DNA from: Bacillota bacterium
Lineage (GTDB): Bacteria > Bacillota > SHA-98 > UBA4971
NCBI GenBank assembly: GCA_012518595.1
Contig: JAAYRV010000004.1
Coordinates: 52,304-116,303, forward strand
DNA length: 64,000 nt
Direction: 5' to 3'
Shown here: one piece after another, positions 1 to 64,000 of the stretch
Position numbering within the stretch: the stretch's first letter is position 1
Layout: every line of letters starts with the position of its first letter
The notes under the pieces: model-generated
Database searches by the model: none
What the model was told of the DNA's origin: nothing
What the model saw: the letters and a program-made list of their open reading frames with translations, nothing else
Translations under genes and position numbers: made by a program

Positions 1-3
1 CAG

Positions 4-507
4 TTGAGGGCAGCAGGCCTAATATGCACGATAATCGTGAATACCCACGGACACGTGGATCACACAGCGGGAAACAAGGTATTGGCAGAAGCGACAGGCG
101 CTATTATTGCTATAGGCGCTAAAGATGAACCTTCCCTTGATGACCCAACTCGCAATCTTTCGCCGGCTTTCGCCAATTTCGCTAAAGACAAGATAAGTCC
201 GCCTGCCAGCTTGCTCCTGGCTGAAGGTGACACCCTGTACGCAGGCAGCGTATGTCTTGAAGCGTTGGAGACTCCCGGCCATACCCCGGGAAGCATTTCC
301 TTGCTGGGGCAAGGCATGGTCTTTTCAGGAGACACAATTTTTGCTTCAGGAGGGATTGGGCGCACGGATTTCCCGGGAGGTTCCTATGACGATCTTATGA
401 AATCCATTGAAGAGAAGCTTCTTGTCCTTCCTGATGAAACACTGGTTTATCCGGGCCATGGCCCGTCCACGACTATCGGCAGGGAGCGTGACAGGCTAAA
501 CCGTTGA
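4..507 (+). CDS. MBL-fold metallo-hydrolase (5' partial; the ORF runs off the window start)
   Basis: HxHxDH motif 'THGHVDHTAGN' and overall glyoxalase-II/beta-lactamase-fold composition. No upstream start is visible inside the window. Confidence 0.7.
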   Translation: MRAAGLICTIIVNTHGHVDHTAGNKVLAEATGAIIAIGAKDEPSLDDPTRNLSPAFANFAKDKISPPASLLLAEGDTLYAGSVCLEALETPGHTPGSISLLGQGMVFSGDTIFASGGIGRTDFPGGSYDDLMKSIEEKLLVLPDETLVYPGHGPSTTIGRERDRLNR

Positions 508-561
508 CAACCTGGTGGAAAGTAAGATAGACTCACAACATAGCGTTGAAGATAGGGGGAG

Positions 562-1704
562 ATGCCCTTGTTCAGGGGCTTTCGTGGAAAAAAGGGTGCC
601 AGAGCCACTAAGATTTTGGTTATCGTGTTAGCCATTGCCTTCGTAGGAGGGTTGTTATATACAGGCTCAGTAGTCATCAGGGATCCTTCGCAAGACGCCT
701 ACGGGGTTATTGCTATCGTTAACGGGAAACCCATAAGCAGAGAGGCTTTTGAGCAAGGGTACAGAAGCGCGCTTCTTGCTGAGTACGAATACACGGGAAG
801 AGTGCTCCCTGAGACTGTCGGGCCGATACGCGCTTCTTTACTTGATCAGTTTATTAATACTGCATTGATCACGGAGGCGGCAGAGAAAGAAAGGATTCGT
901 GTCTCATCAAAGGAGATTGACGCTGAATTTAAGTTGCAGGAAGAAGCCTTTCCCAGCAAGGATGCGTTCCGTGACGCCCTCGCTGCAAACAATGTGACGG
1001 TCGCTCAGTTTAAGAGCCTGATAAAAAACCGCCTGACAATTCAAAAACTGTTCGCCCAAGTTCAAGCAGGGGTCACAATATCTGAAGACGAGGTCAAGAA
1101 AGCTTACGCAGACGAAACAGAGAAACCTGCCGAGGGAGAAGAGTTTGAGGAAAAGAGGCCTGAAATTGAAGCAAGACTTATGCAAGAAGCACAGCAGGAT
1201 GCCTTGTCCAACTGGCTTGAGGGGCTTCGTAGCGAGGCGAAAATTGAGCTCCGTGACGCTGAACTGAGAGCCCTCGTGAAGATTCAAGAAGAAGACTACG
1301 ACGAAGCTGTTCTTGAATACAAATCAGCCATAGCGCTGGATCCGGAAAACGCGTATTTGCATGTAGGGGTTGCCCAGGCTCACATAGCTAAGGATGACTT
1401 AGAACAAGCTACTGAAGCACTGAAGAGCGCTGCCCACCTGCGACCTGAAGACCCGTATATAAGACTCCTTTTGGGGTTGGCATATAGGGACGGAGAAGAC
1501 CATGAGCTTGCTACAGATGAATTTAAAGCTGCTTCAGAGTACGGAGGACTTGACATTTTGCTTCATGTTCGTCTCGAGTCTCTTTTGAAGACAGTAGGCA
1601 GTGATGAAGATGTCAGGAATCAGCAAGCTAAGATTGAAGAAATCCGGGACCTTTTGGAAAAGCGAGATAGCGCCATTAACTTGGAGGAGCAAGCTGATGA
1701 CTAG
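562..1704 (+). CDS. Membrane-anchored protein with a SurA N-terminal-like chaperone domain and C-terminal TPR repeats
   Basis: N-terminal basic segment followed by a TM helix 'ILVIVLAIAFVGGLLY'. The middle region is SurA_N-like. The C-terminus carries TPR-like repeats 'AIALDPENAYLHVGVAQAHIAKDDLEQA'. A GGGGGAG RBS lies 5 nt before the ATG. Confidence 0.5.
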   Translation: MPLFRGFRGKKGARATKILVIVLAIAFVGGLLYTGSVVIRDPSQDAYGVIAIVNGKPISREAFEQGYRSALLAEYEYTGRVLPETVGPIRASLLDQFINTALITEAAEKERIRVSSKEIDAEFKLQEEAFPSKDAFRDALAANNVTVAQFKSLIKNRLTIQKLFAQVQAGVTISEDEVKKAYADETEKPAEGEEFEEKRPEIEARLMQEAQQDALSNWLEGLRSEAKIELRDAELRALVKIQEEDYDEAVLEYKSAIALDPENAYLHVGVAQAHIAKDDLEQATEALKSAAHLRPEDPYIRLLLGLAYRDGEDHELATDEFKAASEYGGLDILLHVRLESLLKTVGSDEDVRNQQAKIEEIRDLLEKRDSAINLEEQADD

Positions 1705-1716
1705 GGAGGCAAATTC

Positions 1717-3021
1717 ATGACACATATCAGGGCGCCCAGAGGAACGATAGATGTATTTCCTGAAAAACCAGGCATATGGCAGCGACTGGAGGAGACTGTA
1801 AGATCTGTATGCCGTAATGCCGGGTACACCGAGATCAGGACCCCCATTTTTGAACATACAGAGCTTTTCCAGAGAGGGGTCGGGGAAAGCACAGATATTG
1901 TGGAAAAAGAAATGTACACATTTCTTGACAAGGGAGAGCGCAGCATTACGTTGCGTCCTGAAGGCACAGCTCCGGTTGTCAGAGCCTACCTTGAACATAA
2001 AATGTGGGCCGGGCCTCAGCCTGTCAAGGTTTACTATATAGGGCCCATGTTTCGATATGAGCGCCCTCAATTAGGACGCCTCAGGCAACACACTCAGTTC
2101 GGGGTCGAAGCCCTTGGAGCGTCTTCACCTGCTTTGGATGCAGAGGTTATCTCTATACTCATTAGCGTCTATCAACATCTGGGACTTTCAGGCTTTGTTG
2201 TTCGCTTGAACAGTATCGGGTGTTCTGAGTGCAGGCCTCGTTACAAGGAAAGTCTCGTAAACCTGCTTTCGGAACATGTGGACGAGCTTTGCGCTGACTG
2301 TAGAAGAAGGCTTCGACGAAATCCCCTACGGGTTCTGGATTGCAAGAACGAACGATGTGCTATCCTTGCCAAAGAGCTTCCGCCAATATTTGAGTATCTT
2401 TGTGAGGACTGCAGTAGGCACTTCGGCGGAGTCACAGAATGCCTGAAGGCTTTGGATCTAGTCTACGAATTGGACCCAACCATTGTTAGAGGGCTTGATT
2501 ACTATACTAAGACCGTTTTTGAGGTGGTTCACTCGGGTCTCGGAGCGCAGGATGCGCTTGGGGGCGGTGGAAGGTATGACGGCCTGGCAGAAGAACTTGG
2601 CGGAACCCAAACTCCGGGCGTAGGTTTCGCTGCAGGGATAGAGCGGGCTGTCCAAGTGCTACAGGATGCAGGAGACAAGGAAACAAGTACGGACGCCGGT
2701 GAGGTCACTGTATTCATTGCTGCAATGGGTGATGAAGCCAAGATTGAAGCTTTTCGCATAACTCACGCGTTACGTAAGCAGGGTATATCCACGGATATCG
2801 ATTATCTTGACAGAAGCCTGAGAGCTCAGATGAAGTATGCAGATAGGCAAGGAGTCAAGACAGTCGTGATCATCGGCGAAGACGAGCTTAAAGGTGACTA
2901 TGTCATAGTAAGGGATATGGTAACCGGAGAGCAGACTCGAGTTCCGTTTGGAGATCTGATTAAGATTTTAACACAGAATACAATTCTTTCAAAAGACCTC
3001 AAGTTACCAAGAGAGAAGTGA
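1717..3021 (+). CDS. hisS: Histidine--tRNA ligase
   Basis: 434 aa. N-terminus 'MTHIRAPRGTIDVFPE', class II aaRS motifs and a C-terminal anticodon-binding domain. Immediately upstream of aspS, as in Bacillus. Confidence 0.92.
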   Translation: MTHIRAPRGTIDVFPEKPGIWQRLEETVRSVCRNAGYTEIRTPIFEHTELFQRGVGESTDIVEKEMYTFLDKGERSITLRPEGTAPVVRAYLEHKMWAGPQPVKVYYIGPMFRYERPQLGRLRQHTQFGVEALGASSPALDAEVISILISVYQHLGLSGFVVRLNSIGCSECRPRYKESLVNLLSEHVDELCADCRRRLRRNPLRVLDCKNERCAILAKELPPIFEYLCEDCSRHFGGVTECLKALDLVYELDPTIVRGLDYYTKTVFEVVHSGLGAQDALGGGGRYDGLAEELGGTQTPGVGFAAGIERAVQVLQDAGDKETSTDAGEVTVFIAAMGDEAKIEAFRITHALRKQGISTDIDYLDRSLRAQMKYADRQGVKTVVIIGEDELKGDYVIVRDMVTGEQTRVPFGDLIKILTQNTILSKDLKLPREK

Positions 3022-3027
3022 GCAATA

Positions 3028-4848
3028 ATGCAGAAAAAGAGAACTCATATGGTGGGAGAGCTAGCAGATGAAGCTTTTGTAGGGAAGACAGTTGTTCTTG
3101 CAGGTTGGGTTGCCAGAAGAAGAGACCTTGGTGGTCTTGTATTCATCGATCTTCGGGATCGCTCAGGTATTGTTCAGGTGGTTTTTAATCCTGAAACCTC
3201 TCCTTGCGCCCACCGAGTAGCTGAGAAGCTGGGTTCAGAGGATGTAGTATGCATATCCGGAGTTGTTGTAGAACGCCCACCCGGTGCAGTGAATCCTTCA
3301 ATCCCTACAGGCAAGGTTGATGTGGCAGCTGAGTTCCTGGAGGTGCTGTCCAAATCGAAGACTCCGCCTTTCTATATCACTGAGGATGTTGATGTTGACG
3401 AACTCCTGAGGCTTAAGTATCGATATCTTGACCTTCGAAGACCGGACATGCAGAAGAACATGATTCTTCGGCACCGCTTAACCATAGCAGTAAGGAACTT
3501 CTTAGACTCTCGAGGTTTCATTGAGGTGGAGACGCCAATGTTTATAAGGAGCACCCCGGAGGGCGCTCGCGACTATGTTGTTCCCAGCCGCGTGAATCCG
3601 GGCCGATTTTTTGCACTACCCCAATCGCCCCAGCTTTTCAAGCAGCTCTTAATGGTATCCGGATTTGATAGGTATTTTCAGATTGCGCGGTGCTTTCGAG
3701 ATGAGGACTTGCGAGCTGACAGGCAACCTGAGTTTACGCAAATTGATATTGAAATGTCTTTCATCAATAGAGATGATGTGCTTAACCTCACAGAAGACAT
3801 GATGACTCACTGTATAGAAGAGACTTTGGGGATATCAGTGGCAAAGCCTTTCCTTAGAATGTCATATGCTGACGCTATGGAACGATATGGTTCAGACAAG
3901 CCTGACATACGATTCGGCATGGAGATAAGAGACATAAGCGATGTTGTGAAAAACTGCGGTTTTCGCGTTTTTCAAGGTGCCATTGAAGCCGGCGGTAAGG
4001 TAGCTTGCATAGTGGCGCCTGGTTGTAGTCAGCTGTCCAGACAAGAAATCAAAGAACTCGAGGGAATCGTCAAGAACTTTGGCGCAGGAGGCCTTATGTC
4101 AATAGCGCTTTCTTGCGGGGAAGACGGGAACGTGACTTTCAGCTCTCAACTGACCAAGTTTCTTACAGAAACTGAATTGCAGGAAATCGCAGAAGTTACA
4201 GCAGCAAAAGATGGGGACCTGATTCTGATTGTAGCAGGCCCCGGAAACGTAGTTTTGGAGTCTCTTGGCAGATTGAGATTGCACCTAGGCGCCAAGCTGG
4301 ACCTCATCTCTGAAAATCAACTGGCATTTCTTTGGGTTACTGACTTTCCCTTGTTTGAGTTCAGCCAGGAGGAAGACAGGATAGTCGCTGTGCATCATGC
4401 GTTTACGTCTCCTTTGGAAGAAGATATTCACTTAATGGAGACAGATCCTCTGAGTGTTCGAGCTAACATGTACGATCTCGTTTTGAACGGTGTAGAGCTG
4501 GGCAGCGGAAGCATAAGGATACATAAGCGAGATGTACAGGAGAAAATATTCGGGGTCTTGGGGTTCAGCGAAGAGGAAGCCCAAGAGAAATTCGGCTTCC
4601 TTCTTGAAGCTTTTGAGTACGGCGCACCGCCTCACGGCGGGATTGCCTTGGGCTTTGACAGAATGGTTATGCTGTTGGCAGGGAGAAAGACTATCCGTGA
4701 CGTAATTGCATTCCCGAAAACTCAAAAAGCGGTATGCCCCATGACCGGAGCCCCCGGAGCAATTAGCGAAGAACAACTGACTGAACTGTATATACAGGTA
4801 GTCGACATGGGTAAAATAGGCACAAGCGGTGATACGGAGCTGCCTTGA
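3028..4848 (+). CDS. aspS: Aspartate--tRNA ligase
   Basis: 606 aa. OB-fold N-terminus, class II motifs 'FRDEDLRADRQPEFTQIDIE' and 'GGIALGFDRMVMLL'. Confidence 0.92.
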   Translation: MQKKRTHMVGELADEAFVGKTVVLAGWVARRRDLGGLVFIDLRDRSGIVQVVFNPETSPCAHRVAEKLGSEDVVCISGVVVERPPGAVNPSIPTGKVDVAAEFLEVLSKSKTPPFYITEDVDVDELLRLKYRYLDLRRPDMQKNMILRHRLTIAVRNFLDSRGFIEVETPMFIRSTPEGARDYVVPSRVNPGRFFALPQSPQLFKQLLMVSGFDRYFQIARCFRDEDLRADRQPEFTQIDIEMSFINRDDVLNLTEDMMTHCIEETLGISVAKPFLRMSYADAMERYGSDKPDIRFGMEIRDISDVVKNCGFRVFQGAIEAGGKVACIVAPGCSQLSRQEIKELEGIVKNFGAGGLMSIALSCGEDGNVTFSSQLTKFLTETELQEIAEVTAAKDGDLILIVAGPGNVVLESLGRLRLHLGAKLDLISENQLAFLWVTDFPLFEFSQEEDRIVAVHHAFTSPLEEDIHLMETDPLSVRANMYDLVLNGVELGSGSIRIHKRDVQEKIFGVLGFSEEEAQEKFGFLLEAFEYGAPPHGGIALGFDRMVMLLAGRKTIRDVIAFPKTQKAVCPMTGAPGAISEEQLTELYIQVVDMGKIGTSGDTELP

Positions 4849-4894
4849 AATCCTTAAAGGCTTATGATATCATTCACTTGCAAGCAAGAAAGAT

Positions 4895-5108
4895 AAAAAA
4901 AGGACCCTACCGTGTTCGATTTGACATCGGTAACTTTTGTTCCAACACCATTTGAAAGGGAGCCTCAGCTCCGAGTGCGGCGCGAGTGCCGTCCGGCGTG
5001 CGGAGTCGCAAAACACTTGGGAGGGCACCCACCTGCAGGGCGCAGGGATAGAAATGTTACCGGCCAGGCGGCATGGTGGGGTCGTGTTGTTCATTGAGCG
5101 GTTTTTTT
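4895..5108 (+). ncRNA. Candidate 6S RNA-like structured ncRNA (ssrS-like) downstream of aspS. The strand is not certain.
   Basis: About 215 nt of GC-rich non-coding sequence. A 12-bp terminal closing helix pairs 4903-4914 'gaccctaccgtg' with 5072-5083 'catggtggggtc' (including G-U pairs). A second internal helix pairs 4927-4934 'tcggtaac' with 5055-5062 'gttaccgg'. A T-run lies at 5102-5108. The only ORFs here are short and overlap on both strands. In Bacillus, 6S-1 RNA lies downstream of aspS (recalled). Confidence 0.4.
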
Positions 5109-5198
5109 AAGCGCTTCTTTTCATTCCGCATCCTTCCATATCCTGCATCTAGTATGTTATAATCCAATCCGGGTGAAACACAATCGGAGCGTGATACC

Positions 5199-6521
5199 AT
5201 GGATTTGTTCAGCCGCCAAGGAGATCAACTCCTGCGGCGTGAGGCGCCGCTGGCTATTCGAATGCGTCCCACTACCTTAGAGGAGTTTGTCGGGCAAGAA
5301 CACATTCTGGGTCCGGGCAAACTGCTTAGACGAGCTATCGAAGGAGACAAACTCTCATCCGTCATTTTCTACGGACCTCCCGGCACCGGCAAAACTGCGC
5401 TGGCCAATATCATAGCCGGCGCCACTAAATCGCACTTCCAGTCCTTAAACGCAGTAACATCAGGCGTCGCTGATATAAGGCGAGTCATGGAAGATGCTTC
5501 AGACAGACTTAAGATGCACGAGGCCAGGACAATTCTCTTCATCGATGAAGTTCACAGATTCAACAAGACGCAACAAGATGCGCTGTTGCCTGCGGTAGAG
5601 AACGGAACGGTCATATTTATCGGAGCAACAACGGAAAATCCGTTTTTTGAGATTAGCAGGCCACTCCTATCACGCTCACGCGTGTTCAGGTTCGAGCCGC
5701 TGGATGATGAACATATCTCCCTGATTTTGCGTCGAGCATTGGAAGATAAAGAGCGTGGCCTCGGCGAGTATGAAGCCGCAGTTTGTGATGACGCCTTCTC
5801 TCATCTGGTCAGAACCGCAAACGGTGATGCCAGGTCAGCCTTGAACGCAATTGAACTTGCGGTGCTAACAACTGAGGTAGGTGAAGACGGCGTCCGCAGT
5901 ATCACCTTGGAGATAGCGGAAGAATCCATTCAGGAGAGAGCGTTGGGGTATGACAAGAGTGGAGACGCTCACTATGACATAGTTTCCGCATTCATAAAGA
6001 GCATGAGGGGAAGCGACCCTGATGCCACCGTGTACTGGCTTGCCCGGATGATCGCGTCAGGCGAGAAGCCTGAATTCATAGCAAGAAGAATCGTGATTCA
6101 TGCAGCAGAAGATGTAGGTCTGGCTAATCCCCACGCTCTTTTGGTGGCAGCGGCAGCAGCATGGGCAGTTACCTTTGTCGGGTGGCCGGAAGCCCGGCTC
6201 ATTCTTGCAGAAGCTGCCATATACGTGGCTACCGCTCCCAAGAGCAACTCATGTTACCTGGCAATCAAGAATGCCGAACACGACCTTGAAACCGAACGCA
6301 CAGCCGAAGTTCCTCGTCATCTTCGCAACGCGTCATACAAAGGCGCTGCTTCCTTAGGACATGGTAAAGGCTACAAGTATCCCCATGAGTTTCCCGGAAA
6401 TTATGTCTTTCAGCAGTATTTGCCTCATATCTTAGCAGGCAAAACATACTATCAACCTTCAGAGAACGGATATGAGAGAACAATCAAAGAAAGGCTGGCT
6501 CTCCGGGAAAAAAATGATTGA
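5199..6521 (+). CDS. rarA: Replication-associated recombination protein A (AAA+ ATPase RarA/MgsA)
   Basis: Walker A 'GPPGTGKTALA', Walker B 'LFIDEVHRFNK', and a MgsA C-terminal domain. Confidence 0.88.
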   Translation: MDLFSRQGDQLLRREAPLAIRMRPTTLEEFVGQEHILGPGKLLRRAIEGDKLSSVIFYGPPGTGKTALANIIAGATKSHFQSLNAVTSGVADIRRVMEDASDRLKMHEARTILFIDEVHRFNKTQQDALLPAVENGTVIFIGATTENPFFEISRPLLSRSRVFRFEPLDDEHISLILRRALEDKERGLGEYEAAVCDDAFSHLVRTANGDARSALNAIELAVLTTEVGEDGVRSITLEIAEESIQERALGYDKSGDAHYDIVSAFIKSMRGSDPDATVYWLARMIASGEKPEFIARRIVIHAAEDVGLANPHALLVAAAAAWAVTFVGWPEARLILAEAAIYVATAPKSNSCYLAIKNAEHDLETERTAEVPRHLRNASYKGAASLGHGKGYKYPHEFPGNYVFQQYLPHILAGKTYYQPSENGYERTIKERLALREKND

Positions 6522-6546
6522 CATCGATATAGGCTGATGGTATATT
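6518..6546 (+). promoter_or_regulatory. Sigma-A type promoter for the Rrf2-iscS-iscU-mnmA operon
   Basis: TTGACA (6518-6523), a 17-nt spacer, then TATATT (6541-6546). An inverted repeat AATCCCGA-n9-TCAGGATT (6558-6582) just downstream is a candidate Rrf2 operator. Confidence 0.4.
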
Positions 6547-6614
6547 TTTTATGTGGCAATCCCGATTAATTTACTCAGGATTCCTCTCATGCCGCCAGGA
6601 AGAAGGTGAATCAA

Positions 6615-7103
6615 ATGAAGCTATCGACTCGTGGCAGATATGGACTCCGAGCTATGTACGATTTGGCTCTCCGCTACGGAGAAGGCCCTGTGCCTCTTAA
6701 TTCCATAGCTGACAGACAGATGGTCTCTTTACATTACCTTGAACAGCTGATGGCGAAATTGCGCAGAGCAGGACTTGTCGCAAGCTCCAGAGGCGCTCAG
6801 GGCGGATATGAACTTGCAAAGCAGCCTGAGGAAATCACAGTAGGCGACATTGTCAGAGTGATGGAGGGATCCTTTGATCCTGTGCAATGCCTTTCTCGCG
6901 ACTCTGACTATGAGGATTGCGAGCAACTCGAAGATTGCGTAGTGCGCTTTGTGTGGAAGAGACTGCGTGATTGTACCAACAGGGTCCTTGATTCGATTAA
7001 TCTCCAGGATTTGTGTGATGGAACTGTAACGTCAGAGAAGAAGCCATGCGAGGCTTGTGCCCCTGATTCTCAGAAGACAACGGATGAGTGTCAGTTGAGT
7101 TGA
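6615..7103 (+). CDS. Rrf2-family transcriptional regulator, IscR-like, with a cysteine-rich C-terminal extension
   Basis: N-terminal wHTH 'MKLSTRGRYGLRAMYDLA'. Three Cys with spacing C-x9-C-x5-C, plus an extra C-terminal 'CDGTVTSEKKPCEAC'. Start chosen at ATG 6615, with AAGGTG 7 nt upstream. Confidence 0.8.
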   Translation: MKLSTRGRYGLRAMYDLALRYGEGPVPLNSIADRQMVSLHYLEQLMAKLRRAGLVASSRGAQGGYELAKQPEEITVGDIVRVMEGSFDPVQCLSRDSDYEDCEQLEDCVVRFVWKRLRDCTNRVLDSINLQDLCDGTVTSEKKPCEACAPDSQKTTDECQLS

Positions 7104-7146
7104 GAATCGTCTCTATAGCCACACTACTGTCAGGAGATGATTAGAA

Positions 7147-8367
7147 ATGAAGCTTGTATACCTAGACAATGCAGCAACAACAAAACCGCGACCGGAACTA
7201 GTGGAAGCAATCCTTCCTTTCCTGGGCGAAAGGTACGGGAATCCGTCAAGTATTTACAGCATAGCGAGAGACGCTAAAGCTGCCGTGGAAGATGCCAGAG
7301 AAAAAGTGGCAAAGGTAATTAATGCGAATCCGGAAGAGATCATATTTACCGGCTCAGGGACTGAAGCGGATAACATGGCAATCAAAGGTGTCGCTTACGC
7401 TAATGCCAAGCGCGGTAATCACATTATTACTTCGGCAATAGAACACCATGCAGTGCTTGACAGTATCAAACGACTTGAGAGGCGCGGATTTAAGGCGACA
7501 TTTGTGCCTGTGGATTCTTATGGGATGGTAAACCCATCCGATGTAGAGGAGGCTATTACTGATGATACCGTGCTTATCTCAATAATGCATGCTAACAACG
7601 AGGTAGGTACAATTCAACCTATTGAAGATATCGCTGAGAGTGCGAAAAAGCACGGTGTAGTGTTCCATACAGATGCAGTTCAGACCACAGGACATATTTC
7701 CGTAGATGTAAAAGAGCTGGGTGTGGACTTGCTTTCCCTTTCCGGACACAAGTTCAAAGGTCCGAAAGGCGTAGGCGCCCTCTGGGTGAGAAAAGGCGTG
7801 AGAATCGAAAGGTTCATTGACGGGGGAGGCCAGGAACGCAATAGGAGGGCCGGGACAGAAAACGTTCTGGGAATAGTGGGGCTTGCAGTCGCTCTTGAAA
7901 TGGCTGAGAAAGAAATGGAACAAGAGATGGCCCGCCTTGCCCAACTACGGGATTACCTCATAAAAGAAGTCATGGAGCGCATTCCTTATGTGAGATTAAA
8001 CGGACATCCTACCAGGAGACTTCCGGGCAATGTAAGCTTCTGCTTTGAGTTCATAGAAGGGGAATCTCTTCTTCTTAGCCTTGACAATGTGGGTATATGC
8101 GGATCCAGCGGATCTGCGTGCACTTCCGGGTCACTCGAACCGTCCCATGTCCTTTTAGCTATGGGGCTTCCGCACGAAATAGCTCATGGCTCACTCAGAT
8201 TGTCACTCGGACATGAGACTACAGCCGAGGATATTGACTACGTCGTAGAGATGCTGACGGGTATAGTCAACAAGCTTAGGGAGATGTCCCCGTTTGGCGT
8301 AGACGTCTCACTTGACAGCGCTTGTCGCTGCGTAGAAGATGATCGCCATCTGATTGAGAGTCATTAA
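7147..8367 (+). CDS. iscS: Cysteine desulfurase (NifS/IscS class V aminotransferase)
   Basis: PLP-lysine motif 'SLSGHKFKGPKG' and active-site Cys loop 'SSGSACTSG'. Adjacent to the Rrf2 regulator and IscU. Confidence 0.85.
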   Translation: MKLVYLDNAATTKPRPELVEAILPFLGERYGNPSSIYSIARDAKAAVEDAREKVAKVINANPEEIIFTGSGTEADNMAIKGVAYANAKRGNHIITSAIEHHAVLDSIKRLERRGFKATFVPVDSYGMVNPSDVEEAITDDTVLISIMHANNEVGTIQPIEDIAESAKKHGVVFHTDAVQTTGHISVDVKELGVDLLSLSGHKFKGPKGVGALWVRKGVRIERFIDGGGQERNRRAGTENVLGIVGLAVALEMAEKEMEQEMARLAQLRDYLIKEVMERIPYVRLNGHPTRRLPGNVSFCFEFIEGESLLLSLDNVGICGSSGSACTSGSLEPSHVLLAMGLPHEIAHGSLRLSLGHETTAEDIDYVVEMLTGIVNKLREMSPFGVDVSLDSACRCVEDDRHLIESH

Positions 8368-8422
8368 GTCTGGTAGCAGCTACTTCTCGGCAGTTGTAGT
8401 TGTGGGGGAGGGGATATGAGCA

Positions 8423-8830
8423 ATGTATACAGACAAGGTAATGGACCATTTTACAAATCCGAGAAATGTCGGGGAAATCGAAGACGCGGACGGCGTAGGA
8501 ACGGTAGGCAACCCGATTTGTGGAGATGTCATGAAATTAACCATCAAGGTTGAAGGAGATAGAATAAAAGACGCCAAGTTCAAAACCTTTGGTTGCGGTG
8601 CAGCGATAGCAGTCAGCAGCATGGTCACAGAGCTGGTAATAGGGAAAACACTGGAGGAAGCCCTGGAAATCTCAAACAGGGCGGTGGCAGATGCTTTAGG
8701 AGGCCTTCCGCCCAAGAAGATGCACTGCTCGAACCTTGGCGCAGACGCTTTGCAGAAGGCTATTAAGGATTACATGGAGAAGCAGGGAAGGAGTTTGCCT
8801 GACAATGAAGCCGGCGGAGAAACCTCGTGA
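8423..8830 (+). CDS. iscU: Fe-S cluster assembly scaffold IscU/NifU
   Basis: Three conserved Cys ('GNPICGDV', 'FGCGAAIA', 'HCSNL') and the 'LPPKK' motif. Confidence 0.85.
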   Translation: MYTDKVMDHFTNPRNVGEIEDADGVGTVGNPICGDVMKLTIKVEGDRIKDAKFKTFGCGAAIAVSSMVTELVIGKTLEEALEISNRAVADALGGLPPKKMHCSNLGADALQKAIKDYMEKQGRSLPDNEAGGETS

Positions 8831-8833
8831 ATC

Positions 8834-9907
8834 ATGAGGCATCGTATGGATTTACCGGATATGAGATGTATCAGCCCTAAAACGCCGATACTTGTAGCAA
8901 TAAGCGGCGGCGTGGACAGTTCCGTCACTGCTTTACTCCTGAAATCCAAGGGGTTTCACGTAATCGGCGTTACCCTGAAAACGTGGGAGGGCTTTTCTTC
9001 AAAAGATGCCCGGGCTGTAGCGGATTCATTGGATATCCCCTATCACATATTTGATGTTTCAGACCGTTTCCAAAGTGAAATCGTCAGCTACTTGGTGGAC
9101 GAATATGTCCGGGGGCGGACGCCAAATCCGTGTGTCCGATGTAATGCCGAGATTAAGTTCCGTTACCTCCTTGACGCAAGGCACGAGGTTGGAGCCGAAT
9201 ATGTAGCTACAGGCCATTACGCCAGGATATCTATTGACCCTGCCACAGGCAGGTTCTTGCTGAAGAAAGGAAAGGATGACACAAAAGATCAATCATATGT
9301 GCTTTACCGCCTCACCCAACATGACCTTTCTTCCATACTCTTCCCATTAGGCGATCTTACCAAAGATCAAGTTCGAGAAGCTGCATCCAAGGCAGATATC
9401 CCTGTCGCAGGTAAAAGTGAAAGCCAAGAAATATGCTTCCTGGAAGGCACAGACTATCGTGAGTTTCTTTGTTCCTTACCGGGTTTTACAATTGAGCCGG
9501 GCCCGATCTTAGATAGTGACGGGAGGATCGTCGGCGAACACAGGGGATTGCCTTTTTATACAGTTGGCCAAAGAAAAGGCATTGGGATTCCGGGGAGCAA
9601 GAGACTATATGTGACAAAAATTGATGCATCCAGGAATGCAATTATTGTGGGTAAAGAAGAGGATCTGTTTTCCCGCGAACTTGAGGCTTGCGATGTGAAT
9701 TGGATTGCAAATCCGGATCCTCCTCGAAAAATGCATCTAGGTATCAAAATCCGCTACAATGCAAAAGAAGCGCCTGGCTTAGTTTTACCCAAGAGTCAAG
9801 ATATGGCGAAAGTCATTTTCGACAGGCCACAGAGAGCCGTAGCACCTGGACAATCCGCAGTATTCTACGACAACGACGTTATCATAGGAGGCGGAATCAT
9901 CGTCTAA
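8834..9907 (+). CDS. mnmA: tRNA-specific 2-thiouridylase MnmA
   Basis: PP-loop 'VAISGGVDSSV', catalytic Cys residues, 357 aa. Confidence 0.88.
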   Translation: MRHRMDLPDMRCISPKTPILVAISGGVDSSVTALLLKSKGFHVIGVTLKTWEGFSSKDARAVADSLDIPYHIFDVSDRFQSEIVSYLVDEYVRGRTPNPCVRCNAEIKFRYLLDARHEVGAEYVATGHYARISIDPATGRFLLKKGKDDTKDQSYVLYRLTQHDLSSILFPLGDLTKDQVREAASKADIPVAGKSESQEICFLEGTDYREFLCSLPGFTIEPGPILDSDGRIVGEHRGLPFYTVGQRKGIGIPGSKRLYVTKIDASRNAIIVGKEEDLFSRELEACDVNWIANPDPPRKMHLGIKIRYNAKEAPGLVLPKSQDMAKVIFDRPQRAVAPGQSAVFYDNDVIIGGGIIV

Positions 9908-9969
9908 TTTCTTGCCCGGTGGCAATACTAACTGTACTTTTAGACGCGAGTGCTCCGGAGGTGACTCTT

Positions 9970-10230
9970 GTGAATAGATTTTGGAAGACCGTGATTGCAG
10001 GGACTGCAGTAGGTGCCGTAATAGGCGTTTATCTATATGCCAAATCAAAAGAGGATCGTAAGAGACTCATGGCGGAAGACTCCCGGGCTCAGGAAATGGC
10101 AAGCAAAATGGCACTCCGAATCAGAAGGACCACCAATCGATTTGCAAACGAGATCGGGAAAGAAGTAGCGCGCGCAGGCCGAAGTATCAAGACACTGGGA
10201 AATCGCCTTAGCATGGGAGGAGTGGACTAG
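9970..10230 (+). CDS. Small YtxH-like membrane protein (DUF948-type)
   Basis: GTG start with GGAGGTG upstream. The N-terminus has one TM helix 'VIAGTAVGAVIGVYLY', followed by a charged helical tail. The ORF-track entry 9688..10230 runs back into mnmA and is not the real gene. Confidence 0.45.
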   Translation: MNRFWKTVIAGTAVGAVIGVYLYAKSKEDRKRLMAEDSRAQEMASKMALRIRRTTNRFANEIGKEVARAGRSIKTLGNRLSMGGVD

Positions 10231-10292
10231 TTGTAAGTGAACACAAAGAAGAAAACACTCGTTACCGCCCAGGGCGGCCGTGGCTTTTCACT

Positions 10293-11282
10293 GTGTTTCT
10301 GGCAGCTGCTGCTCTGTTTCTTCTATATAGGGTCAGGGGTGTGCTTGCTCCATTCATCTTAGCTTTTGCATTGTCATACCTGATGAACCCGGTTGTCACG
10401 CATTTGGAAAAACGAGGCGCTCCACGCGGTTTAGGAACCCTCGTTATCTACGTAGGGTTCACTCTTGCCATAACACTCTTTGTCCTATACTTAGTCCCAA
10501 AATTCCTGGTTCAGCTGGAGCGCCTCGGTGAAGTCCTTCCTCAACAGGCAGGGAGTATACAGTCTGAGATTGCAGGATTCTACAAAAGGTTCTCAAGATT
10601 CAACATTCCCGAACCTGTAAAAGGCGCAATCGATAACGGAATAGATAGAGCGGAAGAAGCATTAGCAGGCTTTATTGAAAGAACATTGGGTTCTGTTCCC
10701 GGACTTCTGCCAAGATTAAGTCTCCTCATACTCGTTCCTGTACTGGCTTTCTACCTGACTATGGATTTCCCTGAGCTCAAAATGTGGCTCCTTTCATGGA
10801 TACCGGATAGATGGCGCAGTGACATAGTGGGGCTTATGATTGAAATGGACAATAGCCTAGGCTCTTTTATTCGAGGGCAGTTACTGATCTCGGCAATTGT
10901 CGGAGTGCTAATTGCAGTTGGATTATCTATTATCGGCGTGGATTTTGCGCTGATAATCGGGCTCATCGCAGGTATTTTCAACATAGTGCCTTATTTTGGA
11001 CCTGTTATAGGGGCTATTCCGGCAGTCATTTCCGCGCTTCTCAAATCGCCGTTAAGCGCTGTCTATGTTGTGATCCTCTTTATTGTCGTTAACCAGGTGG
11101 AAAGCAGCATCATAAGTCCCAATATCCTCGGTGAGCATGTAGGATTGCATCCTGTAACCGTCATTTTCTGTATAATATCAGGAGGCTATCTCTTTGGAAT
11201 CCTTGGTGTGATCCTGGCGGTGCCGGTTACATCTATTATTAAAGTGACCCTAAGATATATCCATAATAAGCTTTTGCAATAG
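10293..11282 (+). CDS. AI-2E family (PerM/YdiK-like) transporter
   Basis: 329 aa polytopic membrane protein with the typical AI-2E topology and a 'GxxxG'-rich C-terminal half. Confidence 0.8.
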   Translation: MFLAAAALFLLYRVRGVLAPFILAFALSYLMNPVVTHLEKRGAPRGLGTLVIYVGFTLAITLFVLYLVPKFLVQLERLGEVLPQQAGSIQSEIAGFYKRFSRFNIPEPVKGAIDNGIDRAEEALAGFIERTLGSVPGLLPRLSLLILVPVLAFYLTMDFPELKMWLLSWIPDRWRSDIVGLMIEMDNSLGSFIRGQLLISAIVGVLIAVGLSIIGVDFALIIGLIAGIFNIVPYFGPVIGAIPAVISALLKSPLSAVYVVILFIVVNQVESSIISPNILGEHVGLHPVTVIFCIISGGYLFGILGVILAVPVTSIIKVTLRYIHNKLLQ

Positions 11283-11321
11283 AATTCTTCGGCAGCACAC
11301 TCGGAAGCTTCGGGTTTCTCG

Positions 11322-11350
11322 TTGACACCTATTTGGGTACGGGCTATGAT
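11322..11350 (+). promoter_or_regulatory. Sigma-A promoter for alaS with a roughly 150-nt leader
   Basis: TTGACA (11322-11327), a 17-nt spacer, then TATGAT (11345-11350). Confidence 0.45.
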
Positions 11351-11503
11351 ATTAGTATCTTATGGAGAATAGCAATGCCAAGTAAGTTGCCATCAGTGTT
11401 CGCCACTTTTAACAGATAAGATTTGCCCGGAGCAATGCAGCGGCGCAATACTTGAGTAACGCAGTCGCTTTTCTTAAACTACTAGCTTAGGAGGCAATAG
11501 TCG

Positions 11504-14179
11504 GTGCAAGAAGGTTTAGGTGTACGTGCATTTAGTACACGTGAAATTCGAGACATGTTCAGAGATTTCTTTGTCAGCAAGGATCATATTTCCCTGCCGT
11601 CTGCTTCTTTGGTTCCCGGAAACGACCCGACACTTCTTCTTACAGGGGCGGGCATGGTTCCTTTTAAGCCATATTATATGGGCACTGCCACGCCGGAATA
11701 CCTTCGTGCGACAACGTGTCAGAAATGTATAAGGACATTGGACATAGAGAATGTGGGCATGACCTCAAGGCATCTTACATTTTTTGAAATGCTCGGGAAC
11801 TTCTCTTTCGGTGATTACTTTAAGGAAGACGCCATTGTCTGGGCATGGGAGTTTGTCATAAATCACTTGGGCCTGCCCGAAGATAAGCTGTGGATCACTA
11901 TATACTTAGATGATGACGAGGCTTTTGATATTTGGAACAGAGAAATCGGAGTGCCGTCCGAGCGCATAGTCCGACTGGGAAAACCTGACAACTTCTGGGA
12001 AATCGGAGTCGGTCCTTGTGGGCCTTGCTCAGAAATCCATGTTGACCGGGGAGAAGCTTTCGGATGCGGACAACCTGATTGCCGTCTTGGTTGCGATTGT
12101 GACAGGTTCATGGAAATCTGGAACCTTGTTTTTATTCAGTTTTACTGTGATGAGAAAGGAGAGTATCGGCCCCTTGACAGAAAAGGGATCGATACCGGGA
12201 TGGGCCTGGAACGCATTGCAGCAGTCATGCAAGGTGCGCCTACCGTGTTTGACACTGATTCCTTAAAGCCTATTACCAAAGCGATTCTGGATGCTCAGGG
12301 AATAAGCGGGAGGCCGGACGATAAACAGACTGCCTCCTTGAGAATAGTGGCGGACCATGCCCGAGCTGTTTCCTTTCTTATAGCTGACGGGGTTCTTCCT
12401 AGCAATGAAGGTAGAGGATACGTGTTGCGCAGACTGCTCAGGAGAGCAATTCGTCATGGGAGATTGCTCGGCATTCGGAGGCCTTTCATGGTCGAGATGG
12501 CTGATGTGGTGTCGTCCGTGTTTTCTCATGCGTATCCTGAACTTGTCGCAAGAAGAAATCACATTTATAAAGTCATCAGTTCTGAAGAAGAGCGGTTCCT
12601 GGAGCGTCTTGATCAAGGCACAACTATGCTCCATGAAGTAGTAGCGGATTTGGAGAGCCAAGGGTCATTAGTAATCCCCGGGGCCAAAGCGTTCAAGTTG
12701 TATGATACTTATGGGTTTCCTCTTGAGCTTACAAGGGAAATTGCCGGAGAAAGCGGTATGTCCGTGGACGAAGAAGGTTTTAACAAAGCCATGGACGAAC
12801 AGCGAGAGCGTGCCAGAGCTTCCAGACATGGCCTGGGGTACATGGGCGGCCTGTCTACAGCGAAAGCGGAAGCCTTGTCCGGTCTTAATGTCAAGTTCAT
12901 GGGATATGAGGCTTTGGCCGCTGAATCTAACGTAATTGCCATATTCTCTGAAGGCGAACCCGTAGGACATATATCATCAGGTCAAGAGGGCGAGATAGTA
13001 CTTGACCGAACTCCGTTTTACGCTGAAGCCGGAGGGCAAGTAGGGGATGTCGGAATAATTGCCGGTGAAGGCTTTAGCGCACAAGTCAATAATACAATCA
13101 GAATTTCTGATTCTGTGATTTCACATTATGTTACAGTTCTCAAAGGCGATGTCAGCATAGGAGACAGAGCAAAGGCGCAAGTTGACGTAGACGTGAGGTG
13201 CGCCACAGCCAGAAACCATACAGCTACCCATCTCCTCCATGCAGCGCTCAGAAAAGTCCTGGGTGACCATGTCTTACAGGCAGGTTCCTATGTATCAGGT
13301 GACAGACTGAGATTTGACTTCTCTCATCATTCGCAGGTGGATGAGGACGAACTACGCAGGGTCGAAGATATAGTTGCCAAATGGGTTCTTGATGACCTAG
13401 ACGTCAAGGCTGAAACAATGCTTATGTCAGAAGCTGAAAAAATCGGTGCAATAGCCTTATTTGGAGAAAAGTATGGAGACAATGTGAGAGTAGTCAGCAT
13501 TGAACGCGCAGGCTCAGAGCTTTGCGGCGGCACACATGCAGACCGCACAGGCCAAATCGGTCTTGTGAAGATTACGTCAGAAAGCGCTGTCGCATCAGGG
13601 GTGCGTCGTATTGAAGCCATAAGCGGTTACTCTGTTCTCGATTATATAAGGTCCAATGAAGTGATCCTTGACAACACTGCTGACGCTCTGAAGTGTAACC
13701 GTAAGGAGATTCCGGACAAAGTCTTAAGGTTGCAGCAAGATTTGAAGGAGCTGGAGAAGGAAATTGAAAGCCTGACGTTGAAAGCAGCTTCATCTAAAGT
13801 CCACGACCTAATCAGTGAGGCAGCTGAGGTTAATGGCGCCAAAATAGTCATAGGCGGAGTAGACGGCCTGGATGAACATGCTATTCGAGAACTGGCCGAC
13901 AGAATCAGGGGAAGACTGGGGTCAGGGGTGGTGGTATTAGGATCTCGCTTTGATGAGAAAGTGTTATTTGTGGCAATGGTCACAAAAGATTTGATAGATC
14001 AGGGAGTTCGTGCAGGAGATATTGTAAAAGTTGCCGCGAAAATAACCGGTGGGGGAGGCGGGGGAAGACCTGATATGGCGCAGGCAGGAGGCAAAGATGT
14101 ATCAAGACTTGATGAAGCCCTTGGGCAAACCAGGTCTTTCATAGAAAGCCGACTGGTATTAGGTAAAGAGGCGCGCTAG
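11504..14179 (+). CDS. alaS: Alanine--tRNA ligase
   Basis: 891 aa. Editing-domain motifs 'HTATHLLHAAL' and 'CGGTH', plus a C-terminal DHHA1 domain 'GGGGGRPDMAQAGG'. Confidence 0.93.
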   Translation: MQEGLGVRAFSTREIRDMFRDFFVSKDHISLPSASLVPGNDPTLLLTGAGMVPFKPYYMGTATPEYLRATTCQKCIRTLDIENVGMTSRHLTFFEMLGNFSFGDYFKEDAIVWAWEFVINHLGLPEDKLWITIYLDDDEAFDIWNREIGVPSERIVRLGKPDNFWEIGVGPCGPCSEIHVDRGEAFGCGQPDCRLGCDCDRFMEIWNLVFIQFYCDEKGEYRPLDRKGIDTGMGLERIAAVMQGAPTVFDTDSLKPITKAILDAQGISGRPDDKQTASLRIVADHARAVSFLIADGVLPSNEGRGYVLRRLLRRAIRHGRLLGIRRPFMVEMADVVSSVFSHAYPELVARRNHIYKVISSEEERFLERLDQGTTMLHEVVADLESQGSLVIPGAKAFKLYDTYGFPLELTREIAGESGMSVDEEGFNKAMDEQRERARASRHGLGYMGGLSTAKAEALSGLNVKFMGYEALAAESNVIAIFSEGEPVGHISSGQEGEIVLDRTPFYAEAGGQVGDVGIIAGEGFSAQVNNTIRISDSVISHYVTVLKGDVSIGDRAKAQVDVDVRCATARNHTATHLLHAALRKVLGDHVLQAGSYVSGDRLRFDFSHHSQVDEDELRRVEDIVAKWVLDDLDVKAETMLMSEAEKIGAIALFGEKYGDNVRVVSIERAGSELCGGTHADRTGQIGLVKITSESAVASGVRRIEAISGYSVLDYIRSNEVILDNTADALKCNRKEIPDKVLRLQQDLKELEKEIESLTLKAASSKVHDLISEAAEVNGAKIVIGGVDGLDEHAIRELADRIRGRLGSGVVVLGSRFDEKVLFVAMVTKDLIDQGVRAGDIVKVAAKITGGGGGGRPDMAQAGGKDVSRLDEALGQTRSFIESRLVLGKEAR

Positions 14180-14228
14180 TCTTACATGCACACCCCTGTA
14201 AACTTAGCGTCGGGAGCGTGAAGCCACA

Positions 14229-14483
14229 ATGAATGGCTCTTTTGATGAAACCCGGACGTTCCGTATTGTTCCGGAAGATAAAGTCAGTATAAGAGAGGTC
14301 ATGCTTGAAGTAAGCCACGCGTTGAAGGAGAAAGGGTACAATCCTGTGAACCAACTCGTAGGATACCTGATGTCTGGGGATCCTACATATGTTACCAGTC
14401 ACAAAGGTGCCCGAAACCTCATACGAAAACTGGAACGTGATGAAATTTTGGAGGAGCTTATCAGGTACTATCTTGGCATATGA
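14229..14483 (+). CDS. IreB-family regulatory phosphoprotein (UPF0297, YrzL-like)
   Basis: 84 aa, matching YrzL-like proteins. The position after alaS is as in Bacillus. Confidence 0.7.
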
Positions 14484-15439
14484 GTTACGTTATTGACATG
14501 AGGTTGCTGGGTAGGACAAACATTCCAGTATCCAGGCTTTGCTTCGGAACTCTGACAATAGGGCCTCTTCAGGCGAACCTTTCCGTTTACGAGGGGGCTT
14601 CTCTGGTTCGTACGGCTATTGAAAGAGGCGTAAACTTTCTGGATACAGCCGAGCTATATGGTACATATCCACATATTCGTGAGGCCATCCGAGGCATGAA
14701 TCGTAGTGATGTGGTACTTGCATCTCGATCTTATGATTACACATATGAAAACATGAAGGACTCGGTAGCGCTCGCTCTTGAAGCCATGGACGTCGAATAC
14801 TTGGATCTATTCATGCTCCATGAACAAGAATCAGCGCTGACATTAAGAGGTCATAGGGAGGCTCTTCGCTGTTTAGAAGACGCCCGTGACGCTGGAATAA
14901 TCAGGGCAATCGGGGTGTCGACTCACCATGTTCAGTGTGTAAGAGCAGCTGCTTTTATGCCTGAAATTGACGTTATTCATCCTTTGCTGAATTATTCCGG
15001 GATAGGAATTGCCGACGGTACGGTTTCAGATATGCTCCTGGCAATTGAATTGGCGCACTCTCAAGGGAAAGGAATATATTCTATGAAAGCCATCGGAGGC
15101 GGGGCGTTGCTCCGTGACGTCGAAGGAGCGCTGAAATTCGCTATAGCGCAGCCATGTGTGGATTCAATTGCCGTAGGCATTAAGACCGTTGATGAGCTGG
15201 AGATGGACATAGCGATATTCAGAGGGCTGGAACCTGATAAAGCCCTTCGCGAGAGAACTTGTCTGGACAAGGCATTGATAATTGAACCTTGGTGCGTAGG
15301 CTGCGGCAAATGTGTCGAAAGATGTACTCACGGGGCTCTTAGCATAGTTCATGGCCGCGCTGTTGTTGACGGGGCAAGATGTGTGCTGTGCGGTTATTGC
15401 CAGGCAGTCTGTCCTGAGGTATGTATGAAGGTGGTTTAG
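14480..15439 (+). CDS. Aldo/keto reductase fused to a C-terminal 2x[4Fe-4S] ferredoxin domain
   Basis: AKR fold '[11 protein letters not shown]', followed by two CxxCxxCxxxCP motifs '[11 protein letters not shown]' and '[13 protein letters not shown]'. The start overlaps the stop of the previous gene (ATGA). Confidence 0.7.
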
Positions 15440-15444
15440 CCTAT

Positions 15445-15954
15445 ATGAGAGTAATGGGCCTTGATGTTGGCTCGAAAACCATAGGAATTGCGATTTCTGA
15501 CCCTGACCGCATTGTCAGCCAGCCATTTGCGGTAATCAAGAGGGCCGGGTGCAAACATGACATTGATCAATTATGCCAAGTCGTAGATGAAAAAGAGGTA
15601 TCTCTCATAGTTGTAGGCCTGCCAAAGCGTACGGACGGGTCATTAGGTAAAAGCGCCATGCAAGTCATGGAATTCATTAAAGTGCTGGAGAAGCATGTAT
15701 CCGTACCTTTGGTCACGTGGGATGAGAGATTCTCGACAAACGCTGCTGAGCGGGCTCTGATTTTTCAGGATGTGTCTCGACAGAAGCGAAAAGGTGTGAT
15801 AGACTCAGTTGCTGCTGCAATAATCCTCGATGGTTATTTGGACCATCTAAGGCAGCGGCGTGATATTTCTTCAGGCTGCGAATCAAAGGGCTTTTCTATG
15901 GAAAACATAGCGGGGAATAGAATAGCAGGGAAAAAGACTAAACCGGAAGAATAA
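15445..15954 (+). CDS. ruvX: Holliday-junction resolvase-like RuvX/YqgF with a C-terminal extension
   Basis: 'MRVMGLDVGSKTIGIAISD' with the catalytic Asp. AAGGTGG RBS. About 30 residues longer at the C-terminus than typical. Confidence 0.8.
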   Translation: MRVMGLDVGSKTIGIAISDPDRIVSQPFAVIKRAGCKHDIDQLCQVVDEKEVSLIVVGLPKRTDGSLGKSAMQVMEFIKVLEKHVSVPLVTWDERFSTNAAERALIFQDVSRQKRKGVIDSVAAAIILDGYLDHLRQRRDISSGCESKGFSMENIAGNRIAGKKTKPEE

Positions 15955-15980
15955 ACCCAGTGTCATGATAAGGAAGTGGG

Positions 15981-16358
15981 GTGCTGAAAATGCCCGAGTT
16001 GGACGAGATTGTTACATTGATTTACGACGATGGGGAACAGGAGACCTTTACTGTTGAAGAAATCCTTGAAGTAGACGGGAAGACTTATGTAGTTCTTATT
16101 CCGGAAGAGGTTGATGTTGAATCCGCTGATGACATGGAAGTTGACGCTTTCATTTTCAAAGTGGAGGAAAAGGAAGACGGAGAAGAAGTCCTTGTCGAAC
16201 TCGATGATGAGGAATACGAGAAAATAACTGAAGTGCTCTGCCAAGAAGACGATGATGACGACTTTGATTTTGATGAAGATCTTGACGACGAGTTTGATGA
16301 CGATGACGACTTTGATTTTGATGAAAATCTCGATGAGGATCCGGATGATGAGGAATAG
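15981..16358 (+). CDS. DUF1292 (YrzB-like) protein with a long poly-acidic Asp/Glu/Phe repeat tail
   Basis: N-terminus 'IVTLIYDDGEQETFTVEEILEVDGKTYVVLIPEE'. The C-terminal 60 residues are D/E-rich with 'DDDDDFDFDE(D/N)LD' repeated. Confidence 0.7.
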   Translation: MLKMPELDEIVTLIYDDGEQETFTVEEILEVDGKTYVVLIPEEVDVESADDMEVDAFIFKVEEKEDGEEVLVELDDEEYEKITEVLCQEDDDDDFDFDEDLDDEFDDDDDFDFDENLDEDPDDEE

Positions 16359-17414
16359 ATGCCGGTGAGAGGTGAACTCGGTTCCACAAGACCTCAAAAA
16401 AGCACCATAACATGGCGGGGCCATGAAGCAAGAATTTCACTTGGTATTGTCATATGTCTTATTTTTTGGGTCGTTTTTCTTCTGCTTCCTTATGGCCCCG
16501 CCCATGAGACCGTCGTTTCCATAGATCCGGGAATGACTTCAAGGGAAATTGCGAAGATCCTAAATGAGGCGGAGCTCATTCAATCACCTATTCTGTTTCA
16601 GGCGATAACTAAGCTTGCCAGGGTCGACAACAAGCTTAAGGCGGGCACATATAAGCTCAGCCCGGGGATGGGAACTGTTGGTATTGTGAGGGCCTTAGCC
16701 CAAGGTAAAGTCGAGCTCATACGATTCACGATTCCGGAAGGGATTTCCATAAGAGAGCTCGCCGACCTCCTCGAGGCGAAAGGTCTTGTGTCAAAAGAGC
16801 GTTTTCTTTATTTGGCTACCGGGGAAGATCAGGATTTCAAAGTAGTGGGAGGAGACATGGAGTTCTCCGGTAATCTTGAAGGCTATCTGTTTCCCGACAC
16901 ATATGCGGCGGAAGCCGGCATTACTGAAGAAGCCATTATTTCCATGATGGTCAGGGAGTTCGCGCAGACTGTCCTACCGGAATGGGCCGAGAACGATGTG
17001 GATGAGAGAGCAAGGGCTCTGGGCCTCCACGGAGTCATTACTCTTGCTTCCATAATAGAGAAGGAAGCAAAATTGCCTGAAGACAGGCCATTGGTAGCCT
17101 CTGTATTCTATAATAGGTTAAATCTCAATATGCCGCTGCAATCGTGTGCTACGGTTCAGTTCGCACTTGGCTCCTGGAAGATGCGACTCTCCCTTGATGA
17201 CCTTAAGATAGATTCTCCGTATAATACTTACATCATTTCGGGACTCCCCCCTGGCCCTATAGCATGTCCCGGGTTGTCCTCAGTGCGTGCAGCACTCGAA
17301 CCCGCTGATTCAGATTATCTTTTCTTTGCCGCGAATCAAAAAGGCGGGCACGTTTTCAGCAAGACGTTCAAAGAGCACCAAAAAGCTATCGCACAAGTAC
17401 AGGTACGCGACTAG
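16359..17414 (+). CDS. mltG: Endolytic murein transglycosylase MltG (YceG-like)
   Basis: N-terminal TM helix, YceG-domain motifs, and the conserved position after the DUF1292 gene. Confidence 0.8.
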   Translation: MPVRGELGSTRPQKSTITWRGHEARISLGIVICLIFWVVFLLLPYGPAHETVVSIDPGMTSREIAKILNEAELIQSPILFQAITKLARVDNKLKAGTYKLSPGMGTVGIVRALAQGKVELIRFTIPEGISIRELADLLEAKGLVSKERFLYLATGEDQDFKVVGGDMEFSGNLEGYLFPDTYAAEAGITEEAIISMMVREFAQTVLPEWAENDVDERARALGLHGVITLASIIEKEAKLPEDRPLVASVFYNRLNLNMPLQSCATVQFALGSWKMRLSLDDLKIDSPYNTYIISGLPPGPIACPGLSSVRAALEPADSDYLFFAANQKGGHVFSKTFKEHQKAIAQVQVRD

Positions 17415-17475
17415 ACCATCAGAGTTCGAGGAAGGCTACAGTTGTGAATTACTGTGACTCCGGAGGGCTGTCCCT

Positions 17476-19155
17476 TTGTCACAACGTAGCAAGTTTAGCA
17501 AGGCTCGTGCAAGAAGTATTATATACAGTCTTGTTGTGATTTTTCTCTTTCTTATCTCTGATCTTATATGGCTTCAACTTATCCGTGGTGAGACTCTTGC
17601 CAGGCGAGCACGGGATCAACGCATAGAAGCGCTTTACAAGACCCCGCTCAGAGGGACAATCTATGACAGGAATATGCAGGTTCTGGCGGGGACTTTCTAT
17701 GAACCTGCAATAGTCATCTTTCCTCAGCTCGTCTCAGAGAAGGACAAGGTGGCAGAGTTTCTGTCACGCACTTCCAACACAAGTATGCCCTTGGAGGCGT
17801 ATCTTTCACAACTCCTGGCTCAAACCTGCATATACCTTGATGCAAGTAAGATCACCCTTGACAATTCACATTCTGAGATACCGGACGATCCCGGTGTTAC
17901 TGTCATTCGACAGCCTGTTCGATATGAGCCCAGAGGGTTGGCTGCGCACCTAATAGGCTATCTCGACAATGGAAAAATCTCGGGAATATCAGGAATTGAG
18001 AAATCTCTTGACACCTACCTGAGTAGCGGAAGAACCGGTCTCATAGCATCTTTCGTGGATGCCAGGCGCCTGCCATACAAAGGCTTGGGAATCAGGTGGC
18101 TTGCGGACACAGAAAGCATCGCAGACGTGGTCCTTACCATTGATCGCAAAGCGCAGCAAATTGTTGAGGAAGTGATGGATGCCCGAGTCTTAAGGGGCGC
18201 AGTTGTTGTCATGGATCCTAAAACCGGCCAGGTGTTGGCTATGGCCAGCAGGCCCACTTTTTCACCTAATGACGTGGGCAGTGCGCTCATTCAGCCTCAA
18301 TCGCCTATGATAAACAGAGCAATCCTACCATATCCGGCAGGCTCAATACTTAAAATAGTAGTAGCAGCATGTGGCCTGGAAAAGAATGTTGTCTCCTTAT
18401 CAGAGCACTTCCATGATCCCGGATTCATAGACGTAGGCTCAAAGAGATTCAAATGCTACTTGTTTGACAATGAAGGCCACGGGGCTATTTCCTTTCTCGA
18501 TGCTATGGCGTATTCATGTAACTCGGTATTCATAGAAGTAGCATTGAGGATAGGTGCAAGGAGCCTTGTCAGTCTCTATGAAGACTTGGGATTCGGGGCT
18601 ACTACAGGTATCAGCCTGCCGTTTGAACAGCCGGGTTTACTGCCGAACCCGTATCACATGTCACTGCAGGATACGGCAAATTTGGCAATAGGACAAGGCG
18701 AGGCGCTGGTAACCCCACTCCAACTTGCTGTGCTGCTTTCTGTGATAGCCAATGGCGGTGAATTCATCTCACCGAGATTGGTCTTGGAAATCATACCGAG
18801 GGAACGAGGAGTAAGAGCGAACTTGAAATCCGGTACGTCTCGGAGGGTATTGTCTCAAGACACATGCAGGCAGCTTACATTCATGCTGGAGTCGGTCACC
18901 AGGTGGGGGACGGGTCAGGCAGGTTGGGTAGATGAACTTGGATCCTGTGGCAAAACGGGAACCGCTGAAACAGGACGCCTGGATTCTTTTGGATATCCCA
19001 TATGTCATGCTTGGTTTGCAGGCTTCACTCCTTTAAAGGATCCACGCTTCGTGATTGTGGTTTTCGCTGAAGAAGGAGGTTCAGGCGGCGAAGTGGCTGC
19101 ACCTGTTTTCAAGGAAATCGCCGACAGACTTCTTGTTGAATCCCTCCACGACTAA
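17476..19155 (+). CDS. Class B penicillin-binding protein (SpoVD/FtsI-family transpeptidase, no PASTA domains)
   Basis: N-terminal TM helix, a dimerisation domain, and transpeptidase motifs including 'KSG' in 'LKSGTSR'. Confidence 0.8.
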   Translation: MSQRSKFSKARARSIIYSLVVIFLFLISDLIWLQLIRGETLARRARDQRIEALYKTPLRGTIYDRNMQVLAGTFYEPAIVIFPQLVSEKDKVAEFLSRTSNTSMPLEAYLSQLLAQTCIYLDASKITLDNSHSEIPDDPGVTVIRQPVRYEPRGLAAHLIGYLDNGKISGISGIEKSLDTYLSSGRTGLIASFVDARRLPYKGLGIRWLADTESIADVVLTIDRKAQQIVEEVMDARVLRGAVVVMDPKTGQVLAMASRPTFSPNDVGSALIQPQSPMINRAILPYPAGSILKIVVAACGLEKNVVSLSEHFHDPGFIDVGSKRFKCYLFDNEGHGAISFLDAMAYSCNSVFIEVALRIGARSLVSLYEDLGFGATTGISLPFEQPGLLPNPYHMSLQDTANLAIGQGEALVTPLQLAVLLSVIANGGEFISPRLVLEIIPRERGVRANLKSGTSRRVLSQDTCRQLTFMLESVTRWGTGQAGWVDELGSCGKTGTAETGRLDSFGYPICHAWFAGFTPLKDPRFVIVVFAEEGGSGGEVAAPVFKEIADRLLVESLHD

Positions 19156-19271
19156 CATCACAAGCGTACCGCTGACATTTTCCCCAAAAACAACCTTAAC
19201 CAGGACAAGCACTTTTCCCCGAGCAGATCATATCTATACTAATGAATCTTTTTATCGGGGGTGGCAAATCT

Positions 19272-19976
19272 ATGCTGGATCTCTTGATAGGTTCGGCTCT
19301 TTTTCTTCGTGGGCTGTGGCACCTCATATCTTATATTTCGTCGGGAAATGTATTTCCACCCCCTCTGTCTGAGGAGGAAGAAGCTAAGGTTTTACTGCAA
19401 AAGGAACAAGGAGATGAGGATGCCAGAAAAACTTTGATTGAACGTAATCTAAGGCTGGTTGCACACATCGTCAAGAAATTTGACGGAACGGCGGAAGACC
19501 AAAACGATTTGATTTCCATAGGAACGATAGGCCTGATAAAGGCAGTGGATACATATAACCAGCATCGAAAGACCAGGTTGGCTACGTACGCCGCACGGTG
19601 TATAGAGAACGAGATACTAATGCATCTTCGAGCCACAAGGAAGAACAAGTCGGAGCTTCTTTTGCACGACCCGATTGGCGCTGATAAGGAAGGCAATGAA
19701 ATCACACTCATCGATGTGCTGGGGAGTGAAGCTGACGAAATTGCGCTTACAGTCGAAGGGATGCTGGAAGAGAAGAAACTGGTGGAGAAAGTAGACATGC
19801 TGACTTCACGCGAGAAGAAGGTCATTGAAATGAGGTACGGACTCAAGGATGGCATACGCAGAACTCAGCGAGAAATCTCCAGGTATCTCGGAATCTCCCG
19901 TTCGTATGTGTCAAGGATTGAAAAGCGGGCTCTCATGAAGCTCCAAAAAGAAATGGTAGCCAACGGGTACAACTGA
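19272..19976 (+). CDS. sigK: RNA polymerase sporulation sigma factor K (pro-sigma-K), uninterrupted
   Basis: Near-identity with the B. subtilis SigK blocks 'LRLVAHIVKKF', 'DLISIGTIGLIKA', 'LATYAARCIENEILMHLRA', 'HDPIGxDKEGNEI' and 'ISRSYVSRIEKRALMK'. The pro-sequence 'LLIGSALFL...NVFPPPLSEEEE' is present. GGGGGTGG RBS 8 nt before ATG 19272. The ORF-track start 19242 is probably too early. Confidence 0.8.
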   Translation: MLDLLIGSALFLRGLWHLISYISSGNVFPPPLSEEEEAKVLLQKEQGDEDARKTLIERNLRLVAHIVKKFDGTAEDQNDLISIGTIGLIKAVDTYNQHRKTRLATYAARCIENEILMHLRATRKNKSELLLHDPIGADKEGNEITLIDVLGSEADEIALTVEGMLEEKKLVEKVDMLTSREKKVIEMRYGLKDGIRRTQREISRYLGISRSYVSRIEKRALMKLQKEMVANGYN

Positions 19977-20006
19977 TGACCGGAATATCGCCAAGTCTTG
20001 CCAAGC

Positions 20007-20906
20007 CTAGCCCTTTATCGTTGAATGCAGTCCTTCAGTGCTGATGAAGTACTTCGACATAGTAAAGAACAAGATGAACATGGGAAGACTGGCCATGGCT
20101 GCAACAGCCATCATGATCCCCTCATCGCTGTGGGTCTCAGCCATGAACCTGGTAATGTAAAGAGGGATAGTTTTCATCTCATCGCTCTGAACAACCAACA
20201 GCGGCCACAAGAGATTATCCCATTGTGAGCGGAACGTCAGAATTGCCAAAGTAGCAATTGCAGGACCACTGTTGGGTAGTACTATGTGGGTGAAGATTCG
20301 AGGCTCACTTGCGCCGTCAATGCGAGCAGCGTCCAACACTTCATCGGGGAAAGTCAGCAAAAACTGTCGCATCAAAAATACCCCAAAAGCATTGGTGAGG
20401 AAAGGGAGGATGAGTCCGGCATACGAGTCCTGTAACCCCATCTTCATTGTTACCATGTAAAGCGGAATCATAATTGTCTCAAAGGGAATCATCATTGTCG
20501 CCATTATCAGCATAAAAACGGCATTACGTCCTTTAAACCTAAACTTGGCAAGGCCGTACCCGGATAATGAAGATAAGATTACAGTAGTTACAGTAACCGC
20601 AAGAGCTACGATCAGCGAATTGAGGGTATTGCGGAGGAAAATGAAGGACCCGTCAGGCCCTCTCAAGGCATTCCAATAGTTCTGCCAATGTATGTGATCG
20701 CTCACCCATGGATATGGCAGCTTCATTATGTCGATTGCAGGCATGAAGGATGCACTGAACATGAAGAGGAGCGGCGTGACAACAAACACGCATGCCACAG
20801 CCAGAAACAACCAGATCAAGATGTTAACCAACTTCCCCGGAAGTGAAGTCCTCAATTCAGTAGCATTCATGTGAATTCCCCCTGATCTTAGAGCATTTAT
20901 CCCCAT
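20007..20906 (-). CDS. Carbohydrate ABC transporter permease (MalG/UgpE-like)
   Basis: Six TM helices and the EAA-like loop 'LDAARIDGASEPRIFTHIVLP'. Confidence 0.8.
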   Translation of the reverse strand: MGINALRSGGIHMNATELRTSLPGKLVNILIWLFLAVACVFVVTPLLFMFSASFMPAIDIMKLPYPWVSDHIHWQNYWNALRGPDGSFIFLRNTLNSLIVALAVTVTTVILSSLSGYGLAKFRFKGRNAVFMLIMATMMIPFETIMIPLYMVTMKMGLQDSYAGLILPFLTNAFGVFLMRQFLLTFPDEVLDAARIDGASEPRIFTHIVLPNSGPAIATLAILTFRSQWDNLLWPLLVVQSDEMKTIPLYITRFMAETHSDEGIMMAVAAMASLPMFILFFTMSKYFISTEGLHSTIKG

Positions 20907-20923
20907 GCCCTGTTTCGATAGTG

Positions 20924-21835
20924 TCAGTTATAGGTAACATCCTCAGTCCTGGCGATCTTAAGTTGCAACCATGTGAGGATTAGCATAACAAGGAACAGCA
21001 ACACGCTCATGGCGCTGGCCCTTCCAATGTTATGGTCCTTGATTGCAGTATTGTAGATGCTTAGGGTAATAACATCAATAGGCCTTGTAGGCGCACCTGA
21101 TGTCGAGAAGAGATACTGTGTGCTAAAGGTTTTGAGGCATTGCAGCATAACCATGACTGAAACCAATAGAGTAGTCGGTTTTAGAAGCGGGAACGTTATG
21201 TGCCAGAAGTCCTGCCATGAATTCGCCCCGTCAATCAGCGCTGCTTCATGTAGATAATCAGGAATACCTCCGATTCCGGCAACAAAGACAACTGTAAAAT
21301 AGCCGACGTATTTCCAGAAGTACACGATGATCGTGGACAGTCGTAGCATACTTGAGCTGGAAAGCCAGTGATAGTTGACTCCCGAAGTCCTCATGAGAAT
21401 ATTCAGCGCCTGGTTTGCCAAGCCCCTGGGATCAAAAATGAGGAGCCAAATAAGGGCTGCAACAACCGATGAAAGCGCAGCAGGGGAATACAACGTCATC
21501 TGAAGGGATTTCTGAAATTTGGTCCTCGATATGATGAAAACCGCCAACATGAGACTGAAAACAACCAATGGGATGAAAGTTCCCATGGTAAATATGGCGG
21601 TGTTGGATACAGATTGCCAGAATGTTTTTGAGTGAAACAAGTATCTGTAATTGCCCCAGCCAACAAATTCAGGAGGCCTGAGAGATAGCAGATTCTTCTT
21701 GAAAAAACTCATGTAGATCGCGTTAAAAATCGGATAAAAACTGAAGACAACGAAGAATACCAAAGACGGCGCAACGAATATCCATCCCCATCTGGCTTTT
21801 TTCTGCTCCATGCTAAATCTTCTATTATGTCGCAT
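20924..21835 (-). CDS. Carbohydrate ABC transporter permease (MalF/UgpA-like)
   Basis: Six TM helices and the EAA loop 'HEAALIDGANSWQDFWHITFPLLKP'. Confidence 0.8.
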   Translation of the reverse strand: MRHNRRFSMEQKKARWGWIFVAPSLVFFVVFSFYPIFNAIYMSFFKKNLLSLRPPEFVGWGNYRYLFHSKTFWQSVSNTAIFTMGTFIPLVVFSLMLAVFIISRTKFQKSLQMTLYSPAALSSVVAALIWLLIFDPRGLANQALNILMRTSGVNYHWLSSSSMLRLSTIIVYFWKYVGYFTVVFVAGIGGIPDYLHEAALIDGANSWQDFWHITFPLLKPTTLLVSVMVMLQCLKTFSTQYLFSTSGAPTRPIDVITLSIYNTAIKDHNIGRASAMSVLLFLVMLILTWLQLKIARTEDVTYN

Positions 21836-21916
21836 TGAATCACCCCTGTAGCGAGATGATGAAATTGGAAGTCCGGGCCCGAAGAGAGAACCCGGACTTC
21901 ATTTTCCGGCAGCCGC

Positions 21917-23218
21917 CTACAGTTCAGCGTCTATGACTTCTTGGATACGCTCGCGGAGGGTATCCAGCGCTTCCTTAGGCGGAACTTCTGACAGCATGAC
22001 ACTTTCCACCGCTTCTTTGATGAACCGTTCAAACTGGTATCCGTTTTCGTGGAGGAAGACAATATGCGCCTTCTCCATGTCTCCCATGAAAATATCCATG
22101 TAGGGGAGTTCTTTGAATTCCTCTGACTCAAGGAGATCCTTACGCGGCTGCATGATATTCACTTTCATAAGGTACTCCATGGGATGGTCCAGCATGTAGG
22201 CGATAAACTTCCATGCCATTTCCTGCTTCTCCTTGGATGTCTGAGCATTGACCATCATATAGTGGCCATAGTATGAACACGCCACGTTATTCACTGCTTT
22301 TTCAAATACCGGGAACGGGATAACCATCCATTCATTACTTTCAAAAAACTCAGGATTATCAATTCTCAATCTACCTTGCTGGTAGAATCCACTGAGGCAC
22401 ATGGCCATATCATTGTTGTCTTTGTTCCAAATCTTTCGCGGGGAGGTGTAGGTAGGGCTGCCGAGGTTGCGCCCGTGAGGGCCCCAGTCTCTCACGTACT
22501 CCAGAACCTTGAGCCAAGCCTCGTCATTGACGATAGCCTTCTTGCCGTCATCGCTCAACAGCTTCCCGCCAAGTTGCTCAATCATAGGCAGTACTGATAC
22601 CAAGTAATAGGGGTAGCGGAAGTCGAATCCGCGTCTCACAATGATGTCACCTTCACGGATGGCGATCTTGTCAGAGATGTCCGCCATCTCCTCCCAGGTC
22701 TTGGGGTAATCTTTTTCAGGATCGAGTCCTGCGTCCCTGAAGATCCTTTTGTTGATGTAGATGCACCAGTTGGTGAGCTCAAGAGGGAGACCGTATATTT
22801 CGCCGTCCATTGTTACTGCATCAAATGTGCCGTCTAAGTATTGAGATTTTAGGTCATCAGCACCCTTGTATCCCGCAGCCTTATAGTTAACCGGTGCCAC
22901 ACGATGGTGCTGCACGTAAGCATATTGCTGCTCAATAGGCAGGTTGAAAATATCAGGAGCATTCTGAGCCGAAAAAGCAGTAAGAACAAGGTCTCCCATC
23001 TTACTGCCTTCATTTACCACTCTCTTGATCTTCACGTTTGGGTACATCTCAGTAAACTCAGCTATGTACCTGTCTTCGATCTCAGTTCTGTTGTCGTCAG
23101 TGTGTGTCCAATAAGTTAACTCAATAGTACCTGCCGCGCCGACTCCAAGAGAAAGTGATGCAATAAGACAAAGGGATATCACAACACCGACTGTAAACAA
23201 CCATGAAAACCGTCTCAT
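21917..23218 (-). CDS. Extracellular solute-binding protein (family 1, sugar ABC substrate-binding, lipoprotein-type signal)
   Basis: Signal peptide 'LFTVGVVISLCLIASLSLGVGAAG'. 433 aa with SBP_bac_1-type composition. First gene of the - strand operon with the two permeases. Confidence 0.75.
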   Translation of the reverse strand: MRRFSWLFTVGVVISLCLIASLSLGVGAAGTIELTYWTHTDDNRTEIEDRYIAEFTEMYPNVKIKRVVNEGSKMGDLVLTAFSAQNAPDIFNLPIEQQYAYVQHHRVAPVNYKAAGYKGADDLKSQYLDGTFDAVTMDGEIYGLPLELTNWCIYINKRIFRDAGLDPEKDYPKTWEEMADISDKIAIREGDIIVRRGFDFRYPYYLVSVLPMIEQLGGKLLSDDGKKAIVNDEAWLKVLEYVRDWGPHGRNLGSPTYTSPRKIWNKDNNDMAMCLSGFYQQGRLRIDNPEFFESNEWMVIPFPVFEKAVNNVACSYYGHYMMVNAQTSKEKQEMAWKFIAYMLDHPMEYLMKVNIMQPRKDLLESEEFKELPYMDIFMGDMEKAHIVFLHENGYQFERFIKEAVESVMLSEVPPKEALDTLRERIQEVIDAEL

Positions 23219-23505
23219 GAAGAAACCCCTCCTTTAGCATCTGTATCGGGCAGCAAACCCAAGTTTCAGCTGCGTGGGTCACCTCCCTGGCAGGCTATAA
23301 TAGGAAATCCCATCACGTTGTTGTTTTCATCAAAGATACCGCTTTACAAAATTCGCCATTATGCCGGAAAACTCCTCCCACAACTGGTCAGAGTTAAAGA
23401 AGCGATAATAATTTTGGAGAATAGGTGGATGGTTCGGATACTACAATTGGGCTGCAGATGTTGTGGAAGTAAAGAAATCGCAGAAGACTATCGTACTCAG
23501 ATCTC

Positions 23506-24024
23506 CTAAAAATGCTCTTTTAATGCTCGCTCAAAGGCGTCGTATGTACGCTCGTTGAAGCAAACGAACCTGACCTCGAGAATGGATTGATCAGTTTTCA
23601 GAAATTCCGCCACGGTTTCTACGGCAATTTGTGAAGCCGGATCAATAGGATAGCCGTACGCCCCGGTGCTGATGGATGGGAAGGCTATAGAGCGAATACC
23701 GTATTCTGTAGCCAAACGGAGAGACTTCCGGTAGCAGTCGGCAAGGAGTCCCGCTTCCCCGGATTCTCCGCCGCGCCAGACCGGCCCGACTGTATGTATG
23801 ACCCATGTGGCAGGAAGCCGGTATCCGCGGGTGATGACTGCGTCTCCTGTCTTACATCCGCCGATTGATTTGCACTCTGCCAGCAGTTTAGGACCTGCTG
23901 CCCTGTGTATTGCGCCGTCTACTCCGCCTCCGCCCAGCAGGCTGTTGTTGGCAGCGTTAACTATGGCATCAACATGCTGTTTCGTAATATCCCCCTTAAC
24001 TACAGTGATTCGATGTTTCTCCAT
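23506..24024 (-). CDS. Macro-domain protein (O-acetyl-ADP-ribose deacetylase, YmdB-like)
   Basis: 'ITVVKGDITKQHVDAIVNAANNSLLGGGGVDGAIHRAAG' is the canonical macro-domain signature. Confidence 0.8.
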   Translation of the reverse strand: MEKHRITVVKGDITKQHVDAIVNAANNSLLGGGGVDGAIHRAAGPKLLAECKSIGGCKTGDAVITRGYRLPATWVIHTVGPVWRGGESGEAGLLADCYRKSLRLATEYGIRSIAFPSISTGAYGYPIDPASQIAVETVAEFLKTDQSILEVRFVCFNERTYDAFERALKEHF

Positions 24025-24341
24025 AGGTTTACCCCCTCGTCACCTAATGCTTCTCTTTCGGAAGCTCTTCTTCTAAAACGTCAATTCGCCAATAGCCTCG
24101 GCTGATTCCTGACGTGTTCAGGATAATCCGGCAAGGATCTTGTTTCTTCCTGTTGCGTTGAAAGTCCTTCTCCGGAGATACCGGAGGGTATTGCGCAATA
24201 TTTCATTACTGCAAAATTGCCGGCCTTCATTCGTCATGACCCAATGATCCGCTCTGGCTCTGCAGCGAGCGGTTCTTGATTTCCCCGGTTAGCCTGCATA
24301 TAATAAGAAGCTAGGATGTACTGAAGATCGGAGCACCAATC

Positions 24342-26012
24342 ATGGCTGGAGGTCAACACCAAATGTCAAAATCAAAGACGAAAGCGTTCAAAGATGAAAG
24401 TGAATTACTACTGAAAAACGGGCAAATCCTTACTCTTGATCCTTGTCTTTCAAGAGCAGAGGCCCTGATGATTCGGGGCGGCCGGATTGCATATGTCGGC
24501 ACGGAACAAGATGCATTTTCGAAGTGCCATGGCACACCGGAGGTCATTGATCTTCAAGGCAAGACTGTTATCCCGGGTTTTGTGGAATCACACATGCATC
24601 CATCTATCTTGGCAACGACACTCCTCGATGTGAACTGCGCATATCCCGAAGTCAAATCTGTTAAAGATATAGTCAAAAATGTTGCTGAACGCATTAAGAC
24701 AACGAACAAGCAAGGATGGGTTCGTGGTTGGGGATATGATGACAGCAAACTAAAGGAACATAGACATCCTACCAGGTGGGATCTGGACACTGTCTCGCCG
24801 GACACCCCTGTCTATGTAAGAAGAACCTGTGCACACATGGGAGTCGCAAACAGCGAGGCTTTGAGGCTTTCAGGGATCACCCGGAATACGCCGGATCCTG
24901 AGGGAGGACGTATCCACCGAGATTCGGCTACAGGCGAGCCTACCGGCTTGCTGATGGACCGCGCTCAAGACTTATTAGCCATTCCACCGTATACAAGTGA
25001 GGAAGTCGAACGCGGATTCATGCTTGCCCTCGGTCAGCTATCCGGATGGGGCATAACCACAGTCCACGACATGCTGGTAGACAGTGCTGCATTCAGAGTC
25101 TACCAGAAACTCGCCGAAAACCACAAGCTGCCTGTGAGAGTTCGTCTCTGGCTGGAAGGGGTCACTTTCGGTTCGAGGGATGCAGGACTCATCCCTCATG
25201 CTCTGGGGCTGGGACTTAAGAGCGGATATGGTAATGACATCATCAAGGTAATGGGCATGAAGTTTATTCTCGACGGTAGCATAGGTGGCCGTTCGGCCGC
25301 AGTAGCCGAAGGCTATGTGGGAGGTACAAAAGACAAAGGAATCCTCTATGTCGGGAAGGATGAGCTTGTGCCCCTGGTCACTGAGTGTGTAAAGAAAGGC
25401 CTTAGAGTATCCATCCATGCCATTGGTGAAAGAGCAATAGAGCTTGCTATAGATTCTATGGAAGATGTTACCCGCCAGGTACCGATAGACACGGTGCGAA
25501 GGATGCGAAATAGGATAGACCACTGCGTCTTGCCTACTGAAGATCATCTTCGGAGGATAAAAGACCTAGGATTAGTGGTTGAGTCATCCATATCCTTCAT
25601 ATATGCATTAGGTGACAGCTGGGTATCTAACCTAGGTTACCCGCGCGCGTGTCGCACATTTCCCGGGAGAACCACCATCGACATGGGCATTCCGCTGGCC
25701 GGCAACTCTGATTCACCGGTCTGCGACGGGAACCCTTTCCTTGGGATTTATGCGGCGGTGATGCGGAAAACCGCATGCGGTCAGTCATTTGGTGATTCAG
25801 AGGCCATAACGGTAGATGAAGCCCTCCGCGCGTACACAACGGTAGGGGCATATGCAGGCTGTGAGGAGGATCTCTATGGAAGCATTACCTGCGGCAAGGC
25901 GGCTGACCTCGCAGTGCTTTCCGAGAACCCCATGGCGGTTCCTCCCGAGCATCTGAAGGATATCGGTGTTGAGATGACGTTCATGAACGGTGTCAAAGTC
26001 TACGCCAGGTAA
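24342..26012 (+). CDS. Amidohydrolase-family metal-dependent hydrolase (Amidohydro_3 type)
   Basis: 556 aa. An N-terminal 'HxH' metal site ('VESHMHPS') and the architecture of the N-substituted formamide deformylase / Amidohydro_3 family. Confidence 0.75.
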   Translation: MAGGQHQMSKSKTKAFKDESELLLKNGQILTLDPCLSRAEALMIRGGRIAYVGTEQDAFSKCHGTPEVIDLQGKTVIPGFVESHMHPSILATTLLDVNCAYPEVKSVKDIVKNVAERIKTTNKQGWVRGWGYDDSKLKEHRHPTRWDLDTVSPDTPVYVRRTCAHMGVANSEALRLSGITRNTPDPEGGRIHRDSATGEPTGLLMDRAQDLLAIPPYTSEEVERGFMLALGQLSGWGITTVHDMLVDSAAFRVYQKLAENHKLPVRVRLWLEGVTFGSRDAGLIPHALGLGLKSGYGNDIIKVMGMKFILDGSIGGRSAAVAEGYVGGTKDKGILYVGKDELVPLVTECVKKGLRVSIHAIGERAIELAIDSMEDVTRQVPIDTVRRMRNRIDHCVLPTEDHLRRIKDLGLVVESSISFIYALGDSWVSNLGYPRACRTFPGRTTIDMGIPLAGNSDSPVCDGNPFLGIYAAVMRKTACGQSFGDSEAITVDEALRAYTTVGAYAGCEEDLYGSITCGKAADLAVLSENPMAVPPEHLKDIGVEMTFMNGVKVYAR

Positions 26013-26062
26013 TGTATCTTTGGTCTCTATTCTGATGGGGGAGTGGATGGAGTCAAACAGAG

Positions 26063-26160
26063 GCAGCGACCGGGGCAGCGACCGGCCAGGGCAAGAACCG
26101 GAGGCCTTGTAGTCTTGTCCCGTTGATCGACGGGGTTTTACATGATCGACGGGGTTTTAC
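26063..26160. repeat. Two short tandem direct repeats in an intergenic region
   Basis: 'ggcagcgaccgg' twice in perfect tandem (26063-26086). The 18-mer 'tgatcgacggggttttac' twice with a 1-nt spacer (26124-26160). Confidence 0.6.
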
Positions 26161-26247
26161 TGGAACAGGCAGTAACAATATGATACAATACCGGCACCGG
26201 TCATGTGTGTCACACTTCAACCTGTGACACGCCAAGGAGGCACGATT

Positions 26248-26760
26248 TTGCTGTCTAGGCTCTGTCCGAACCTCTATGTAGACTCTCTGCATCATATAGA
26301 TCTCTCGCACCTAAGAGACATTGGCGTTCGGGGAATTGTATTCGACATTGACAACACAGTGACAATGTGGGGCAGCAACGAAATAGCTCCGACTACCCTC
26401 AAGTGGCTTGAAGGTGCGAAAACCCATGGTTTTCGCGTATGCTTACTCTCAAATAACCGCAAAGCCAGAATAGACGATATTTCACGTATGCTGGATATTC
26501 CATCCGCCAAAGGCTTTAAGCCTTTTGGTTCAGCCTTTAGATCCGCCCTTTGTCTGTTAGGCACATCACCGCAAGAGACTACAATAATAGGCGATCAGAT
26601 ATTCACTGACATCCTCGGAGGAAACCGCGCCGGGTTATATACTATTCTTGTGCAACCCATGTCAACTAATGAGTTCATTACCACAAAACTTCTGAGAAGA
26701 CTGGAAAAAATAGTCCTACGAAAACTAGCGTGCCGCGGATTGCTCACGCGCAAAGACTGA
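26248..26760 (+). CDS. YqeG-family HAD-IIIA phosphatase
   Basis: 'GIVFDIDNTV' (DxDxT) and 'GDQIFTDILGGNRAG'. TTG start, with AAGGAGG 7 nt upstream. Confidence 0.7.
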   Translation: MLSRLCPNLYVDSLHHIDLSHLRDIGVRGIVFDIDNTVTMWGSNEIAPTTLKWLEGAKTHGFRVCLLSNNRKARIDDISRMLDIPSAKGFKPFGSAFRSALCLLGTSPQETTIIGDQIFTDILGGNRAGLYTILVQPMSTNEFITTKLLRRLEKIVLRKLACRGLLTRKD

Positions 26761-26945
26761 GATCCTCACAACTCCACAGAGTAGATAAAAATCCAAAGAT
26801 CCTGACAAAGAACTTAAATAGGCTTGCAAGTTCCTCCATGAAAGGGATAAAGTTACCTATAGAGGACTTAATCTCCTTTGCCCAAAAAAGTGGATCGGGG
26901 AAAGAGTAAGAATTCGGATTAGGAACAAAACGGGGAGGATACGAT

Positions 26946-29189
26946 GTGTACGCTGAAGTGGTAGTGGACATCCCTTCAGAAAGCGCAAAAGGCCTATTCC
27001 ATTATAGCATCCCTGCCGACCTGCAAGGTCAAGTCAAAGTAGGTAGCGCGGTGTTAGTCCCTTTCGGCCCGAGAGAGATAACCGGATACGTAGTGGGCTT
27101 CACGGAGACTCCTGATGTAGCCCATGTTAAGGACATCCGTGCGCTTCGAGGAGATACCGCGCTGTCAGATCAGATGATGGCCCTTGCAACATGGATCAAA
27201 GAGTACTACACATGCTCATTGGGTGAAGCTATTGCCCAAATGTTTCCGGCTTCAGTCCGAAGAGGCAGGGCACGAGTTAAGACTGAATCACTGGTAGAGC
27301 TTGCCATATCCCAGGACGAAGCCAAGACCTTGATTGCGTCCATGGAAAGGAGGGCGCCTCGTCAATCGCAAGCCCTGAAGATAATTCTTGAGAAAGGCCC
27401 GGTAATGCCAAGGAGGCGTCTCAATAAGGCGCCCGGTTCAACTCCAGGGGCAGTCCGTGCTCTTATTCAAAAAGGAATCCTAAATGAGATGCAAAGAGAA
27501 GTCCTAAGAAGTCCCATCAAAAAAATACCAAGAACTCGAAGGCCTGTACCTGTATTGACTCCTGAGCAAGAAACGGCAGTTACGACTATTGTCGACAGTC
27601 TGGATCAGGCATGGCCTAAGCCTTTTTTGCTACACGGCGTAACCGCAAGCGGAAAGACAGAAGTATATATGCGCGTTATTGAAGCCGTTCTTGCCAGGGG
27701 TAAGTCTGCAATAGTCCTTGTGCCTGAAATATCCCTCACCCCTCAGATGACCCGAGAATTTTGCGAAAGATTCGGACGGGACGTAGCTGTTCTCCATAGC
27801 AAATTGTCTCCGGGGGAACGTTATGATGAATGGCGGAGGGCGGAAAGAGGCGACGCTAAGATAGTAGTAGGCGCCCGTTCAGCGGTTTTTGCGCCTGTCA
27901 GAGATTTGGGGCTTATTGTTGTTGATGAGGAACATGAGAATTCTTATAAGCAAGAAGAGTCTCCCAGGTACCATGCGCGGGATGTGGCATGTGAAAGGGC
28001 TAGGATATCAAAGGCCGGGTGTATCCTGGGATCCGCAACTCCGTCAGTGGAATCGTACTATAAAGCCTTGCATGGTGAGTACACACTCCTTCGGCTTCCT
28101 CATAGAGTCGGGATGTGGGAAATGCCCACGGTTGAAGTGATAGATATGCGGGAAGAACTGACCAAAGGGAATAGAAGTATGTTTTCCCGTTCGCTTTCTG
28201 AGGCTATTTCCGATAGATTAGCCAGAGGCGAGCAGATGATATTGTTCCTGAATAGGCGCGGTTACTCAACATTCGTATTGTGCAGGGAATGCGGCCATTC
28301 CATGAGATGCCCTGAATGTGACGTGGCTCTTACATACCATGCTGCCGGCAGCAACATAAGGTGTCATTACTGTGATTACGAAGAACCCGTCCCTTCAGTC
28401 TGTCCTAACTGCGGAGGCCGTTATATCAGATACTTCGGAGCAGGCACACAGAAAATTGAAGGGGCAGTCAATAAACTATTCCCTCATGCCCGTACTGTCC
28501 GCATGGACACAGATACGACGCGTCGGAAAGGCGCTCACGAAATAATCGTTAATAAATTCCAAAGAGGAGATTATGACATCCTTATAGGCACCCAAATGGT
28601 AGCAAAAGGACTTGATTTCCCCAACGTAACCCTGGTTGGAGTAATAAGCGCTGATACGTGTCTCAATCTCCCGGACTACAAGGCAGGGGAGCGGACATTT
28701 CAACTGCTTACACAAGTTGCAGGCAGGGCAGGTAGAGGAGAAAAAGGCGGCCATGTAATAGTGCAGACTTACTCACCGGAGCATTACGCAATTGAGCTTG
28801 GTAAGGCCCATGACTACGGGGGTTTCTACAAGGAAGAGGTCGCTTGTCGCGGTGAAGGTTTATATCCGCCTTTCTCCCGGCTTATACTGGTTGTTGTCAG
28901 CGGAAAGAGTCTTCCCGTCGTGGAAAGATACTCTACTGCTCTGGTCCGTACACTCAGACGACAAATTGGGTCATTAAGACAATGGAAGAGCATTAAAATC
29001 CTAGGTCCTGCGCCTTGTGCTTTGGCAAGAGTAAAAGGAATGCACAGATGGCAGATACTACTCAAGGCAGACCCCAGGATGAAACCTTGTGACCATAACA
29101 AGCTCATTTCGGACATGCTAAAAGCCTGTCCTTCTCCGTCTTATGATATAATGGTGCAAGTAGATGTTGACCCCGAGAGTATGCTTTGA
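26946..29189 (+). CDS. priA: Primosomal protein N' (replication restart helicase PriA)
   Basis: N-terminus 'AEVVVDIP', Walker A 'GVTASGKTEVY', DEEH box 'VVDEEHE', and the Cys-rich zinc-binding region 'CRECGHSMRCPECD...CHYCDY...CPNCG'. GTG start after GGGGAGG. Confidence 0.9.
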   Translation: MYAEVVVDIPSESAKGLFHYSIPADLQGQVKVGSAVLVPFGPREITGYVVGFTETPDVAHVKDIRALRGDTALSDQMMALATWIKEYYTCSLGEAIAQMFPASVRRGRARVKTESLVELAISQDEAKTLIASMERRAPRQSQALKIILEKGPVMPRRRLNKAPGSTPGAVRALIQKGILNEMQREVLRSPIKKIPRTRRPVPVLTPEQETAVTTIVDSLDQAWPKPFLLHGVTASGKTEVYMRVIEAVLARGKSAIVLVPEISLTPQMTREFCERFGRDVAVLHSKLSPGERYDEWRRAERGDAKIVVGARSAVFAPVRDLGLIVVDEEHENSYKQEESPRYHARDVACERARISKAGCILGSATPSVESYYKALHGEYTLLRLPHRVGMWEMPTVEVIDMREELTKGNRSMFSRSLSEAISDRLARGEQMILFLNRRGYSTFVLCRECGHSMRCPECDVALTYHAAGSNIRCHYCDYEEPVPSVCPNCGGRYIRYFGAGTQKIEGAVNKLFPHARTVRMDTDTTRRKGAHEIIVNKFQRGDYDILIGTQMVAKGLDFPNVTLVGVISADTCLNLPDYKAGERTFQLLTQVAGRAGRGEKGGHVIVQTYSPEHYAIELGKAHDYGGFYKEEVACRGEGLYPPFSRLILVVVSGKSLPVVERYSTALVRTLRRQIGSLRQWKSIKILGPAPCALARVKGMHRWQILLKADPRMKPCDHNKLISDMLKACPSPSYDIMVQVDVDPESML

Positions 29190-29212
29190 TATTTGATAAG
29201 GGAGGCGGCATT

Positions 29213-29686
29213 TTGATCCTGAAAGTCAGAAAGCATGGCGACCCCGTCCTAAGAATGCGGGCGCTACCTGTTAAAGAGATTACAAAAGAAATGCTAACCC
29301 TTGCCGGAAATATGCTGGAGACTATGTACGCAGTTGATGGCGTAGGACTTGCAGCTAATCAAGTGGGGATCCCGGTACAGCTTGTTGTGATTGACATAGG
29401 AGAAGGCCCTATGACACTGTTTAACCCTCGCATAGTTAAGCACAACGGCGAGGAGACGTCAGGTAGGGAAGGATGCCTGTCAGTACCCGGACTTACCGGG
29501 GAAGTAACAAGGTGGGACAAGATAGTCGTCGAGAAGTTGGCTGAAAATGGCTCCGCTTCTGAGAGGCTGGAAGCGGAAGGCCTTCTTGCAAGAGCATTAC
29601 AACATGAAATCGATCATCTTGACGGTATCCTTTTTATTGACAAAGCCACAGATATCATGGAAGAACAGGCGGAAAACGAGGTATGA
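29213..29686 (+). CDS. def: Peptide deformylase
   Basis: 'GVGLAANQVG', 'EGCLSVPG' and 'QHEIDHLDG' motifs. TTG start 7 nt after GGAGG. Confidence 0.88.
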   Translation: MILKVRKHGDPVLRMRALPVKEITKEMLTLAGNMLETMYAVDGVGLAANQVGIPVQLVVIDIGEGPMTLFNPRIVKHNGEETSGREGCLSVPGLTGEVTRWDKIVVEKLAENGSASERLEAEGLLARALQHEIDHLDGILFIDKATDIMEEQAENEV

Positions 29687-30633
29687 AGACAGTCTTCATG
29701 GGGAGTCCGGGATTTGCTGTGCCTCATTTAGAAGCCCTCCTCGCTTCAGGGTATCATGTGCCTTGTGTTTTTACCCAACCGGACCGTCCAAGATCAAGAG
29801 GCAGGCGGTATCTTCCTACGCCGGTCAAGGCATTGGCAGAAGAGCGCAACATTCCGGTTTACACGCCTCGAACCCTAAGGGGTCAGGAAGTTATTGACAT
29901 ATTAAAACAAGCTAAACCTGACGTAATCGTAGTTGTCGCCTATGGATTACTTGTTCCCAAGGAGGTTTTGGGCATTCCGCCTAAAGGATGTATTAATGTT
30001 CATGCATCTTTGCTACCTAAGTATCGAGGGGCTGCCCCTATTGAACGCGCAATCATGGCCGGGGAAAAAGAAACCGGCGTAACCACAATGTATATGGCAG
30101 AAGGCTGGGATACCGGGGACATTATTTTGCAGGAAAATGTGGAAATTCCGGGAGACATGACCTGTGGTGAATTAAGTTGTGAGCTGTCGGCAAGAGGCGC
30201 CGAATTGCTGGTTCAGACATTGCAACTCATCGAGTCAGGCGTTGCTCCAAGAATGTCGCAGAATGAAAAGTTGGCTACATATGCCCCTAAGTTGGGACGT
30301 GATGAGTTTCAAATAGATTGGGCAAAACCTGCCTTAGCCATACATAACTTGGTCAGGGCGGGCAATCCGCGCCCGGGCGCGTTCACTTATCTACAAGGAA
30401 AAAGATTCAAAGTGTTTCAAGGTAAGGTCTTGCCGGCTGAAAATGAAGGTCTTCATACCGACCCGGCACTACCCGGTGAAATATGCCGGTCGAGTCCGGA
30501 AGGTCTCATGGTGGCAACAGGTGAAGGCTTATACCTGATTCAGGAAGTCCAGTGTGAGGGAAGCAGACGTTTGACGATAAGAGATTATCTGTGTGGGAAC
30601 CCTATACATCAAGGTGACGTTCTAGGTAAATAG
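29683..30633 (+). CDS. fmt: Methionyl-tRNA formyltransferase
   Basis: 'NVHASLLPKYRGAAPI' motif. Overlaps the def stop, in the classic def-fmt arrangement. Confidence 0.9.
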   Translation: MKTVFMGSPGFAVPHLEALLASGYHVPCVFTQPDRPRSRGRRYLPTPVKALAEERNIPVYTPRTLRGQEVIDILKQAKPDVIVVVAYGLLVPKEVLGIPPKGCINVHASLLPKYRGAAPIERAIMAGEKETGVTTMYMAEGWDTGDIILQENVEIPGDMTCGELSCELSARGAELLVQTLQLIESGVAPRMSQNEKLATYAPKLGRDEFQIDWAKPALAIHNLVRAGNPRPGAFTYLQGKRFKVFQGKVLPAENEGLHTDPALPGEICRSSPEGLMVATGEGLYLIQEVQCEGSRRLTIRDYLCGNPIHQGDVLGK

Positions 30634-30685
30634 GTTCCATTTTTACGTTATTGGACACGGCTTTTCACAAAGGAGGGATTTGCCG

Positions 30686-31378
30686 ATGTTTTACTATGAC
30701 CCGACATACATCCTGATATTGCCTGCATTTCTATTTGCCATGTGGGCGCAGGCACGGGTGCAAAAGGCATTTAACTCTTACTCAAGAGTGCGGGCAAAGA
30801 GTGGAATTACAGGCGCCGAAGTAGCCCGAGACATACTTGCGAGAAGCGGACTTAGCCATGTGCAAGTCGAGCGGATTCCCGGGATGCTTCAGGATCACTA
30901 CGACCCACGCGTGAAAATCCTCAGGCTATCGCCTCAGGTGTATGCAAGTGATTCATTGGCTGCTCTTGGGGTGGCAGCCCACGAGACAGGTCATGCTATT
31001 CAGCACGATGAAAACTATGTGCCACTGGCCATAAGGTCCAGCCTCGTGCCTGTAGCGTCCTTTGGTTCCAGACTTGCTTTTCCGCTGTTTTTGATAGGGT
31101 TGATTTTTTCTGAAGTCGGTCTGAGCTGGTTAATGACTGTAGGCATCTGGCTTTTCATTGCAGCAGTGGCGTTTTCCGTTATTACGCTTCCGGTTGAATA
31201 TGATGCCTCAAGAAGAGCTTTGGCGTTACTTACACAAGGTGGATATATCACCCAAGACGAGCTTCCACATACTAAGGAAGTCTTAAGCGCAGCAGGCATG
31301 ACATACTTGGCTGCAACTGCGGTAGCGTTGACTCAACTACTTAGATTGCTGATATTGCGGGGAAGCAGACGCGACTAG
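30686..31378 (+). CDS. YugP-like putative zinc metallopeptidase (membrane)
   Basis: HExxH motif 'AAHETGHAIQH' and TM helices. Matches the YugP/COG2738 family. AGGAGGG RBS 8 nt before the ATG. Confidence 0.7.
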   Translation: MFYYDPTYILILPAFLFAMWAQARVQKAFNSYSRVRAKSGITGAEVARDILARSGLSHVQVERIPGMLQDHYDPRVKILRLSPQVYASDSLAALGVAAHETGHAIQHDENYVPLAIRSSLVPVASFGSRLAFPLFLIGLIFSEVGLSWLMTVGIWLFIAAVAFSVITLPVEYDASRRALALLTQGGYITQDELPHTKEVLSAAGMTYLAATAVALTQLLRLLILRGSRRD

Positions 31379-31405
31379 TAGTGGCCGCTCTTAGGAGGCA
31401 TTTTC

Positions 31406-32770
31406 ATGGTTGGTCCGGAAAGTGCGAGAGAAGCTGCGCTCCGGGCGTTAGTGGGAATTGATGAAAAGAATGCTTATGCCCAATCCGCAAGAGACCGAAT
31501 CCTCGACTCATGCGATCTCGACACACGAGATCGCGCGTTTTGTACAGAACTGATTTTTGGAGTTACGAAACATAGAAAGACTATTGACCATATTGTTGAG
31601 ACCTTTTCATCAAGACCTGTCAAGAAGATGGATTCGGTCACAAGAAATGTACTTCGTCTAGGCGTATATCAGCTCTTCTATTTAGATCAGATTCCAAGAC
31701 ATGCAGCAGTATACGAGTGTGTCGCCTTAGCCAAGAAGCATGCGCACATTGGAAGTTCAAGGTTTATCAACGCAGTTCTCAGGTCCGTCCTAAGAAAGCC
31801 TGACGCAGTAAAGTTTCCGGATCCGGATTGTGATCCGGTCTCATACATATCATTGAAGTATTCCCATCCCGAATGGTTGGTGTCCGGATGGATCAGAAGA
31901 TTCGGTCGGGAAGAAACTGCAAAGCTTTGTGAAGCCAACAACGAAAAAGCCCCGATGACTATTAGAACTAATACTTTGAAGATTACAAGGGACGCGCTCA
32001 TTCAAAAATTAAATCATGCAGGTTTTGACGTCATTTCGTCTCATCTGGTTGATGAAGGGATAGAGTTTCAAAACGCCGGAGACCTGTTCAGCCACGAGTT
32101 ATACGCAAACGGCATGTTCTTTGCCCAGGACATAGCGTCCATGTTGGTAAGTCACGTGCTTTCGCCTGAACCGAATGAACGCGTACTGGATTTGGCAGCA
32201 GCTCCAGGCGGCAAGACTACTCACATAGCGCAACTCATGGGAGATGCAGGCCAAATTGTCGCATGCGACGTCAACAAGCATAGATTAGATTTGATTAGAG
32301 ATAACCTAGAACGATTGGGAATCTCCTCAGTTAAGCTCATACTTAGTGACAGTCGCCGGTTACCTGACGATATCAAAGCGATAGAGTTTGACAAAGTCCT
32401 TCTGGATGCGCCGTGCTCAGGAACAGGCGTTCTAAGGCGACGAGCGGATCTCAGATGGCAGAGGCGGGAAGAGGATCTGAAACACCTGGTAACACTTGAA
32501 AGGGAGCTGTTGGAAGCTGCAGCGTGTCAAGTGAAACCAGGTGGCGGGGTTTTAGTCTACAGCACCTGCAGTATTGAGCCGGAGGAAAACTCAGAATTGA
32601 TATCTGATTTCCTCTCGAAACACCCTGAATTCTCCGAAGACCATGTCCGGCCCTATCTTCCTGAGGGATTTAGAATAGCCTTTCGAGAACAAGGCAATCC
32701 TTATGTGAACACTTATCCTCATATCCACAGAATTGACGGCTTCTTCATAGCTCGCCTGAAACGTGACTGA
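31406..32770 (+). CDS. rsmB: 16S rRNA (cytosine967-C5)-methyltransferase RsmB (Sun)
   Basis: NusB-like N-terminus. SAM motif 'DLAAAPGGKT' and catalytic 'DAPCSGTG' and 'YSTCS'. Confidence 0.85.
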   Translation: MVGPESAREAALRALVGIDEKNAYAQSARDRILDSCDLDTRDRAFCTELIFGVTKHRKTIDHIVETFSSRPVKKMDSVTRNVLRLGVYQLFYLDQIPRHAAVYECVALAKKHAHIGSSRFINAVLRSVLRKPDAVKFPDPDCDPVSYISLKYSHPEWLVSGWIRRFGREETAKLCEANNEKAPMTIRTNTLKITRDALIQKLNHAGFDVISSHLVDEGIEFQNAGDLFSHELYANGMFFAQDIASMLVSHVLSPEPNERVLDLAAAPGGKTTHIAQLMGDAGQIVACDVNKHRLDLIRDNLERLGISSVKLILSDSRRLPDDIKAIEFDKVLLDAPCSGTGVLRRRADLRWQRREEDLKHLVTLERELLEAAACQVKPGGGVLVYSTCSIEPEENSELISDFLSKHPEFSEDHVRPYLPEGFRIAFREQGNPYVNTYPHIHRIDGFFIARLKRD

Positions 32771-32967
32771 CCTTCAGCGCCAAAAGTCTCCGGGCCATTT
32801 GAGAAGACTTTATCATTTCATTACAGTTTAGCCCACCCTTGTCTTAGCTTACAACCGACAACATCTTGTGAAAAGTTTGAACGGCATAAAAACAGCAATT
32901 GCGGGCAGGGTACTGTCGGAACTTACGACTCATGACATGAGCTGAGGAGGCGCGAGTAGCAGCCTCC

Positions 32968-34383
32968 TTGATACTGTATAGGAACGTTATTACTCATGTT
33001 GATTCATGTCGTGATGGGGGTAGACGAGGTTTGGCGCGGCATCAATCACCGGACAAGACGAAACGCAGTTTCGGAATTCAGCTTACCTGGAAACTCATAG
33101 TATTTGCACTGGTATGTCTTGCTGCTTATTCCCTCACTGTAGGCGGAATACCCAGCAAGATTACGCTTATCGAAGGGAATACCAGGGAGGTTCAATTAGG
33201 CCGGCCTCTTGACCTACGTCGAACCACCTCAGGCTTGGAGCTTCTCCCCTTTGACGGCGGAGTTGAGTTAATTCCCCTTAGTCAAGGTGAAAGCAGACTC
33301 GAGGTGCGTCTCTGGGACCTGATTCCTATAAAACGAATGATTATCAATGTAGTTCCCGATATCCGAGTGCTTCCCGGGGGACAGTCAATAGGCGTTCTAC
33401 TGCCTTCCAGAGGCGTCGTGGTAATAGGACATTACCCTATAGTCGGGTCTGACGGTCGCTCCTACTATCCGGCGCGTGAAGCCGGAATTCAGGCAGGAGA
33501 TATTATTCTCAGAATCAATGGACAGCCTATCAACAGCAAATCACAGATAGAAAGTGCCATAGATAATATAGGTCGAAGCGGCGGGCAGGCCGAAGTCACC
33601 GTTTCGCGTAATTCCAGGAAAATTACGGTTAGGCTGAAGCCGGTTGCCGTCTATGATGAAAGACTGTCTGATGAACCCGGCATGCCTCATGATGAAAGGG
33701 AAACCCACTACAAATTGGGTATATGGGTGCGAGAAAATGCAGCCGGCGTCGGCACTCTGTCTTTCTACCATCCTAATTCCGGCGTTTACTGCGCACTGGG
33801 GCATGTAATCACAGATACATCCACCAATAAGGACATGGATGTGGCCAGCGGTATGATAGTTTCAGCTCAAATCCTCGGTATACACCAAGGGAGCCGCGGC
33901 CAGCCCGGAGAGAAGATCGGTACGTTCAGCGGAGAAACAGACATAATCGGAACAATAGATCGTAATACAAAATTCGGCATCTTCGGTAAGCTTACTGCGA
34001 AACCCATCAATCCCTATTTTACGGAACCGATTCCGGTAGCTCTGTCAGACGAAGTTGTGCCCGGGCCCGCCTATCTCTACACAGTCTTGGAAGAGGACAG
34101 AATAGAGCAGTTTCATGTGGAAATCCAGCGCGTGGCACGTCAAACCAGTCCTCAAATCAAAGGGCTGGTGATTCGTGTTACGGATCCACGCCTGTTGTCA
34201 GTGACCGGCGGCATAGTACAGGGCATGTCAGGCAGCCCCATCATCCAAAATAACAAGCTGGCAGGCGTATTGACCCATGTCTTTGTTTCGGATCAAACAA
34301 GAGGATACGGTGTCCTTGCCGAATGGTTGGTGCAAGATGCAAATTTTCGTCGCAATTATCACGATAGCCTCATTATACAATAG
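32968..34383 (+). CDS. spoIVB: Stage IV sporulation protein B (SpoIVB S55 signalling peptidase); start codon uncertain
   Basis: TM/signal segment, PDZ domain 'GDIILRINGQPINS', and an S55 catalytic region. It lies directly upstream of spo0A, as in Bacillus and Clostridia. Confidence 0.8.
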   Translation: MILYRNVITHVDSCRDGGRRGLARHQSPDKTKRSFGIQLTWKLIVFALVCLAAYSLTVGGIPSKITLIEGNTREVQLGRPLDLRRTTSGLELLPFDGGVELIPLSQGESRLEVRLWDLIPIKRMIINVVPDIRVLPGGQSIGVLLPSRGVVVIGHYPIVGSDGRSYYPAREAGIQAGDIILRINGQPINSKSQIESAIDNIGRSGGQAEVTVSRNSRKITVRLKPVAVYDERLSDEPGMPHDERETHYKLGIWVRENAAGVGTLSFYHPNSGVYCALGHVITDTSTNKDMDVASGMIVSAQILGIHQGSRGQPGEKIGTFSGETDIIGTIDRNTKFGIFGKLTAKPINPYFTEPIPVALSDEVVPGPAYLYTVLEEDRIEQFHVEIQRVARQTSPQIKGLVIRVTDPRLLSVTGGIVQGMSGSPIIQNNKLAGVLTHVFVSDQTRGYGVLAEWLVQDANFRRNYHDSLIIQ

Positions 34384-34425
34384 TTTATAATAAGTTTACG
34401 ACAATTATGTACTTTTCGGCAATTA

Positions 34426-34456
34426 GGGAGGACTTCACCACAAGATGGCGAATTTA
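34426..34456 (+). promoter_or_regulatory. Putative sigma-H type promoter for spo0A, with Spo0A-box-like elements upstream
   Basis: AGGA at 34429-34432, 17 nt, then GAAT at 34450-34453 within 'gcGAATtta'. TGNCGAA-like 0A boxes on the - strand at 34395-34404 (TGTCGTA) and 34413-34422 (TGCCGAA). Confidence 0.3.
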
Positions 34457-34516
34457 TACGGCGTCAGGGATGTCGGTGAGCTCTCTGACTTAAGGAGCAT
34501 TGATTGGGGTGGTATC

Positions 34517-35296
34517 ATGGGACAAGGCACGACACGTGTTCTGATAGTGGATGATAACCATGATTTGTGTGATGTCTTAATGCGATTCCTTAATTCACAG
34601 TCCGACATGTCAGTCGTTGGGGTGGCATATGACGGCATTGAGGCTCTCGGGAAGATATCAGATCTGGAACCTGATGTTGTAGTCCTTGACATTATCATGC
34701 CTCATTTAGACGGTGTAGGAGTGCTGGAGCGCCTTTCTGAACAGCACCTTAACCAACGACCCAGATTCGTGATCCTCACTGCGCTGGGCCAGGAGCGAAT
34801 AATACAGCAACTTACTGAAATGGGAGCTGACTACTACGTTGTAAAACCATTTGATATGCAAACACTGGTAGATAGGATACGCCAGGTGATGTCATCTCCG
34901 CAAATAATCAAGGGAAAGCAGATAGATTATTCGCCTCCCCCGAGAGACCTTCATTCTGAAGTGACAAGGCTTATTCACGACATGGGAATTCCAGCGAATA
35001 TCAGGGGGTACACGTATCTCAGAGAAGCAATAATCTTGGTAATAGGTGAACCTACGCTCTTAAACAGTGTCACAAAGGAGCTATATCCGCGTGTGGCTGA
35101 AACATTTGATACGACCGCAGCAAGAGTCGAACGGGCTATCAGACACGCCATAGAAATTGCTTGGACCAGAGGAAACATTGAGCTCCTAAACGGTTTATTT
35201 GGCTACACGGTCAGCAGTGAGAAGGGGAAACCGACAAACTCCGCCTTCATTGCAAGGATTGCAGACAAGATTCGCCTTGATATCAGAGCAAGCTAG
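34517..35296 (+). CDS. spo0A: Sporulation master regulator Spo0A
   Basis: Receiver domain 'RVLIVDDNHDLC' with the phospho-acceptor Asp in 'VVVLDIIMPHLDG'. The C-terminal Spo0A DNA-binding domain 'GIPANIRGYTYLREAI' matches the Spo0A-specific helix. GGGGTGG RBS before ATG 34517. Confidence 0.9.
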   Translation: MGQGTTRVLIVDDNHDLCDVLMRFLNSQSDMSVVGVAYDGIEALGKISDLEPDVVVLDIIMPHLDGVGVLERLSEQHLNQRPRFVILTALGQERIIQQLTEMGADYYVVKPFDMQTLVDRIRQVMSSPQIIKGKQIDYSPPPRDLHSEVTRLIHDMGIPANIRGYTYLREAIILVIGEPTLLNSVTKELYPRVAETFDTTAARVERAIRHAIEIAWTRGNIELLNGLFGYTVSSEKGKPTNSAFIARIADKIRLDIRAS

Positions 35297-35457
35297 GTTT
35301 GTGCCGTATAATACTTATAGATGTGCCCTCGGCCGGAGACCGACAGGGACATGCTGCGGAATGATAAAGTGTCAGGTAATACATACTACAAATAAGGAGA
35401 TAACTCGGAGGTAGCAGTGTAGTAAGGGCATCACCAGGGCCTTCAAAGGGTGACTTA

Positions 35458-36582
35458 ATGAAGGTCAAGGGCGTAGCAAGACTGGACAGAAGAACAAAAA
35501 ACCTCCTCTCCCGCATACGTCGAGGAGAAATTGTCATTTTGGATCACGAAGATATCGATGAGGTAGCCTGTGATGCGTTGATACGAATAGGGGTTCGAGG
35601 AGTCGTGAACGTCACTTCTTCCATTACAGGCAAATACTACAATCCCGGTCCGCTTAATCTATGCGATGCCGGGATTTATTTGTTGGATAGCGTAGGGCCA
35701 AACGTAATGGAACAGGTCAAAGATGGGGAGATTATCGAGATTTCCGGCAATACTCTCATGAAGAACGGAAGACCGGTTTGCCGGGGAACAATCGTAAGCA
35801 AAACCAAGGTGCTGGAGAGATTGAAGGAGGCGCGGTCATGCCTGGCTGACCGCGTTGACGCATTTGTCCTCAACACGATAGAACACGCGAAGCAGGAAAG
35901 ATCACTTATCTTAAGAGATACTGATTTTCCGCGTCTTCACACGAAAATTACAAAAAGACATGTCCTTGTTGCAGCAAGGGGACGGGGATACCAGGATGAT
36001 CTCAGGGCAATCATACCTTACATCTTTGAGATGAGGCCTGTTGTCATTGCCGTGGACGGAGCTGCAGATGCGCTCTTACGTTTAGGCATCTTACCGCATA
36101 TCATCGTAGGCGACATGGACAGTGCAAGCGATCGGGCGCTAAAATGTGGTTCTGAGCTTGTAGTCCATGTCTATCCTGACGGGCAATCCCCGGGAAGGGA
36201 GAGATTGAGGAAGCTGGGTCTTGAGGCAGTGGAATGCCGGATCCCGGGTCTCAGTGAAGACTTGGCGCTCTTACTTGCCTACGAAAAAGGCGCTGAACTC
36301 ATTGTGATCATAGGAAGCCATTCTTCAGTCGAAGATTTTCTGGACAAAGGACGCAATGGAATGGCAAGCACTTTTCTGACACGATTGAAAGTAGGGTCAG
36401 TCCTTGTTGACGCTAAGGGAGTAAGTAAGCTCTATAAAGGCAGCGCACACGGTAAGGACATCGCTAAGGTAGCCTTGGCCGGCCTTATTCCGCTCTCCAC
36501 AAGCGTAGCAGCCTCAACGACTATACGGCAGTTCCTGAGGCTTCTTATTATGCAGTTACGACTTTCCACATGGCCTGTTTGA
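35458..36582 (+). CDS. SteA-like protein (thiamine-pyrophosphokinase-like catalytic fold)
   Basis: N-terminus 'MKVKGVARLDRRTKNLLSRIRRGEIVILDHEDID' resembles the SteA family. 374 aa. Followed by an MctB/SteB-like gene. Confidence 0.6.
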   Translation: MKVKGVARLDRRTKNLLSRIRRGEIVILDHEDIDEVACDALIRIGVRGVVNVTSSITGKYYNPGPLNLCDAGIYLLDSVGPNVMEQVKDGEIIEISGNTLMKNGRPVCRGTIVSKTKVLERLKEARSCLADRVDAFVLNTIEHAKQERSLILRDTDFPRLHTKITKRHVLVAARGRGYQDDLRAIIPYIFEMRPVVIAVDGAADALLRLGILPHIIVGDMDSASDRALKCGSELVVHVYPDGQSPGRERLRKLGLEAVECRIPGLSEDLALLLAYEKGAELIVIIGSHSSVEDFLDKGRNGMASTFLTRLKVGSVLVDAKGVSKLYKGSAHGKDIAKVALAGLIPLSTSVAASTTIRQFLRLLIMQLRLSTWPV

Positions 36583-36613
36583 CGGAAAGCGCCATAAGGA
36601 GAACATATACCGG

Positions 36614-37462
36614 ATGATAAGTCTCAGATACCATATTACGTCAACAGTAGCGATATTCTTTGCGTTAGGTCTCGGGATCTTCCTGGGAAGCATCATAGTG
36701 AGAGACGACACCTTAGCAAGACATCAGCAATCACTCATTGACGGAATCGAGTCAGAATTTACCTTGATTCGAAAAGACCGCGAAGCCCTTTACGCAAGGC
36801 TCCTAGACGCCGAATCCTTGCTGGAAGACTCATTTGAGTTCGGAGAAATGGCTCTTACAAAGCTTGTTTGCGGCAAGCTGGACGGCAAACTCATAGCCTT
36901 GGTGGTTCCTGGGAAAGGACTATCCCATGATGAAGCGGCTGCCATAACGGCTGCGCTTCGAGAAGCAGGTGCATCAGTAAGCCGAATAGTCTATGTAACA
37001 AAGAGATTCGAACCCCTCACTTCTGAAGATACCAGGGAACTCGGTGCGCTCTATGAGCTTAGTAAGCCTTCTCCCAATGCGGTAGGAGAAAGACTCGCTA
37101 ATTCCGTCGCGTTGTTGGTCAGTCAAGAGGAAGCTTGCCATTTACCCGCAATTGATTCCCTCCTGCGTTCCGAATATCTTGAAATAGATCTTCTTGAGAC
37201 AGTGACTTCAAGATGCGATGCAGTAATAATAGCCGGAGGCAGCAGAGACCCGGCGCATGCGCCACTTTATACTGACATACCACTTATTAAGGCCTTTCAA
37301 AAACTGGGCATTCCTACTGTTATCGGGGAATCAAGAAATGTTGATTTCTCTTTTGCTTCTGAGTACCGTCGTTTCCGCATCCCCATAATAGAGCAGGTAG
37401 ATACCTTGATGGGACGCTTCTCCTTAATTGAGCAGCTGGCCTGTATCATGGACGGAGACTGA
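36614..37462 (+). CDS. MctB/SteB-like membrane-anchored protein (annotated in databases as 'copper transporter' family)
   Basis: N-terminal TM helix 'VAIFFALGLGIFLGSIIV' followed by a coiled segment and a large extracytoplasmic domain. It is paired with the SteA-like gene. Confidence 0.5.
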   Translation: MISLRYHITSTVAIFFALGLGIFLGSIIVRDDTLARHQQSLIDGIESEFTLIRKDREALYARLLDAESLLEDSFEFGEMALTKLVCGKLDGKLIALVVPGKGLSHDEAAAITAALREAGASVSRIVYVTKRFEPLTSEDTRELGALYELSKPSPNAVGERLANSVALLVSQEEACHLPAIDSLLRSEYLEIDLLETVTSRCDAVIIAGGSRDPAHAPLYTDIPLIKAFQKLGIPTVIGESRNVDFSFASEYRRFRIPIIEQVDTLMGRFSLIEQLACIMDGD

Positions 37463-37469
37463 AACGTTT

Positions 37470-38144
37470 ATGACCATCTCTGTGATTATCCCCGCGTACA
37501 ACGAAACCAAGAGAATAGCCTCCACAGTAAGGGCATCGATACTGTCATCATCTGAGATATGCGAGGTGATTGTTGTTGACGACTGTTCTTCAGATGATAC
37601 AGCTCAGCAAGGACGAGCTGCCGGCGCCGTAGTGCTTTCGATGCCACGCAGAGCGGGGAAGGGCGCTGCGCTAATGCAAGGGGCTTTGAAATGCCGAGGA
37701 GATATTGTAGTATTCCTCGATGCTGACATAGGCGAGACTGCGTTGGAGATTCCCAGGCTAATTGAACCTGTGGCATTTGACAAAGCTGACATGACCATCG
37801 CACGCTTTCCACAGCTTCCTCACATAAAAAAACAAGGCTTTGGCCTTGTAAAATGGGCAGCCTACCGAGGTGTAAAGCAGCTCTGTAAGCGCGAGCTAAG
37901 TGCAATTCTCTCAGGGCAGCGGGCTGCAAGGCGCTACACCTTCCTCAGGCTTATGCCTTTCGCGTCCGGTTTCGGAGTAGAAGTCGGTCTTACTATTGAT
38001 GCATTGCGCCTGGGTTTACGGATTCTCGAGGTGGACTGCAAAATGACGCACAGAGTCACAGGATGGAATTTAGCAGGATTTTCCCATAGGACACGTCAGT
38101 TCTACTGGGTTGCCAGGGCTATCGCTGAAAGATGTGTCAATTAA
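37470..38144 (+). CDS. Family 2 glycosyltransferase (polyprenol-phosphate sugar transferase-like)
   Basis: 'ISVIIPAYNE', 'VVDDCSSDDT', and the DxD motif 'FLDADI'. Confidence 0.75.
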   Translation: MTISVIIPAYNETKRIASTVRASILSSSEICEVIVVDDCSSDDTAQQGRAAGAVVLSMPRRAGKGAALMQGALKCRGDIVVFLDADIGETALEIPRLIEPVAFDKADMTIARFPQLPHIKKQGFGLVKWAAYRGVKQLCKRELSAILSGQRAARRYTFLRLMPFASGFGVEVGLTIDALRLGLRILEVDCKMTHRVTGWNLAGFSHRTRQFYWVARAIAERCVN

Positions 38145-38228
38145 GTAGGAGAGATTCACACGGATTTAGTAACATGCGGCATTCTCGCATTTCTGATTGC
38201 AGGATTTATCCGAAGGCCCGGCCGGAAA

Positions 38229-38999
38229 TTGCTGGTTCTTTCCGGACTGGTTCGATACAACTATGCAGGCAGGCAAATCCCGACTTCAACAGGGACAATC
38301 TTTGTCGTTTCCGCTTGTTTCGCTGTCCGGACTACCATGATCCTTTGCGGGCTTACTGACGAAAGAACACAACCGGTCCTCCCATACCTGTTACTGGCAG
38401 TTGGGTCATCACTTGCAGGTCTCATCGACGATATATACGGCTCGCATGTGGAAAGAGGCTTAGCCGGTCATCTAAAAGCCTTCATAGAACAGGGAAAGGT
38501 CACAACAGGGCTGTTTAAGGCTGTACTCATATGGTTTCTTGCTGCAGTCTCTGTCTCTGCTTCAGCAGATACGAAGCCTCTATCGGCTCTCGTCTCCGAT
38601 GCCACCTTAATAAGCCTTTCTGCAAACTTCATGAATCTCCTGGACTTACGTCCTGCACGGTCAGGAAAGGCTTTTCTTATAAGCTTCATGTTGCTCCTTG
38701 TAGGTGACTGTCGCTCATTTTCCCCATTGGTTCCTGCAGGGTTCGTCGGCGCTGTCCTGGCAGGGATTGGTGATGAGTTAAACGAGAAAAGTATGATGGG
38801 TGACGCAGGCGCAAATCCATTGGGAGCAGTACTCGGTTATTGGGTTGTGTTGCGCTCATCTCCCATTGTAAAGACGTCTGTGCTTCTACTGCTCATAGGT
38901 GTTCATATTTACTCAGAACGGCGCTCTCTTTCAATAACCATTGACGCAAACCCAGTCCTCCGTTTCATCGACCTCTTGGGACGCAGCCGAAAGTCATAA
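38229..38999 (+). CDS. MraY/WecA-like polyprenyl-phosphate sugar-phosphotransferase (GT4 family). The N-terminus is probably incomplete as given.
   Basis: 'GLIDDIYG' (DDxxG), 'NFMNLLDL' and 'MMGDAGANPLG' resemble MraY/WecA motifs. The frame is open from 38145 with TM-like 'CGILAFLIAGFI', but there is no ATG, GTG or TTG before 38229. Confidence 0.55.
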   Translation: MLVLSGLVRYNYAGRQIPTSTGTIFVVSACFAVRTTMILCGLTDERTQPVLPYLLLAVGSSLAGLIDDIYGSHVERGLAGHLKAFIEQGKVTTGLFKAVLIWFLAAVSVSASADTKPLSALVSDATLISLSANFMNLLDLRPARSGKAFLISFMLLLVGDCRSFSPLVPAGFVGAVLAGIGDELNEKSMMGDAGANPLGAVLGYWVVLRSSPIVKTSVLLLLIGVHIYSERRSLSITIDANPVLRFIDLLGRSRKS

Positions 39000-39064
39000 T
39001 ACGCAGGGATACATGGAGGAAACTCATGTCTCACAGCGAATACCTGGACAGGAGGTAACTTATT

Positions 39065-39928
39065 ATGAGATTCGGAGTGCACGTGAGCAAGGCAGGCGGC
39101 CTTAAGAGAGCGTTACAAGATGCTATCGACCTCGGGTGTGACACTATTCAAATGTTTGCCGGAAGCCCGAGAAGTCTTAGGCAGAGCGCCATCGATGAAG
39201 ATGAGGCTTATGCTTTTTTGCAAGGCCTTACCAAAGAAGACATACAACCACTTGTTATTCACGCCCCGTACCTTCTTAACCTTGCTTCGCCCAAGGATGA
39301 AACATATGAAGTATCGGTTCGGGCTCTTGCCCATGAAATTACCAGGTGCCAATCTCTTGGCGCGGACTATCTGGTGTTTCATCCCGGCAATCACCTGGGC
39401 TCAGGGATGGAAGCAGGGATTAAGAGAATTGCCGCCGCGATTAAGAAGGCATGCGACATGACGGAATTAACCCGCGACAATGGATTGACCCTCCTTCTTG
39501 AGATGGTTTCAGGCGCCGGAACTGAAGTCGGGTGGATGTTTGAGCATCAAAGAGACATAATGGGTATGGCGGAAGGCGCACCTCTTGGAATCTGTCTGGA
39601 CACATGTCACATGTTCGCAGCGGGCCATGATATAGCAACTCGAGAAGGACTTAGCGAAACCCTGGAGAAGGTCGACGAGATTCTGGGAATATCCTATGTA
39701 TCAGTTGCTCATTGCAATGATTCCGTGGGTGTTCTGGGATCCCGTCTTGATCGTCACGCGGATATCGGATCCGGCATGATAGGAGAAGAAGGATTCCGCG
39801 TTATCCTGGGAAACTCCAAGATTCGCGCGTTGCCCCTCATTCTGGAAACACCCAAGATCCGCATGGAAGATGACAAGCGGAACTTGGCTGCCATCAGGCG
39901 TCTGGCCAAAGAGGCGGTGATATGGTAA
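39065..39928 (+). CDS. nfo: Endonuclease IV (AP endonuclease Nfo)
   Basis: TIM-barrel AP-endonuclease-2 motifs 'HAPYLLNLAS', 'LVFHPG' and 'ICLDTCHMFAAGHD'. Confidence 0.88.
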   Translation: MRFGVHVSKAGGLKRALQDAIDLGCDTIQMFAGSPRSLRQSAIDEDEAYAFLQGLTKEDIQPLVIHAPYLLNLASPKDETYEVSVRALAHEITRCQSLGADYLVFHPGNHLGSGMEAGIKRIAAAIKKACDMTELTRDNGLTLLLEMVSGAGTEVGWMFEHQRDIMGMAEGAPLGICLDTCHMFAAGHDIATREGLSETLEKVDEILGISYVSVAHCNDSVGVLGSRLDRHADIGSGMIGEEGFRVILGNSKIRALPLILETPKIRMEDDKRNLAAIRRLAKEAVIW

Positions 39929-42103
39929 TTGACGGAGTTTAGAGAGGGTCAAATCCGAGATAAAATCCATGAAGTATTTGGGCCTTGCGGTCTTTTGTCA
40001 GAGGCACTGCCAGGATATGAGTTTCGCGAATCCCAACAGGAAATGGCTTTTGGGGTATTACGCAGTTTCCTAACATCCCGCCACGCCTTTATGGAAAGCG
40101 GCACAGGCACCGGTAAGTCCATTGCTTACCTTGTTCCTGCTATCCTATGGTCTTCTACCACCGGTAATAAGGTGGTCATATCCACGAATACCATCAACCT
40201 TCAAGAGCAGCTTATTCACAAAGATCTTCCTTCTCTTGTTGAATGTCTGGGAGTGGAATTTAAGTATTGCCTGGTCAAAGGGAGACCTAACTACGTCTGT
40301 CTTAGAAAGCTTGCCGTTGTTTCAAATGAGATGGAAGATGAGACTGATGACGCTTTCAGGTTGGCTTTTGCAGAGTTCATCAGTGAATTGGCTCATGTCC
40401 CAACAGGCACCAGGTCTGATTTTCATCTGGAAACGCCTGATGAGATCTGGGACCGCATCGCATCAGATTCCATGTCTTGTCTCAGGAGTCGATGTCCATG
40501 GAGTAAGAGGTGTTACTTTCTGAAAGCGCGCTCACAGATGGAGGATTCCGGTATTCTAGTTACAAACCACCATCTTCTGTTTTCTGACATCGCCCTACGA
40601 GCCGTAATGCCTGATAATTCCGGAAGTCGAGTCCTTCCGGAATATGAGTATCTCATCGTGGATGAGGCTCATAATATCCCTCCCGTAGCTGAAGAACATT
40701 TGGGATATAAGGCAGGCCTGGTAAATATACAAAGTGCCTGTAACGAGCTGGTTCATGTTGAGGGTTCCCGTCGCGGAAGAGGGGGTTTGCTGTTTAGTCT
40801 AAGAGCTATGATTTTTACTGCCACAGCTGAAGCCAGAGACAGTCTTATACAGAATATTGTGTCTTACATCGACTCTTCAATAGAGGCTACTCGGAGAAGC
40901 TATGAGGCGTCCACTTCGTTTTTTCAATCATTTGGCTGGTTTCTGAAGCACGTTTCAGCGCAATACAAGCGAGGCAGCAATGCAGTCAGGCTGAAGAAAG
41001 ATATCACGGAATCAATTGAATGGCAGGACGTAGTCATCCCAAGCGCAGAGAAGGCCATTATCAGAGGCCAAGAGTTGCTCTGGAATCTGAATCAGATCCT
41101 AGAACGCCTTGATATGCTTAAAGAGGATTCCGATATTGGTCTTAAGTCTTTAGAAGGGGACATTCAAGGCGTGGTAGGCAGACTGTCTTCAGAGATTACT
41201 GCTCTTAGCTTCGTTGTGTCCATGGAAGACAAGGAATTCGTCTACTGGAGCACAGGCTATCCTACTGATATTCAACTTATTGCAACACCGCTTAATGTAG
41301 CATCCGCCTTGCGTGAGCACTTATTTGACACGGTGGAATCAGTTGTCCTCACCTCGGCGACAATGACTGTAGGAGGGGATTTTCAATTCTTCAAACACCT
41401 GGTAGGGCTCGATGAGCAACTTGATCCTCCTCTAGAGTTCATCTTCGACTCGCCTTTTGACTTCCCGAACCAGGCCTTGCTCATAGTTCCTGAAGACTTG
41501 CCTGACCCACGGGATCCGTTATTTACAGTCGAAGCCGCAAGGCTAATCTCGGAAATTATTCAAGCGACACAAGGACGCGCATTTGTGCTCTTTACATCCT
41601 ATGCCATGCTTGACAAGGTTGAAGAGGTGATTCGACCGTCTTTGGAAGGCTTGGGAATTAAAGTGTTCAGACAAGGCTCAATGCCCCGCCACCGTATGCT
41701 CACGTGTTTTCGGGAGGAACCAGGGGCGCTCCTTGGAGCTGATAGTTTCTGGCAAGGAGTGGATGTCCCCGGTGATGCGCTTTCATGCGTAATCCTGGCG
41801 AGACTTCCTTTTCAAGTCCCTACTAACCCTGTTTATGAGGCAAGAATGGAGGCTTTTAAAACACAAGCTATCGATGGCTTTCGGTTTTATGCCCTCCCTT
41901 CAGCGGTAATCAGGTTCAGACAAGGCTTTGGACGCCTAATAAGAAGCAGTGAAGATCGAGGCGTTGTCGTAGTCCTTGACAATCGCTTAGTCCGGAAGTG
42001 GTACGGACGGGCTTTCTTATCATCCCTTCCCAGTGTGACTCTGGCTGTGGAAAGCAGCAACCAGGCAGTGGACTCAATTCGCAAATGGCTGGGCAACCAA
42101 TAA
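39929..42103 (+). CDS. DinG/Rad3-like ATP-dependent DNA helicase (DEAD_2 family), apparently without Fe-S Cys ligands
   Basis: Walker A 'ESGTGTGKS', DEAH 'IVDEAHNI', and a helicase C-terminal domain. Confidence 0.75.
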   Translation: MTEFREGQIRDKIHEVFGPCGLLSEALPGYEFRESQQEMAFGVLRSFLTSRHAFMESGTGTGKSIAYLVPAILWSSTTGNKVVISTNTINLQEQLIHKDLPSLVECLGVEFKYCLVKGRPNYVCLRKLAVVSNEMEDETDDAFRLAFAEFISELAHVPTGTRSDFHLETPDEIWDRIASDSMSCLRSRCPWSKRCYFLKARSQMEDSGILVTNHHLLFSDIALRAVMPDNSGSRVLPEYEYLIVDEAHNIPPVAEEHLGYKAGLVNIQSACNELVHVEGSRRGRGGLLFSLRAMIFTATAEARDSLIQNIVSYIDSSIEATRRSYEASTSFFQSFGWFLKHVSAQYKRGSNAVRLKKDITESIEWQDVVIPSAEKAIIRGQELLWNLNQILERLDMLKEDSDIGLKSLEGDIQGVVGRLSSEITALSFVVSMEDKEFVYWSTGYPTDIQLIATPLNVASALREHLFDTVESVVLTSATMTVGGDFQFFKHLVGLDEQLDPPLEFIFDSPFDFPNQALLIVPEDLPDPRDPLFTVEAARLISEIIQATQGRAFVLFTSYAMLDKVEEVIRPSLEGLGIKVFRQGSMPRHRMLTCFREEPGALLGADSFWQGVDVPGDALSCVILARLPFQVPTNPVYEARMEAFKTQAIDGFRFYALPSAVIRFRQGFGRLIRSSEDRGVVVVLDNRLVRKWYGRAFLSSLPSVTLAVESSNQAVDSIRKWLGNQ

Positions 42104-42134
42104 TGGTTATTCCTCTTTTAGCAGCTTATTCCGG

Positions 42135-42163
42135 TTGTCCTCCTAGGATCAGCATGCTATAAT
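42135..42163 (+). promoter_or_regulatory. Sigma-A-like promoter upstream of the SleB-like gene
   Basis: TTGTCC (42135-42140), a 17-nt spacer, then TATAAT (42158-42163). Confidence 0.35.
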
Positions 42164-42223
42164 CCGCTCATGAGTTCGCCTTTTTGAGGACATGCGTATC
42201 TTTCTCATAAAGGGGGCGAAGCC

Positions 42224-42682
42224 ATGAGAAACCGGAAAGCTTGTTTACTTCTAATCAGTTGTATCCTAGCCGTGCTTATGGTGTTATGTGTAGGCCTTTC
42301 AGGTACACAGAAGGACACAGCAAGCGCAGGGCAATCTGACTACGAACTACTTGCTCGGGTAATATCAGGTGAAGCTAGAGGCGAACCGTACATGGGTAAA
42401 GTCGCAGTCGGCGCTGTTGTCATGAATAGAGTGATAAGTCCTCAGTTTCCTTCGACTATCTCCGGCGTCATCTTTCAGGATTGGGCATTCACGTCAGTCT
42501 ACGATGGTCAAATAAACTATACGCCGGACCCTGATTCCTATAGAGCTGCCGGAGAGGCAATGTCAGGTCAGGACCCCACCTATGGCGCACTGTACTTCTA
42601 TAATCCCGCTCGCGTCACATCCTACTGGATTTTCACAAGGCCGGTCACGACTGTCATCGGAAGCCACTATTTTGCAAGGTAG
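42224..42682 (+). CDS. SleB/CwlJ-type cell-wall hydrolase (Hydrolase_2 domain), secreted
   Basis: Signal peptide and 'LLARVISGEARGEPYMGKVAVGAVVMNRV' (Hydrolase_2 signature). Confidence 0.7.
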   Translation: MRNRKACLLLISCILAVLMVLCVGLSGTQKDTASAGQSDYELLARVISGEARGEPYMGKVAVGAVVMNRVISPQFPSTISGVIFQDWAFTSVYDGQINYTPDPDSYRAAGEAMSGQDPTYGALYFYNPARVTSYWIFTRPVTTVIGSHYFAR

Positions 42683-42710
42683 CCAGGCACGCCCTGCCTG
42701 GCTACTTTAG
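42681..42710 (+). terminator. Probable intrinsic terminator
   Basis: Hairpin 'agccaggca-cgccc-tgcctggct' (42681-42703) followed by 'actttagtt'. Confidence 0.4.
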
Positions 42711-42759
42711 TTATCACATCTGCATGCCATCAGAGGATTCTGCATAAGTATTATGGGAA

Positions 42760-43608
42760 ATGCTCTCTTCGAGGAGGACTCCTCGGATGTTGATCGTTAT
42801 CGGACGGAACCGGAAGAGACTGGTTCTCATTCTTATAGCACTACTTGTTGTCATTGACACTTCCCAAATAGCATTATTAACAGCAGCGAAAGCAGTTATT
42901 GCCACTGTATCAGGGAGGCTTGTGCCTGTGTATTCCGTGTTTACACAAGACCGCAAGGTGAGCTTGACCTTTGAAAGCGAATCCGGGAAAGACATGACGC
43001 CGGAAATCCTGAAAGTCTTAAATGCGCACAATATTACCGCAAACTTCTTTCTGTCCGGAGAATGGATGGAGAAACATGGGGATTCTGTAAACGGCATTAT
43101 TGAAAGTGGCCATGAACTCGGCAACTACACCTACTCCGTTCCCCATCCCAACACCCTTCCTAAAGCTGAACTCAAACGGGAACTGGAGAAGGCTCATAAG
43201 TTGGTTGAGAAGGTGTCCGGTCAAGTGCCTAAGGTCTTTAGGCCGCCTTACGGTGAGTACAGTAACAAAGTCATAGAGGTCTCCAGAGAACTGGGTTACG
43301 AGACGGTGATATGGAGCATAGATTCACTGGACTGGCGCGGAACATCCCAGGATGACATGGAAAAGAGGATCCTCCGAAAGCTCCATAATGGTGCCATCAT
43401 CAGGTTTCATGTAACAGGACGCAACACGCCCGCGGCACTTTCGCAAATTATTCAGAATATCAAAGAAAACGGGTACGAAATAGTCCCCTTAAGTCAACTC
43501 TTACTCGAAGGCGATTACTACATACATCCTCATACAGGTGAAATGCGACCCATACAAATGCCTTCATCAGGCCAAGGCAAAAGGAGGGGTCTTTTAGATG
43601 AGACGTAA
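42760..43608 (+). CDS. Polysaccharide deacetylase, PdaB-like sporulation type (NodB domain)
   Basis: N-terminal TM helix, then a NodB-homology domain with 'HELGNYTYSVPHP' and a 'RPPYGEYS'-type motif. Confidence 0.7.
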   Translation: MLSSRRTPRMLIVIGRNRKRLVLILIALLVVIDTSQIALLTAAKAVIATVSGRLVPVYSVFTQDRKVSLTFESESGKDMTPEILKVLNAHNITANFFLSGEWMEKHGDSVNGIIESGHELGNYTYSVPHPNTLPKAELKRELEKAHKLVEKVSGQVPKVFRPPYGEYSNKVIEVSRELGYETVIWSIDSLDWRGTSQDDMEKRILRKLHNGAIIRFHVTGRNTPAALSQIIQNIKENGYEIVPLSQLLLEGDYYIHPHTGEMRPIQMPSSGQGKRRGLLDET

Positions 43609-44620
43609 AGACAAACTGGCTCCCAAACGTGCAGGACGTCTCACTGCAATTGTGATTACAAGAGACATGGCGCTCTTTATGGCGTTTGCCGTTTTAATCT
43701 TCGTATTTACGGTGACTCTTGTCTCGTCTCTTGATGATATCAGGCGGATGGTTTACGGCGTAAGGCCCGGAGTCACGTTGGAGACGCGGATAATTTCAGG
43801 ATATCTGCCAAAGGAGGTGAGACTGGTTGTGGAAGCCATGGCGGATCAAGAACGAACAGCCCCGAAAGACGCCATGCTTTACAAAGAGACAGGCGAGCTA
43901 ATACCGGAATCGCCGGGGCTCGATATTGACGTGGATTTGACTGTAGACCGCGCCATGAAAGCAAAGCCGGGAGGAAACGTAGAGTTAGTGCGAACTGTAA
44001 TCGCTCCGGCAATAACTAAGCGCCATTTTGATCCTCTATACCGTGTTAACACAGGAAGGCAAGCTATGGCAATCGCGGTTAACGTGGCCTGGGGCGAGGA
44101 TTGTCTTCCCAGGCTGCTTGATGCCCTCAGGGAACATAACATGAAAGTGACGTTTTTTATTGAGGGAGAATGGGCTGAGAAATTTCCTGACATGGTAATG
44201 CTTCTTAGCAAAGAAGGACACGAGCTGGCAAACCACGGATTTCAACATGTTCATGTGGAAAAAATGAGTGAACCCATGATTAGGCAACTTATTTCAGACA
44301 ACGAGAAACTCCTCATCAGCCTGGGAGTCAGGCCAAGCAGACTGTTTGCTCCGCCGTATGGCGAATGCAATCAGACAGTGGTTTCGGCGGCAGCGTCGCT
44401 GGGATATACGACAACGATGTGGACCATTGACACACTTGATTGGAAACTGGAAGATTCCGAGAAAGTCCTGGACAGAGTCGTGCCGAAAATCACGCCGGGC
44501 GCCATCATTTTAGCTCATCCAACTGAAGTTTTCCTCGAAGCTCTTCCAAAGATAGTGGACGCTTCAAGAAAGGCCGGCTATGGGTTCTTCACCATATCAG
44601 ACTTACTCGAATCCGAATAG
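43598..44620 (+). CDS. Polysaccharide deacetylase-family sporulation protein (YlxY-like, with an N-terminal extension)
   Basis: TM helix, an extra domain of about 120 aa, then NodB motifs 'HELANHGFQH' and 'FAPPYGE'. Its stop overlaps nothing, but its start overlaps the previous gene by 11 nt. Confidence 0.65.
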   Translation: MRRKDKLAPKRAGRLTAIVITRDMALFMAFAVLIFVFTVTLVSSLDDIRRMVYGVRPGVTLETRIISGYLPKEVRLVVEAMADQERTAPKDAMLYKETGELIPESPGLDIDVDLTVDRAMKAKPGGNVELVRTVIAPAITKRHFDPLYRVNTGRQAMAIAVNVAWGEDCLPRLLDALREHNMKVTFFIEGEWAEKFPDMVMLLSKEGHELANHGFQHVHVEKMSEPMIRQLISDNEKLLISLGVRPSRLFAPPYGECNQTVVSAAASLGYTTTMWTIDTLDWKLEDSEKVLDRVVPKITPGAIILAHPTEVFLEALPKIVDASRKAGYGFFTISDLLESE

Positions 44621-44625
44621 GATAG

Positions 44626-46008
44626 CTATCGCAAAGTATCAAGAATTGCTTCCCAGTATAGGCTGTCTTCATATCCCAGCTTCCAGATGGCTATACCTGC
44701 GATATCATATTTTTCCACCAACTCAAGCTTGGGCTTGAGACTGTGAGGAGATTCAAACCATACTTCGTGGGAAGCGCCATTTTCCATATACTTGAAGAAT
44801 GGGGATTTAGCCTCAGAATCCCAAGACGGGTCGATTCTCATGCGAGTCGCGCGGTTCATTGCCTGAGTATACGAAAGCGCTACCGTCCTTCCTGTAGAAA
44901 GATTCCAATCATAACCGTACGCAGGAACTCCCATTAGCACCTTGTTCCTTGGTACTTGGGTAATCGCATACTTGATTACTCTCTCCACCCACGGAAATGA
45001 AGCTACAGGTCCGGCTCCGCTGACGAGAGAGTGCTCATCATACGTCATTAGCATTATATAGTCACAGGATTTCCCCAAAGCATAGTAATCGAAGGCGCCA
45101 ACCCAGGATTGGCCTCGGTGGTCTTGAGTTTTGGCGGGCACGGACATAGTGACCAGATATCCACGGGGCTTCAGGCGGGCACGGAGCTCATTCATGAAAG
45201 CCGTAAGATTGTCGCGGTCTTTCGGATTCACGTTTTCAAGATCTATGTTAACCCCGTCGTAGCCTTGTTTCTCCAAAATCGCGAGGATATCCGAAACCGC
45301 CTTTGCCCTTGAGTTATAGCTTTGAAGCAACGCGTGTGCGCGTCTCTCATCAAATCCTCCCTGCACGAGGTTATGTACAAGAGCCAGAGTCTTGATATCT
45401 CCGGACTTTGCGACTTTCATAGCTCTTTCACTGGTGTCACCTGATACTCTTCCGTCTTTGTCCACCGGATGTAAGAAAATAGCTATACAGTCAAGAAAAT
45501 CTTTATTAGGCAGAAGAGACCCGTATGATGTTGGGTCACCATGGTAATCCTCTGTATAGTATCCGATTACTTTACGTTTTCCGGTTCTGATTTCCGGCGC
45601 TTGTTGGACGCGATTCGACGGAGACCGGCTTTTCGCTCCAGGATTCAAGCGAGACAGATCGCTGCCTTCAAGGAGGAAGTCGGCCATCCACCCGATGTGC
45701 CCATTGGAAAGCTTAACCTGATACCAATCGTCAAGTGAAGCAATAACAGTGACTTTGGCGCCGGAAGGCAATCTCTGTAAAGTCGGAAACTCCGTTCCAG
45801 GCCCCTTGCGAACCCTGGCGAGTTCCCTGACAGAGGCTTGAATGTGGTCTGTGGCAACAATAGGTTTCTTGCTGTCCATTTGCGTAGCAGCAGTCACCTC
45901 ATATGCGTCCACCGGCGAAGGAGTGACAACGTTCTCAGGTTTAGGATTATTTGCTGAAAAGACATACAGCAGAATAGTCAAGACTGTTGCGGCAATCTTT
46001 GGGTCCAA
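44626..46008 (-). CDS. Glycoside hydrolase family 18 (YaaH/YdhD-like spore peptidoglycan hydrolase) with an N-terminal SH3b domain
   Basis: Signal peptide. SH3b-like 'GAKVTVIASLDDWYQVKLSNGHIGWM'. GH18 catalytic 'DGVNIDLE' (DxxDxDxE). Confidence 0.7.
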   Translation of the reverse strand: MDPKIAATVLTILLYVFSANNPKPENVVTPSPVDAYEVTAATQMDSKKPIVATDHIQASVRELARVRKGPGTEFPTLQRLPSGAKVTVIASLDDWYQVKLSNGHIGWMADFLLEGSDLSRLNPGAKSRSPSNRVQQAPEIRTGKRKVIGYYTEDYHGDPTSYGSLLPNKDFLDCIAIFLHPVDKDGRVSGDTSERAMKVAKSGDIKTLALVHNLVQGGFDERRAHALLQSYNSRAKAVSDILAILEKQGYDGVNIDLENVNPKDRDNLTAFMNELRARLKPRGYLVTMSVPAKTQDHRGQSWVGAFDYYALGKSCDYIMLMTYDEHSLVSGAGPVASFPWVERVIKYAITQVPRNKVLMGVPAYGYDWNLSTGRTVALSYTQAMNRATRMRIDPSWDSEAKSPFFKYMENGASHEVWFESPHSLKPKLELVEKYDIAGIAIWKLGYEDSLYWEAILDTLR

Positions 46009-46301
46009 GACTTGGGCTCTCCTCCTTGCTCTACGTCCGTTGACCTAAGTATGAGTTCATTAGTTTTCGCTCGTTTTCCGAGGTCTTGGGTGGTCCCGCA
46101 CGGTACGTACACTTTCCGGAACCGGCGATTACTTATGGTGATCTGCTTAGGACGCATATGGGATGCTACTTGCCAATTCTGCCTAAGACGACAAGTTCCT
46201 CTATGCAATTTCAGGGTATATAGGTTCAATGTGGTTTAAAAATCGGCGATAATAGATAGTTAGAAAAAAGAGGATTCAGACTCAGATGGGCGAATTTATA
46301 T

Positions 46302-47702
46302 GTGCGTGTCGATGAGAAGCGAAGGATGTCTAGGAGTGGCGTAGTGGATCAATACAAGAAGATTGTGCTGCCTGGCGGGGCAAAGGTAGTGACTGAAGAG
46401 ATTCCCCATGTACGATCGTGTACAGTCGGGTTATGGTTGAATGCCGGATCACGCTGGGAAAGTCCGAAAGCAAACGGGGTTTCTCACTTCATTGAACATC
46501 TGGTTTTCAAAGGCACTAAAAGTCGTACAGCAAAGAAAATTGCAGAAGAAATAGACGGGGTAGGCGGATACTTGAATGCTGTAACTACCAAGGACTATAC
46601 TTGCTACTATGCTAAAGTGCCTGATAAATACGTAGGACTTGCTATAGATATCATATGCGATATTGTCTGTCGCCCGTTGCTCGAAGAAGGAGATATTGAG
46701 AAAGAAAAAAGCGTCATAGCCGAAGAGATTGCCATGTATGAAGACTCACCGGAAGAAATTGTCCATGATTTGCTTGCCTCTACAGCGTGGGGGCGTTGCG
46801 CTCTTGGGTTGCCGACTCTTGGTTCTCTAAAAACCTTGAAGGATTTCGGAAGGGATAGTATTGTCAAGTACATGTCCGAACACTACGTCTCGGAAAGCAC
46901 AGTTGTGTCAGCTGCGGGGAACATAAGGCACGAGAACGTGGTGGAAGAAATAATCAAGCGGTTAGATCTATCTGACATGCCGATGAAATCTTTTGTGACT
47001 CCCAAGTGGAAACCGGGAGCACAGGCTTTTCGTTCCAAAGCTATAGAACAGGCTCACGTATGCATTGGGTACGAAGCGTTTGGCAGACACCACCCGGACA
47101 GGTTCGGCCTATATATCTTGGATGTCGCAGTTGGAGGCGGGTTAAGCTCCAGACTCTTCCAGAAGCTCAGAGAAGACCGGGGCCTTGTGTACTCGACATA
47201 CTCCTATACTGCGTTGTATGATGATACAGGGGCATTTACATTGTATGCCGGAACCGCCGTAGAAAACGTCAGCCTTGTCAGCGATTTGATTTTTGGAGAG
47301 CTTCATGACATATGTAACCATGGCCTTAAATGGGAAGAATATAACCGTGGCAAAGAGCAACTGAAAAATGCCCTGGCGCTGAATTTGGAGACTACCAATA
47401 GCAGAATGAGCAGGCTTGGAAGGTTAGAACTTGCAGGTGAACCACTCTATACGCCGGATGAGATCAGCAAGCTCATTGATAATGTTACTTACGATGATGT
47501 GAGCCGAATAGCAGTTCAGATCTTGGGGCAAAAGCCACCGGTCGTGGCGGTGGTAGGTCCACGCAAAACTAAATCGTTCCTTATTCGGAGGGAGCTAAAT
47601 GACACAAGACCTCGAGAAGAGACTGGAAGTACTCAGGATAGCCATAGAAGATTTGCGTGGGGAGCTGAACCGAACGATAGCCCAACATCAAGGAAACCTT
47701 AA
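46302..47702 (+). CDS. M16-family zinc peptidase (MlpA/YmxG-like), with an unusual C-terminal tail of about 40 aa
   Basis: Inverzincin motif 'HFIEHLVFKGT' (HxxEH). The real start is probably at ATG 46326. The ORF runs 104 nt into the next gene. Confidence 0.8.
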   Translation: MRVDEKRRMSRSGVVDQYKKIVLPGGAKVVTEEIPHVRSCTVGLWLNAGSRWESPKANGVSHFIEHLVFKGTKSRTAKKIAEEIDGVGGYLNAVTTKDYTCYYAKVPDKYVGLAIDIICDIVCRPLLEEGDIEKEKSVIAEEIAMYEDSPEEIVHDLLASTAWGRCALGLPTLGSLKTLKDFGRDSIVKYMSEHYVSESTVVSAAGNIRHENVVEEIIKRLDLSDMPMKSFVTPKWKPGAQAFRSKAIEQAHVCIGYEAFGRHHPDRFGLYILDVAVGGGLSSRLFQKLREDRGLVYSTYSYTALYDDTGAFTLYAGTAVENVSLVSDLIFGELHDICNHGLKWEEYNRGKEQLKNALALNLETTNSRMSRLGRLELAGEPLYTPDEISKLIDNVTYDDVSRIAVQILGQKPPVVAVVGPRKTKSFLIRRELNDTRPREETGSTQDSHRRFAWGAEPNDSPTSRKP

Positions 47703-47850
47703 TAACCTTGAGACTTATGATATCAGCGAACGCCTTGATGAACTGGTTGCCGAATACCTTCGTCTGACAGAAAGGCTAAATGGCGCATATGAGCGTGGCT
47801 ATTATGTCAAACTAAAGCCAAACCCTACTAACAAGGAGGCGGCGAGATAA
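47599..47850 (+). CDS. Spo0E-like sporulation regulatory aspartyl-phosphate phosphatase
   Basis: 83-aa helical protein with 'ISERLDELVAEYLRL', resembling the Spo0E 'SQxLDxLIxxY' signature. Strong GGAGGGAG RBS. Confidence 0.55.
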   Translation: MTQDLEKRLEVLRIAIEDLRGELNRTIAQHQGNLNNLETYDISERLDELVAEYLRLTERLNGAYERGYYVKLKPNPTNKEAAR

Positions 47851-48339
47851 ATGGCAAGCATCATAGGCACATTTAGCAAGCGTGATGAGGCGGAGAGAGC
47901 TATTCATGAGTTAAAGAGAGAAGGATTCGGCGATGACAAAGTATCCATAGTTGCCAAAGAAGATAGAGGGCGTGGAGGAGATCGCGGTGAAGGCGGACTG
48001 AAAATGGGTCGCGGCACAGATGTTTCCGGTGGTACAGTCACCGGAGGCGCAGTCGGAGGCACGGCCGGAGTCCTTGCAGGATTGGGGGCTCTTGCGATTC
48101 CCGGAATTGGTCCAATTGTCGCTATCGGACCCATAGCAGCCGGACTTACCGGGGCGGTAGCAGGGGGACTTGTAGGTAGCCTTGTGGATTTAGGGATTCC
48201 GGAAGATCGTAGCAAGTTTTATGAGAGCAAAGTTAAAGAGGGAAAGGTCCTGGCTGTAGTAAAAGCCGATGACAATGAGGTGAATAACGTCAGAGAGGTA
48301 TACAGCAAGTTCGGCGCCTCTGACATAGAGATTCACTAA
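47851..48339 (+). CDS. YflT/GSP17M-like general-stress protein with a central glycine-zipper segment
   Basis: 'IGTFSKRDEAERAIHELKREGFGDDKVSIVAKE' resembles the YflT N-domain. The central 'GGAVGGTAGVLAGLGALAIPGIGPIVAIGPIAAGLTGAVAGGLVG' is glycine-zipper-like. The ATG directly follows the Spo0E-like stop. Confidence 0.6.
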   Translation: MASIIGTFSKRDEAERAIHELKREGFGDDKVSIVAKEDRGRGGDRGEGGLKMGRGTDVSGGTVTGGAVGGTAGVLAGLGALAIPGIGPIVAIGPIAAGLTGAVAGGLVGSLVDLGIPEDRSKFYESKVKEGKVLAVVKADDNEVNNVREVYSKFGASDIEIH

Positions 48340-48607
48340 CTTTAGAGAATCAGGTGGAATTTCCGTACACATAATGTAGTATCAATGGATAAACCGCTGT
48401 GGCATGGTGTCCGGATAGTGCCTGTCTGCAGCGGTTCTTGCATTATTCCAAGGATAGTTGCATGCTCGGCTCCAAGAAGGCTCCAATGCCGGTAAGTAAC
48501 TGGATTTACCGCTGACACGGTTGCGTTACCGGAGGCGAAAGGAATGCAAAACCGGAAGGATTAAAGAAGCATGGCAAGGATAAGCCTACTCAGGGGGTTA
48601 GGTATAA

Positions 48608-49399
48608 ATGAAAATCAAGACAATCATAACAGGAGCAGCAGGACGCATGGGAAAGCAAGTCGCGTCTGCCCTCATGCAGGAATCAGACATACAACTGGTT
48701 GGGGGTGTAGACCTAAAAAAAGAAAATATTAATATCATCTCAGGGCAGACTGACAGCTCACTTCAGGTAACAACAGACCTTCGCGCCTTGATAGCCAAGA
48801 CTCACCCGCATGTACTGATAGATTTCACACACCCGGCAAGTGTTATGAATAACGTAAGGATCGCTCTTGAGAACGGGGTCAGGTGCGTTGTGGGAACCAC
48901 AGGCTTATCAGCGTCTGACTCAGATGCAATCAGGAGCTTCTGCCAGATGAATGAGATAGGTGCTGTAATTGCCCCAAACTTCGCGATTGGCGCTGTCCTT
49001 CTCATGAAATTCGCCCAGATAGCTTCCAGGCACTTTGATAAAGCTGAGATTATTGAAATGCATCATGATAAGAAAGTAGATGCTCCTTCAGGAACGGCTC
49101 TTAAGACCGCTGAGTTCATGGGACACCGGGATCCGGCTGCAGAAGAGGAGACAGCAGTAAGCCTTGAGTCACAGTCTGCAAGGGGTGAAAGGATTGGAGG
49201 CATTCGAATACACAGCGTAAGGCTTCCAGGCCTTGTAGCTCACCATGAGGTCATCTTCGGGGCGTCCGGAGAAACACTCACAATACGTCATGATTCTCTG
49301 TCACGGGAGTCTTTTATGCCCGGCGTAATTCTGGCTGTGAGAGAAGTGATGAAGCTTGATAGGGCAGTTTTCGGACTTGATGTCCTCCTTGACATATAG
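48608..49399 (+). CDS. dapB: 4-hydroxy-tetrahydrodipicolinate reductase
   Basis: 'IITGAAGRMGK' Rossmann fold and the 'EIIEMHHDKKVDAPSGTA' catalytic motif. Confidence 0.88.
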   Translation: MKIKTIITGAAGRMGKQVASALMQESDIQLVGGVDLKKENINIISGQTDSSLQVTTDLRALIAKTHPHVLIDFTHPASVMNNVRIALENGVRCVVGTTGLSASDSDAIRSFCQMNEIGAVIAPNFAIGAVLLMKFAQIASRHFDKAEIIEMHHDKKVDAPSGTALKTAEFMGHRDPAAEEETAVSLESQSARGERIGGIRIHSVRLPGLVAHHEVIFGASGETLTIRHDSLSRESFMPGVILAVREVMKLDRAVFGLDVLLDI

Positions 49400-49460
49400 G
49401 CAGTTCTTGCCGTATGACAACTGTTTCCGTTGCCGGACGAGCACAAAAGGATAAAACAGG

Positions 49461-49489
49461 CACCCCCTCCCCTCAAGAATCATATATTA
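49461..49489 (+). promoter_or_regulatory. Putative sigma-K-type promoter for dpaA-dpaB
   Basis: 'AC' at 49462-49463, 17 nt, then CATATATTA (49481-49489), matching AC-n16/17-CATAnnnTA. Confidence 0.35.
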
Positions 49490-49523
49490 CCCATAGCTAT
49501 GTACGGTCAGGGGAGGGACTGTA

Positions 49524-50420
49524 ATGGAAGAGGGCCTCAAAGGACTCGTTATTTGTGTTCTTGGCGGGGATTTTCGCGAAGTTGAACTAATCCGGAAATT
49601 CCTCGGAGAAGGGGCTCTCGTAAGAGTAGTAGGATACCCGCCTCTTGATGAGCTTGAAGGGACTACTAGGGAAACCAGCGTATTCCAGGGGATTCATGGA
49701 GCTTCTGCAATTGTCGTAGGAATGGGCGGCTTAGATGTCGGAGGCAAGGTAAGAACTCTCGACCCAGAGATCAATATTGCCCTCACTGAGGAGCTCCTCG
49801 AACTGATTCCACCTGGCGTGCCGCTTCTTGTCGGAGCTGCAAGGCCCAGGCTCCGTGAATTCGCGTCAAAGCATAATGTGAATCTTGTCGAGGTTACCGA
49901 GGACGACGAAATTGCCATACGAAACTCAATACCTACGGCAGAGGGAGCGCTTCAGATAGCCATGGAAGAGATGCCCATTACAATCCATGGATGCAACGCT
50001 GTTGTAGTTGGGTTTGGACGAGTAGGGGAGACTATGGCACGCGTTTTGCTTTCGCTTTGTGCAAACACTGTCGTGTGTGCCAGGAACCTTGCACAGCTTG
50101 CGAGGGCTAGTGAAATGGGTGCTTCCACATTGCATATTTCGTCCCTTGCTATGGCTTTATCCAACGCTGACGTAGTCTTTAATACAGTCCCTGCAATAGT
50201 CTTGACTGAAAAGACCCTGGAGAGCATGAGTCCCGGTTCTCTCATAATAGACTTAGCGTCAGCGCCGGGAGGAACTGATTTTGAAGCTGCGACGCGGTTG
50301 GGCATTAAGGCTATCCTCGCCCCGGGATTACCGGGGAAAGTTGCTCCGAAGACTGCAGGCAAGATTCTCGCTGATTCAATCCCTCAACTCATAAGACGGG
50401 AACTCAGCCGCCTCCGCTGA
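49524..50420 (+). CDS. dpaA: Dipicolinate synthase subunit A
   Basis: 298 aa with an NAD-binding Rossmann 'VVVGFGRVG'. Matches SpoVFA. Confidence 0.85.
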   Translation: MEEGLKGLVICVLGGDFREVELIRKFLGEGALVRVVGYPPLDELEGTTRETSVFQGIHGASAIVVGMGGLDVGGKVRTLDPEINIALTEELLELIPPGVPLLVGAARPRLREFASKHNVNLVEVTEDDEIAIRNSIPTAEGALQIAMEEMPITIHGCNAVVVGFGRVGETMARVLLSLCANTVVCARNLAQLARASEMGASTLHISSLAMALSNADVVFNTVPAIVLTEKTLESMSPGSLIIDLASAPGGTDFEAATRLGIKAILAPGLPGKVAPKTAGKILADSIPQLIRRELSRLR

Positions 50421-50457
50421 CCGGCAGGTCTGCTAGCATTAGGTGGAGGTGGAATCC

Positions 50458-51048
50458 ATGCGGCTTGCCGGTAAGAGAATTGGCGTGGCTATGACAGGGT
50501 CGTTCTGCACTATCCCTGAGGTTTTGCCTGAACTTGAGAAGCTTGTCCATGAAGGCGCAGATGTGTATCCAATACTTTCAGAAAAAGTCGCAACTCAAAA
50601 TACAAGGTTTGGAAAGGCCGCTGACATAATATGCGCCATTGAACGTATTACAGGTAAAGAACCTATCTTGACCATTGCTGAGGTAGAACCCTTAGGGCCG
50701 GCAAAAGTTCTGGACGCCTTAATAATAGCGCCATGCACGGGAAACACCTTGGCTAAACTGGCGTCGGGCATCACAGACGGTCCGGTTCTGATGGCTGCCA
50801 AGTCTACCATGCGCAATCTGAGACCTGTAATCATCGGGATTTCCACAAATGACGGTCTATCGGCGAACGCCAAGAACCTAGGCGCCATACTCAATACTAA
50901 ACATATATATGTGATTCCCTTCACACAAGATGCGCCTTTTGTGAAACCTCGTTCGCTCATAAGTGATATGCAACTCATTATTGATACGCTCATTGCTGCG
51001 CTTGAAGGCAAACAGCTACAGCCTATTCTTGTTGACAGGAAATCATAG
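50458..51048 (+). CDS. dpaB: Dipicolinate synthase subunit B (flavoprotein-like)
   Basis: 'MRLAGKRIGVAMTGSFCT' resembles a flavoprotein fold, matching SpoVFB. GGTGGAGGTGG RBS. Confidence 0.85.
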   Translation: MRLAGKRIGVAMTGSFCTIPEVLPELEKLVHEGADVYPILSEKVATQNTRFGKAADIICAIERITGKEPILTIAEVEPLGPAKVLDALIIAPCTGNTLAKLASGITDGPVLMAAKSTMRNLRPVIIGISTNDGLSANAKNLGAILNTKHIYVIPFTQDAPFVKPRSLISDMQLIIDTLIAALEGKQLQPILVDRKS

Positions 51049-51105
51049 GGGATATATGCTAACATAAAACACTCGGCATAAACGGCACATAGTGAGGGGA
51101 GAAGA

Positions 51106-52143
51106 ATGAGAAGATACAGAGTAGCGATAGTAGGCGCCACAGGAGTCGTAGGACAGGAACTCTTAAAGATTCTGGCGGAAAGGGACTTCCCCATTGCAAA
51201 ACTGACGCTTCTTGCGTCAGCCAGATCAAAGGGGAAACATGTGGAATTTCAAGGAGAGGCTTTACGCGTAGAAGAGGTTTCGGAGAACTCATTAGCAGGT
51301 CACGATATAGCGTTTTTTGCGGCAGGCGCGTCAGTTTCGCGAGAATTCGCCGAAGGCGCAATTGAAAGAGGTGCCTTGGTGATTGACAATAGCAGCGCAT
51401 TTCGCATGGACCCGGAGGTACCCCTTGTTGTTCCCCAAGTAAACCCTAAAGATATCTTAAGACATAAAGGAATCATTGCCAACCCCAACTGCACCACAAC
51501 TATCATGGTAATGGCATTAAAACCTATTGATGACGCTGCCTCTGTTAAGCGAGCAGTCGTATCCACATATCAAGCTGTATCCGGGGCCGGAATAAAGGCT
51601 ATGGATGCTTTGTTCCGGGAGTCCAAAGCATATTTGGCAGGAGAAGCCGTTCAGCCTGAGGTCCTTCCCTTTGCATCTGCTCCAAAGCACTATCAGATTG
51701 CATTTAACGTAATCCCGCAAGTGGATGTGTTCCAAGACATGATGTACTCCAAGGAAGAATGGAAGACTGTTCATGAGACTACCAAGATTATGGGTCGGGC
51801 ATTTGGAATCACTGCTACTACCGTGCGTGTTCCCGTAGAGAGATCGCACTCCATATCCCTGAATCTGGAAACCGAGCGTAAGCTCACTCGGGAACAGGCC
51901 TTAGAAATCCTTTCCAAAGCCCCTGGAATTGAAGTGATGGATGATCCCGCCGAGATGTTGTACCCAATGCCTTTCTTCGCCCAAGGGACGGATCTGGTTC
52001 AAGTCGGCAGGGTGCGAGAAGATAATTCGATTCCCAACGGACTCAACTTGTGGGTTGTAGGTGATCAGCTTCGCAAAGGCGCGGCGCTAAATGCAGTTGA
52101 AATAGGAGAAAAAGCCTTGGAGCTTGGATGTCTTGCGAGGTGA
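51106..52143 (+). CDS. asd: Aspartate-semialdehyde dehydrogenase
   Basis: 'VAIVGATGVVGQ' and the active-site 'NPNCTT'. Confidence 0.9.
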   Translation: MRRYRVAIVGATGVVGQELLKILAERDFPIAKLTLLASARSKGKHVEFQGEALRVEEVSENSLAGHDIAFFAAGASVSREFAEGAIERGALVIDNSSAFRMDPEVPLVVPQVNPKDILRHKGIIANPNCTTTIMVMALKPIDDAASVKRAVVSTYQAVSGAGIKAMDALFRESKAYLAGEAVQPEVLPFASAPKHYQIAFNVIPQVDVFQDMMYSKEEWKTVHETTKIMGRAFGITATTVRVPVERSHSISLNLETERKLTREQALEILSKAPGIEVMDDPAEMLYPMPFFAQGTDLVQVGRVREDNSIPNGLNLWVVGDQLRKGAALNAVEIGEKALELGCLAR

Positions 52144-52145
52144 GG

Positions 52146-53390
52146 ATGATGAAGATTATAATCCAAAAATTCGGAGGAACGTCTGTAGCCACCTCTGCAC
52201 AGCGGGAGAAAGCAGCTAAGAAAGTCCTGGAAGCGCAGGCTAATGGATACTCGCCTGTTGTTGTAGTGTCTGCAATGGGTCGTAAGGGAGAACCTTACGC
52301 CACTGACACTCTCCTGGGGCTTGTGAAGAGCGTATATGAAGAGGCGGATCCCAGAGAACAAGATTTAGTCATGTCATGCGGCGAGATCATTTCCGCAGTG
52401 GTTATGACCCAGACGTTGAAAGGAATTGGATGTGAAGCTGTAGGCCTAACAGGAGGGCAAGCAGGTATCATAACTGATGAGAGTTTTGGTAACACAAGAA
52501 TTCTTGAAGTGCATCCCGCACGCATAATGGACTACCTCAACGAAGGCAAGGTAGTGGTCGTCGCAGGATTTCAAGGCATGAGCAAGAGCGGCGAAGTCAC
52601 AACACTGGGACGAGGAGGCAGCGACACAACGGCGGCAGCTCTCGGTGTGGCTCTCGGCGCCGAGTCGGTGGAAATATATACGGATGTGGAAGGCGTCATG
52701 ACTGCCGACCCTAAAATGGTGCCTGAGGCAAAACCTCTTAGAATTGTCTCCTATTCTGAAATCGTGGAAATGGCTCACCTCGGAGCCAAGATTGTCCACC
52801 CAAGGGCTGTGGAGATTGCCATGGAAGGCGGAATTCCCATAAGGATCAAGAATACATTCTCTGACGCGCCGGGCACTCTCATATGTGAGAGCAGTATGGT
52901 CTCAAGGAAAACTGTCATAAAATCGGATAGAGTTGCAAGGGGCGTAGCTCACCTTAGCGATATCACTCAGGTGCGACTGGATCGGCAACACGATGTCAAT
53001 GAATCCGGATTCGTAAGTCGCGTATTCCGCGCCCTTGCAGATGCAAAGATAAGTGTGGATCTCATCACTGTGCTCCCAACAACCATTTGTTTTACGATAA
53101 GTGACAGTATGGTGGCTAAATCCCTTCATGCACTGGAATCCTTAGGCCTGAAACAAGAGGAGATAGGAATTACTCCGGGATGTGCCAAGGTATCCCTGGT
53201 AGGCGCCGGAATGAGAGGAGTTCCCGGGGTCATGGCTGAAGTAGTGGAGGCTTTAGCCGATGCAGGTGTGAGGATTTATCAGACATCCGACTCGCATGCC
53301 AGTATATCGTGTCTTGTAATGAAAGAAGATATACTGAAAGCGACAAGAGGACTCCACACCGCATTTGGCTTAGGCGCTGAGACCGTTTGA
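52146..53390 (+). CDS. lysC: Aspartate kinase (DapG/LysC-type, with C-terminal ACT domains)
   Basis: 'KIIIQKFGGTSV' and 'LGRGGSDTTA'. The ACT region is present. The start abuts the asd stop. Confidence 0.88.
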   Translation: MMKIIIQKFGGTSVATSAQREKAAKKVLEAQANGYSPVVVVSAMGRKGEPYATDTLLGLVKSVYEEADPREQDLVMSCGEIISAVVMTQTLKGIGCEAVGLTGGQAGIITDESFGNTRILEVHPARIMDYLNEGKVVVVAGFQGMSKSGEVTTLGRGGSDTTAAALGVALGAESVEIYTDVEGVMTADPKMVPEAKPLRIVSYSEIVEMAHLGAKIVHPRAVEIAMEGGIPIRIKNTFSDAPGTLICESSMVSRKTVIKSDRVARGVAHLSDITQVRLDRQHDVNESGFVSRVFRALADAKISVDLITVLPTTICFTISDSMVAKSLHALESLGLKQEEIGITPGCAKVSLVGAGMRGVPGVMAEVVEALADAGVRIYQTSDSHASISCLVMKEDILKATRGLHTAFGLGAETV

Positions 53391-53418
53391 ACCATAAGCA
53401 TTTGGAGGAGGTTTTGAT

Positions 53419-54303
53419 ATGGCTGATTTTGGCAGAGTCATGACTGCAATGGTGACTCCTTTTGGGCCTGATCTTAAGGTGGATTACGACAAAGCCGGCA
53501 AGCTGGCTGAATTGCTTTTCAAGACAGGCTCAGACAGTATTGTGGTTACAGGCACTACAGGCGAATCTCCGACGTTATCTTTGGAAGAGAAACTGGATTT
53601 GTATCGAGTGGTCATGGATGCGGTAGGAGATAAGGCTAAGATTATTGCAGGAACAGGCGGTAATTCAACGGAATCAAGCATTGAGTTAACCCGTGCTGCT
53701 GAAGAAATAGGCGTCCACGGTATTATGCTTGTGGTTCCGTACTACAACAAACCTCCTCAGGAAGGTCTTATTGCACACTTTACGGCGATCGCGGAATCTA
53801 CCGGCCTACCGATTATTCTCTATAACATACCTGGTCGAACCGGTATTAACATGACCCCTGACACCGTCGAGAAGCTGTCACGGGTATCGAATATCGTCGG
53901 CATAAAAGAAGCCAGCGGTAACCTGGAACAAGTGACAGACATACGACAACGCACACCTCAATCATTTAAGATTTACAGCGGTGATGATGCTTTGACACTA
54001 CCCATTATGGCTGTGGGAGGCGAAGGCATCATAAGTGTGGCATCACACGTGGCAGGTAAAGAGATCAAGCGGATGATTCATGCATTCGTAGACGGCAACG
54101 TGACACTTGCGGCAGAGCTCAACTGTAAGCTGTTCCCTCTGTTTAAGGCATTGTTTGTGACTACCAATCCTATCCCGGTAAAGCTGGCGCTTAGGCTTAC
54201 AGGATTCGATGTGGGCGGAGTGAGGCCTCCCTTGGTTGAAGCAGGGGAGAGGGAAACCGGCATTGTCGAGAAAGCCTTGAGAAACTTGGCCTTGTTGTCC
54301 TAA
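53419..54303 (+). CDS. dapA: 4-hydroxy-tetrahydrodipicolinate synthase
   Basis: 'VVTGTTGES', 'YYNKP' and the Schiff-base lysine in 'IVGIKEASG'. Confidence 0.9.
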   Translation: MADFGRVMTAMVTPFGPDLKVDYDKAGKLAELLFKTGSDSIVVTGTTGESPTLSLEEKLDLYRVVMDAVGDKAKIIAGTGGNSTESSIELTRAAEEIGVHGIMLVVPYYNKPPQEGLIAHFTAIAESTGLPIILYNIPGRTGINMTPDTVEKLSRVSNIVGIKEASGNLEQVTDIRQRTPQSFKIYSGDDALTLPIMAVGGEGIISVASHVAGKEIKRMIHAFVDGNVTLAAELNCKLFPLFKALFVTTNPIPVKLALRLTGFDVGGVRPPLVEAGERETGIVEKALRNLALLS

Positions 54304-54453
54304 GTAGGTCGCCATACGTAATCGCTAACTCTAGAAAAGGTGCGTACCGTGCGGGCCACCCGAGACCTCGGAAAACGAACGAAAACTAAGTTGAGATGTG
54401 GGCGTTCTTGTGATATACTTCTATGTTGTATGTGATGTATTGGAGTGGACTTG

Positions 54454-54489
54454 AAACCCCCTGCTGCCATGCAGGGGGGTTTTGATAAA
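54454..54489 (+). terminator. Strong intrinsic terminator-like hairpin 30 nt upstream of rnj
   Basis: 'ccccctgc-tgccat-gcaggggg' (54457-54478, 8-bp G/C stem) followed by 'gttttgat'. Confidence 0.6.
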
Positions 54490-54517
54490 TAGGCCAATAA
54501 TATAGAAAGATGGTGAT

Positions 54518-56215
54518 GTGCAATACGTGAGTAAGAATAAGAACAAGAAAAACAAAAAGAATAAGCTGTCTATTATCCCCTTAGGCGGGGTTGGTGAGAT
54601 CGGCAAGAACATGACGCTAATTGAATATGATGGGCAGATCTTGATAATTGACGCGGGCCTGGCTTTTCCCGAAGAAGAAATGTTGGGTATTGACTTTGTT
54701 ATACCTGATATCACATATCTTAAGGAAAACAAAAACAAGATTTGCGGCCTTGTCTTGACCCACGGACACGAAGATCATATAGGCGCTCTCCCTTACGTCT
54801 TAAAAGAAATAGACTCTGTGATCTACGGAACGAGACTGACTCTTGGTCTCGTTGAAGGGAGACTCAGGGAACATCGGTTGCTGTCTGAAGCTTCTCTACG
54901 TTGCGTCAAAGCAGGCGACAAAGTTGATATAGGTCCCTTTACCATTGAGTTTATCCGTGTAAGCCACAGCATCGCTGACGTCGTTGCTCTTGCAATATCG
55001 ACGCCTGTCGGTATTATTGTGCATACAGCAGACTTCAAGTTCGATCAAACCCCTGTTTTTGCTGAAATGCCTGATTTCGGCAAATTTGCGGAGATTGGTC
55101 AAAGGGGGGTCTTGTGTCTCTTATCCGACTCAACGAATGCGGAGCGCCCCGGGTATACCATGTCCGAAAGAGATGTAGGAGAGGCTTTCGAAGAGCAATT
55201 CAGCAGGGCCAGACAGCGAATCATAGTAGCTACGTTCGCGTCGAACATCTACAGAATCCAACAGGTAATCGACGCATCACAGAAATTCGGCAGAAGAATT
55301 GCAGTAATTGGACGAAGCTTGGAGAATACGGTAGAAATCGCATCCACCCTTGGGTATTTAGAGATACCTGACGGAATGCTGGTACCCACTGAAGAAGTAG
55401 ATAAGATACGTGCTGACAAGCTGACCATTATTACCACAGGCACCCAAGGAGAGCCTATGTCTGCCTTGACTCGCATGGCAATGGCCACCCACAAGAAGGT
55501 CGGTATTCGTCCCGGAGACACCATTATCATATCGGCGTCGCCGATACCCGGTAATGAGAAGTCCATCGGGAGGACTATCAACCATCTTTTCAGACAAGGC
55601 GCTGATGTAGTTTATGATAAGTTCTCTTGTGTGCATGCTTCAGGACATGCAAGTCAAGAAGAGCTCAAACTCATGATTAACCTGACATGCCCCAAGTACT
55701 TTGTCCCTGTACATGGCGAGTACAGGCACCTTGTGAAGCATGCACAACTGGCAGAGCAAGTCGGAATACCGGAGGAGAACACGTTCATTCTGGAAAATGG
55801 CGATGTCCTTGAGTTAGAACCTTCCGGCCGTGCAGTTCGTGGCGGCAAGATAGAAGCGGGACAAGTCCTTGTAGACGGTCTTGGAGTGGGGGATGTAGGC
55901 AATATAGTCCTCCGCGACAGGAAAGTACTGGCTCAAGACGGCATAATGGTGGTTGTTGTTACCATAGACAAGCAAATCGGTAACGTCGTTGCAGGGCCGG
56001 ATATCGTCTCCAGAGGATTTGTCTATGTCAGAGAATCGGAGGAGCTTATCAAGGAGGCTGAAGCAGAAGTCGGCGAAGTCATATCTCAGTGCATCGCTGA
56101 CGGAGTCACTGAATGGCACCCAATCAAGAACAAAATCAGAGAGTCCCTTGCTACGTTTATCTACCAGAAAATAAGGAGAAGGCCTATGATACTGCCTATA
56201 GTAATGGAAGTGTAA
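54518..56215 (+). CDS. rnj: Ribonuclease J, with a Lys/Asn-rich N-terminal extension
   Basis: 'IIPLGGVGEIGKNMT', 'HGHEDHIG', and beta-CASP and C-terminal domains. N-terminus 'VSKNKNKKNKKNK'. The start is GTG 54518 or GTG 54527. Confidence 0.9.
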   Translation: MQYVSKNKNKKNKKNKLSIIPLGGVGEIGKNMTLIEYDGQILIIDAGLAFPEEEMLGIDFVIPDITYLKENKNKICGLVLTHGHEDHIGALPYVLKEIDSVIYGTRLTLGLVEGRLREHRLLSEASLRCVKAGDKVDIGPFTIEFIRVSHSIADVVALAISTPVGIIVHTADFKFDQTPVFAEMPDFGKFAEIGQRGVLCLLSDSTNAERPGYTMSERDVGEAFEEQFSRARQRIIVATFASNIYRIQQVIDASQKFGRRIAVIGRSLENTVEIASTLGYLEIPDGMLVPTEEVDKIRADKLTIITTGTQGEPMSALTRMAMATHKKVGIRPGDTIIISASPIPGNEKSIGRTINHLFRQGADVVYDKFSCVHASGHASQEELKLMINLTCPKYFVPVHGEYRHLVKHAQLAEQVGIPEENTFILENGDVLELEPSGRAVRGGKIEAGQVLVDGLGVGDVGNIVLRDRKVLAQDGIMVVVVTIDKQIGNVVAGPDIVSRGFVYVRESEELIKEAEAEVGEVISQCIADGVTEWHPIKNKIRESLATFIYQKIRRRPMILPIVMEV

Positions 56216-56323
56216 ACAGGCATCTCTATATCTCGTCTCAAACCCATATTTTCCGTGTGCATGTATGTTATTATGGGTATAGACGGCACGATACTTGTTT
56301 CCCGTGAGGAGGTGCGGTAACCG

Positions 56324-57085
56324 GTGAAAGCTGGGGACGCTTGTCTACTGAAACTCGAAGGAGTCTCAAAGACCTACAGGGGAAGCTCGAACAAGGCAGT
56401 GGATAATCTGAGCCTCGAAGTTGCGCCCGGAGAGATCTTCGGGTTTCTCGGGCCTAACGGCGCAGGCAAAACTACCACTATTAAGATGATAGTCGGGCTC
56501 CTCATGCCGGACAACGGGCGAATTATCGTAGACAGCCACGATATAGTCAAAGACCCGGTGTCAGCCAAGAGGAGCATCGGCTTTGTACCTGATGACCCGA
56601 ATCTCTACAACAGGCTGACAGGGCTTGAATATCTGAATCTGGTAGCAGATGTCTATGGCGTGTCTGCTGCTGACAGGGCAAAACGCATAAGAGACCTGCT
56701 CTCAATGTTCGATTTAGCCTCTGAGGTAAATGACATAATACAAAGCTACTCCCATGGCATGAAGCAGAAACTGGCGCTGACAGGAGCATTGCTCCATAAT
56801 CCTCCTTTGTTCATACTTGATGAGCCCATGGTAGGCCTTGATCCCAGGTCTTCGCGGCTTTTCAAGGATCTCATGCGCAACCACTGTGACCAAGGGTATG
56901 CAGTGTTTTTTTCCACCCACATCCTTGAAGTTGCGGAACGTCTCTGTGACAGAGTAGGCATTATTGACAAGGGAAGGCTTATTGCGTGCGGCTCCATGGA
57001 TGAGCTTCGTAAGCTCAGTTCGGAAACTGACGAAAGCCTGGAGGACATATTCCTCGAATTGACCCTCCCTGAGCAGGTGGATTAA
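56324..57085 (+). CDS. ABC transporter ATP-binding protein
   Basis: Walker A 'GPNGAGKTT', signature 'YSHGMKQKLAL', and Walker B 'LFILDEP'. Confidence 0.85.
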   Translation: MKAGDACLLKLEGVSKTYRGSSNKAVDNLSLEVAPGEIFGFLGPNGAGKTTTIKMIVGLLMPDNGRIIVDSHDIVKDPVSAKRSIGFVPDDPNLYNRLTGLEYLNLVADVYGVSAADRAKRIRDLLSMFDLASEVNDIIQSYSHGMKQKLALTGALLHNPPLFILDEPMVGLDPRSSRLFKDLMRNHCDQGYAVFFSTHILEVAERLCDRVGIIDKGRLIACGSMDELRKLSSETDESLEDIFLELTLPEQVD

Positions 57086-57086
57086 C

Positions 57087-58787
57087 ATGAAGCACCGCCT
57101 CATATCCTTGATATGGGTACAGCTTAATATGAACTTCGCCATATCCCATTCCAGGTATTACTATCTCGAGAAGCGCCAAAGGTTGTGGGAAGGCGTGCTC
57201 ATTGTCGTGTCTGTCATAATGACTGCTGCCGTCTTGGCCTTTGGCGTCTACAAACTGGCCGACGCTTTTTACTCCCAAGCGTCTCTCCTACATCAAGAAG
57301 CGCTTACTTTGACTACCGGAATTCTGGCTGCTCAATTCCTCATGTTGATTCTAGGTATCGCCTTGGTCATAGCAGTCTTTTATTTCTCAGATGACCTTCC
57401 TTGTTTGATTCCTTTACCTCTCCGGCCCTGGGAAGTCCTAGCCTCCAAGTTCGCTGTCATTCTGAGCAATGAATACCTGGGACTTTTGGTGTTCATCGTT
57501 CCTATCTTCGTAGCATATGGAAGGAGAGCGAACGTTGGGATTATCAGCTATACACTTTCCGCAATTACCATATTTCTAACACTTCCCGTAATCCCCATTG
57601 CCATTGCCTCGATACTTGCTGTTATTCTAATGAGAATCGTAGGCTTTACAAAGCGTAAGGATATGCTGACTATCATCGGGGGTTTCCTCCTTGTAGCCCT
57701 GATAATAGGTGTTCAGTTCTATGTCCAAACGAGGTTGCCCGCCCGCGGCGAGGAACAAGAGTTTATGATGCAGTTGCTTTCTCAGGCAAACAGCCTGGTC
57801 GCCATTTTGGGACGGCAATTTCCTCCCAGCATCTGGGCTACTTGGGCTATTTCCGAGGCAGGGACCTCCAGAGGCTTATTGAGTCTTGGCCTCTTCCTCG
57901 GTGTAAGCGCTCTTGCCTTCGGCCTGTTTCTGGCTTTAGGAAATCGATTTTTCTACCAAGGGGTCCTATCAGGGTTTGAGGCTCCAACAGCAAGGCGACG
58001 CACCTTTCGAGGAAAGCCGGAGCGTATTCGATTCTCCGAGAGAACTCCTTTACTGTCTTTGGCAGTTGCAGAAATGAAGCTGTTTTCGAGGACTCCTGTA
58101 TTTGTCCTCAACGGATTCATCGGCTTCCTAATGTTTCCCATAATGTTCGTGGTATTATTGCTCTTAGGCAATGATCCGGAGATCTCGGGATTATGGAGCT
58201 CTCTTGTGAATGTGCCTGAATTTCATAGCATAGGAACACTTCTTGTAGGGGCATATTTCTTCCTACTTACTGCGTTCTCAGGAATTCCATTTTCACCCTT
58301 TTCAAGGGAGGGCAAGGCGAACATATGGTTTCTCAGATCGCAACCCATTTCAGGGCAAGCTGCAGCTATGGGAAAGGCTTTGGCATCTGAGATCATGATC
58401 GTAGTCGGGGCAATTCCCGGGTTAGCAGTCCTACAGTACACTGCAAGGCTGCCGGTGGTAAGCCTAATCATAGGAGTAAGCCTTGGCATAGCTGCTTCCT
58501 ATGCCTTATGTATCTGGGGTGTTCTATTGGACATGGCACGACCGATGCTTGATTGGACGGATCAGCAAAAAGCAATTAAGTCCAACCTCAACACGGTTAT
58601 TGGTATCACAACCGGCATAGTAGTCTTATTCCTTATGGGGTACCTGGTTAACCTCTTGTTCAAGAGGGGATGTTCAGGCCTTGTCGCACAAGTCGTATCA
58701 GGCACTGTCATCGCTGTCGTTCTTGGATCCGGGCTGAGAGTTCTTCAACTCTTTGGAGACAGACTTTGGAGCTCAATAGAACTATGA
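57087..58787 (+). CDS. Large polytopic permease of the 'putative ABC exporter' type (about 12 TM helices)
   Basis: 566 aa and highly hydrophobic. The start overlaps the ATPase stop (ATGA...). I could not confirm Pfam membership without a search. Confidence 0.6.
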   Translation: MKHRLISLIWVQLNMNFAISHSRYYYLEKRQRLWEGVLIVVSVIMTAAVLAFGVYKLADAFYSQASLLHQEALTLTTGILAAQFLMLILGIALVIAVFYFSDDLPCLIPLPLRPWEVLASKFAVILSNEYLGLLVFIVPIFVAYGRRANVGIISYTLSAITIFLTLPVIPIAIASILAVILMRIVGFTKRKDMLTIIGGFLLVALIIGVQFYVQTRLPARGEEQEFMMQLLSQANSLVAILGRQFPPSIWATWAISEAGTSRGLLSLGLFLGVSALAFGLFLALGNRFFYQGVLSGFEAPTARRRTFRGKPERIRFSERTPLLSLAVAEMKLFSRTPVFVLNGFIGFLMFPIMFVVLLLLGNDPEISGLWSSLVNVPEFHSIGTLLVGAYFFLLTAFSGIPFSPFSREGKANIWFLRSQPISGQAAAMGKALASEIMIVVGAIPGLAVLQYTARLPVVSLIIGVSLGIAASYALCIWGVLLDMARPMLDWTDQQKAIKSNLNTVIGITTGIVVLFLMGYLVNLLFKRGCSGLVAQVVSGTVIAVVLGSGLRVLQLFGDRLWSSIEL

Positions 58788-58870
58788 ATCATTTGCCGCT
58801 TCTGTCAGCATAATAGTTAGCAGCACAAGATTTATCCACACTTGACGCAGACGTAGCGGAGGCGAATGAT

Positions 58871-59707
58871 ATGTTCTACCGGTCCGTCCGGAACAGGCTG
58901 GAGCTTGGCACGCCCGGAATTGAGGCTCCAAACGAAAGGCAAATCAGACTGAGAATGGAGGCCGAGCCTTCGCCGGAACCGCAGGAACAGAAGGCTATGA
59001 CCCAGGCAATAACCTCGTTCGGAGAAACCCGCACACCGCCTCAGCCTGTCAGCAATGTCCATGTAATGAGCATAATCGGACAGATCGAAGGCCATATTAT
59101 TCTGCCCCCTCAAAACAAGACCACCAAATACGAGCATGTCATCCCGCAACTCGTGGCTGTAGAGCAGAGCCCGTCTGTAGAAGGTCTTCTTGTAGTGTTG
59201 AACACAGTGGGAGGAGATGTAGAGGCCGGATTGGCTATTGCCGAGATGATTGATACCATGTCAAAACCTTCTGTGTCGTTAATCCTAGGAGGCGGCCACT
59301 CAATCGCCTTACCGATCGCAGTCAGTTGCAAGTACAGGTTCATTGCTTCCACTGCCACTGTAACCATCCATCCGCTTAGACTCTCAGGACTTGTTATCGG
59401 TGTTCCGCAGACATACGAGTATCTTGAGAAGATGCAAGACAGAGTCATCAAGTTTGTGTCGGAACATTCAACCATCACTGAAGACAAGCTTCGTGAACTG
59501 ATGTTTCGCACAGGAGAATTGGTGCGCGACGTAGGCACTGTATTGGTAGGTGTAGACGCAGTAAAACTTGGTCTGATTGACGAAGTAGGCGGCCTCAGCC
59601 ATGCACTCAGAATCCTTGAGAAACTGATACAAGAAAAGCACGCCAAACCGGAAGCGGACAATTCTCTCCCTGAAACCGCAATTGACGAAGGCGAGGTTCC
59701 GGAATGA
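58871..59707 (+). CDS. tepA: TepA-like ClpP-family protein (translocation-enhancing protein) with an N-terminal extension of about 60 aa
   Basis: Long colinear match to B. subtilis TepA: '[38 protein letters not shown]...[19 protein letters not shown]...[28 protein letters not shown]'. Confidence 0.75.
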
Positions 59708-59943
59708 TTCTCTATACAGTTCTTCCCATTGAAGCAGTCTTGGAAGGCCTGGAACACGAAAGAAGCTTTATTGATCTTCAATTGGAAGGCTTAACGATAA
59801 CAGTTGAACCCATCTCCATGGAAGAAGCGGTAATCGTCAGGGTAATAAGCACGGATCCAAGTCATTACCTCAACCCTCAGCTTTCTCCCGGCACAAAGAT
59901 TCGCCTGTTTCAGGTTTCCTCTTTCATCACTACTATGCTATAA
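59704..59943 (+). CDS. YlzJ-like small sporulation-associated protein
   Basis: 79 aa beginning '[12 protein letters not shown]'. Overlaps the tepA stop. Same position as ylzJ in Bacillus. Confidence 0.55.
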
Positions 59944-60043
59944 TATGCATGGTATTTTCAGCATATATTGACAGCGAAGCTCTGCTTAACTGATGAGCTG
60001 ACTGTATTACTCAGAGGTTTGTCAGGACAAGGAGTTATGCAAG

Positions 60044-60976
60044 ATGCCGGCTTCGCTCTGTCGCCTGTTAGCTGGAATACTGCTTTTTTTTGCCGGCATT
60101 GCCTTTCTTAGAAAAGGACTCAGGCAGAAAACAGGAGCCCGGGTGGAGGAAGCTCTCAGAAAGCTTACACCGCAGCCTGTGAACGGCATTATAGTAGGCA
60201 CTCTGGTGACTTGTGCAATGCAGAGCTCCAGTGCTGTAACGGTGATAGTCGTAGGTCTTGTGGACTCGGGAGTAATCGATGTTTACCAAGGGTTCTATAT
60301 AATAATGGGCGCCAACTTAGGAACATGCTTAACAGCATATATTGTTGCGTTCCAGACGCGGATTCTTGGACCCCTGGCGCTCGTTATGAGCGTTTTCTTT
60401 TATTGCAAAAGGAAACAGCGCTCCGGAAGAGATGCGGCTTTAGTGTTTCTTGGCCTGGGATGTATCCTGGAAGGAGTGGAAATCACAGGTTCTGCATTGG
60501 CATGGCTTGCCGAAATACCGGACATCCTCCATATCCTGGTTGTATTTGGACAGGTCCCGTTTTTTGGCGTCCTGGCAGGCACGGTATTTACCGGCATCAT
60601 CCAGAGTTCAAGTGTTGTTACTGCAATACTTGTTGGACTTGTACGGGAAGGTTTGGTAAACTTGAGATCGGCCATATCTTTGGCGTTAGGAAGCAATATC
60701 GGCACATGCATGACTACGCTTATCGCCGGTTTAGGGGCATCGTCAGCCGGCAGATTCACGGCCTTGCTTCACCTGGTGTTCAACCTGGTAGGAGTAGTTG
60801 CGGTTCTTCCGGTCTTCAGGAGTTTCGTCATGATAATTGAAACCATATCACCGGCAGATCCGGGATATAGGCTTGCAAATGCGCACACCCTGTTTAACTT
60901 AATGTCCATCATAGTAATATATCCATGGTGCAGACAGTTTGTGGATCTGGTGAAAGGAAGACGTGAATGGATATAG
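60044..60976 (+). CDS. Na/Pi-cotransporter family protein, short form without a PhoU domain
   Basis: Two internal repeats with 'QSSSAVTVIVVGL' and 'QSSSVVTAILVGL' and 'GxNIGTC' motifs. Confidence 0.75.
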   Translation: MPASLCRLLAGILLFFAGIAFLRKGLRQKTGARVEEALRKLTPQPVNGIIVGTLVTCAMQSSSAVTVIVVGLVDSGVIDVYQGFYIIMGANLGTCLTAYIVAFQTRILGPLALVMSVFFYCKRKQRSGRDAALVFLGLGCILEGVEITGSALAWLAEIPDILHILVVFGQVPFFGVLAGTVFTGIIQSSSVVTAILVGLVREGLVNLRSAISLALGSNIGTCMTTLIAGLGASSAGRFTALLHLVFNLVGVVAVLPVFRSFVMIIETISPADPGYRLANAHTLFNLMSIIVIYPWCRQFVDLVKGRREWI

Positions 60977-61800
60977 CAAGTGCAGTCATACTGGCAATAG
61001 TTCAAGGTCTAACAGAATTTCTTCCTGTATCAAGCTCGGGGCATCTTGTTATCGCAAGGCAACTCCTTCACATGGATGAGGCGTTACTTACATTTGACAT
61101 TCTTGTACATCTGGGTACTCTGATATCCGTGGTTCTGGTTTTCTGGAATGATGTAAAGGCTCTAATAGGTGCGGCAGTCGGTATTATCGTCGATATTCTC
61201 CGTGGCTGCGGCATAAAGGCTGCCATCTTAAAAGATGATTATCGAAGGCTGGCGTTATTCATTATCATTGCAAGCGTACCTGCAGCAATCATGGGAATGG
61301 CGCTTAAATCCATTGTTTACACGCTTTTTTCGTCTACCTTGGCTGTGGGGATTTTTCTTCTGGCAACAGGAACTGTACTCTGGCTCGGCGAGCTCTTTTC
61401 AAGGAGCCGCGTCAGATTACCTGACCTTACCTTGGGCAAGGCTCTATGCATAGGTGTAGCTCAGGGATTTGCCATAGCCCCGGGGTTTTCGCGTTCAGGC
61501 GCCACGATTTCCGCCGGGCTTCTTATGGGACTTTCTAAGGAAGACGCAGCTCGCTTTTCTTTCCTTTTGTCTATACCTGTGATTCTCGGCGCGGGAATCC
61601 TGGAACTGAGAGACATAAGTATGTTACAGCTTGCCGCAGGCTCACGAATCCCTGTCATTCTAGGATTCATTACCAGCATCGTTTCGGGCTACGTAGCAAT
61701 ACACCTTGTGCTGGCCGCTGTCAGACAGCACAAACTTACAGTGTTCGCAATTTACACGTGGATTCTGGGGATATCAGTAATCATCTGGTCAATCTTATGA
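60967..61800 (+). CDS. uppP: Undecaprenyl-diphosphatase
   Basis: 'LTEFLPVSSSGHL' and the 'GFSRSGATISAGLL' motif. Confidence 0.85.
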   Translation: MDIASAVILAIVQGLTEFLPVSSSGHLVIARQLLHMDEALLTFDILVHLGTLISVVLVFWNDVKALIGAAVGIIVDILRGCGIKAAILKDDYRRLALFIIIASVPAAIMGMALKSIVYTLFSSTLAVGIFLLATGTVLWLGELFSRSRVRLPDLTLGKALCIGVAQGFAIAPGFSRSGATISAGLLMGLSKEDAARFSFLLSIPVILGAGILELRDISMLQLAAGSRIPVILGFITSIVSGYVAIHLVLAAVRQHKLTVFAIYTWILGISVIIWSIL

Positions 61801-61837
61801 TCTAAAAATATCAGTATTACACCATGGGTGAGGAGGC

Positions 61838-63475
61838 ATGCTCGTGACAATAACTCCCATAGCCGGACTGATAGGTGGACTTGGTCTGTTCCTCTATGGA
61901 ATGGTTCAGATGGGCAATGGGTTACAGAAGGCTGCCGGAGATAAACTCAGAGGCATTCTTAAAGTGCTCACCAGCAAAACATGGATGGGTGTTCTGGTAG
62001 GCGCTTTAGTTACGGCAATTATCCAAAGCTCGGCTGCCACTACAGTTATGTTAGTTGGTTTTGTAAATGCCGGCCTAATGACCCTGACACAAGCTATTGG
62101 CGTAATTATGGGCGCGAACATAGGGACAACCATGACTGCCCAGCTGATAGCCTTTAAATTATCAGATTTCGCACTTCCTGCTATAGGCGTGGGAGCTGTC
62201 ATTTTCCTATTCAGCAAGAGGAGAGCCTACAAGTACTTCGGCCAGGTTATTCTGGGATTTGGTATTCTCTTTCTTGGGATGATGGTCATGACAGAAGCAA
62301 TGAAACCGCTTAGCGCTAATCCGTCATTAGTTAATTTCGTGGCAGTATTAGGAAAACGGCCTTTCCTTGGAGTGCTGGCAGGCATTATTATGACGGTTGT
62401 GATTCAGAGTTCAAGCGCGACTATTGGAGTTTTGATGGCTGCTGCATCCCAAGGCCTGATTACCTTTGAGGCAGCATTGCCCATTCTCTTCGGAGATAAC
62501 ATAGGAACTTGTGTCACTGCGATCCTTGCCAGTATAGGAGCAAGCCTCTCTGCAAAACGAACTGCTCTTGTCCACGTCCTTTTCAATGTATTCGGCGCAG
62601 TTTTAGGCCTTGCTTTCTTACCCTTGTTCAGCAGGATCGTAGTATGGCTAACGCCGTTCGGCGGCGTGTCGCGTTTGATAGCCAATGCTCATACTTCGTT
62701 CAACGTTCTCAATACTCTGGTATGGTTACCTATGGCAGGTTTGCTCTCCAAGATCGCAGTGACTCTCTATCCGGGCGAAGAACAGATAATTGAACACGGC
62801 CCGAAGTACATTGACAAGAGAATGCTAAGGACACCTTCTGCAGCTCTTCAGCTTTCCATAAAAGAACTCGTGCGGATGGCAAGAATCGCCCAAGGAATGG
62901 TTGATGATTCAGGCAAAGCCCTCGTATCCGATGATCCTGAGAACATGCTAAAGACTGTGCGGAGTCATGAGGAAATTGTCGATAACTTGCAGAGCGAGAT
63001 CATCTTCTACCTTTCGACTCTTATGGCGCAAGGATCTTTGACGCACCATCAGTCAACCCAGGTGGCCGCGATGTTGCATGTTGTTAACGATATTGAACGT
63101 GTCGGCGACCATGCCATGAACATAGGAAATTTCGCGTCTTATAGGGCGGAGCAACGCATTGATTTCTCGGATGAAGCCAAGTCTGAACTCATGGATCTCT
63201 TCAGGCGCGTAGATGAAATCATATCTGATGCAGTGAATGCTTTGGAAGCAAATGACGCTGCCCTGGCTCAAGATGTTTGGGAAAAGGAGAAGGTTATAGA
63301 CAGCATTGAGGCTAAACTCCGCGAGAATCACTTTAAGCGTCTTAACGAAGGCACTTGCTCACCTGCTTCTGCCGTTATTTATATAGAAGTGTTGGACAAC
63401 CTGGAGCGTCTGGCTGATCATGCCGTCAACCTTGCTGACGCAGTCGTTCAAAACACTGTCTCCCTGAAAGAATGA
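61838..63475 (+). CDS. Na/Pi-cotransporter family protein with C-terminal PhoU-like domains
   Basis: NptA repeats 'QSSAATTVMLVG' and 'QSSSATIGVLMAA', plus a C-terminal PhoU pair ('VNDIERVGDHA' and 'LDNLERLADHA'). The start may be GTG 61844. Confidence 0.8.
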   Translation: MLVTITPIAGLIGGLGLFLYGMVQMGNGLQKAAGDKLRGILKVLTSKTWMGVLVGALVTAIIQSSAATTVMLVGFVNAGLMTLTQAIGVIMGANIGTTMTAQLIAFKLSDFALPAIGVGAVIFLFSKRRAYKYFGQVILGFGILFLGMMVMTEAMKPLSANPSLVNFVAVLGKRPFLGVLAGIIMTVVIQSSSATIGVLMAAASQGLITFEAALPILFGDNIGTCVTAILASIGASLSAKRTALVHVLFNVFGAVLGLAFLPLFSRIVVWLTPFGGVSRLIANAHTSFNVLNTLVWLPMAGLLSKIAVTLYPGEEQIIEHGPKYIDKRMLRTPSAALQLSIKELVRMARIAQGMVDDSGKALVSDDPENMLKTVRSHEEIVDNLQSEIIFYLSTLMAQGSLTHHQSTQVAAMLHVVNDIERVGDHAMNIGNFASYRAEQRIDFSDEAKSELMDLFRRVDEIISDAVNALEANDAALAQDVWEKEKVIDSIEAKLRENHFKRLNEGTCSPASAVIYIEVLDNLERLADHAVNLADAVVQNTVSLKE

Positions 63476-63555
63476 CCTTCCTTCATAGCAGCAAGATGAA
63501 GGATTTTGCGTGGAATACGTAGAACCCGCTATATATGAGGTAAGGGAGGATGCCC

Positions 63556-64000
63556 ATGACCAGGGGTACATTGAGCGATGATAAGAGCGTGAGGAAGCAC
63601 GCTAGTGCAAGGAATAGGAAGCCACGCTATCAGGGAGTGGTCGGTGCAATTACCGCTACTTTGGCTGTTCTTGCGCTTGTTTCGCTCTATGCTGAGTCTT
63701 ACGGTCAAGTGGGCGCTGCAGGGGCGGCAGGTATGAAGGTAGCATTTAGTCTTAGGCTTGTTGCAGGCAGACTGGCATTTCTCATCCCAGCCATAATATT
63801 ATATGTAGGCATCGAGCTTGTGATGGGACGTGACTGGCACGCTGTTATGCCTCGTCTGTTGGGTTGCATGTTTATTGTCCTCTCGGTACTGGGAATAGGT
63901 CAATCAGGCGTCATAGGAACTTGGGTATTTGACCGGCTCCGGTGGGCTTGCGGTACTGTCGGGGCGGGAATCGTACTTTGGTTTACTATTATTGCAGGCT
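63556..64000 (+). CDS. DNA translocase FtsK/SpoIIIE, N-terminal membrane domain (3' partial at the window end)
   Basis: ATG with GGGAGGA 5 nt upstream. Basic N-terminus 'RKHASARNRKPRYQ' then several TM helices. Same position as spoIIIE after ylzJ in Bacillus. Not in the ORF track because it has no stop inside the window. Confidence 0.4.
   Translation, partial: MTRGTLSDDKSVRKHASARNRKPRYQGVVGAITATLAVLALVSLYAESYGQVGAAGAAGMKVAFSLRLVAGRLAFLIPAIILYVGIELVMGRDWHAVMPRLLGCMFIVLSVLGIGQSGVIGTWVFDRLRWACGTVGAGIVLWFTIIAG

Follow-up and report, generated by a model that had tools for sequence, protein, structure and literature searches.

A 6S RNA gene, in all likelihood of the 6S-1 (bsrA) type, between aspS and rarA in an uncultured Bacillota lineage

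The gene for aspartate–tRNA ligase (aspS) and the gene for a RarA/MgsA-like AAA+ ATPase (rarA) are separated by a gap of exactly 350 nt in the stretch of DNA analyzed here (64,000 nt from an uncultured Bacillota bacterium; hereafter the window), and the question raised by this gap is what, if anything, it encodes. An earlier note, written by a reader without tools, had described a GC-rich region with only short overlapping ORFs on both strands and had proposed a candidate 6S RNA directly after aspS. The description holds in each of these respects: the gap runs from the end of aspS at 4848 to the start of the rarA-like ORF at 5199, the ORFs within it are short, overlapping, and without Pfam match, and the GC content of the region is 60% against 48.5% for the window. 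The proposal itself is borne out by a full-length covariance-model match, and it can be stated with high confidence that a canonical 6S RNA, of the 6S-1 (bsrA) type known from Firmicutes, is encoded at positions 4901–5086 of the plus strand.

The identification begins with a scan of the whole 64-kb window against all 4227 Rfam families at the gathering-score cut-off, for which RF00013 (6S/SsrS) was the sole match. The match lies at 4901–5086 on the plus strand, scores 68.2 bits against a gathering score of 46.4 (E = 2.5e-11), and covers model positions 1–187 of 187. A local and permissive scan of positions 4750–5250 (E ≤ 10) returned RF00013 again (E = 1.9e-13) and no other family. The search of both strands that had been proposed as a check gave the full-length match on the plus strand only, with neither RF00013 nor any other family reported on the minus strand of 4750–5250 at E ≤ 10. 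A permissive scan of the full window did not detect a second copy of RF00013 even at E ≤ 1, and no tRNA genes were found in the 64 kb. Elsewhere in the window, a weak match to a Tetrahymena snoRNA model (RF02288) at 34178–34255 on the minus strand (25.6 bits against a gathering score of 70, E = 0.12) is almost certainly due to chance. The minimum free energy (MFE) of the plus-strand RNA is −82 kcal/mol (z = −3.2), and none of 200 shuffled sequences folded as well.

The feature that had first suggested a 6S RNA was a 12-bp helix joining the two ends of the region (4903–4914 with 5072–5083, including G-U pairs). The helix is present as described, with 12 of 12 positions paired, two of them G-U, and it extends to 14 consecutive pairs (4903–4916 with 5070–5083), but by itself it is not beyond chance. 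The plus strand of the window holds 23 helices of 12 bp with arms 140–200 nt apart (G-U allowed), compared to 21.7 ± 5.9 in dinucleotide shuffles, and four helices of 14 bp with the same spacing, compared to 3.6 ± 1.8. The 12-bp helix was therefore rejected as stand-alone evidence for a 6S RNA; the significance of the assignment comes instead from the covariance-model match, the MFE z-score, conservation among relatives, and covariation.

When the Rfam consensus structure is mapped on to the window sequence, 43 of the 51 pairs are standard pairs and the RNA takes the form of the 6S rod, with a closing stem, an internal stem, a symmetric 14/14-nt central bubble (4944–4957 and 5031–5044), and an apical arm (Table 1). 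An inner helix had also been noted and is real, with eight of eight positions paired between 4927–4934 and 5056–5063, while the 3' arm as originally written (5055–5062) is displaced by one base and allows only three of the eight pairs. This helix is absent from the Rfam consensus model and stacks on the P2-like helix, for which pair probabilities in the free RNA are ~0.8. The motif CCCACCUG at 5027–5034, which lies across the 5' edge of the 3' bubble strand, is an exact match to the Rfam consensus. Folding, likewise suggested as a check on the central bubble, gave a mean probability of being unpaired of 0.80 for the 5' bubble strand against 0.31 for the whole RNA. In the unconstrained MFE structure a few weak pairs close part of the bubble, which counts against the assignment.

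Table 1. Coordinates of the genes, signals, and structural elements at the 6S RNA locus, numbered from the first position of the window.
Feature	Position	Strand	Remarks
hisS	1717–3021		Upstream of aspS
aspS (aspartate–tRNA ligase)	3028–4848	+	NCBIfam NF001750, 849 bits vs cutoff 443
6S promoter, sigma-A/sigma-70-type	4845–4873	+	−35 TTGAAA 4845–4850, 17-nt spacer, TG 4865–4866, −10 TATCAT 4868–4873
5' leader, A-rich, variable	4874–4900	+	Length and sequence vary among relatives, both flanks conserved
6S RNA body	4901–5086	+	RF00013 model 1–187, 43/51 consensus pairs, z = −3.2; nearly invariant in L001 and L002
Closing stem, 5' arm	4903–4918	+	Pairs with 5069–5083; helix 1 of consensus, 98% of cells paired
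Inner helix, 5' arm	4927–4934	+	Pairs with 5056–5063, 8/8; in MFE and alifold structures (helix 2)
Predicted pRNA template	4933–4946	+	ACUUUUGUUCCAAC; predicted start opposite C4946, predicted product 5'-GUUGGAACAAAAGU-3'
P2-like ("downstream") helix, 5' strand	4935–4943	+	Pairs with 5045–5053; Rfam consensus pairs
Central bubble, 5' strand	4944–4957	+	AACACCAUUUGAAA; unpaired in Rfam consensus
Apical arm	4958–5030	+	Irregular helix, loop near 4993–4999; consensus helices 3–6
Central bubble, 3' strand	5031–5044	+	ACCUGCAGGGCGCA; Rfam consensus
3'-bubble hairpin	5032–5046	+	5032–5036 pairs with 5042–5046
P2-like helix, 3' strand	5045–5053	+	Pairs with 4935–4943
Inner helix, 3' arm	5056–5063	+	Corrected by one base from the earlier note
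Closing stem, 3' arm	5069–5083	+	Pairs with 4903–4918
U-rich tract	5087–5096	+	Directly after closing stem; degenerate here: UUGUUCAUUG
T7 run	5102–5108	+	Without conservation or good preceding hairpin; not in terminator-scan output
rarA/mgsA-like AAA+ ATPase	5199–6521	+	NCBIfam and Pfam matches (AAA, AAA_assoc_2, MgsA_C)

Relatives of the locus were sought in genomes and in metagenomes. A search with the AspS of the window against one genome per species found close relatives in just three genomes, each an uncultured Bacillota MAG whose AspS is 78–83% identical, and the two of these that extend past aspS (L001 and L002) carry a full-length 6S RNA ~55 nt after the aspS stop codon. Outside of this group, an uncultured Dialister (Negativicutes; L004) has a full-length 6S match downstream of aspS (3341–3515, 66.1 bits), farther off than in the close relatives. 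None of 17 other aspS loci, most of them from Clostridia and Lachnospiraceae, had a 6S RNA within 1.5 kb downstream of aspS, and thus the linkage of the two genes is patchy and not universal in the Bacillota. A metagenome scan that used the two bubble motifs as its pattern found 13 loci, 11 of which carry full-length 6S matches; as the motifs were the means of retrieval, invariance at those columns is uninformative for these loci. The other two (L087 and L088) have no 6S match and were set aside as chance pattern matches.

One of the metagenome loci (L086, CZCA01000602.1) has a 6S RNA identical to that of the window with identical or near-identical neighboring proteins, and a RarA protein identical to that of the window occurs in 60 indexed blocks of public assemblies, with ENA, Logan, and NCBI GCA_040364275.1 among the sources. 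Combined, these observations indicate that the organism is present in many metagenomes, some of them of the bioreactor and digester type; examples are the anaerobic-digester and bioreactor samples behind CZCA01000602.1, ERZ4239849, and SRR11356277. Loci L094–L097 bear on this recurrence together with L086.

The distinct set of 6S sequences consists of seven lineage sequences from uncultured Bacillota and the Dialister copy, and the RNAalifold consensus of these eight has the 6S layout, with standard pairs in 96.3% of cells and the bubble left open. In this set of eight closely related sequences, from which the tested structure was itself derived, 10 pairs have changed on both sides, compared to 2.6 ± 1.4 when columns are shuffled (none of 500 shuffles has as many) and to three or fewer when the partners are slid by one to three columns; most of these changes are owed to one sequence, that of Dialister, and to the pair L091 and L093, so that the covariation statistics are thin. 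Compensatory changes occur in helices 3–6 of the apical arm, for example at alignment columns 74/117 and 85/106. Within this small and related sample, the 6S fold is maintained by compensatory changes.

Upstream of the RNA, a promoter of the housekeeping type overlaps the end of aspS to the extent that the TGA stop codon (4846–4848) lies inside the −35 hexamer. A promoter scan matched 10 of 12 positions in addition to the extended TG. The −35 element is invariant and the sequence TG-n-TAT(C/T)AT is kept, with the 17-nt spacing, in all seven lineages, including the diverged L091 and L093, which retain the promoter although the sequence surrounding it differs. Transcription would start near 4880–4882, which would give the primary transcript a leader of ~20 nt. 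By analogy this leader is probably trimmed, as the 5' leader of B. subtilis pre-6S-1 is trimmed by RNase J1 (PMC10578484). An A-run that had been reported at 4894–4900 actually occupies 4895–4901; it falls in the variable leader and is not conserved in the relatives.

At the other end, conservation among the aligned relatives stops right after the closing stem, where a U-rich run is found at the same place in seven of seven lineages (e.g., UUUUUUUU in L091). This tract is the probable 3'-end or termination signal of the 6S RNA. In the window the tract is degenerate (UUGUUCAUU), with only a weak match in the terminator scan (5068–5085 plus tail), and the exact 3' end is uncertain for this reason. 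The T-run to which the earlier note had pointed on the plus strand is correctly positioned at 5102–5108, but it is not conserved in relatives and is not preceded by a GC hairpin; it was rejected as the primary terminator and is probably not the primary 3' signal. A 6S RNA is expected to give a stable, abundant transcript of ~160–200 nt; what the sequence shows of one here is the conserved promoter and the U-rich 3' tract.

The neighborhood is that of a known 6S locus. The gene order is hisS–aspS–6S–rarA–cymR–nifS–mnmA, in which cymR and nifS denote an Rrf2/CymR regulator and a NifS/IscS cysteine desulfurase, and wherever a related locus spans these genes, the order aspS–6S–rarA is kept. The start of hisS is 12 nt after a preceding ORF (562–1704) that has weak PPIase/TPR-like matches. 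In B. subtilis the hisS–aspS operon is T-box regulated; no T-box leader was detected in the 64-kb window. The terminator scan found no terminator between the aspS stop codon and the 6S structure, and thus hisS–aspS transcripts should read into the 6S gene. On the far side, rarA appears to have its own promoter, based on an extended −10 element (TGTTATAAT) at 5155–5163, ~35 nt upstream of the start codon, which takes the form TGTTAT(A/G)AT in close relatives. In one metagenome locus (L092, 3011–4526), rarA is inverted relative to aspS–6S and converges on the 3' end of the 6S RNA with ~10–15 nt between them, while the order cymR–nifS–mnmA is kept. Transcription at that locus would have to end at the closing stem and U-tract, possibly from both sides, and the inversion together with the −10 element of rarA indicates that the 6S gene is a unit separate from rarA. 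That 6S-1 (bsrA) of B. subtilis lies downstream of aspS had been stated in the earlier note and is borne out by the literature (Suzuma et al., 2002, reference 20 of PMC3299989). Almost all Lactobacillales have rarA beside the 6S gene, and the two are also neighbors at the 6S-1 locus of B. subtilis (PMC8414754). Being downstream of aspS and adjacent to rarA, the locus matches the published 6S-1 neighborhood.

In known 6S RNAs, release is brought about by the synthesis of a short product RNA (pRNA), for which the polymerase copies the 5' bubble strand and continues into the helix next to it (PMC10578484, PMC8876501), and a candidate template for such a product can be recognized here. Positions 4933–4946 are identical to the B. 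subtilis 6S-1 template (AGUUUUGACCGAAC, from the pRNA sequence given in PMC10578484) at 10 of 14 positions, and it is on this match that the predicted start was placed. The predicted pRNA would begin with G and carry GG at positions 4/5 and AA at 9/10, with template A4947 beside the start site. A G start is needed for efficient templating by the B. subtilis polymerase and is a property of 6S-1 but not of 6S-2 (PMC3753640), while a GG dinucleotide, AA at 9/10, and a template A beside the start site have been described as pRNA hallmarks (PMC8414754). When 4933–4946 are made unavailable for pairing, the P2-like helix opens and the pair probability of the 3'-bubble hairpin rises from 0.12–0.19 in the free RNA to 0.98–0.99. 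A hairpin of this kind in the 3' strand of the central bubble, and its rearrangement, have been described in 6S-1 (PMC8876501).

Several other readings of the region have to be weighed against a 6S-1 RNA on the plus strand. The earlier note had left the strand ambiguous, and an antisense or otherwise structured RNA on the minus strand could be imagined that would end at the U-run complementary to A4895–4901, placed right after the stem. The minus strand also folds fairly well (−71.2 kcal/mol, z = −2.4). It nevertheless has the less favorable fold of the two, it gave no Rfam match at E ≤ 10, and the eight G-U pairs among the 6S consensus pairs would become C-A mismatches on it. The conserved promoter sits on the plus strand, the A-run belongs to the variable leader, and the rarA that converges from the opposite side in L092 leaves no room for a minus-strand promoter. 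The model match, the G-U pairs, the promoter, and the fold together settle the strand as plus, and a functional RNA on the minus strand has a negligible chance of being the correct reading. The same odds apply to a small protein. Open reading frames of 57–74 amino acids exist on both strands (4870–5094 on the minus strand, 4912–5097 and 4937–5110 on the plus strand), but ORFs are expected by chance at 60% GC, and the five that overlap the region were all without a Pfam match at E ≤ 1. Indels of 1 nt at two places inside the region (alignment columns 61 and 92) distinguish close relatives from one another and shift every frame, the ORFs of L001 and L002 do not have the same boundaries as those of the window, and the substitutions that are seen preserve base pairing, all of which makes a coding function extremely improbable.

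It is also conceivable that there is no independent RNA gene here, the structure being no more than a large terminator or 3'-UTR element of hisS–aspS, or else a riboswitch or 5' leader belonging to rarA. The closing stem with its U-tract does resemble an intrinsic terminator, and, with no terminator ahead of the structure, aspS transcripts must read into it. A terminator, however, does not explain a match to the full length of the 6S model or the conservation of a dedicated promoter upstream. A rarA leader is at odds with the conserved extended −10 element that rarA has for itself and with L092, where rarA is inverted while the 6S RNA stays with aspS, and no riboswitch or leader family matches 4750–5250 at E ≤ 10. 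This explanation is thus highly unlikely; that the closing stem may also act as a terminator does not conflict with the 6S identity and is no alternative to it. The reading that retains somewhat more weight, while still being improbable, takes the gene for a paralog of the 6S-2 (bsrB) kind, a poor template for pRNA, instead of a canonical 6S-1. A single Rfam model serves for both paralogs, such that the match alone does not separate them, and the window represents only 64 kb of the genome, with a second copy possible elsewhere. Against this stand the position of the gene downstream of aspS and beside rarA, which is the locus of 6S-1 (PMC8414754 and, for aspS, reference 20 of PMC3299989), the 10 of 14 template positions shared with 6S-1, and the predicted initiation with GTP, which is the mode of 6S-1, whereas 6S-2 starts with ATP (PMC3753640).

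For the preferred reading, a 6S-1 type RNA on the plus strand, a course of events can be proposed by analogy with the better studied 6S RNAs. The RNA would be transcribed from its own housekeeping-sigma promoter overlapping the aspS stop codon, and read-through from hisS–aspS probably adds to the supply. The primary transcript would have a variable leader of ~20 nt, probably trimmed, and a 3' end most likely at the U-rich tract. The mature RNA of ~186–195 nt would fold into the rod, with the 14/14-nt bubble mimicking an open promoter, and would bind the sigma-A RNA polymerase holoenzyme at its active site, thereby sequestering polymerase in stationary phase. Upon a nutrient upshift, the polymerase may use the 6S RNA as a template, starting with GTP opposite C4946 and producing an RNA of ~14 nt (GUUGGAACAAAAGU). 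This product would unwind the pairing of 4935–4943 with 5045–5053 and allow the 3'-bubble hairpin (5032–5046) to form, at which point the polymerase would be released.

A further and more tentative suggestion, which we consider possible but rather doubtful, is that the closing stem and U-tract double as the intrinsic terminator of the hisS–aspS operon, with 6S RNA derived both from its own promoter and from processed read-through. If so, the supply of 6S RNA would be coupled to the expression of translation-related genes, and in L092 the same stem would be a terminator shared with the convergent rarA.

The 6S family, its mechanism, and its synteny are already known biology, and a standard Rfam scan detects this gene well above threshold; only the host, an uncultured Bacillota lineage present in many bioreactor and digester assemblies, is unstudied. 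The value of the result is therefore mainly one of annotation, in that a 6S gene with strand, approximate ends, promoter, and predicted pRNA is provided for this lineage, and the current understanding of 6S RNA is unchallenged by it. The order aspS–6S–rarA, known from Bacillus, is now seen in this lineage too, and the aspS–6S linkage in a Dialister genome as well. It can be added that the RNA was recognizable from architecture and synteny alone by a reader without tools.

Among characterized 6S RNAs, the closest counterpart is 6S-1 (bsrA) of B. subtilis. Both are rods with a central bubble located downstream of aspS and beside rarA, and both have a sigma-A-type promoter of their own followed by a 5' leader (PMC10578484), which would be ~20 nt here and is 11 nt in B. 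subtilis. The pRNA predicted here would be G-initiated and similar in sequence to that of 6S-1 (GUUGGAACAAAAGU here and GUUCGGUCAAAACU in 6S-1; PMC10578484, PMC3753640), with a predicted start at position 46 here compared to position 40 in 6S-1. In 6S-1, as in the folding predictions for the RNA here, occupying the template stabilizes a short hairpin within the 3' bubble strand (PMC8876501). The "central bubble collapse helix" of 6S-1, for which the candidate here would be 4949–4953 paired with 5052–5056, is not predicted in the window (P ~0.06). The arrangement of the neighbors also differs, as yrvM lies between bsrA and rarA in B. subtilis and rarA has the opposite direction (PMC8414754), while in the window rarA comes immediately after the 6S gene and shares its orientation, and only L092 among the relatives has it inverted. 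The host is likewise not a Bacillus but an uncultured member of the Bacillota from bioreactor and digester metagenomes.

The 6S RNAs of the lactic acid bacteria (Lactobacillales; PMC8414754) share with the gene described here the linkage to rarA, the presence of mnmA nearby, the monocistronic organization with a promoter of its own, and pRNA hallmarks that are predicted here as well, namely a GG dinucleotide, an A flanking the start site, and AA at 9/10. They differ in that rarA is upstream and uspA downstream of their 6S gene, in place of aspS upstream and rarA downstream, and in that the GG dinucleotide is at pRNA positions 5/6 and not 4/5 (PMC8414754). The 6S RNA of E. coli (ssrS) is co-transcribed with ygfA, is processed by RNase E/G, and has a pRNA that starts with ATP at U44 (PMC8876501, PMC10578484), and its release hairpin has 9 bp compared to the 5 bp predicted here (PMC8876501, PMC10578484). 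Even so, the two RNAs belong to the same Rfam family and have the same rod-with-bubble architecture, and by homology the RNA of this lineage would share with that of E. coli the mimicry of an open promoter, a release driven by pRNA synthesis, and the formation of a 3'-bubble hairpin as the adjoining helix is unwound.

Follow-up and report, generated by a model that had tools for sequence, protein, structure and literature searches.

The four genes directly 3′ of spo0A in a 64,000-nt stretch of a Bacillota bacterium genome (the window) form a genuine cell-envelope operon of ancient conservation, encoding SteA, SteB, a family-2 glycosyltransferase (GT2) and a compact membrane protein that we refer to as G4. 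We place slightly better than even confidence in the reading that this single operon represents an ancestral, fuller SteAB envelope system, in which G4 and GT2 would be a dedicated enzyme pair and the whole would serve vegetative wall growth and cell separation. New here are the assignment of G4 and GT2 as dedicated partners of SteAB, which we infer from sequence and gene order; a TPK-type GDMDS signature that is invariant in G4-linked SteA and lost from the SteA of Mtb and C. glutamicum; and the connection between an essential C. difficile cluster (PMC12548448, J Bacteriol 2025) and the SteAB system (PMC12977500, mBio 2026).

Organization of the locus

All four ORFs lie on the forward strand (Table 1); the third can be opened at 37428 or 37470, and the fourth, as a canonical ORF, runs from 38229 to 38999. 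An AAGGAGA Shine-Dalgarno sequence precedes steB, which begins 31 nt past steA, and GT2 most likely starts at the ATG at 37470: a GGAG lies 9 nt before it, and public gene calls agree at 224 aa. This leaves a 7-nt gap after steB rather than an overlap. GT2 and G4 are one in-frame stop codon apart. Across loci, the median gaps are 24 nt (steA-steB), 9.5 nt (steB-GT2) and 5.5 nt (GT2-G4), with frequent overlaps, whereas the gap between spo0A and steA is 215 nt. The flanks are as the sequence-only reading described them, with spoIVB and spo0A upstream and nfo followed by a DinG/YoaA-like helicase downstream, and four public assemblies of this species, independent of one another, show the same arrangement, with 8–12 SNPs over 13 kb. 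In the 64-kb window we found no flippase, ligase, DUF3866 gene or candidate hydrolase partner, and no RipA-like partner of SteAB was identified. Cortex-type genes, namely a SleB-like hydrolase and deacetylases, lie a few kb downstream of the module.

Table 1. Features of the operon and of the spacer preceding it, in window coordinates
Feature	Position	Strand	Size	Description	Basis
Promoter-like element GAATG-N18-CATACTA	35359..35388	+		in the spo0A-steA spacer; sole distal-spacer block shared with relative L167	
steA	35458..36582	+	374 aa	cytoplasmic TPK-like domain and SteA-like C-terminal (membrane) segment	NF040608, PF12555, PF04263
steB (MctB family)	36614..37462	+	282 aa	N-terminal TM helix and extracytoplasmic domain	PF11382
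GT2	37470..38144	+	224 aa	GT-A fold family-2 glycosyltransferase without TM segment	PF00535
G4	38145..38999	+	~279 aa	compact divergent PNPT (MraY/WecA/DPAGT1 fold) membrane protein	profile and model
Shine-Dalgarno of G4, TAGGAGAG	38146..38153	+		kept in relative L167	read from sequence

SteA and SteB

The SteA and SteB assignments made from sequence alone were borne out by profile searches, in which SteA scored 449.9 bits against NCBIfam NF040608 (cut-off 150), with PF12555 and PF04263 also matching, and SteB scored 96 bits against PF11382 MctB (cut-off 25.6). The accession previously proposed for SteA, TIGR03725, was absent among the matches, the matching model being NF040608. Window SteA also scores 233 bits with 9HMY, the crystal structure of Mtb SteA; the SteB sequence, with a hydrophobic segment at residues 6–31, matched no solved structure and is too diverged to match the solved Mtb SteB. 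Both proteins are clear homologues of the Mycobacteriales SteAB-RipA components (PMC6705760, Lim et al. 2019; PMC12977500, Carloni et al. 2026), with which the window shares the adjacent steA-steB pair, the predicted C-terminal membrane segment of SteA and the N-terminal TM segment of SteB; the synteny with recN upstream of steA is seen in relatives. SteAB forms a transmembrane complex that positions RipA, and C. glutamicum SteA binds ligands that contain GDP or UDP (PMC12977500). As the same paper reports Mtb SteAB-RipA structures, the earlier statement that SteA is characterised only in Corynebacterium is out of date.

The window differs from these systems in two respects. A GT2 and a PNPT-like enzyme stand behind steAB, and both are missing from the loci of Mtb and C. 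glutamicum. In addition, window SteA keeps the TPK-type motifs VDGAAD (VDGxAD), GDMDS, SED and RxGMAST, which are invariant in 123 G4-linked homologues but degenerate in Mtb, which has VGTGAD and GDPDQ, and in C. glutamicum, which has GNPTG.

G4 and GT2

G4 extends beyond its canonical ORF. Its conserved N-terminal helix 1 is encoded at 38145–38228, upstream of the first ATG, GTG or TTG, and the GT2 stop codon is in the same frame; in this species no canonical start codon precedes helix 1, the first being the TTG at 38229. By sequence profile and structural model, G4 is an MraY/WecA-fold protein of nine helices. The family profile matches MraY in the PDB (E=6e-8), the AF2 model is of high quality (pLDDT 95, pTM 0.92), and the top 32 Foldseek hits of the model in the PDB are all MraY or DPAGT1 (TM 0.6–0.69), the only proteins that profile and model match. 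The previous MraY/WecA-like call holds at the level of fold but not of Pfam membership. No Pfam or NCBIfam model matched at default thresholds, and PF00953 reached only 14.2 bits (E=0.045) against a cut-off of 27, even though profile positions 4–157 of 160 are covered. G4 proteins form a distinct family of ~2,000 clusters at 50% identity, and no NCBIfam model covers them; the window protein and that of relative L167 are 60% identical.

Like the PNPT superfamily (MraY, WecA/TagO, DPAGT1), G4 has a cytoplasmic beta-hairpin following helix 1, the DD and NxxNxxD motifs and the GDxG aspartate. Residues equivalent to D117/D118/D265 and N187/N190/D193 of Aquifex MraY do not vary among 78 family members, and the invariant positions comprise DD90-91, GH103-104, K120, N156/N159/D162, P165, R167 and GD215. 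G4 is smaller, however (~275 aa, with 9 long helices vs 10–11 in MraY), and it lacks helix 10 and the MraY HHH loop. Where PNPTs have DGxDG as half of their nucleotide loop, G4 has an invariant DLRPGR. A GH motif is likewise invariant in the family, and the C-terminal tail, SE..S.S..I...P.L...D.LGR, is conserved. With this remodelled loop, G4 could be inactive or could use a non-standard donor.

GT2 was correctly placed in its family (PF00535, 84.5 bits). Its invariant motifs are DxD (D84/D86), SGQR, H194 and HR, and its C-terminal end is an amphipathic helix. About 190 residues align with polyprenyl-phosphate GT2s (DPMS, GtrB, ArnC, PpgS, AglJ) and with GpgS, sharing the GT-A fold and DxD, and its short length recalls PpgS and haloarchaeal Dol-P hexose transferases (profiles of 226 and 213 positions), but its pairing or fusion with a PNPT-like protein sets it apart from all of these. 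It fell under all NCBIfam equivalog cut-offs, the best being GpgS, AglJ and PpgS, and its family profile scored about equally against soluble GpgS (83 bits) and membrane-associated Pyrococcus Dol-P-Man synthase (78 bits), so that these scores do not assign its acceptor.

Linkage of G4 and GT2 to steAB

The G4 signature motif retrieved at least 594 relatives in species-representative genomes. The 68 loci with enough upstream DNA span Bacillota, Armatimonadota and Actinomycetota, and steA lies upstream of G4 in 67 of them, accompanied by steB in 65 and GT2 in 43, in agreement with the earlier view of the four genes as a conserved linked unit. Conversely, 40 of 45 SteA-seeded metagenome loci contain G4, and steB-GT2-G4 is present in 17 of 17 spo0A-linked loci. 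GT2 and G4 are fused as one ORF in nine loci, and many fusions of 466–606 aa occur, chiefly in Armatimonadota; Pfam finds both domains within one fusion protein, and the AF2 model of one fusion reached pLDDT 92 and pTM 0.73. G4 without this GT2 is found in Solirubrobacterales and Actinomycetes. In Brevibacterium and Dermacoccaceae the order is recN-steA-steB-G4-MurJ-like flippase-GT-B-...-pyrG, with overlapping stops and starts, and the same MurJ-like gene follows G4 in 13 further loci. This MurJ-type flippase and GT-B after G4 support a lipid-linked glycan pathway coupled to SteAB. Gene order is weaker evidence here than usual, since the operon is embedded in a larger conserved block of functionally unrelated genes (recN...xerD).

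The spo0A neighborhood

The adjacency of steAB to spo0A in Clostridia has been reported previously (PMC12977500). We found the module immediately 3′ of spoIVB-spo0A at 17 loci from metagenomes as well as at 31 of the 68 from genomes. In Peptostreptococcus canis it stands straight after recN with no spo0A nearby, and outside Bacillota the same-order module occurs in Armatimonadota, Solirubrobacterales, Brevibacterium and Dermacoccaceae. Where spoIVB-spo0A is missing, recN lies directly 5′ of steA. On the 3′ side of the module lies pyrG or DUF3866-NUDIX-xerD. An insertion of spoIVB-spo0A between recN and steA would account for the adjacency, which on this comparison is best explained as an inherited recN-steAB-...-nudix-xerD gene order rather than as a sign of a sporulation role.

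Most Firmicute relatives carry a sigma-A-like TGnTATAAT extended −10 box 5′ of steA. In the window spacer we found neither a sigma-70-type site nor a terminator; its GAATG-N18-CATACTA element resembles a forespore sigma-G/F-type promoter. The box is conserved in this lineage and leaves room for extra expression in sporulation.

The C. difficile counterpart

C. difficile has the same post-spo0A order and protein sizes, spo0A-steA (373 aa)-steB (291)-GT2 (230)-G4 (274)-DUF3866 (355), with NUDIX and xerD following where the window has nfo and the DinG-like helicase, and its G4, Q18B80, shares 33% identity with that of the window. In the order of its genes and the sizes of their products, this cluster matches CDR20291_1053-1057. 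We assume that its strain-630 tags are CD1215-CD1219. These tags are unnamed in the main text of a C. difficile sporulation-sigma regulon study (PMC3789822). All five CDR20291 genes are essential in vegetative growth by Tn-seq, and CRISPRi caused a strong viability defect, with cells that formed chains and were short, swollen and phase-bright, a phenotype of one class with the teichoic-acid and rodA/pbp2 knock-downs of that study; the authors listed the cluster as of unknown function and did not make the SteAB identity (PMC12548448). Both CRISPRi and Tn-seq are subject to polarity, so that essentiality cannot be attributed to single genes. With this phenotype, the earlier remark that no functional description existed in spore-formers no longer applies.

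A model for the operon and its alternatives

In our model, SteA would be a membrane-tethered cytoplasmic TPK-like nucleotide-binding protein and SteB an extracytoplasmic protein anchored at its N-terminus, together forming a transmembrane complex that would position and activate a peptidoglycan hydrolase, as is known in Mycobacteriales for Mtb and C. glutamicum. FtsEX-hydrolase offers a functional analogy only (compared in PMC12977500), being a transmembrane complex whose cytoplasmic nucleotide-binding part controls an extracytoplasmic wall hydrolase; its folds are unrelated, and SteAB has no ABC ATPase. G4 would act as a polyprenyl-phosphate phosphotransferase of the MraY/WecA type, with the three catalytic aspartates retained but the nucleotide loop remodelled (NxxNLLDLRPGR), and the TM-less GT2 would dock onto it. 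The chemistry we infer for the two is most likely synthesis, on the inner side of the membrane, of a sugar or disaccharide linked to polyprenyl-(pyro)phosphate; the product would be exported by a flippase encoded elsewhere in the genome, as the Actinomycete in-operon MurJ-type flippase suggests, and might, speculatively, find its use at the SteAB complex or be sensed by it. Priming and second-sugar pairs that build wall-polymer linkage units include WecA and WbbL in mycobacteria and TagO and TagA in Firmicutes. G4 and GT2 resemble these as a PNPT plus a cytoplasmic glycosyltransferase, joined in Actinomycete variants by a MOP/MurJ-type flippase, but homology is at superfamily level only, the operon has no polymerase or LCP ligase, and the pair is linked to SteAB rather than to a polymer gene cluster. 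The proposal made from the sequence alone, of a SteAB-coupled pair that primes and transfers a lipid-linked glycan, remains the best reading and is strengthened by the GT2-G4 fusions and MurJ-flippase variants, although the GT2 sequence stands as near to glucosyl-3-phosphoglycerate synthase, a soluble enzyme, as to the polyprenyl-phosphate transferases.

G4 might instead be a non-transferase membrane anchor that presents polyprenyl-phosphate, with soluble GT2 alone making a polyprenyl-monophosphate sugar as donor for extracytoplasmic glycosylation. Such partnerships exist in PpgS with Rv3632, DPM1 with DPM3, and Ppm1 D2 with D1. The near full-length matches of TM-less GT2 to PpgS, AglJ and a haloarchaeal Dol-P hexose transferase (all below cut-offs), the fusions in many organisms, and the loss of the DGxDG loop, HHH loop and helix 10 would fit an anchor, but invariance of the three PNPT-catalysis aspartates, K120, N156, N159 and D162 in 78 sequences is not easily reconciled with a pure scaffold, and Solirubrobacterales and Actinomycetes carry G4 without this GT2; we regard an anchor as unlikely, though the likeliest of the alternatives.

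A sporulation device, suggested for the spo0A-linked module in PMC12977500 and, from the position beside spo0A, in the sequence-only reading, would make or position a glycoconjugate at the asymmetric septum, in engulfment, or in the cortex or germ-cell wall, with sporulation sigma factors in control. The frequent position after spoIVB-spo0A, the sigma-G-like box common to the window and L167, and the SleB-like hydrolase and deacetylases downstream speak for it. We nevertheless judge it improbable, given same-order modules with no spo0A nearby or in other phyla, the sigma-A-like boxes at most Firmicute loci, the vegetative essentiality of the C. difficile cluster, whose assumed tags are unnamed in the regulon text, and an adjacency that insertion explains. 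Even less probable to us is that GT2 and G4 are uncoupled passengers of an unrelated glycan pathway in a frozen tlyA-ppnK-recN-...-pyrG-nudix-xerD block: this block does hold unrelated genes together across phyla, yet recN, pyrG and xerD are near-universal while G4 was found almost only directly behind steAB (67 of 68 loci), with few-nt gaps or overlaps, and the otherwise invariant SteA motifs have decayed in Mtb and C. glutamicum, where G4 and GT2 are absent. The single phenotype of the C. difficile cluster points the same way, with its weight limited by polarity (PMC12548448). On the SteAB envelope reading, the module would serve vegetative wall growth and cell separation, and its place beside spo0A would reflect old gene order.

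A conserved steAB–glycosyltransferase module

Four plus-strand open reading frames lie between spo0A and nfo in the window: steA, steB, a family-2 glycosyltransferase gene (GT2) and a gene for a compact membrane protein that we call G4. The sequence-only reading had described them as four consecutive same-strand genes, and the same module is present in four independent public assemblies of this species (8–12 SNPs per 13 kb). Because these assemblies carry an identical gene set, we regard the four-gene observation as real, and only the start of GT2 and the N-terminus of G4 need correcting.

Features of the module and its surroundings, in window positions
Feature	Position	Strand	Remarks
6S (SsrS) RNA	4901-5086	+	RF00013, full-length
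spo0A	34445-35296		flanks the module on its 5′ side
GAATG-N18-CATACTA box	35359-35388		spo0A-steA spacer; the only distal element conserved between the window and the homologous locus L167
steA (ORF 1)	35458-36582	+	NF040608, PF12555, TPK catalytic domain PF04263
steB/MctB (ORF 2)	36614-37462	+	PF11382 and one N-terminal hydrophobic helix
GT2 (ORF 3)	likely ATG start at 37470, stop TAA at 38142-38144	+	PF00535, 224 aa
G4 (ORF 4)	to 38999	+	no Pfam or NCBIfam match at normal thresholds
nfo	39065-39928		flanks the module on its 3′ side
DinG-type helicase	39929-42103		
SleB/CwlJ-type Hydrolase_2	42224-42682		
Polysaccharide deacetylase	about 42787-43608		
Polysaccharide deacetylase	about 43598-44620		
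SH3 + GH18 protein	about 44626-46008	-	

The assignments made earlier for the first three genes hold. SteA scores 449.9 bits on the equivalog model NF040608 (cut-off 150), covering profile positions 1–367 of 369, with additional matches to PF12555 (39.8 bits, cut-off 26.4) and PF04263 (34.5 bits, cut-off 30.7), and is homologous over residues 5–327 to the cytoplasmic core of SteA in the solved structures 9HMY (Mycobacterium tuberculosis, 233 bits) and 9HMZ (148 bits). SteB, encoded after a 31-nt gap, matches PF11382 over residues 1–239 (96 bits, cut-off 25.6) and has a single hydrophobic segment at residues 6–31, which would place the bulk of the protein outside the cell if it adopts the orientation of its family. 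The solved SteB structure gave no sequence match to the window SteB, and no RipA-type NlpC/P60 hydrolase was found in the window as a candidate partner for it. The GT2 start codon is preceded by a good Shine-Dalgarno sequence, and the product is a GT-A domain protein without a membrane segment (PF00535, 84.5 bits, cut-off 23.3) whose DxD motif, D84-A-D86, is invariant in 21 homologues.

A scan for the G4 signature using one genome per species confirmed at least 594 relatives, and for the best 80 of these loci the genes were annotated by HMMs derived from the proteins of the window. Upstream DNA of 3.6 kb or more was available at 68 of the 80 loci: 67 of the 68 have a same-strand steA just upstream, 65 have steA together with steB, 43 have GT2 between steB and G4, and 31 have spo0A upstream. 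The reverse scan, based on the 80 metagenome loci closest to the window SteA, recovered G4 in 40 of the 45 loci with enough downstream DNA and steB–GT2–G4 in all 17 SteA-seeded loci with spo0A upstream. The earlier suggestion of a conserved module is thus borne out across genomes: beyond the Mycobacteriales, SteAB is nearly always accompanied by a polyprenyl-phosphate transferase-like enzyme and a glycosyltransferase of its own. The median gaps within the module are short (steA–steB 24 nt, steB–GT2 9.5 nt, GT2–G4 5.5 nt, with many overlaps) whereas that between spo0A and steA is 215 nt, so that steA to G4 make up one operon, preceded by an upstream region of its own.

The genes surrounding the module vary. 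In 58 of 84 loci, from Bacillota and Actinomycetota alike (L016, L036, L042, L093, L169 and L172 among them), a same-strand DUF3866 gene lies within 5 kb 3′ of G4; DUF3866 had no PDB or NCBIfam match. In the window lineage, nfo and a DinG-type helicase take the place of DUF3866–NUDIX–xerD 3′ of G4, an arrangement that is identical in L167, and the 64-kb window contains no detectable recN, pyrG, NUDIX, xerD, DUF3866, MurJ-like flippase or GT-B gene. The helicase scores 552 bits on the YoaA model NF053712, under its cut-off of 680, and also matches DinG models minus the exonuclease part. In a Peptostreptococcaceae locus (L169, 9488–10099) a 203-aa gene with a sub-threshold match to SpoIIM (TIGR02831, 29.6 bits, cut-off 100) separates NUDIX from xerD, and this intervening gene recurs in 13 loci. 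An Actinomycetota MAG (L005, 4472–5224) carries a 251-aa ORF between recN and steA that falls just under the Peptidase_M23 cut-off (28.4 bits against 28.7) and might be the hydrolase with which SteAB works in this lineage. Finally, a contig labelled “MAG: Bifidobacterium breve” (L084) has steA and G4; Bifidobacterium lacks SteAB according to Carloni et al. (PMC12977500), and the contig may be mis-binned.

G4 defines a compact family within the PNPT superfamily

G4 homologues of 250–290 aa occur in Clostridia, a few Bacilli, Armatimonadota and Actinomycetota. Searches with G4 alone against Pfam, NCBIfam and PDB sequences gave nothing above threshold, so its identification required a family profile and an AlphaFold2 model. 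The profile, built from 18 homologues, matches MraY structures at E=6e-8 and pairs G4 D90-D91 with Aquifex MraY D117-D118 and D215 with D265, while N156/N159/D162 align with N187/N190/D193. The model, computed from 78 sequences, is of high confidence (pLDDT 95, pTM 0.92), and its top 32 Foldseek neighbours in the PDB are all MraY or human DPAGT1 (probability 1.00, TM 0.55–0.69), with the first neighbour beyond these at E=0.23. Since profile, model and Foldseek agree, the original “MraY/WecA-like” description is right at the level of fold and superfamily, although the window protein stays below the PF00953 gathering threshold (14.2 bits, E=0.045, cut-off 27) with a match that spans nearly the whole model. 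Precomputed PF00953 matches are present in many family members, and one fusion protein reaches 29.7 bits.

Within this fold G4 differs from its characterized relatives. The 279-aa protein is modelled with nine long helices followed by short C-terminal helices, compared with ten transmembrane helices in MraY, and lacks the HHH loop (loop E), the alignment with MraY ending before it. The PNPT loop NxxNxxDGxDG is replaced by an invariant NxxNLLDLRPGR, so that the nucleotide/Mg loop keeps N156, N159 and D162 and its second half reads L-R-P-G/A-R, with P165 at the position of Aquifex MraY D196; the family also has a GH motif, likewise invariant, and its C-terminal tail is conserved. When the family profile was run with HMMER against the full set of 1.84 billion cluster representatives, 1,967 members were returned at E≤1e-30 and just 6,244 matches at E≤1e-3, and this scarcity of matches beyond the core members indicates that the profile is well separated from mainstream MraY and WecA. 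No NCBIfam model covers G4, and in the extended G4 proteins P0465, P0496 and P0499 Pfam shows no additional domain. G4 is clearly a distinct family within the superfamily. The three aspartates equivalent to Aquifex MraY D117, D118 and D265 are essential in MraY; as their counterparts D90, D91 and D215 are invariant in 78 sequences, G4 is probably catalytic.

Fusions and flippase variants point to a probable lipid-linked glycan pathway

In nine metagenome loci GT2 and G4 are encoded as one polypeptide, and a database search with one such fusion returned many fusions of 466–606 aa, largely from Armatimonadota. Pfam detects both domains in these proteins, and an AlphaFold model of one has pLDDT 92 and pTM 0.73. 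In the nine fusions inspected, the C-terminal amphipathic helix of GT2 joins the cytoplasmic NYxGxxIP hairpin of G4 directly, skipping helix 1, and in its topology a junction at this hairpin agrees with a GT2 domain located in the cytoplasm. Actinomycetes show a different variant, in which a MurJ-family flippase and a GT-B glycosyltransferase after G4 replace GT2 (L173, 6867–9823; L174, 6810–9580): Brevibacterium and a Dermacoccaceae genome have tlyA-ppnK-recN-steA-steB-G4-MurJ-family flippase-GT-B-pyrG-NUDIX, with overlapping stops and starts. A MurJ-like gene also lies 3′ of G4 in 13 further high-GC metagenome loci, and in two loci an inverted MurJ-like–GT2 pair sits beside steAB.

The usual set of proteins that makes and exports a polyprenyl-linked saccharide consists of a PNPT, a glycosyltransferase and a MOP flippase, and this is the strongest argument for reading GT2 and G4 as a putative priming and transfer pair for a lipid-linked glycan. 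GT2 itself lies under every NCBIfam equivalog cut-off, including those for AglJ (TIGR04182, 81 bits, cut-off 325), PpgS (NF058614, 48 bits, cut-off 370), Dol-P hexose transferase (NF041391, 28 bits, cut-off 375), ArnC (NF007986, 49 bits, cut-off 529) and glucosyl-3-phosphoglycerate synthase (NF010496, 93 bits, cut-off 262). The GT2 family profile scores about equally on soluble GpgS (83 bits, on M. tuberculosis structures and over profile positions 3–188 only) and on Dol-P-mannose synthase (78 bits). At best, then, GT2 may work like a polyprenyl-phosphate hexose transferase, and with GpgS and DPMS scoring so closely its acceptor cannot be read from the sequence. Of the proposed glycan pair coupled to SteAB, the genomic coupling stands, reinforced by the fusions and flippase variants, and the mechanism appears partly supported by this context.

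The essential C. difficile cluster CDR20291_1053-1057 is a SteAB module

A J Bacteriol 2025 study of essential genes in Clostridioides difficile (PMC12548448) lists the cluster CDR20291_1053-1057, which encodes a pyrophosphokinase (373 aa), an exported protein (291), a family 2 glycosyl transferase (230), a glycosyl transferase family protein (274 aa) and a DUF3866 protein (355 aa). All five genes, including that for DUF3866, scored as essential in Tn-seq, and knock-down leads to chaining and swollen cells; the authors gave the cluster no functional assignment and did not mention SteA (PMC12548448). We found that C. difficile Q18B80 (274 aa) belongs to the G4 family, being 33% identical to the window G4, and that its contig reads spo0A-steA(373)-steB(291)-GT2(230)-G4(274)-DUF3866(355)-NUDIX-x-xerD. 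Family membership and matching gene order together identify the cluster as the SteAB module. The knock-down phenotype falls in the same class as those of teichoic-acid and rodA/pbp2 knock-downs (PMC12548448), which fits a role in envelope synthesis or cell separation in vegetative cells; as CRISPRi and transposon insertions are polar, the effect can be assigned to the cluster and not to individual genes.

Adjacency to spo0A does not imply a sporulation function

The sequence-only reading had pointed to the position next to spo0A and considered a division- or engulfment-associated glycoconjugate, and Carloni et al. 2026 (PMC12977500) noted steAB beside spo0A in Clostridia and suggested a sporulation role. 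The wider synteny argues otherwise. In Peptostreptococcus canis, one low-GC metagenome locus and actinobacterial loci, recN is directly upstream of steA, and the same loci carry pyrG or DUF3866–NUDIX–xerD after G4. Peptostreptococcaceae and C. difficile have the order recN-spoIVB-spo0A-(CCA enzyme)-steA-steB-GT2-G4-DUF3866-NUDIX-x-xerD. These arrangements match the M. tuberculosis order, tlyA-ppnK-recN-steA-steB-pyrG-nudix-xerD, which is seen directly in Brevibacterium; Bacillus subtilis keeps recN-spoIVB-spo0A and is not known to have steAB. The simplest reading is that spoIVB-spo0A was inserted into an older recN-steA block. Together with the presence of the module in Armatimonadota, Actinomycetota and, without a nearby spo0A, P. 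canis, and with a sigma-A-like extended -10 box (TGnTATAAT) 40–80 nt 5′ of steA in most Firmicute relatives, this synteny disfavours a sporulation-specific role and cautions against reading function from adjacency to spo0A.

What could still speak for sporulation is specific to the window lineage. The rest of the distal spacer cannot be aligned between the window and L167, and the conserved GAATG-N18-CATACTA box resembles a forespore sigma-G/F promoter, so that extra forespore expression in this lineage is conceivable. As a general feature the sigma-G-like pattern was rejected, the strict form occurring in 3 of about 60 Firmicute steA upstream regions (the window, L041 and L064). In the spo0A–steA interval, neither a sigma-70 promoter nor a terminator was detected above the level of chance, and a perfect TATAAT at 35307–35312 was discarded as a promoter, not being kept in L167. 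For a riboswitch or structured leader, Rfam returned nothing and the fold z-score was only -1.7.

Two other features of the window were recorded. A few kb 3′ of the module lies a wall-modifying cluster (42224–46008) that looks like one for spore-cortex maintenance and germination functions, and the 6S RNA (68.2 bits) is the sole Rfam family above threshold in the window.

SteA motifs and a possible ligand

In the 123 SteA sequences from G4 loci, D200, G201, G218, D219, M220, D221, S222, S266, D268, R299, G301 and S304 are invariant (100%) and form the motifs VDGxAD, GDMDS, SED and RxGMAST, the first three of which resemble the metal/phosphate motifs of thiamine pyrophosphokinases; the PF04263 match of the window SteA supports this assignment. 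The solved SteA proteins of M. tuberculosis (VGTGAD/GDPDQ/SATD) and Corynebacterium glutamicum (VDGAAD/GNPTG/SSTD), whose loci lack G4 and GT2, depart from these motifs, whereas SteA of Brevibacterium and the Dermacoccaceae genome, from the same class as Mycobacteriales and with G4 present, has them in full; since the G4-less side comprises two proteins, both from Mycobacteriales, we treat the correlation as no more than a lead. Read in this way, G4-linked SteA may carry out chemistry, or bind a ligand, connected to the G4/GT2 product, and the Mycobacteriales protein would be a reduced version. C. glutamicum SteA binds GDP/UDP-type ligands and not ATP (Carloni et al., PMC12977500).

We speculate, while considering it unlikely, that ancestral SteAB was a self-contained essential membrane pathway. 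SteA would act as a pyrophosphokinase-like enzyme alongside the remodelled PNPT and the glycosyltransferase, and the PNPT may use its Arg-rich DLRPGR loop to bind a donor that is non-uridine or of pyrophosphate type. The product of the three proteins would be a polyprenyl-linked compound not described before, which, once flipped, would be used or read by SteB as a licence for wall hydrolysis or growth. The SteAB–RipA regulator of Mycobacteriales would then be a reduced derivative retaining only ligand binding.

The module had been described as of unknown function in Firmicutes, which needs qualifying: published work already covers what SteAB does, its position beside spo0A and the fact that the C. 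difficile cluster is essential. A literature search for a SteAB–glycosyltransferase link or for DUF3866 returned nothing beyond PMC12977500 and PMC12548448. What we did not find described are the dedicated PNPT-like and glycosyltransferase partners of SteAB outside Mycobacteriales, the GT2–G4 fusions and flippase-bearing variants, the recognition of the C. difficile cluster as SteAB, and the SteA motif correlation. In the tuberculosis bacillus, SteAB has lately come to be understood as regulating wall hydrolysis, and the glycan-enzyme partners that it has outside Mycobacteriales, at times fused or accompanied by a flippase, point to the kind of molecule that SteA may bind or make. For a major pathogen, an essential cluster of “unknown function” gains a name and a testable hypothesis, with the G4 family as a target that is MraY-like yet distinct and compact.

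An unusual start for G4

In the window, the conserved helix 1 of G4 (VGEIHTDLVTCGILAFLIAGFIRRPGRK) is encoded at 38145–38228, between the GT2 stop codon, which is in the same reading frame as G4, and TTG 38229, the first canonical G4 start, which has no Shine-Dalgarno sequence. No ATG, GTG or TTG precedes helix 1 (38142–38229); a strong Shine-Dalgarno sequence, TAGGAGAG, at 38146–38153 is followed instead by ATT (38154), ACG (38160) and TTA (38166). At the position of this TTA the homologous locus L167 has TTG, and in a further locus, L168, an ATG overlaps the stop codon of GT2. The helix-1 region is identical in three of the four independent assemblies. Public gene calls begin G4 at ATG 38337, giving a 220-aa protein that has lost the conserved NYxGxxIP motif. 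The homologue P0002 was considered as an in-frame GT2–G4 fusion resembling the single-stop layout of the window and was ruled out by upstream stops in the contig translation. Near-cognate initiation, read-through of the GT2 stop to give a fusion, and a protein without helix 1 are all possible, the last being plausible because the natural fusions in the nine loci also lack helix 1.

What the first reader, a model, noticed from the sequence alone, without database searches (positions are those of the whole stretch)
47599..48339. Translationally coupled Spo0E-like phosphatase and YflT/GSP17M-like glycine-zipper protein inserted between the M16 peptidase and the dapB-spoVF block
The Spo0E-like stop TAA is immediately followed by the ATG of a YflT-like general-stress protein, which has a central glycine-zipper segment (GxxxG repeats, probably membrane-inserting). 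I am not aware of a described functional pairing of a Spo0A-P phosphatase homologue with a YflT-like protein. Its location between sporulation genes, where Bacillus has ymxH, suggests a lineage-specific control point on the phosphorelay.
Basis: partly seen in the sequence, partly recalled or inferred. Interest (0 to 1): 0.5.

Follow-up and report, generated by a model that had tools for sequence, protein, structure and literature searches.

The report
Spo0E-like phosphatase paired with membrane protein
A small gene of the family that switches off the sporulation master regulator is welded, stop codon to start codon, to a gene for a membrane-anchored stress-type protein; the pair is conserved and sometimes fused in related uncultured bacteria, which suggests an undescribed membrane-bound brake on sporulation.

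Summary
ORF 47599-47850 (83 aa) passes Pfam's Spo0E-like threshold and keeps the family's SxxxD motif as SERLD, with an invariant Asp47. Its TAA directly abuts the ATG of ORF 47851-48339 (162 aa). That second protein has a YflT-type N-terminus and a 55-residue uncharged segment that is 31% glycine. Its two cytoplasmic halves are predicted to form one ferredoxin-like domain.

The pairing is not chance:
- This Spo0E-like subfamily is small (48 clusters), and every member I could evaluate has a YflT-like gene just downstream.
- One sister lineage has the two ORFs fused (263-268 aa), seen in several independent assemblies.
- The pair persists despite changes in flanking genes.

The YflT-like gene is not a lineage-specific insertion. 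It sits before dapB/spoVF in 25 of 80 species examined, and its upstream neighbour is often ymxH. Only the Spo0E-like gene is lineage-restricted, and it occupies the ymxH position.

A canonical spo0A lies 12 kb upstream in the window.

My best reading is a membrane-anchored or membrane-regulated Spo0A~P phosphatase module. The functional link is well supported. The mechanism is inferred and no experiment bears on it. I found no paper describing the pairing.

The parts
46302..47702 (+). M16 peptidase gene (MlpA/YmxG-like). It is the upstream gene and probably co-transcribed. Its last 104 nt overlap the Spo0E-like ORF in another frame.
   Evidence: Pfam Peptidase_M16 140 bits and M16_C 107 bits. 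In the overlap, pN/pS is 0.8-1.6 in the M16 frame and 0.26-0.43 in the Spo0E frame. The gene is deleted in relatives L001-4/L008, L007 and L011, which keep the pair.
47587..47594 (+). Shine-Dalgarno sequence GGAGGGAG of the Spo0E-like gene
   Evidence: Read from the sequence. Conserved in L006-L009 and L011.
47599..47850 (+). Spo0E-family small protein, 83 aa, predicted two-helix hairpin
   Evidence: PF09388 36.2 bits against cut-off 23. Subfamily profile against PDB: best match 2bzb_A, E 1.2e-5. The AF2 model of the fused homologue has helices 2-29 and 36-61. pN/pS 0.22-0.33.
47725..47739 (+). SERLD motif (S43-D47), the counterpart of the Spo0E signature SxxxD/SQELD with its catalytic Asp
   Evidence: Across 24 subfamily members D47 is invariant, and S43, L46 and L49 are at least 90% conserved. 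The motif definition is from PMC11115286.
47833..47839 (+). Shine-Dalgarno sequence AAGGAGG of the YflT-like gene, inside the Spo0E-like coding sequence
   Evidence: An AGGAGG lies 8-12 nt before the YflT-like start in all 16 sequences inspected, the window and 15 loci, including the fusions.
47848..47853 (+). TAA|ATG junction, in the same frame. A single TAA-to-CAA change gives the fusion seen in relatives.
   Evidence: The same 0-nt junction is in L001-4, L008, L009, L011, L087, L088 and L090-93. Fusions are P0022-24 and P0029 and loci L005, L006, L010 and L095-97.
47851..48339 (+). YflT/DUF1269-like protein, 162 aa: a ferredoxin-like cytoplasmic domain split by a glycine-zipper hairpin
48022..48186 (+). 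Glycine-zipper hydrophobic segment (residues 58-112), a probable membrane hairpin
   Evidence: 55 residues with none charged, 31% Gly, hydropathy 1.0-1.8. It is the most conserved stretch of the family (GALAIPGIGPIVAAGPIAAGLTGAV). AF2 pLDDT is below 50 across most of it (block means 35-55).
48392..48436 (+). Conserved hairpin followed by a U-rich tract, 53 nt after the YflT-like stop. It is terminator-like and is the probable 3' end of the unit.
   Evidence: Minimum free energy -24.3 kcal/mol, z -1.68. The 11-bp stem is kept in 5 of 6 relatives with only one-sided changes and no compensatory change. Weak evidence.
34445..35296 (+). spo0A, the presumptive substrate of the Spo0E-like protein. 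It is context, not part of the operon.
   Evidence: Pfam Response_reg 89.6 bits and Spo0A_C 141.2 bits. LDIIMPHLDG acceptor signature.

Best explanation
This is a conserved two-gene module. Gene 1 encodes a cytoplasmic two-helix protein of the Spo0E family of aspartyl-phosphate phosphatases, with the catalytic SxxxD motif intact. Gene 2 encodes a protein held at the cytoplasmic membrane by a glycine-zipper hairpin; its N- and C-terminal halves meet on the cytoplasmic side to form one ferredoxin-like (YflT/DUF1269-type) domain. The two are made together from one mRNA, through the TAA|ATG junction and the internal SD, and in a sister lineage they are one polypeptide. I infer that they work as a complex at the membrane. 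In that reading the YflT-like partner anchors, sequesters or gates the phosphatase, which removes the phosphate from Spo0A~P (Spo0A is encoded 12 kb upstream) and so brakes or resets sporulation. Shown here: the gene structures, the family signatures, the conservation, the one-sided co-occurrence and the fusion. Inferred: physical contact, membrane insertion, phosphatase activity, Spo0A as target, and the direction of regulation.
For: Family membership: Pfam scores above cut-off, best PDB match the B. anthracis Spo0E-like structure 2bzb, invariant Asp47, helix hairpin in the AF2 model. Linkage from the YflT side: 17 of 80 species-level loci that carry the YflT-like gene have this Spo0E-like gene upstream on the same strand, and it is found nowhere else in those loci. 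Linkage from the Spo0E side: a metagenome scan seeded only on the Spo0E-like motif gave 24 strong subfamily members, and all 24 have a YflT-like gene downstream. Eight weak, generic Spo0E-like hits have none. Four further context look-ups were 4 of 4 positive. Fusions of 263-268 aa occur in independent assemblies. The pair survives deletion of M16, loss of dapB-spoVF (class C loci) and a move to unrelated flanks (L124). Spo0A is present in the window. In B. subtilis spo0E has a sigma-B promoter (Reder et al. 2012, as cited in PMC9912610), and YflT is SigB-dependent in B. cereus in that paper; from memory it is also sigma-B-controlled in B. subtilis. That gives a precedent for co-regulating these two families.
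Against: There is no direct evidence of contact; the AF2 output gave no inter-domain confidence. YflT-like genes are far more common than this Spo0E-like subfamily (3972 against 48 clusters), and most lack it, so the dependence is one-sided. In class C loci an opposite-strand gene separates the two, so they are not co-transcribed there. My subfamily HMM was trained on ORFs chosen next to YflT-like genes, which makes the strong/weak split partly circular. Two members (L026, L053) do not reach any Pfam Spo0E score. C. difficile Spo0E also acts through non-Spo0A partners (PMC11115286). The upstream genes (M16, dut) are not known sporulation-initiation genes, so timing of expression is unknown.
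Confidence: 0.5

Rival explanations
1. The two genes are only co-regulated neighbours in an old, conserved gene block (nfo/pnp ... rnj). They are made together but act separately: a free cytoplasmic Spo0A~P phosphatase and an unrelated membrane stress or sporulation protein.
For: All pnp-rnj-region loci group in one part of the YflT-like tree, so much of the co-occurrence could be descent. The YflT-like gene occurs without the Spo0E-like gene in 63 of 80 loci, often with ymxH instead. In class C loci the genes are separated by a divergent gene.
Against: Fusion into one polypeptide in a sister lineage. The 0-nt junction is kept across lineages. The pair is retained when flanks are deleted or replaced. 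Every evaluable member of the Spo0E-like subfamily has the partner.
Confidence: 0.25
2. The Spo0E-like protein keeps the fold but does not act on Spo0A. It either targets another receiver-domain protein or serves as a cytoplasmic adaptor or regulator of the YflT-like protein. On this reading ymxH fills the same adaptor role in other lineages.
For: ymxH and the Spo0E-like gene are mutually exclusive at the same position directly upstream of the YflT-like gene. Spo0E-like proteins occur in non-sporulating organisms and have non-Spo0A partners in C. difficile (PMC11115286). The divergent members L026 and L053 fall below Pfam detection.
Against: Asp47 of the SxxxD motif is invariant and S43 and L46 are at least 90% conserved across about 50% YflT-like divergence, which argues that the catalytic site is maintained. 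The lineage has Spo0A, SpoIVB, DpaAB and SleB-like genes in the same window.
Confidence: 0.2
3. One or both ORFs are chance ORFs or assembly artefacts.
For: None found. The M16 tail overlapping the first 104 nt could have suggested a frame error.
Against: pN/pS is well below 1 in both ORFs, and in the overlap only the Spo0E frame is constrained. Strong SDs are present. An identical protein is seen on 14 contigs from independent sources, and homologues occur in many assemblies.
Confidence: 0.02

Closest known systems
Spo0E / YisI / YnzD aspartyl-phosphate phosphatases of Bacillus (Pfam PF09388; solved B. anthracis Spo0E-like structure 2BZB) and C. difficile Spo0E
   Same: Size (83 aa), predicted antiparallel two-helix hairpin, SxxxD motif with a conserved Asp in helix 2 (SERLD against SQELD), Pfam score above threshold, and a host that encodes Spo0A.
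   Different: The known members are free-standing small proteins with no dedicated membrane partner. This subfamily is always next to, translationally coupled to, or fused with a YflT-like membrane protein. It also carries a conserved C-terminal tail (YYVKLKPNP) absent from the Pfam core. Its activity is untested.
B. subtilis YflT (general stress protein 17M, PF11181) and the DUF1269 membrane proteins (PF06897)
   Same: The N-terminal beta-alpha-beta unit matches the YflT model. The C-terminal part resembles DUF1269. NCBI's annotation pipeline labels homologues 'general stress protein'.
   Different: Only 36 of 99 YflT model positions match, and DUF1269 is below threshold. The domain is split by an insert of about 70 residues that contains a glycine-zipper hydrophobic hairpin. 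The genomic home is the sporulation-rich pnp-rnj block next to dapB/spoVF, not a sigma-B stress locus. From memory, B. subtilis YflT is soluble and is not near spo0E, yisI or ynzD.
ymxH (YlmC/YmxH PRC-barrel sporulation protein) between mlpA and spoVFA in B. subtilis
   Same: It occupies the same genomic slot. In 17 other species ymxH lies directly upstream of the YflT-like gene and before dapB/spoVF.
   Different: The fold is unrelated (PRC barrel against helix hairpin). There is no ymxH in the 64-kb window. The resemblance is one of position only.
PII / CutA ferredoxin-like trimeric proteins
   Different: No sequence similarity (9-16% identity), no PII signature, and Foldseek found nothing significant. 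This is a generic fold resemblance, not membership.

Membership tests
Spo0E-like (PF09388) | Pfam HMM score above the gathering threshold | tested here: met
   36.2 bits against 23, E 6e-9, model positions 3-41 of 42. L033 (25.4) and L085 (35.2) also pass. L013 is below threshold (17.9). L026 and L053 give no hit.
Spo0E-like (PF09388) | Signature SxxxD motif (SQELD in B. subtilis) with the functionally critical Asp | tested here: met
   SERLD at residues 43-47. D47 is invariant, and S43 and L46 are at least 90% conserved in 24 subfamily sequences. Motif definition from PMC11115286.
Spo0E-like (PF09388) | Small protein (40-100 aa) built of two antiparallel helices | tested here: met
   83 aa. 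AF2 of the fused homologue P0023 gives helices 2-29 and 36-61 at block-mean pLDDT 63-79, which is moderate confidence. The profile matches solved Spo0E-like 2bzb_A over both helices, E 1.2e-5.
Spo0E-like (PF09388) | Dephosphorylates Spo0A~P and represses sporulation | not testable with these tools
   I could only show that the substrate gene is present: spo0A at 34445-35296.
YflT / GSP17M (PF11181) | Pfam HMM score above the gathering threshold over the domain | tested here: inconclusive
   35.3 bits against 26.2, but only residues 4-39 align, to model positions 2-37 of 99. The rest of the model is not matched.
YflT / GSP17M (PF11181) | Heat- or sigma-B-induced general stress protein | not testable with these tools
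   No expression data. The genomic context is sporulation and lysine/DPA genes, not a sigma-B cluster.
DUF1269 (PF06897) | Pfam HMM score above the gathering threshold | tested here: not met
   22.3 bits against 26.9, residues 89-156. Some homologues carry a precomputed PF06897 hit.
Glycine-zipper membrane proteins (SlyB / Rick_17kDa_Anti type) | Match to a glycine-zipper HMM or to a solved glycine-zipper protein | tested here: not met
   No glycine-zipper Pfam family at E up to 1. SlyB 7ojf scores only E 9.5. The GxxxG-rich uncharged 55-residue segment is present, so the resemblance is in motif only.
YlmC/YmxH (PRC barrel) | PRC-barrel domain | tested here: not met
   Neither ORF matches PRC. 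The genuine ymxH of other loci scores 45 bits. There is no ymxH homologue in the window.
PII / CutA | Fold plus family sequence signature | tested here: inconclusive

The most novel reading that the evidence does not exclude
The YflT-like glycine-zipper protein is the membrane receptor or regulator of a dedicated Spo0E-family phosphatase. The complex (a single chain in the fusion lineage) would couple a membrane or envelope-stress state to Spo0A~P levels. That would give the first molecular function for the YflT/GSP17M/DUF1269 group of 'general stress proteins'. It would also turn the soft sigma-B link between stress and spo0E in Bacillus into a hard-wired protein complex. The mutually exclusive ymxH would then be an alternative partner of the same membrane protein next to the dipicolinate genes.
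Probability: 0.25. Interest if true: 0.65.

Novelty: new variant of a known kind. Interest (0 to 1): 0.45.

Why it matters
Spo0E-type phosphatases are the last brake on the decision to sporulate, yet how their activity is controlled at the protein level is largely unknown. C. difficile Spo0E was recently shown to have additional partners. A subfamily that is always coupled to, and sometimes fused with, a membrane protein points to control by location or by a membrane signal. It also gives a concrete, testable partner for the YflT/DUF1269 'general stress proteins', whose function is unknown. The carriers are uncultured Bacillota common in anaerobic digesters, where sporulation affects persistence. 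Separately, the conserved YflT-like gene next to dapB/spoVF, with ymxH or Spo0E-like upstream, is an unlisted candidate sporulation-associated gene across many lineages.

Tried and rejected
- Rfam at gathering thresholds found nothing, either in window 40-56 kb or in the seven class C loci. There is no riboswitch or known RNA in the intergenic regions.
- The promoter/terminator scan of 46-49 kb gave 3 promoter-like sites against 3.8 expected and no terminator, so it is uninformative. It missed the long-loop hairpin at 48392-48436.
- Perfect Spo0A boxes (TGTCGAA): 6 in the window against 7.9 expected, and none near the pair. I dropped this line.
- I looked by eye for sporulation sigma-factor promoters in the conserved region upstream of M16 and could not assign one.
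- Foldseek of the fusion model against PDB gave nothing with E below 0.3.
- PDB sequence search with the YflT-like profile returned only spurious de novo TIM-barrel repeats.
- I tried to put Spo0E-like singletons into the fusion alignment for AF2, but MAFFT misaligned them twice. The fusion was therefore modelled with only four sequences covering its N-terminus.
- Model coordinates and PAE were not available, so inter-domain contact could not be judged.
I repeated it with A7.
- Literature searches for Spo0E with YflT, DUF1269 with sporulation, and ymxH/spoVF/dapB found no description of the pair.
- A frameshift or assembly error at the M16/Spo0E-like overlap is rejected, because the same 104-nt overlap occurs in L006, L009 and L010 and only the Spo0E frame is constrained.
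Full report
**Observation.** The TAA at 47848-47850 is followed at once by the ATG at 47851. Each ORF has a strong Shine-Dalgarno sequence. GGAGGGAG (47587-47594) precedes the first. AAGGAGG (47833-47839) precedes the second and lies inside the first ORF. Against relatives 70-90% identical in protein, pN/pS is 0.22-0.33 for the first ORF and 0.08-0.12 for the second, so both are real, constrained genes.

The upstream M16 peptidase ORF (46302-47702) reads 104 nt into the first ORF. In that overlap only the Spo0E-like frame is constrained (pN/pS 0.26-0.43, against 0.8-1.6 in the M16 frame). The M16 tail is therefore a passenger and not a sign of a frame error.

**What the two proteins are: the Spo0E-like protein.**
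- It passes Pfam's SpoOE-like model (36.2 bits, cut-off 23).
- A profile of 24 subfamily members finds the solved B. anthracis Spo0E-like protein 2bzb as its best PDB match. The match has E 1.2e-5, spans both helices, and aligns the motifs.
- The family signature SxxxD (SQELD in B. subtilis; critical Asp; PMC11115286) is present as SERLD. D47 is invariant and S43 and L46 are at least 90% conserved.
- The AF2 model of a fused homologue shows helices 2-29 and 36-61.

**What the two proteins are: the YflT-like protein.**
- It passes the YflT model only over its first 36 residues. It matches DUF1269 below threshold over residues 89-156.
- Between those parts lie a charged, Gly-rich linker and a 55-residue segment with no charged residue and 31% glycine. 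This segment is the most conserved part of the family.
- AF2 folds residues 2-36 and 118-161 into one beta-alpha-beta / alpha-beta-alpha-beta unit (block-mean pLDDT 73-84) and leaves the glycine zipper unmodelled.
- In short, the protein is a cytoplasmic ferredoxin-like domain split by a probable membrane hairpin. It is related to YflT and DUF1269 but is not a clean member of either.

**Is the pairing more than chance? From the YflT side.** A scan of one genome per species returned 80 loci. In 17 of them a homologue of the Spo0E-like gene lies upstream on the same strand, and it occurs nowhere else in those loci. The 17 fall into three arrangements:
- five loci abutting or fused (L007-L011);
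- five with a 66-85 nt gap, preceded by dut (L026, L033, L053, L054, L085);
- seven with a gap of about 460-670 nt that holds a small membrane-protein gene on the other strand, between nfo and rnj (class C).

**Is the pairing more than chance? From the Spo0E side.** A metagenome scan seeded only on the Spo0E-like motif returned 33 loci.
- The 24 that score strongly with the subfamily model all have a YflT-like gene just downstream.
- One further strong hit has no flank to judge.
- Eight weak, generic Spo0E-like hits have no YflT-like gene.
- A profile search of 5.8 billion proteins found only 48 clusters of this subfamily. Four further context look-ups were all positive.
- One of those, L124, keeps the trio of Spo0E-like gene, small membrane gene and YflT-like gene between antiporter and TetR genes, outside the usual block.
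- Caveat: my subfamily model was trained on ORFs found next to YflT-like genes, so the strong/weak split is partly circular. The seeds did not use YflT information.

**Fusion.** In one sister lineage the stop codon is replaced by Gln and the two ORFs form a single 263-268 aa protein (P0022-24, P0029). This is seen in independent assemblies (L005, L006, L010, L095-97). In the two fusion loci read in register (L010, L095), the internal SD and a GTG at the old start are retained, so both a fused and a free product are possible. More distant relatives have separate genes, so fusion is the derived state.

**Context.**
- The window carries the Firmicute block nfo - helicase - SleB-like hydrolase - two polysaccharide deacetylases - GH18 - M16 - [pair] - dapB - dpaA - dpaB - asd - aspartokinase - dapA - RNase J.
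- The YflT-like gene is not a local insertion. In 25 of the 80 species loci it is followed by dapB or dpaA.
- In 17 loci its upstream neighbour is a PRC-barrel ymxH gene (45 bits). ymxH and the Spo0E-like gene never occur together, and the window has no ymxH.
- In a rough neighbour-joining tree of the YflT-like proteins, Spo0E-associated and ymxH-associated branches are interleaved. The tree has no support values.
- M16 has been deleted in several close relatives that keep the pair, leaving a 50-64 aa remnant ORF.
- A conserved hairpin followed by U residues (48392-48436) lies 53 nt after the YflT-like stop and may end the transcription unit. This is weak evidence because no compensatory changes are seen.
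- The window also encodes SpoIVB (32968-34383) and a canonical Spo0A (34445-35296, with the LDIIMPHLDG acceptor signature). The expected substrate of a Spo0E-type phosphatase is therefore present.

**Mechanism.** The functional link between the two genes is well supported; I put it at about 0.75-0.8. The specific mechanism is inferred. On that reading, a Spo0E-family phosphatase is held or gated at the membrane by the YflT-like protein and acts on Spo0A~P. I put that at about 0.35-0.4.

There are two main rivals. The first is co-regulation without contact. It is favoured by the one-sided dependence (3972 YflT-like clusters against 48) and by the divergent arrangement in class C. The second is a non-Spo0A role for the Spo0E-like protein, for instance as an adaptor interchangeable with ymxH. 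The invariant catalytic Asp argues against loss of the active site.

As a precedent, B. subtilis spo0E has a sigma-B promoter (Reder et al. 2012, as cited in PMC9912610), and YflT is SigB-dependent in B. cereus in that paper; from memory it is also sigma-B-controlled in B. subtilis. Stress-linked co-expression of these two families is therefore known, though not as neighbours.

**Novelty.** Automated pipelines already label these proteins 'Spo0E family' and 'general stress protein'. I found no paper describing the pairing, the fusion, or the conserved YflT-like gene next to spoVF. I classify it as a new variant of a known kind: a Spo0E-family phosphatase with a dedicated, sometimes fused, membrane partner. 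Interest is moderate. It is a clean, testable lead in uncultured organisms, with no experimental data so far.

Noticed in passing
window 34445-35296 (and 32968-34383): A canonical spo0A (receiver domain plus Spo0A_C, LDIIMPHLDG acceptor signature) preceded by spoIVB lies 12.3 kb upstream of the Spo0E-like gene. The presumptive substrate is in the same window.
   Followed up: partly
window 47599-47702; L008 3658-3852; L011 3661-3813: The M16 peptidase ORF overlaps the Spo0E-like ORF by 104 nt, with an unconstrained C-terminal tail. In several close relatives the M16 gene is internally deleted, leaving a 50-64 aa remnant that joins its first 9 codons to that tail.
   Followed up: yes
window 48392-48436: A conserved 11-bp-stem hairpin followed by a U-rich tract lies after the YflT-like stop, with a conserved block (AGGAATT-GAAACCGGAAGGATAAAT) before dapB. 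It is terminator-like, shows no compensatory covariation, and was missed by the terminator scan.
   Followed up: partly
L015, L023, L024, L030, L034, L035, L039, L041, L046, L049, L056, L057, L059, L064, L071, L072, L083 (about 3630-3970 in most): In 17 other species a PRC-barrel ymxH gene sits directly upstream of the YflT-like gene, mostly before dapB/dpaA, and never together with the Spo0E-like gene. ymxH plus the YflT-like gene looks like an unreported conserved pair next to the dipicolinate synthase genes.
   Followed up: partly
L013 3550-3864 (-), L016 3545-3859 (-), L122 3345-3659 (-), L124 3380-3703 (-), L071 3270-3653 (+): A conserved 104-127 aa membrane protein with no Pfam family on record in the gene tables lies between the Spo0E-like and YflT-like genes in class C loci, on the opposite strand. 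It travels with them to an unrelated flank in L124. It may be a third component and is absent from the window.
   Followed up: partly
window 46140-46300: The region upstream of M16 has several blocks that are nearly invariant among relatives, including those that lost M16 (e.g. GGTTGAATGTGG, AAGAGGATTC, GATAGGCGAATT). It is a probable promoter or leader for the unit. I could not assign a sigma factor.
   Followed up: partly
window 47776-47823 (residues 60-75 of the 83-aa protein): The Spo0E-like proteins of the window's clade share a conserved C-terminal tail, AYE..YYVKLKPNP, outside the Pfam core. In the fusion lineage about 21 extra residues are inserted just before it. It may be the part that contacts the partner.
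   Followed up: no
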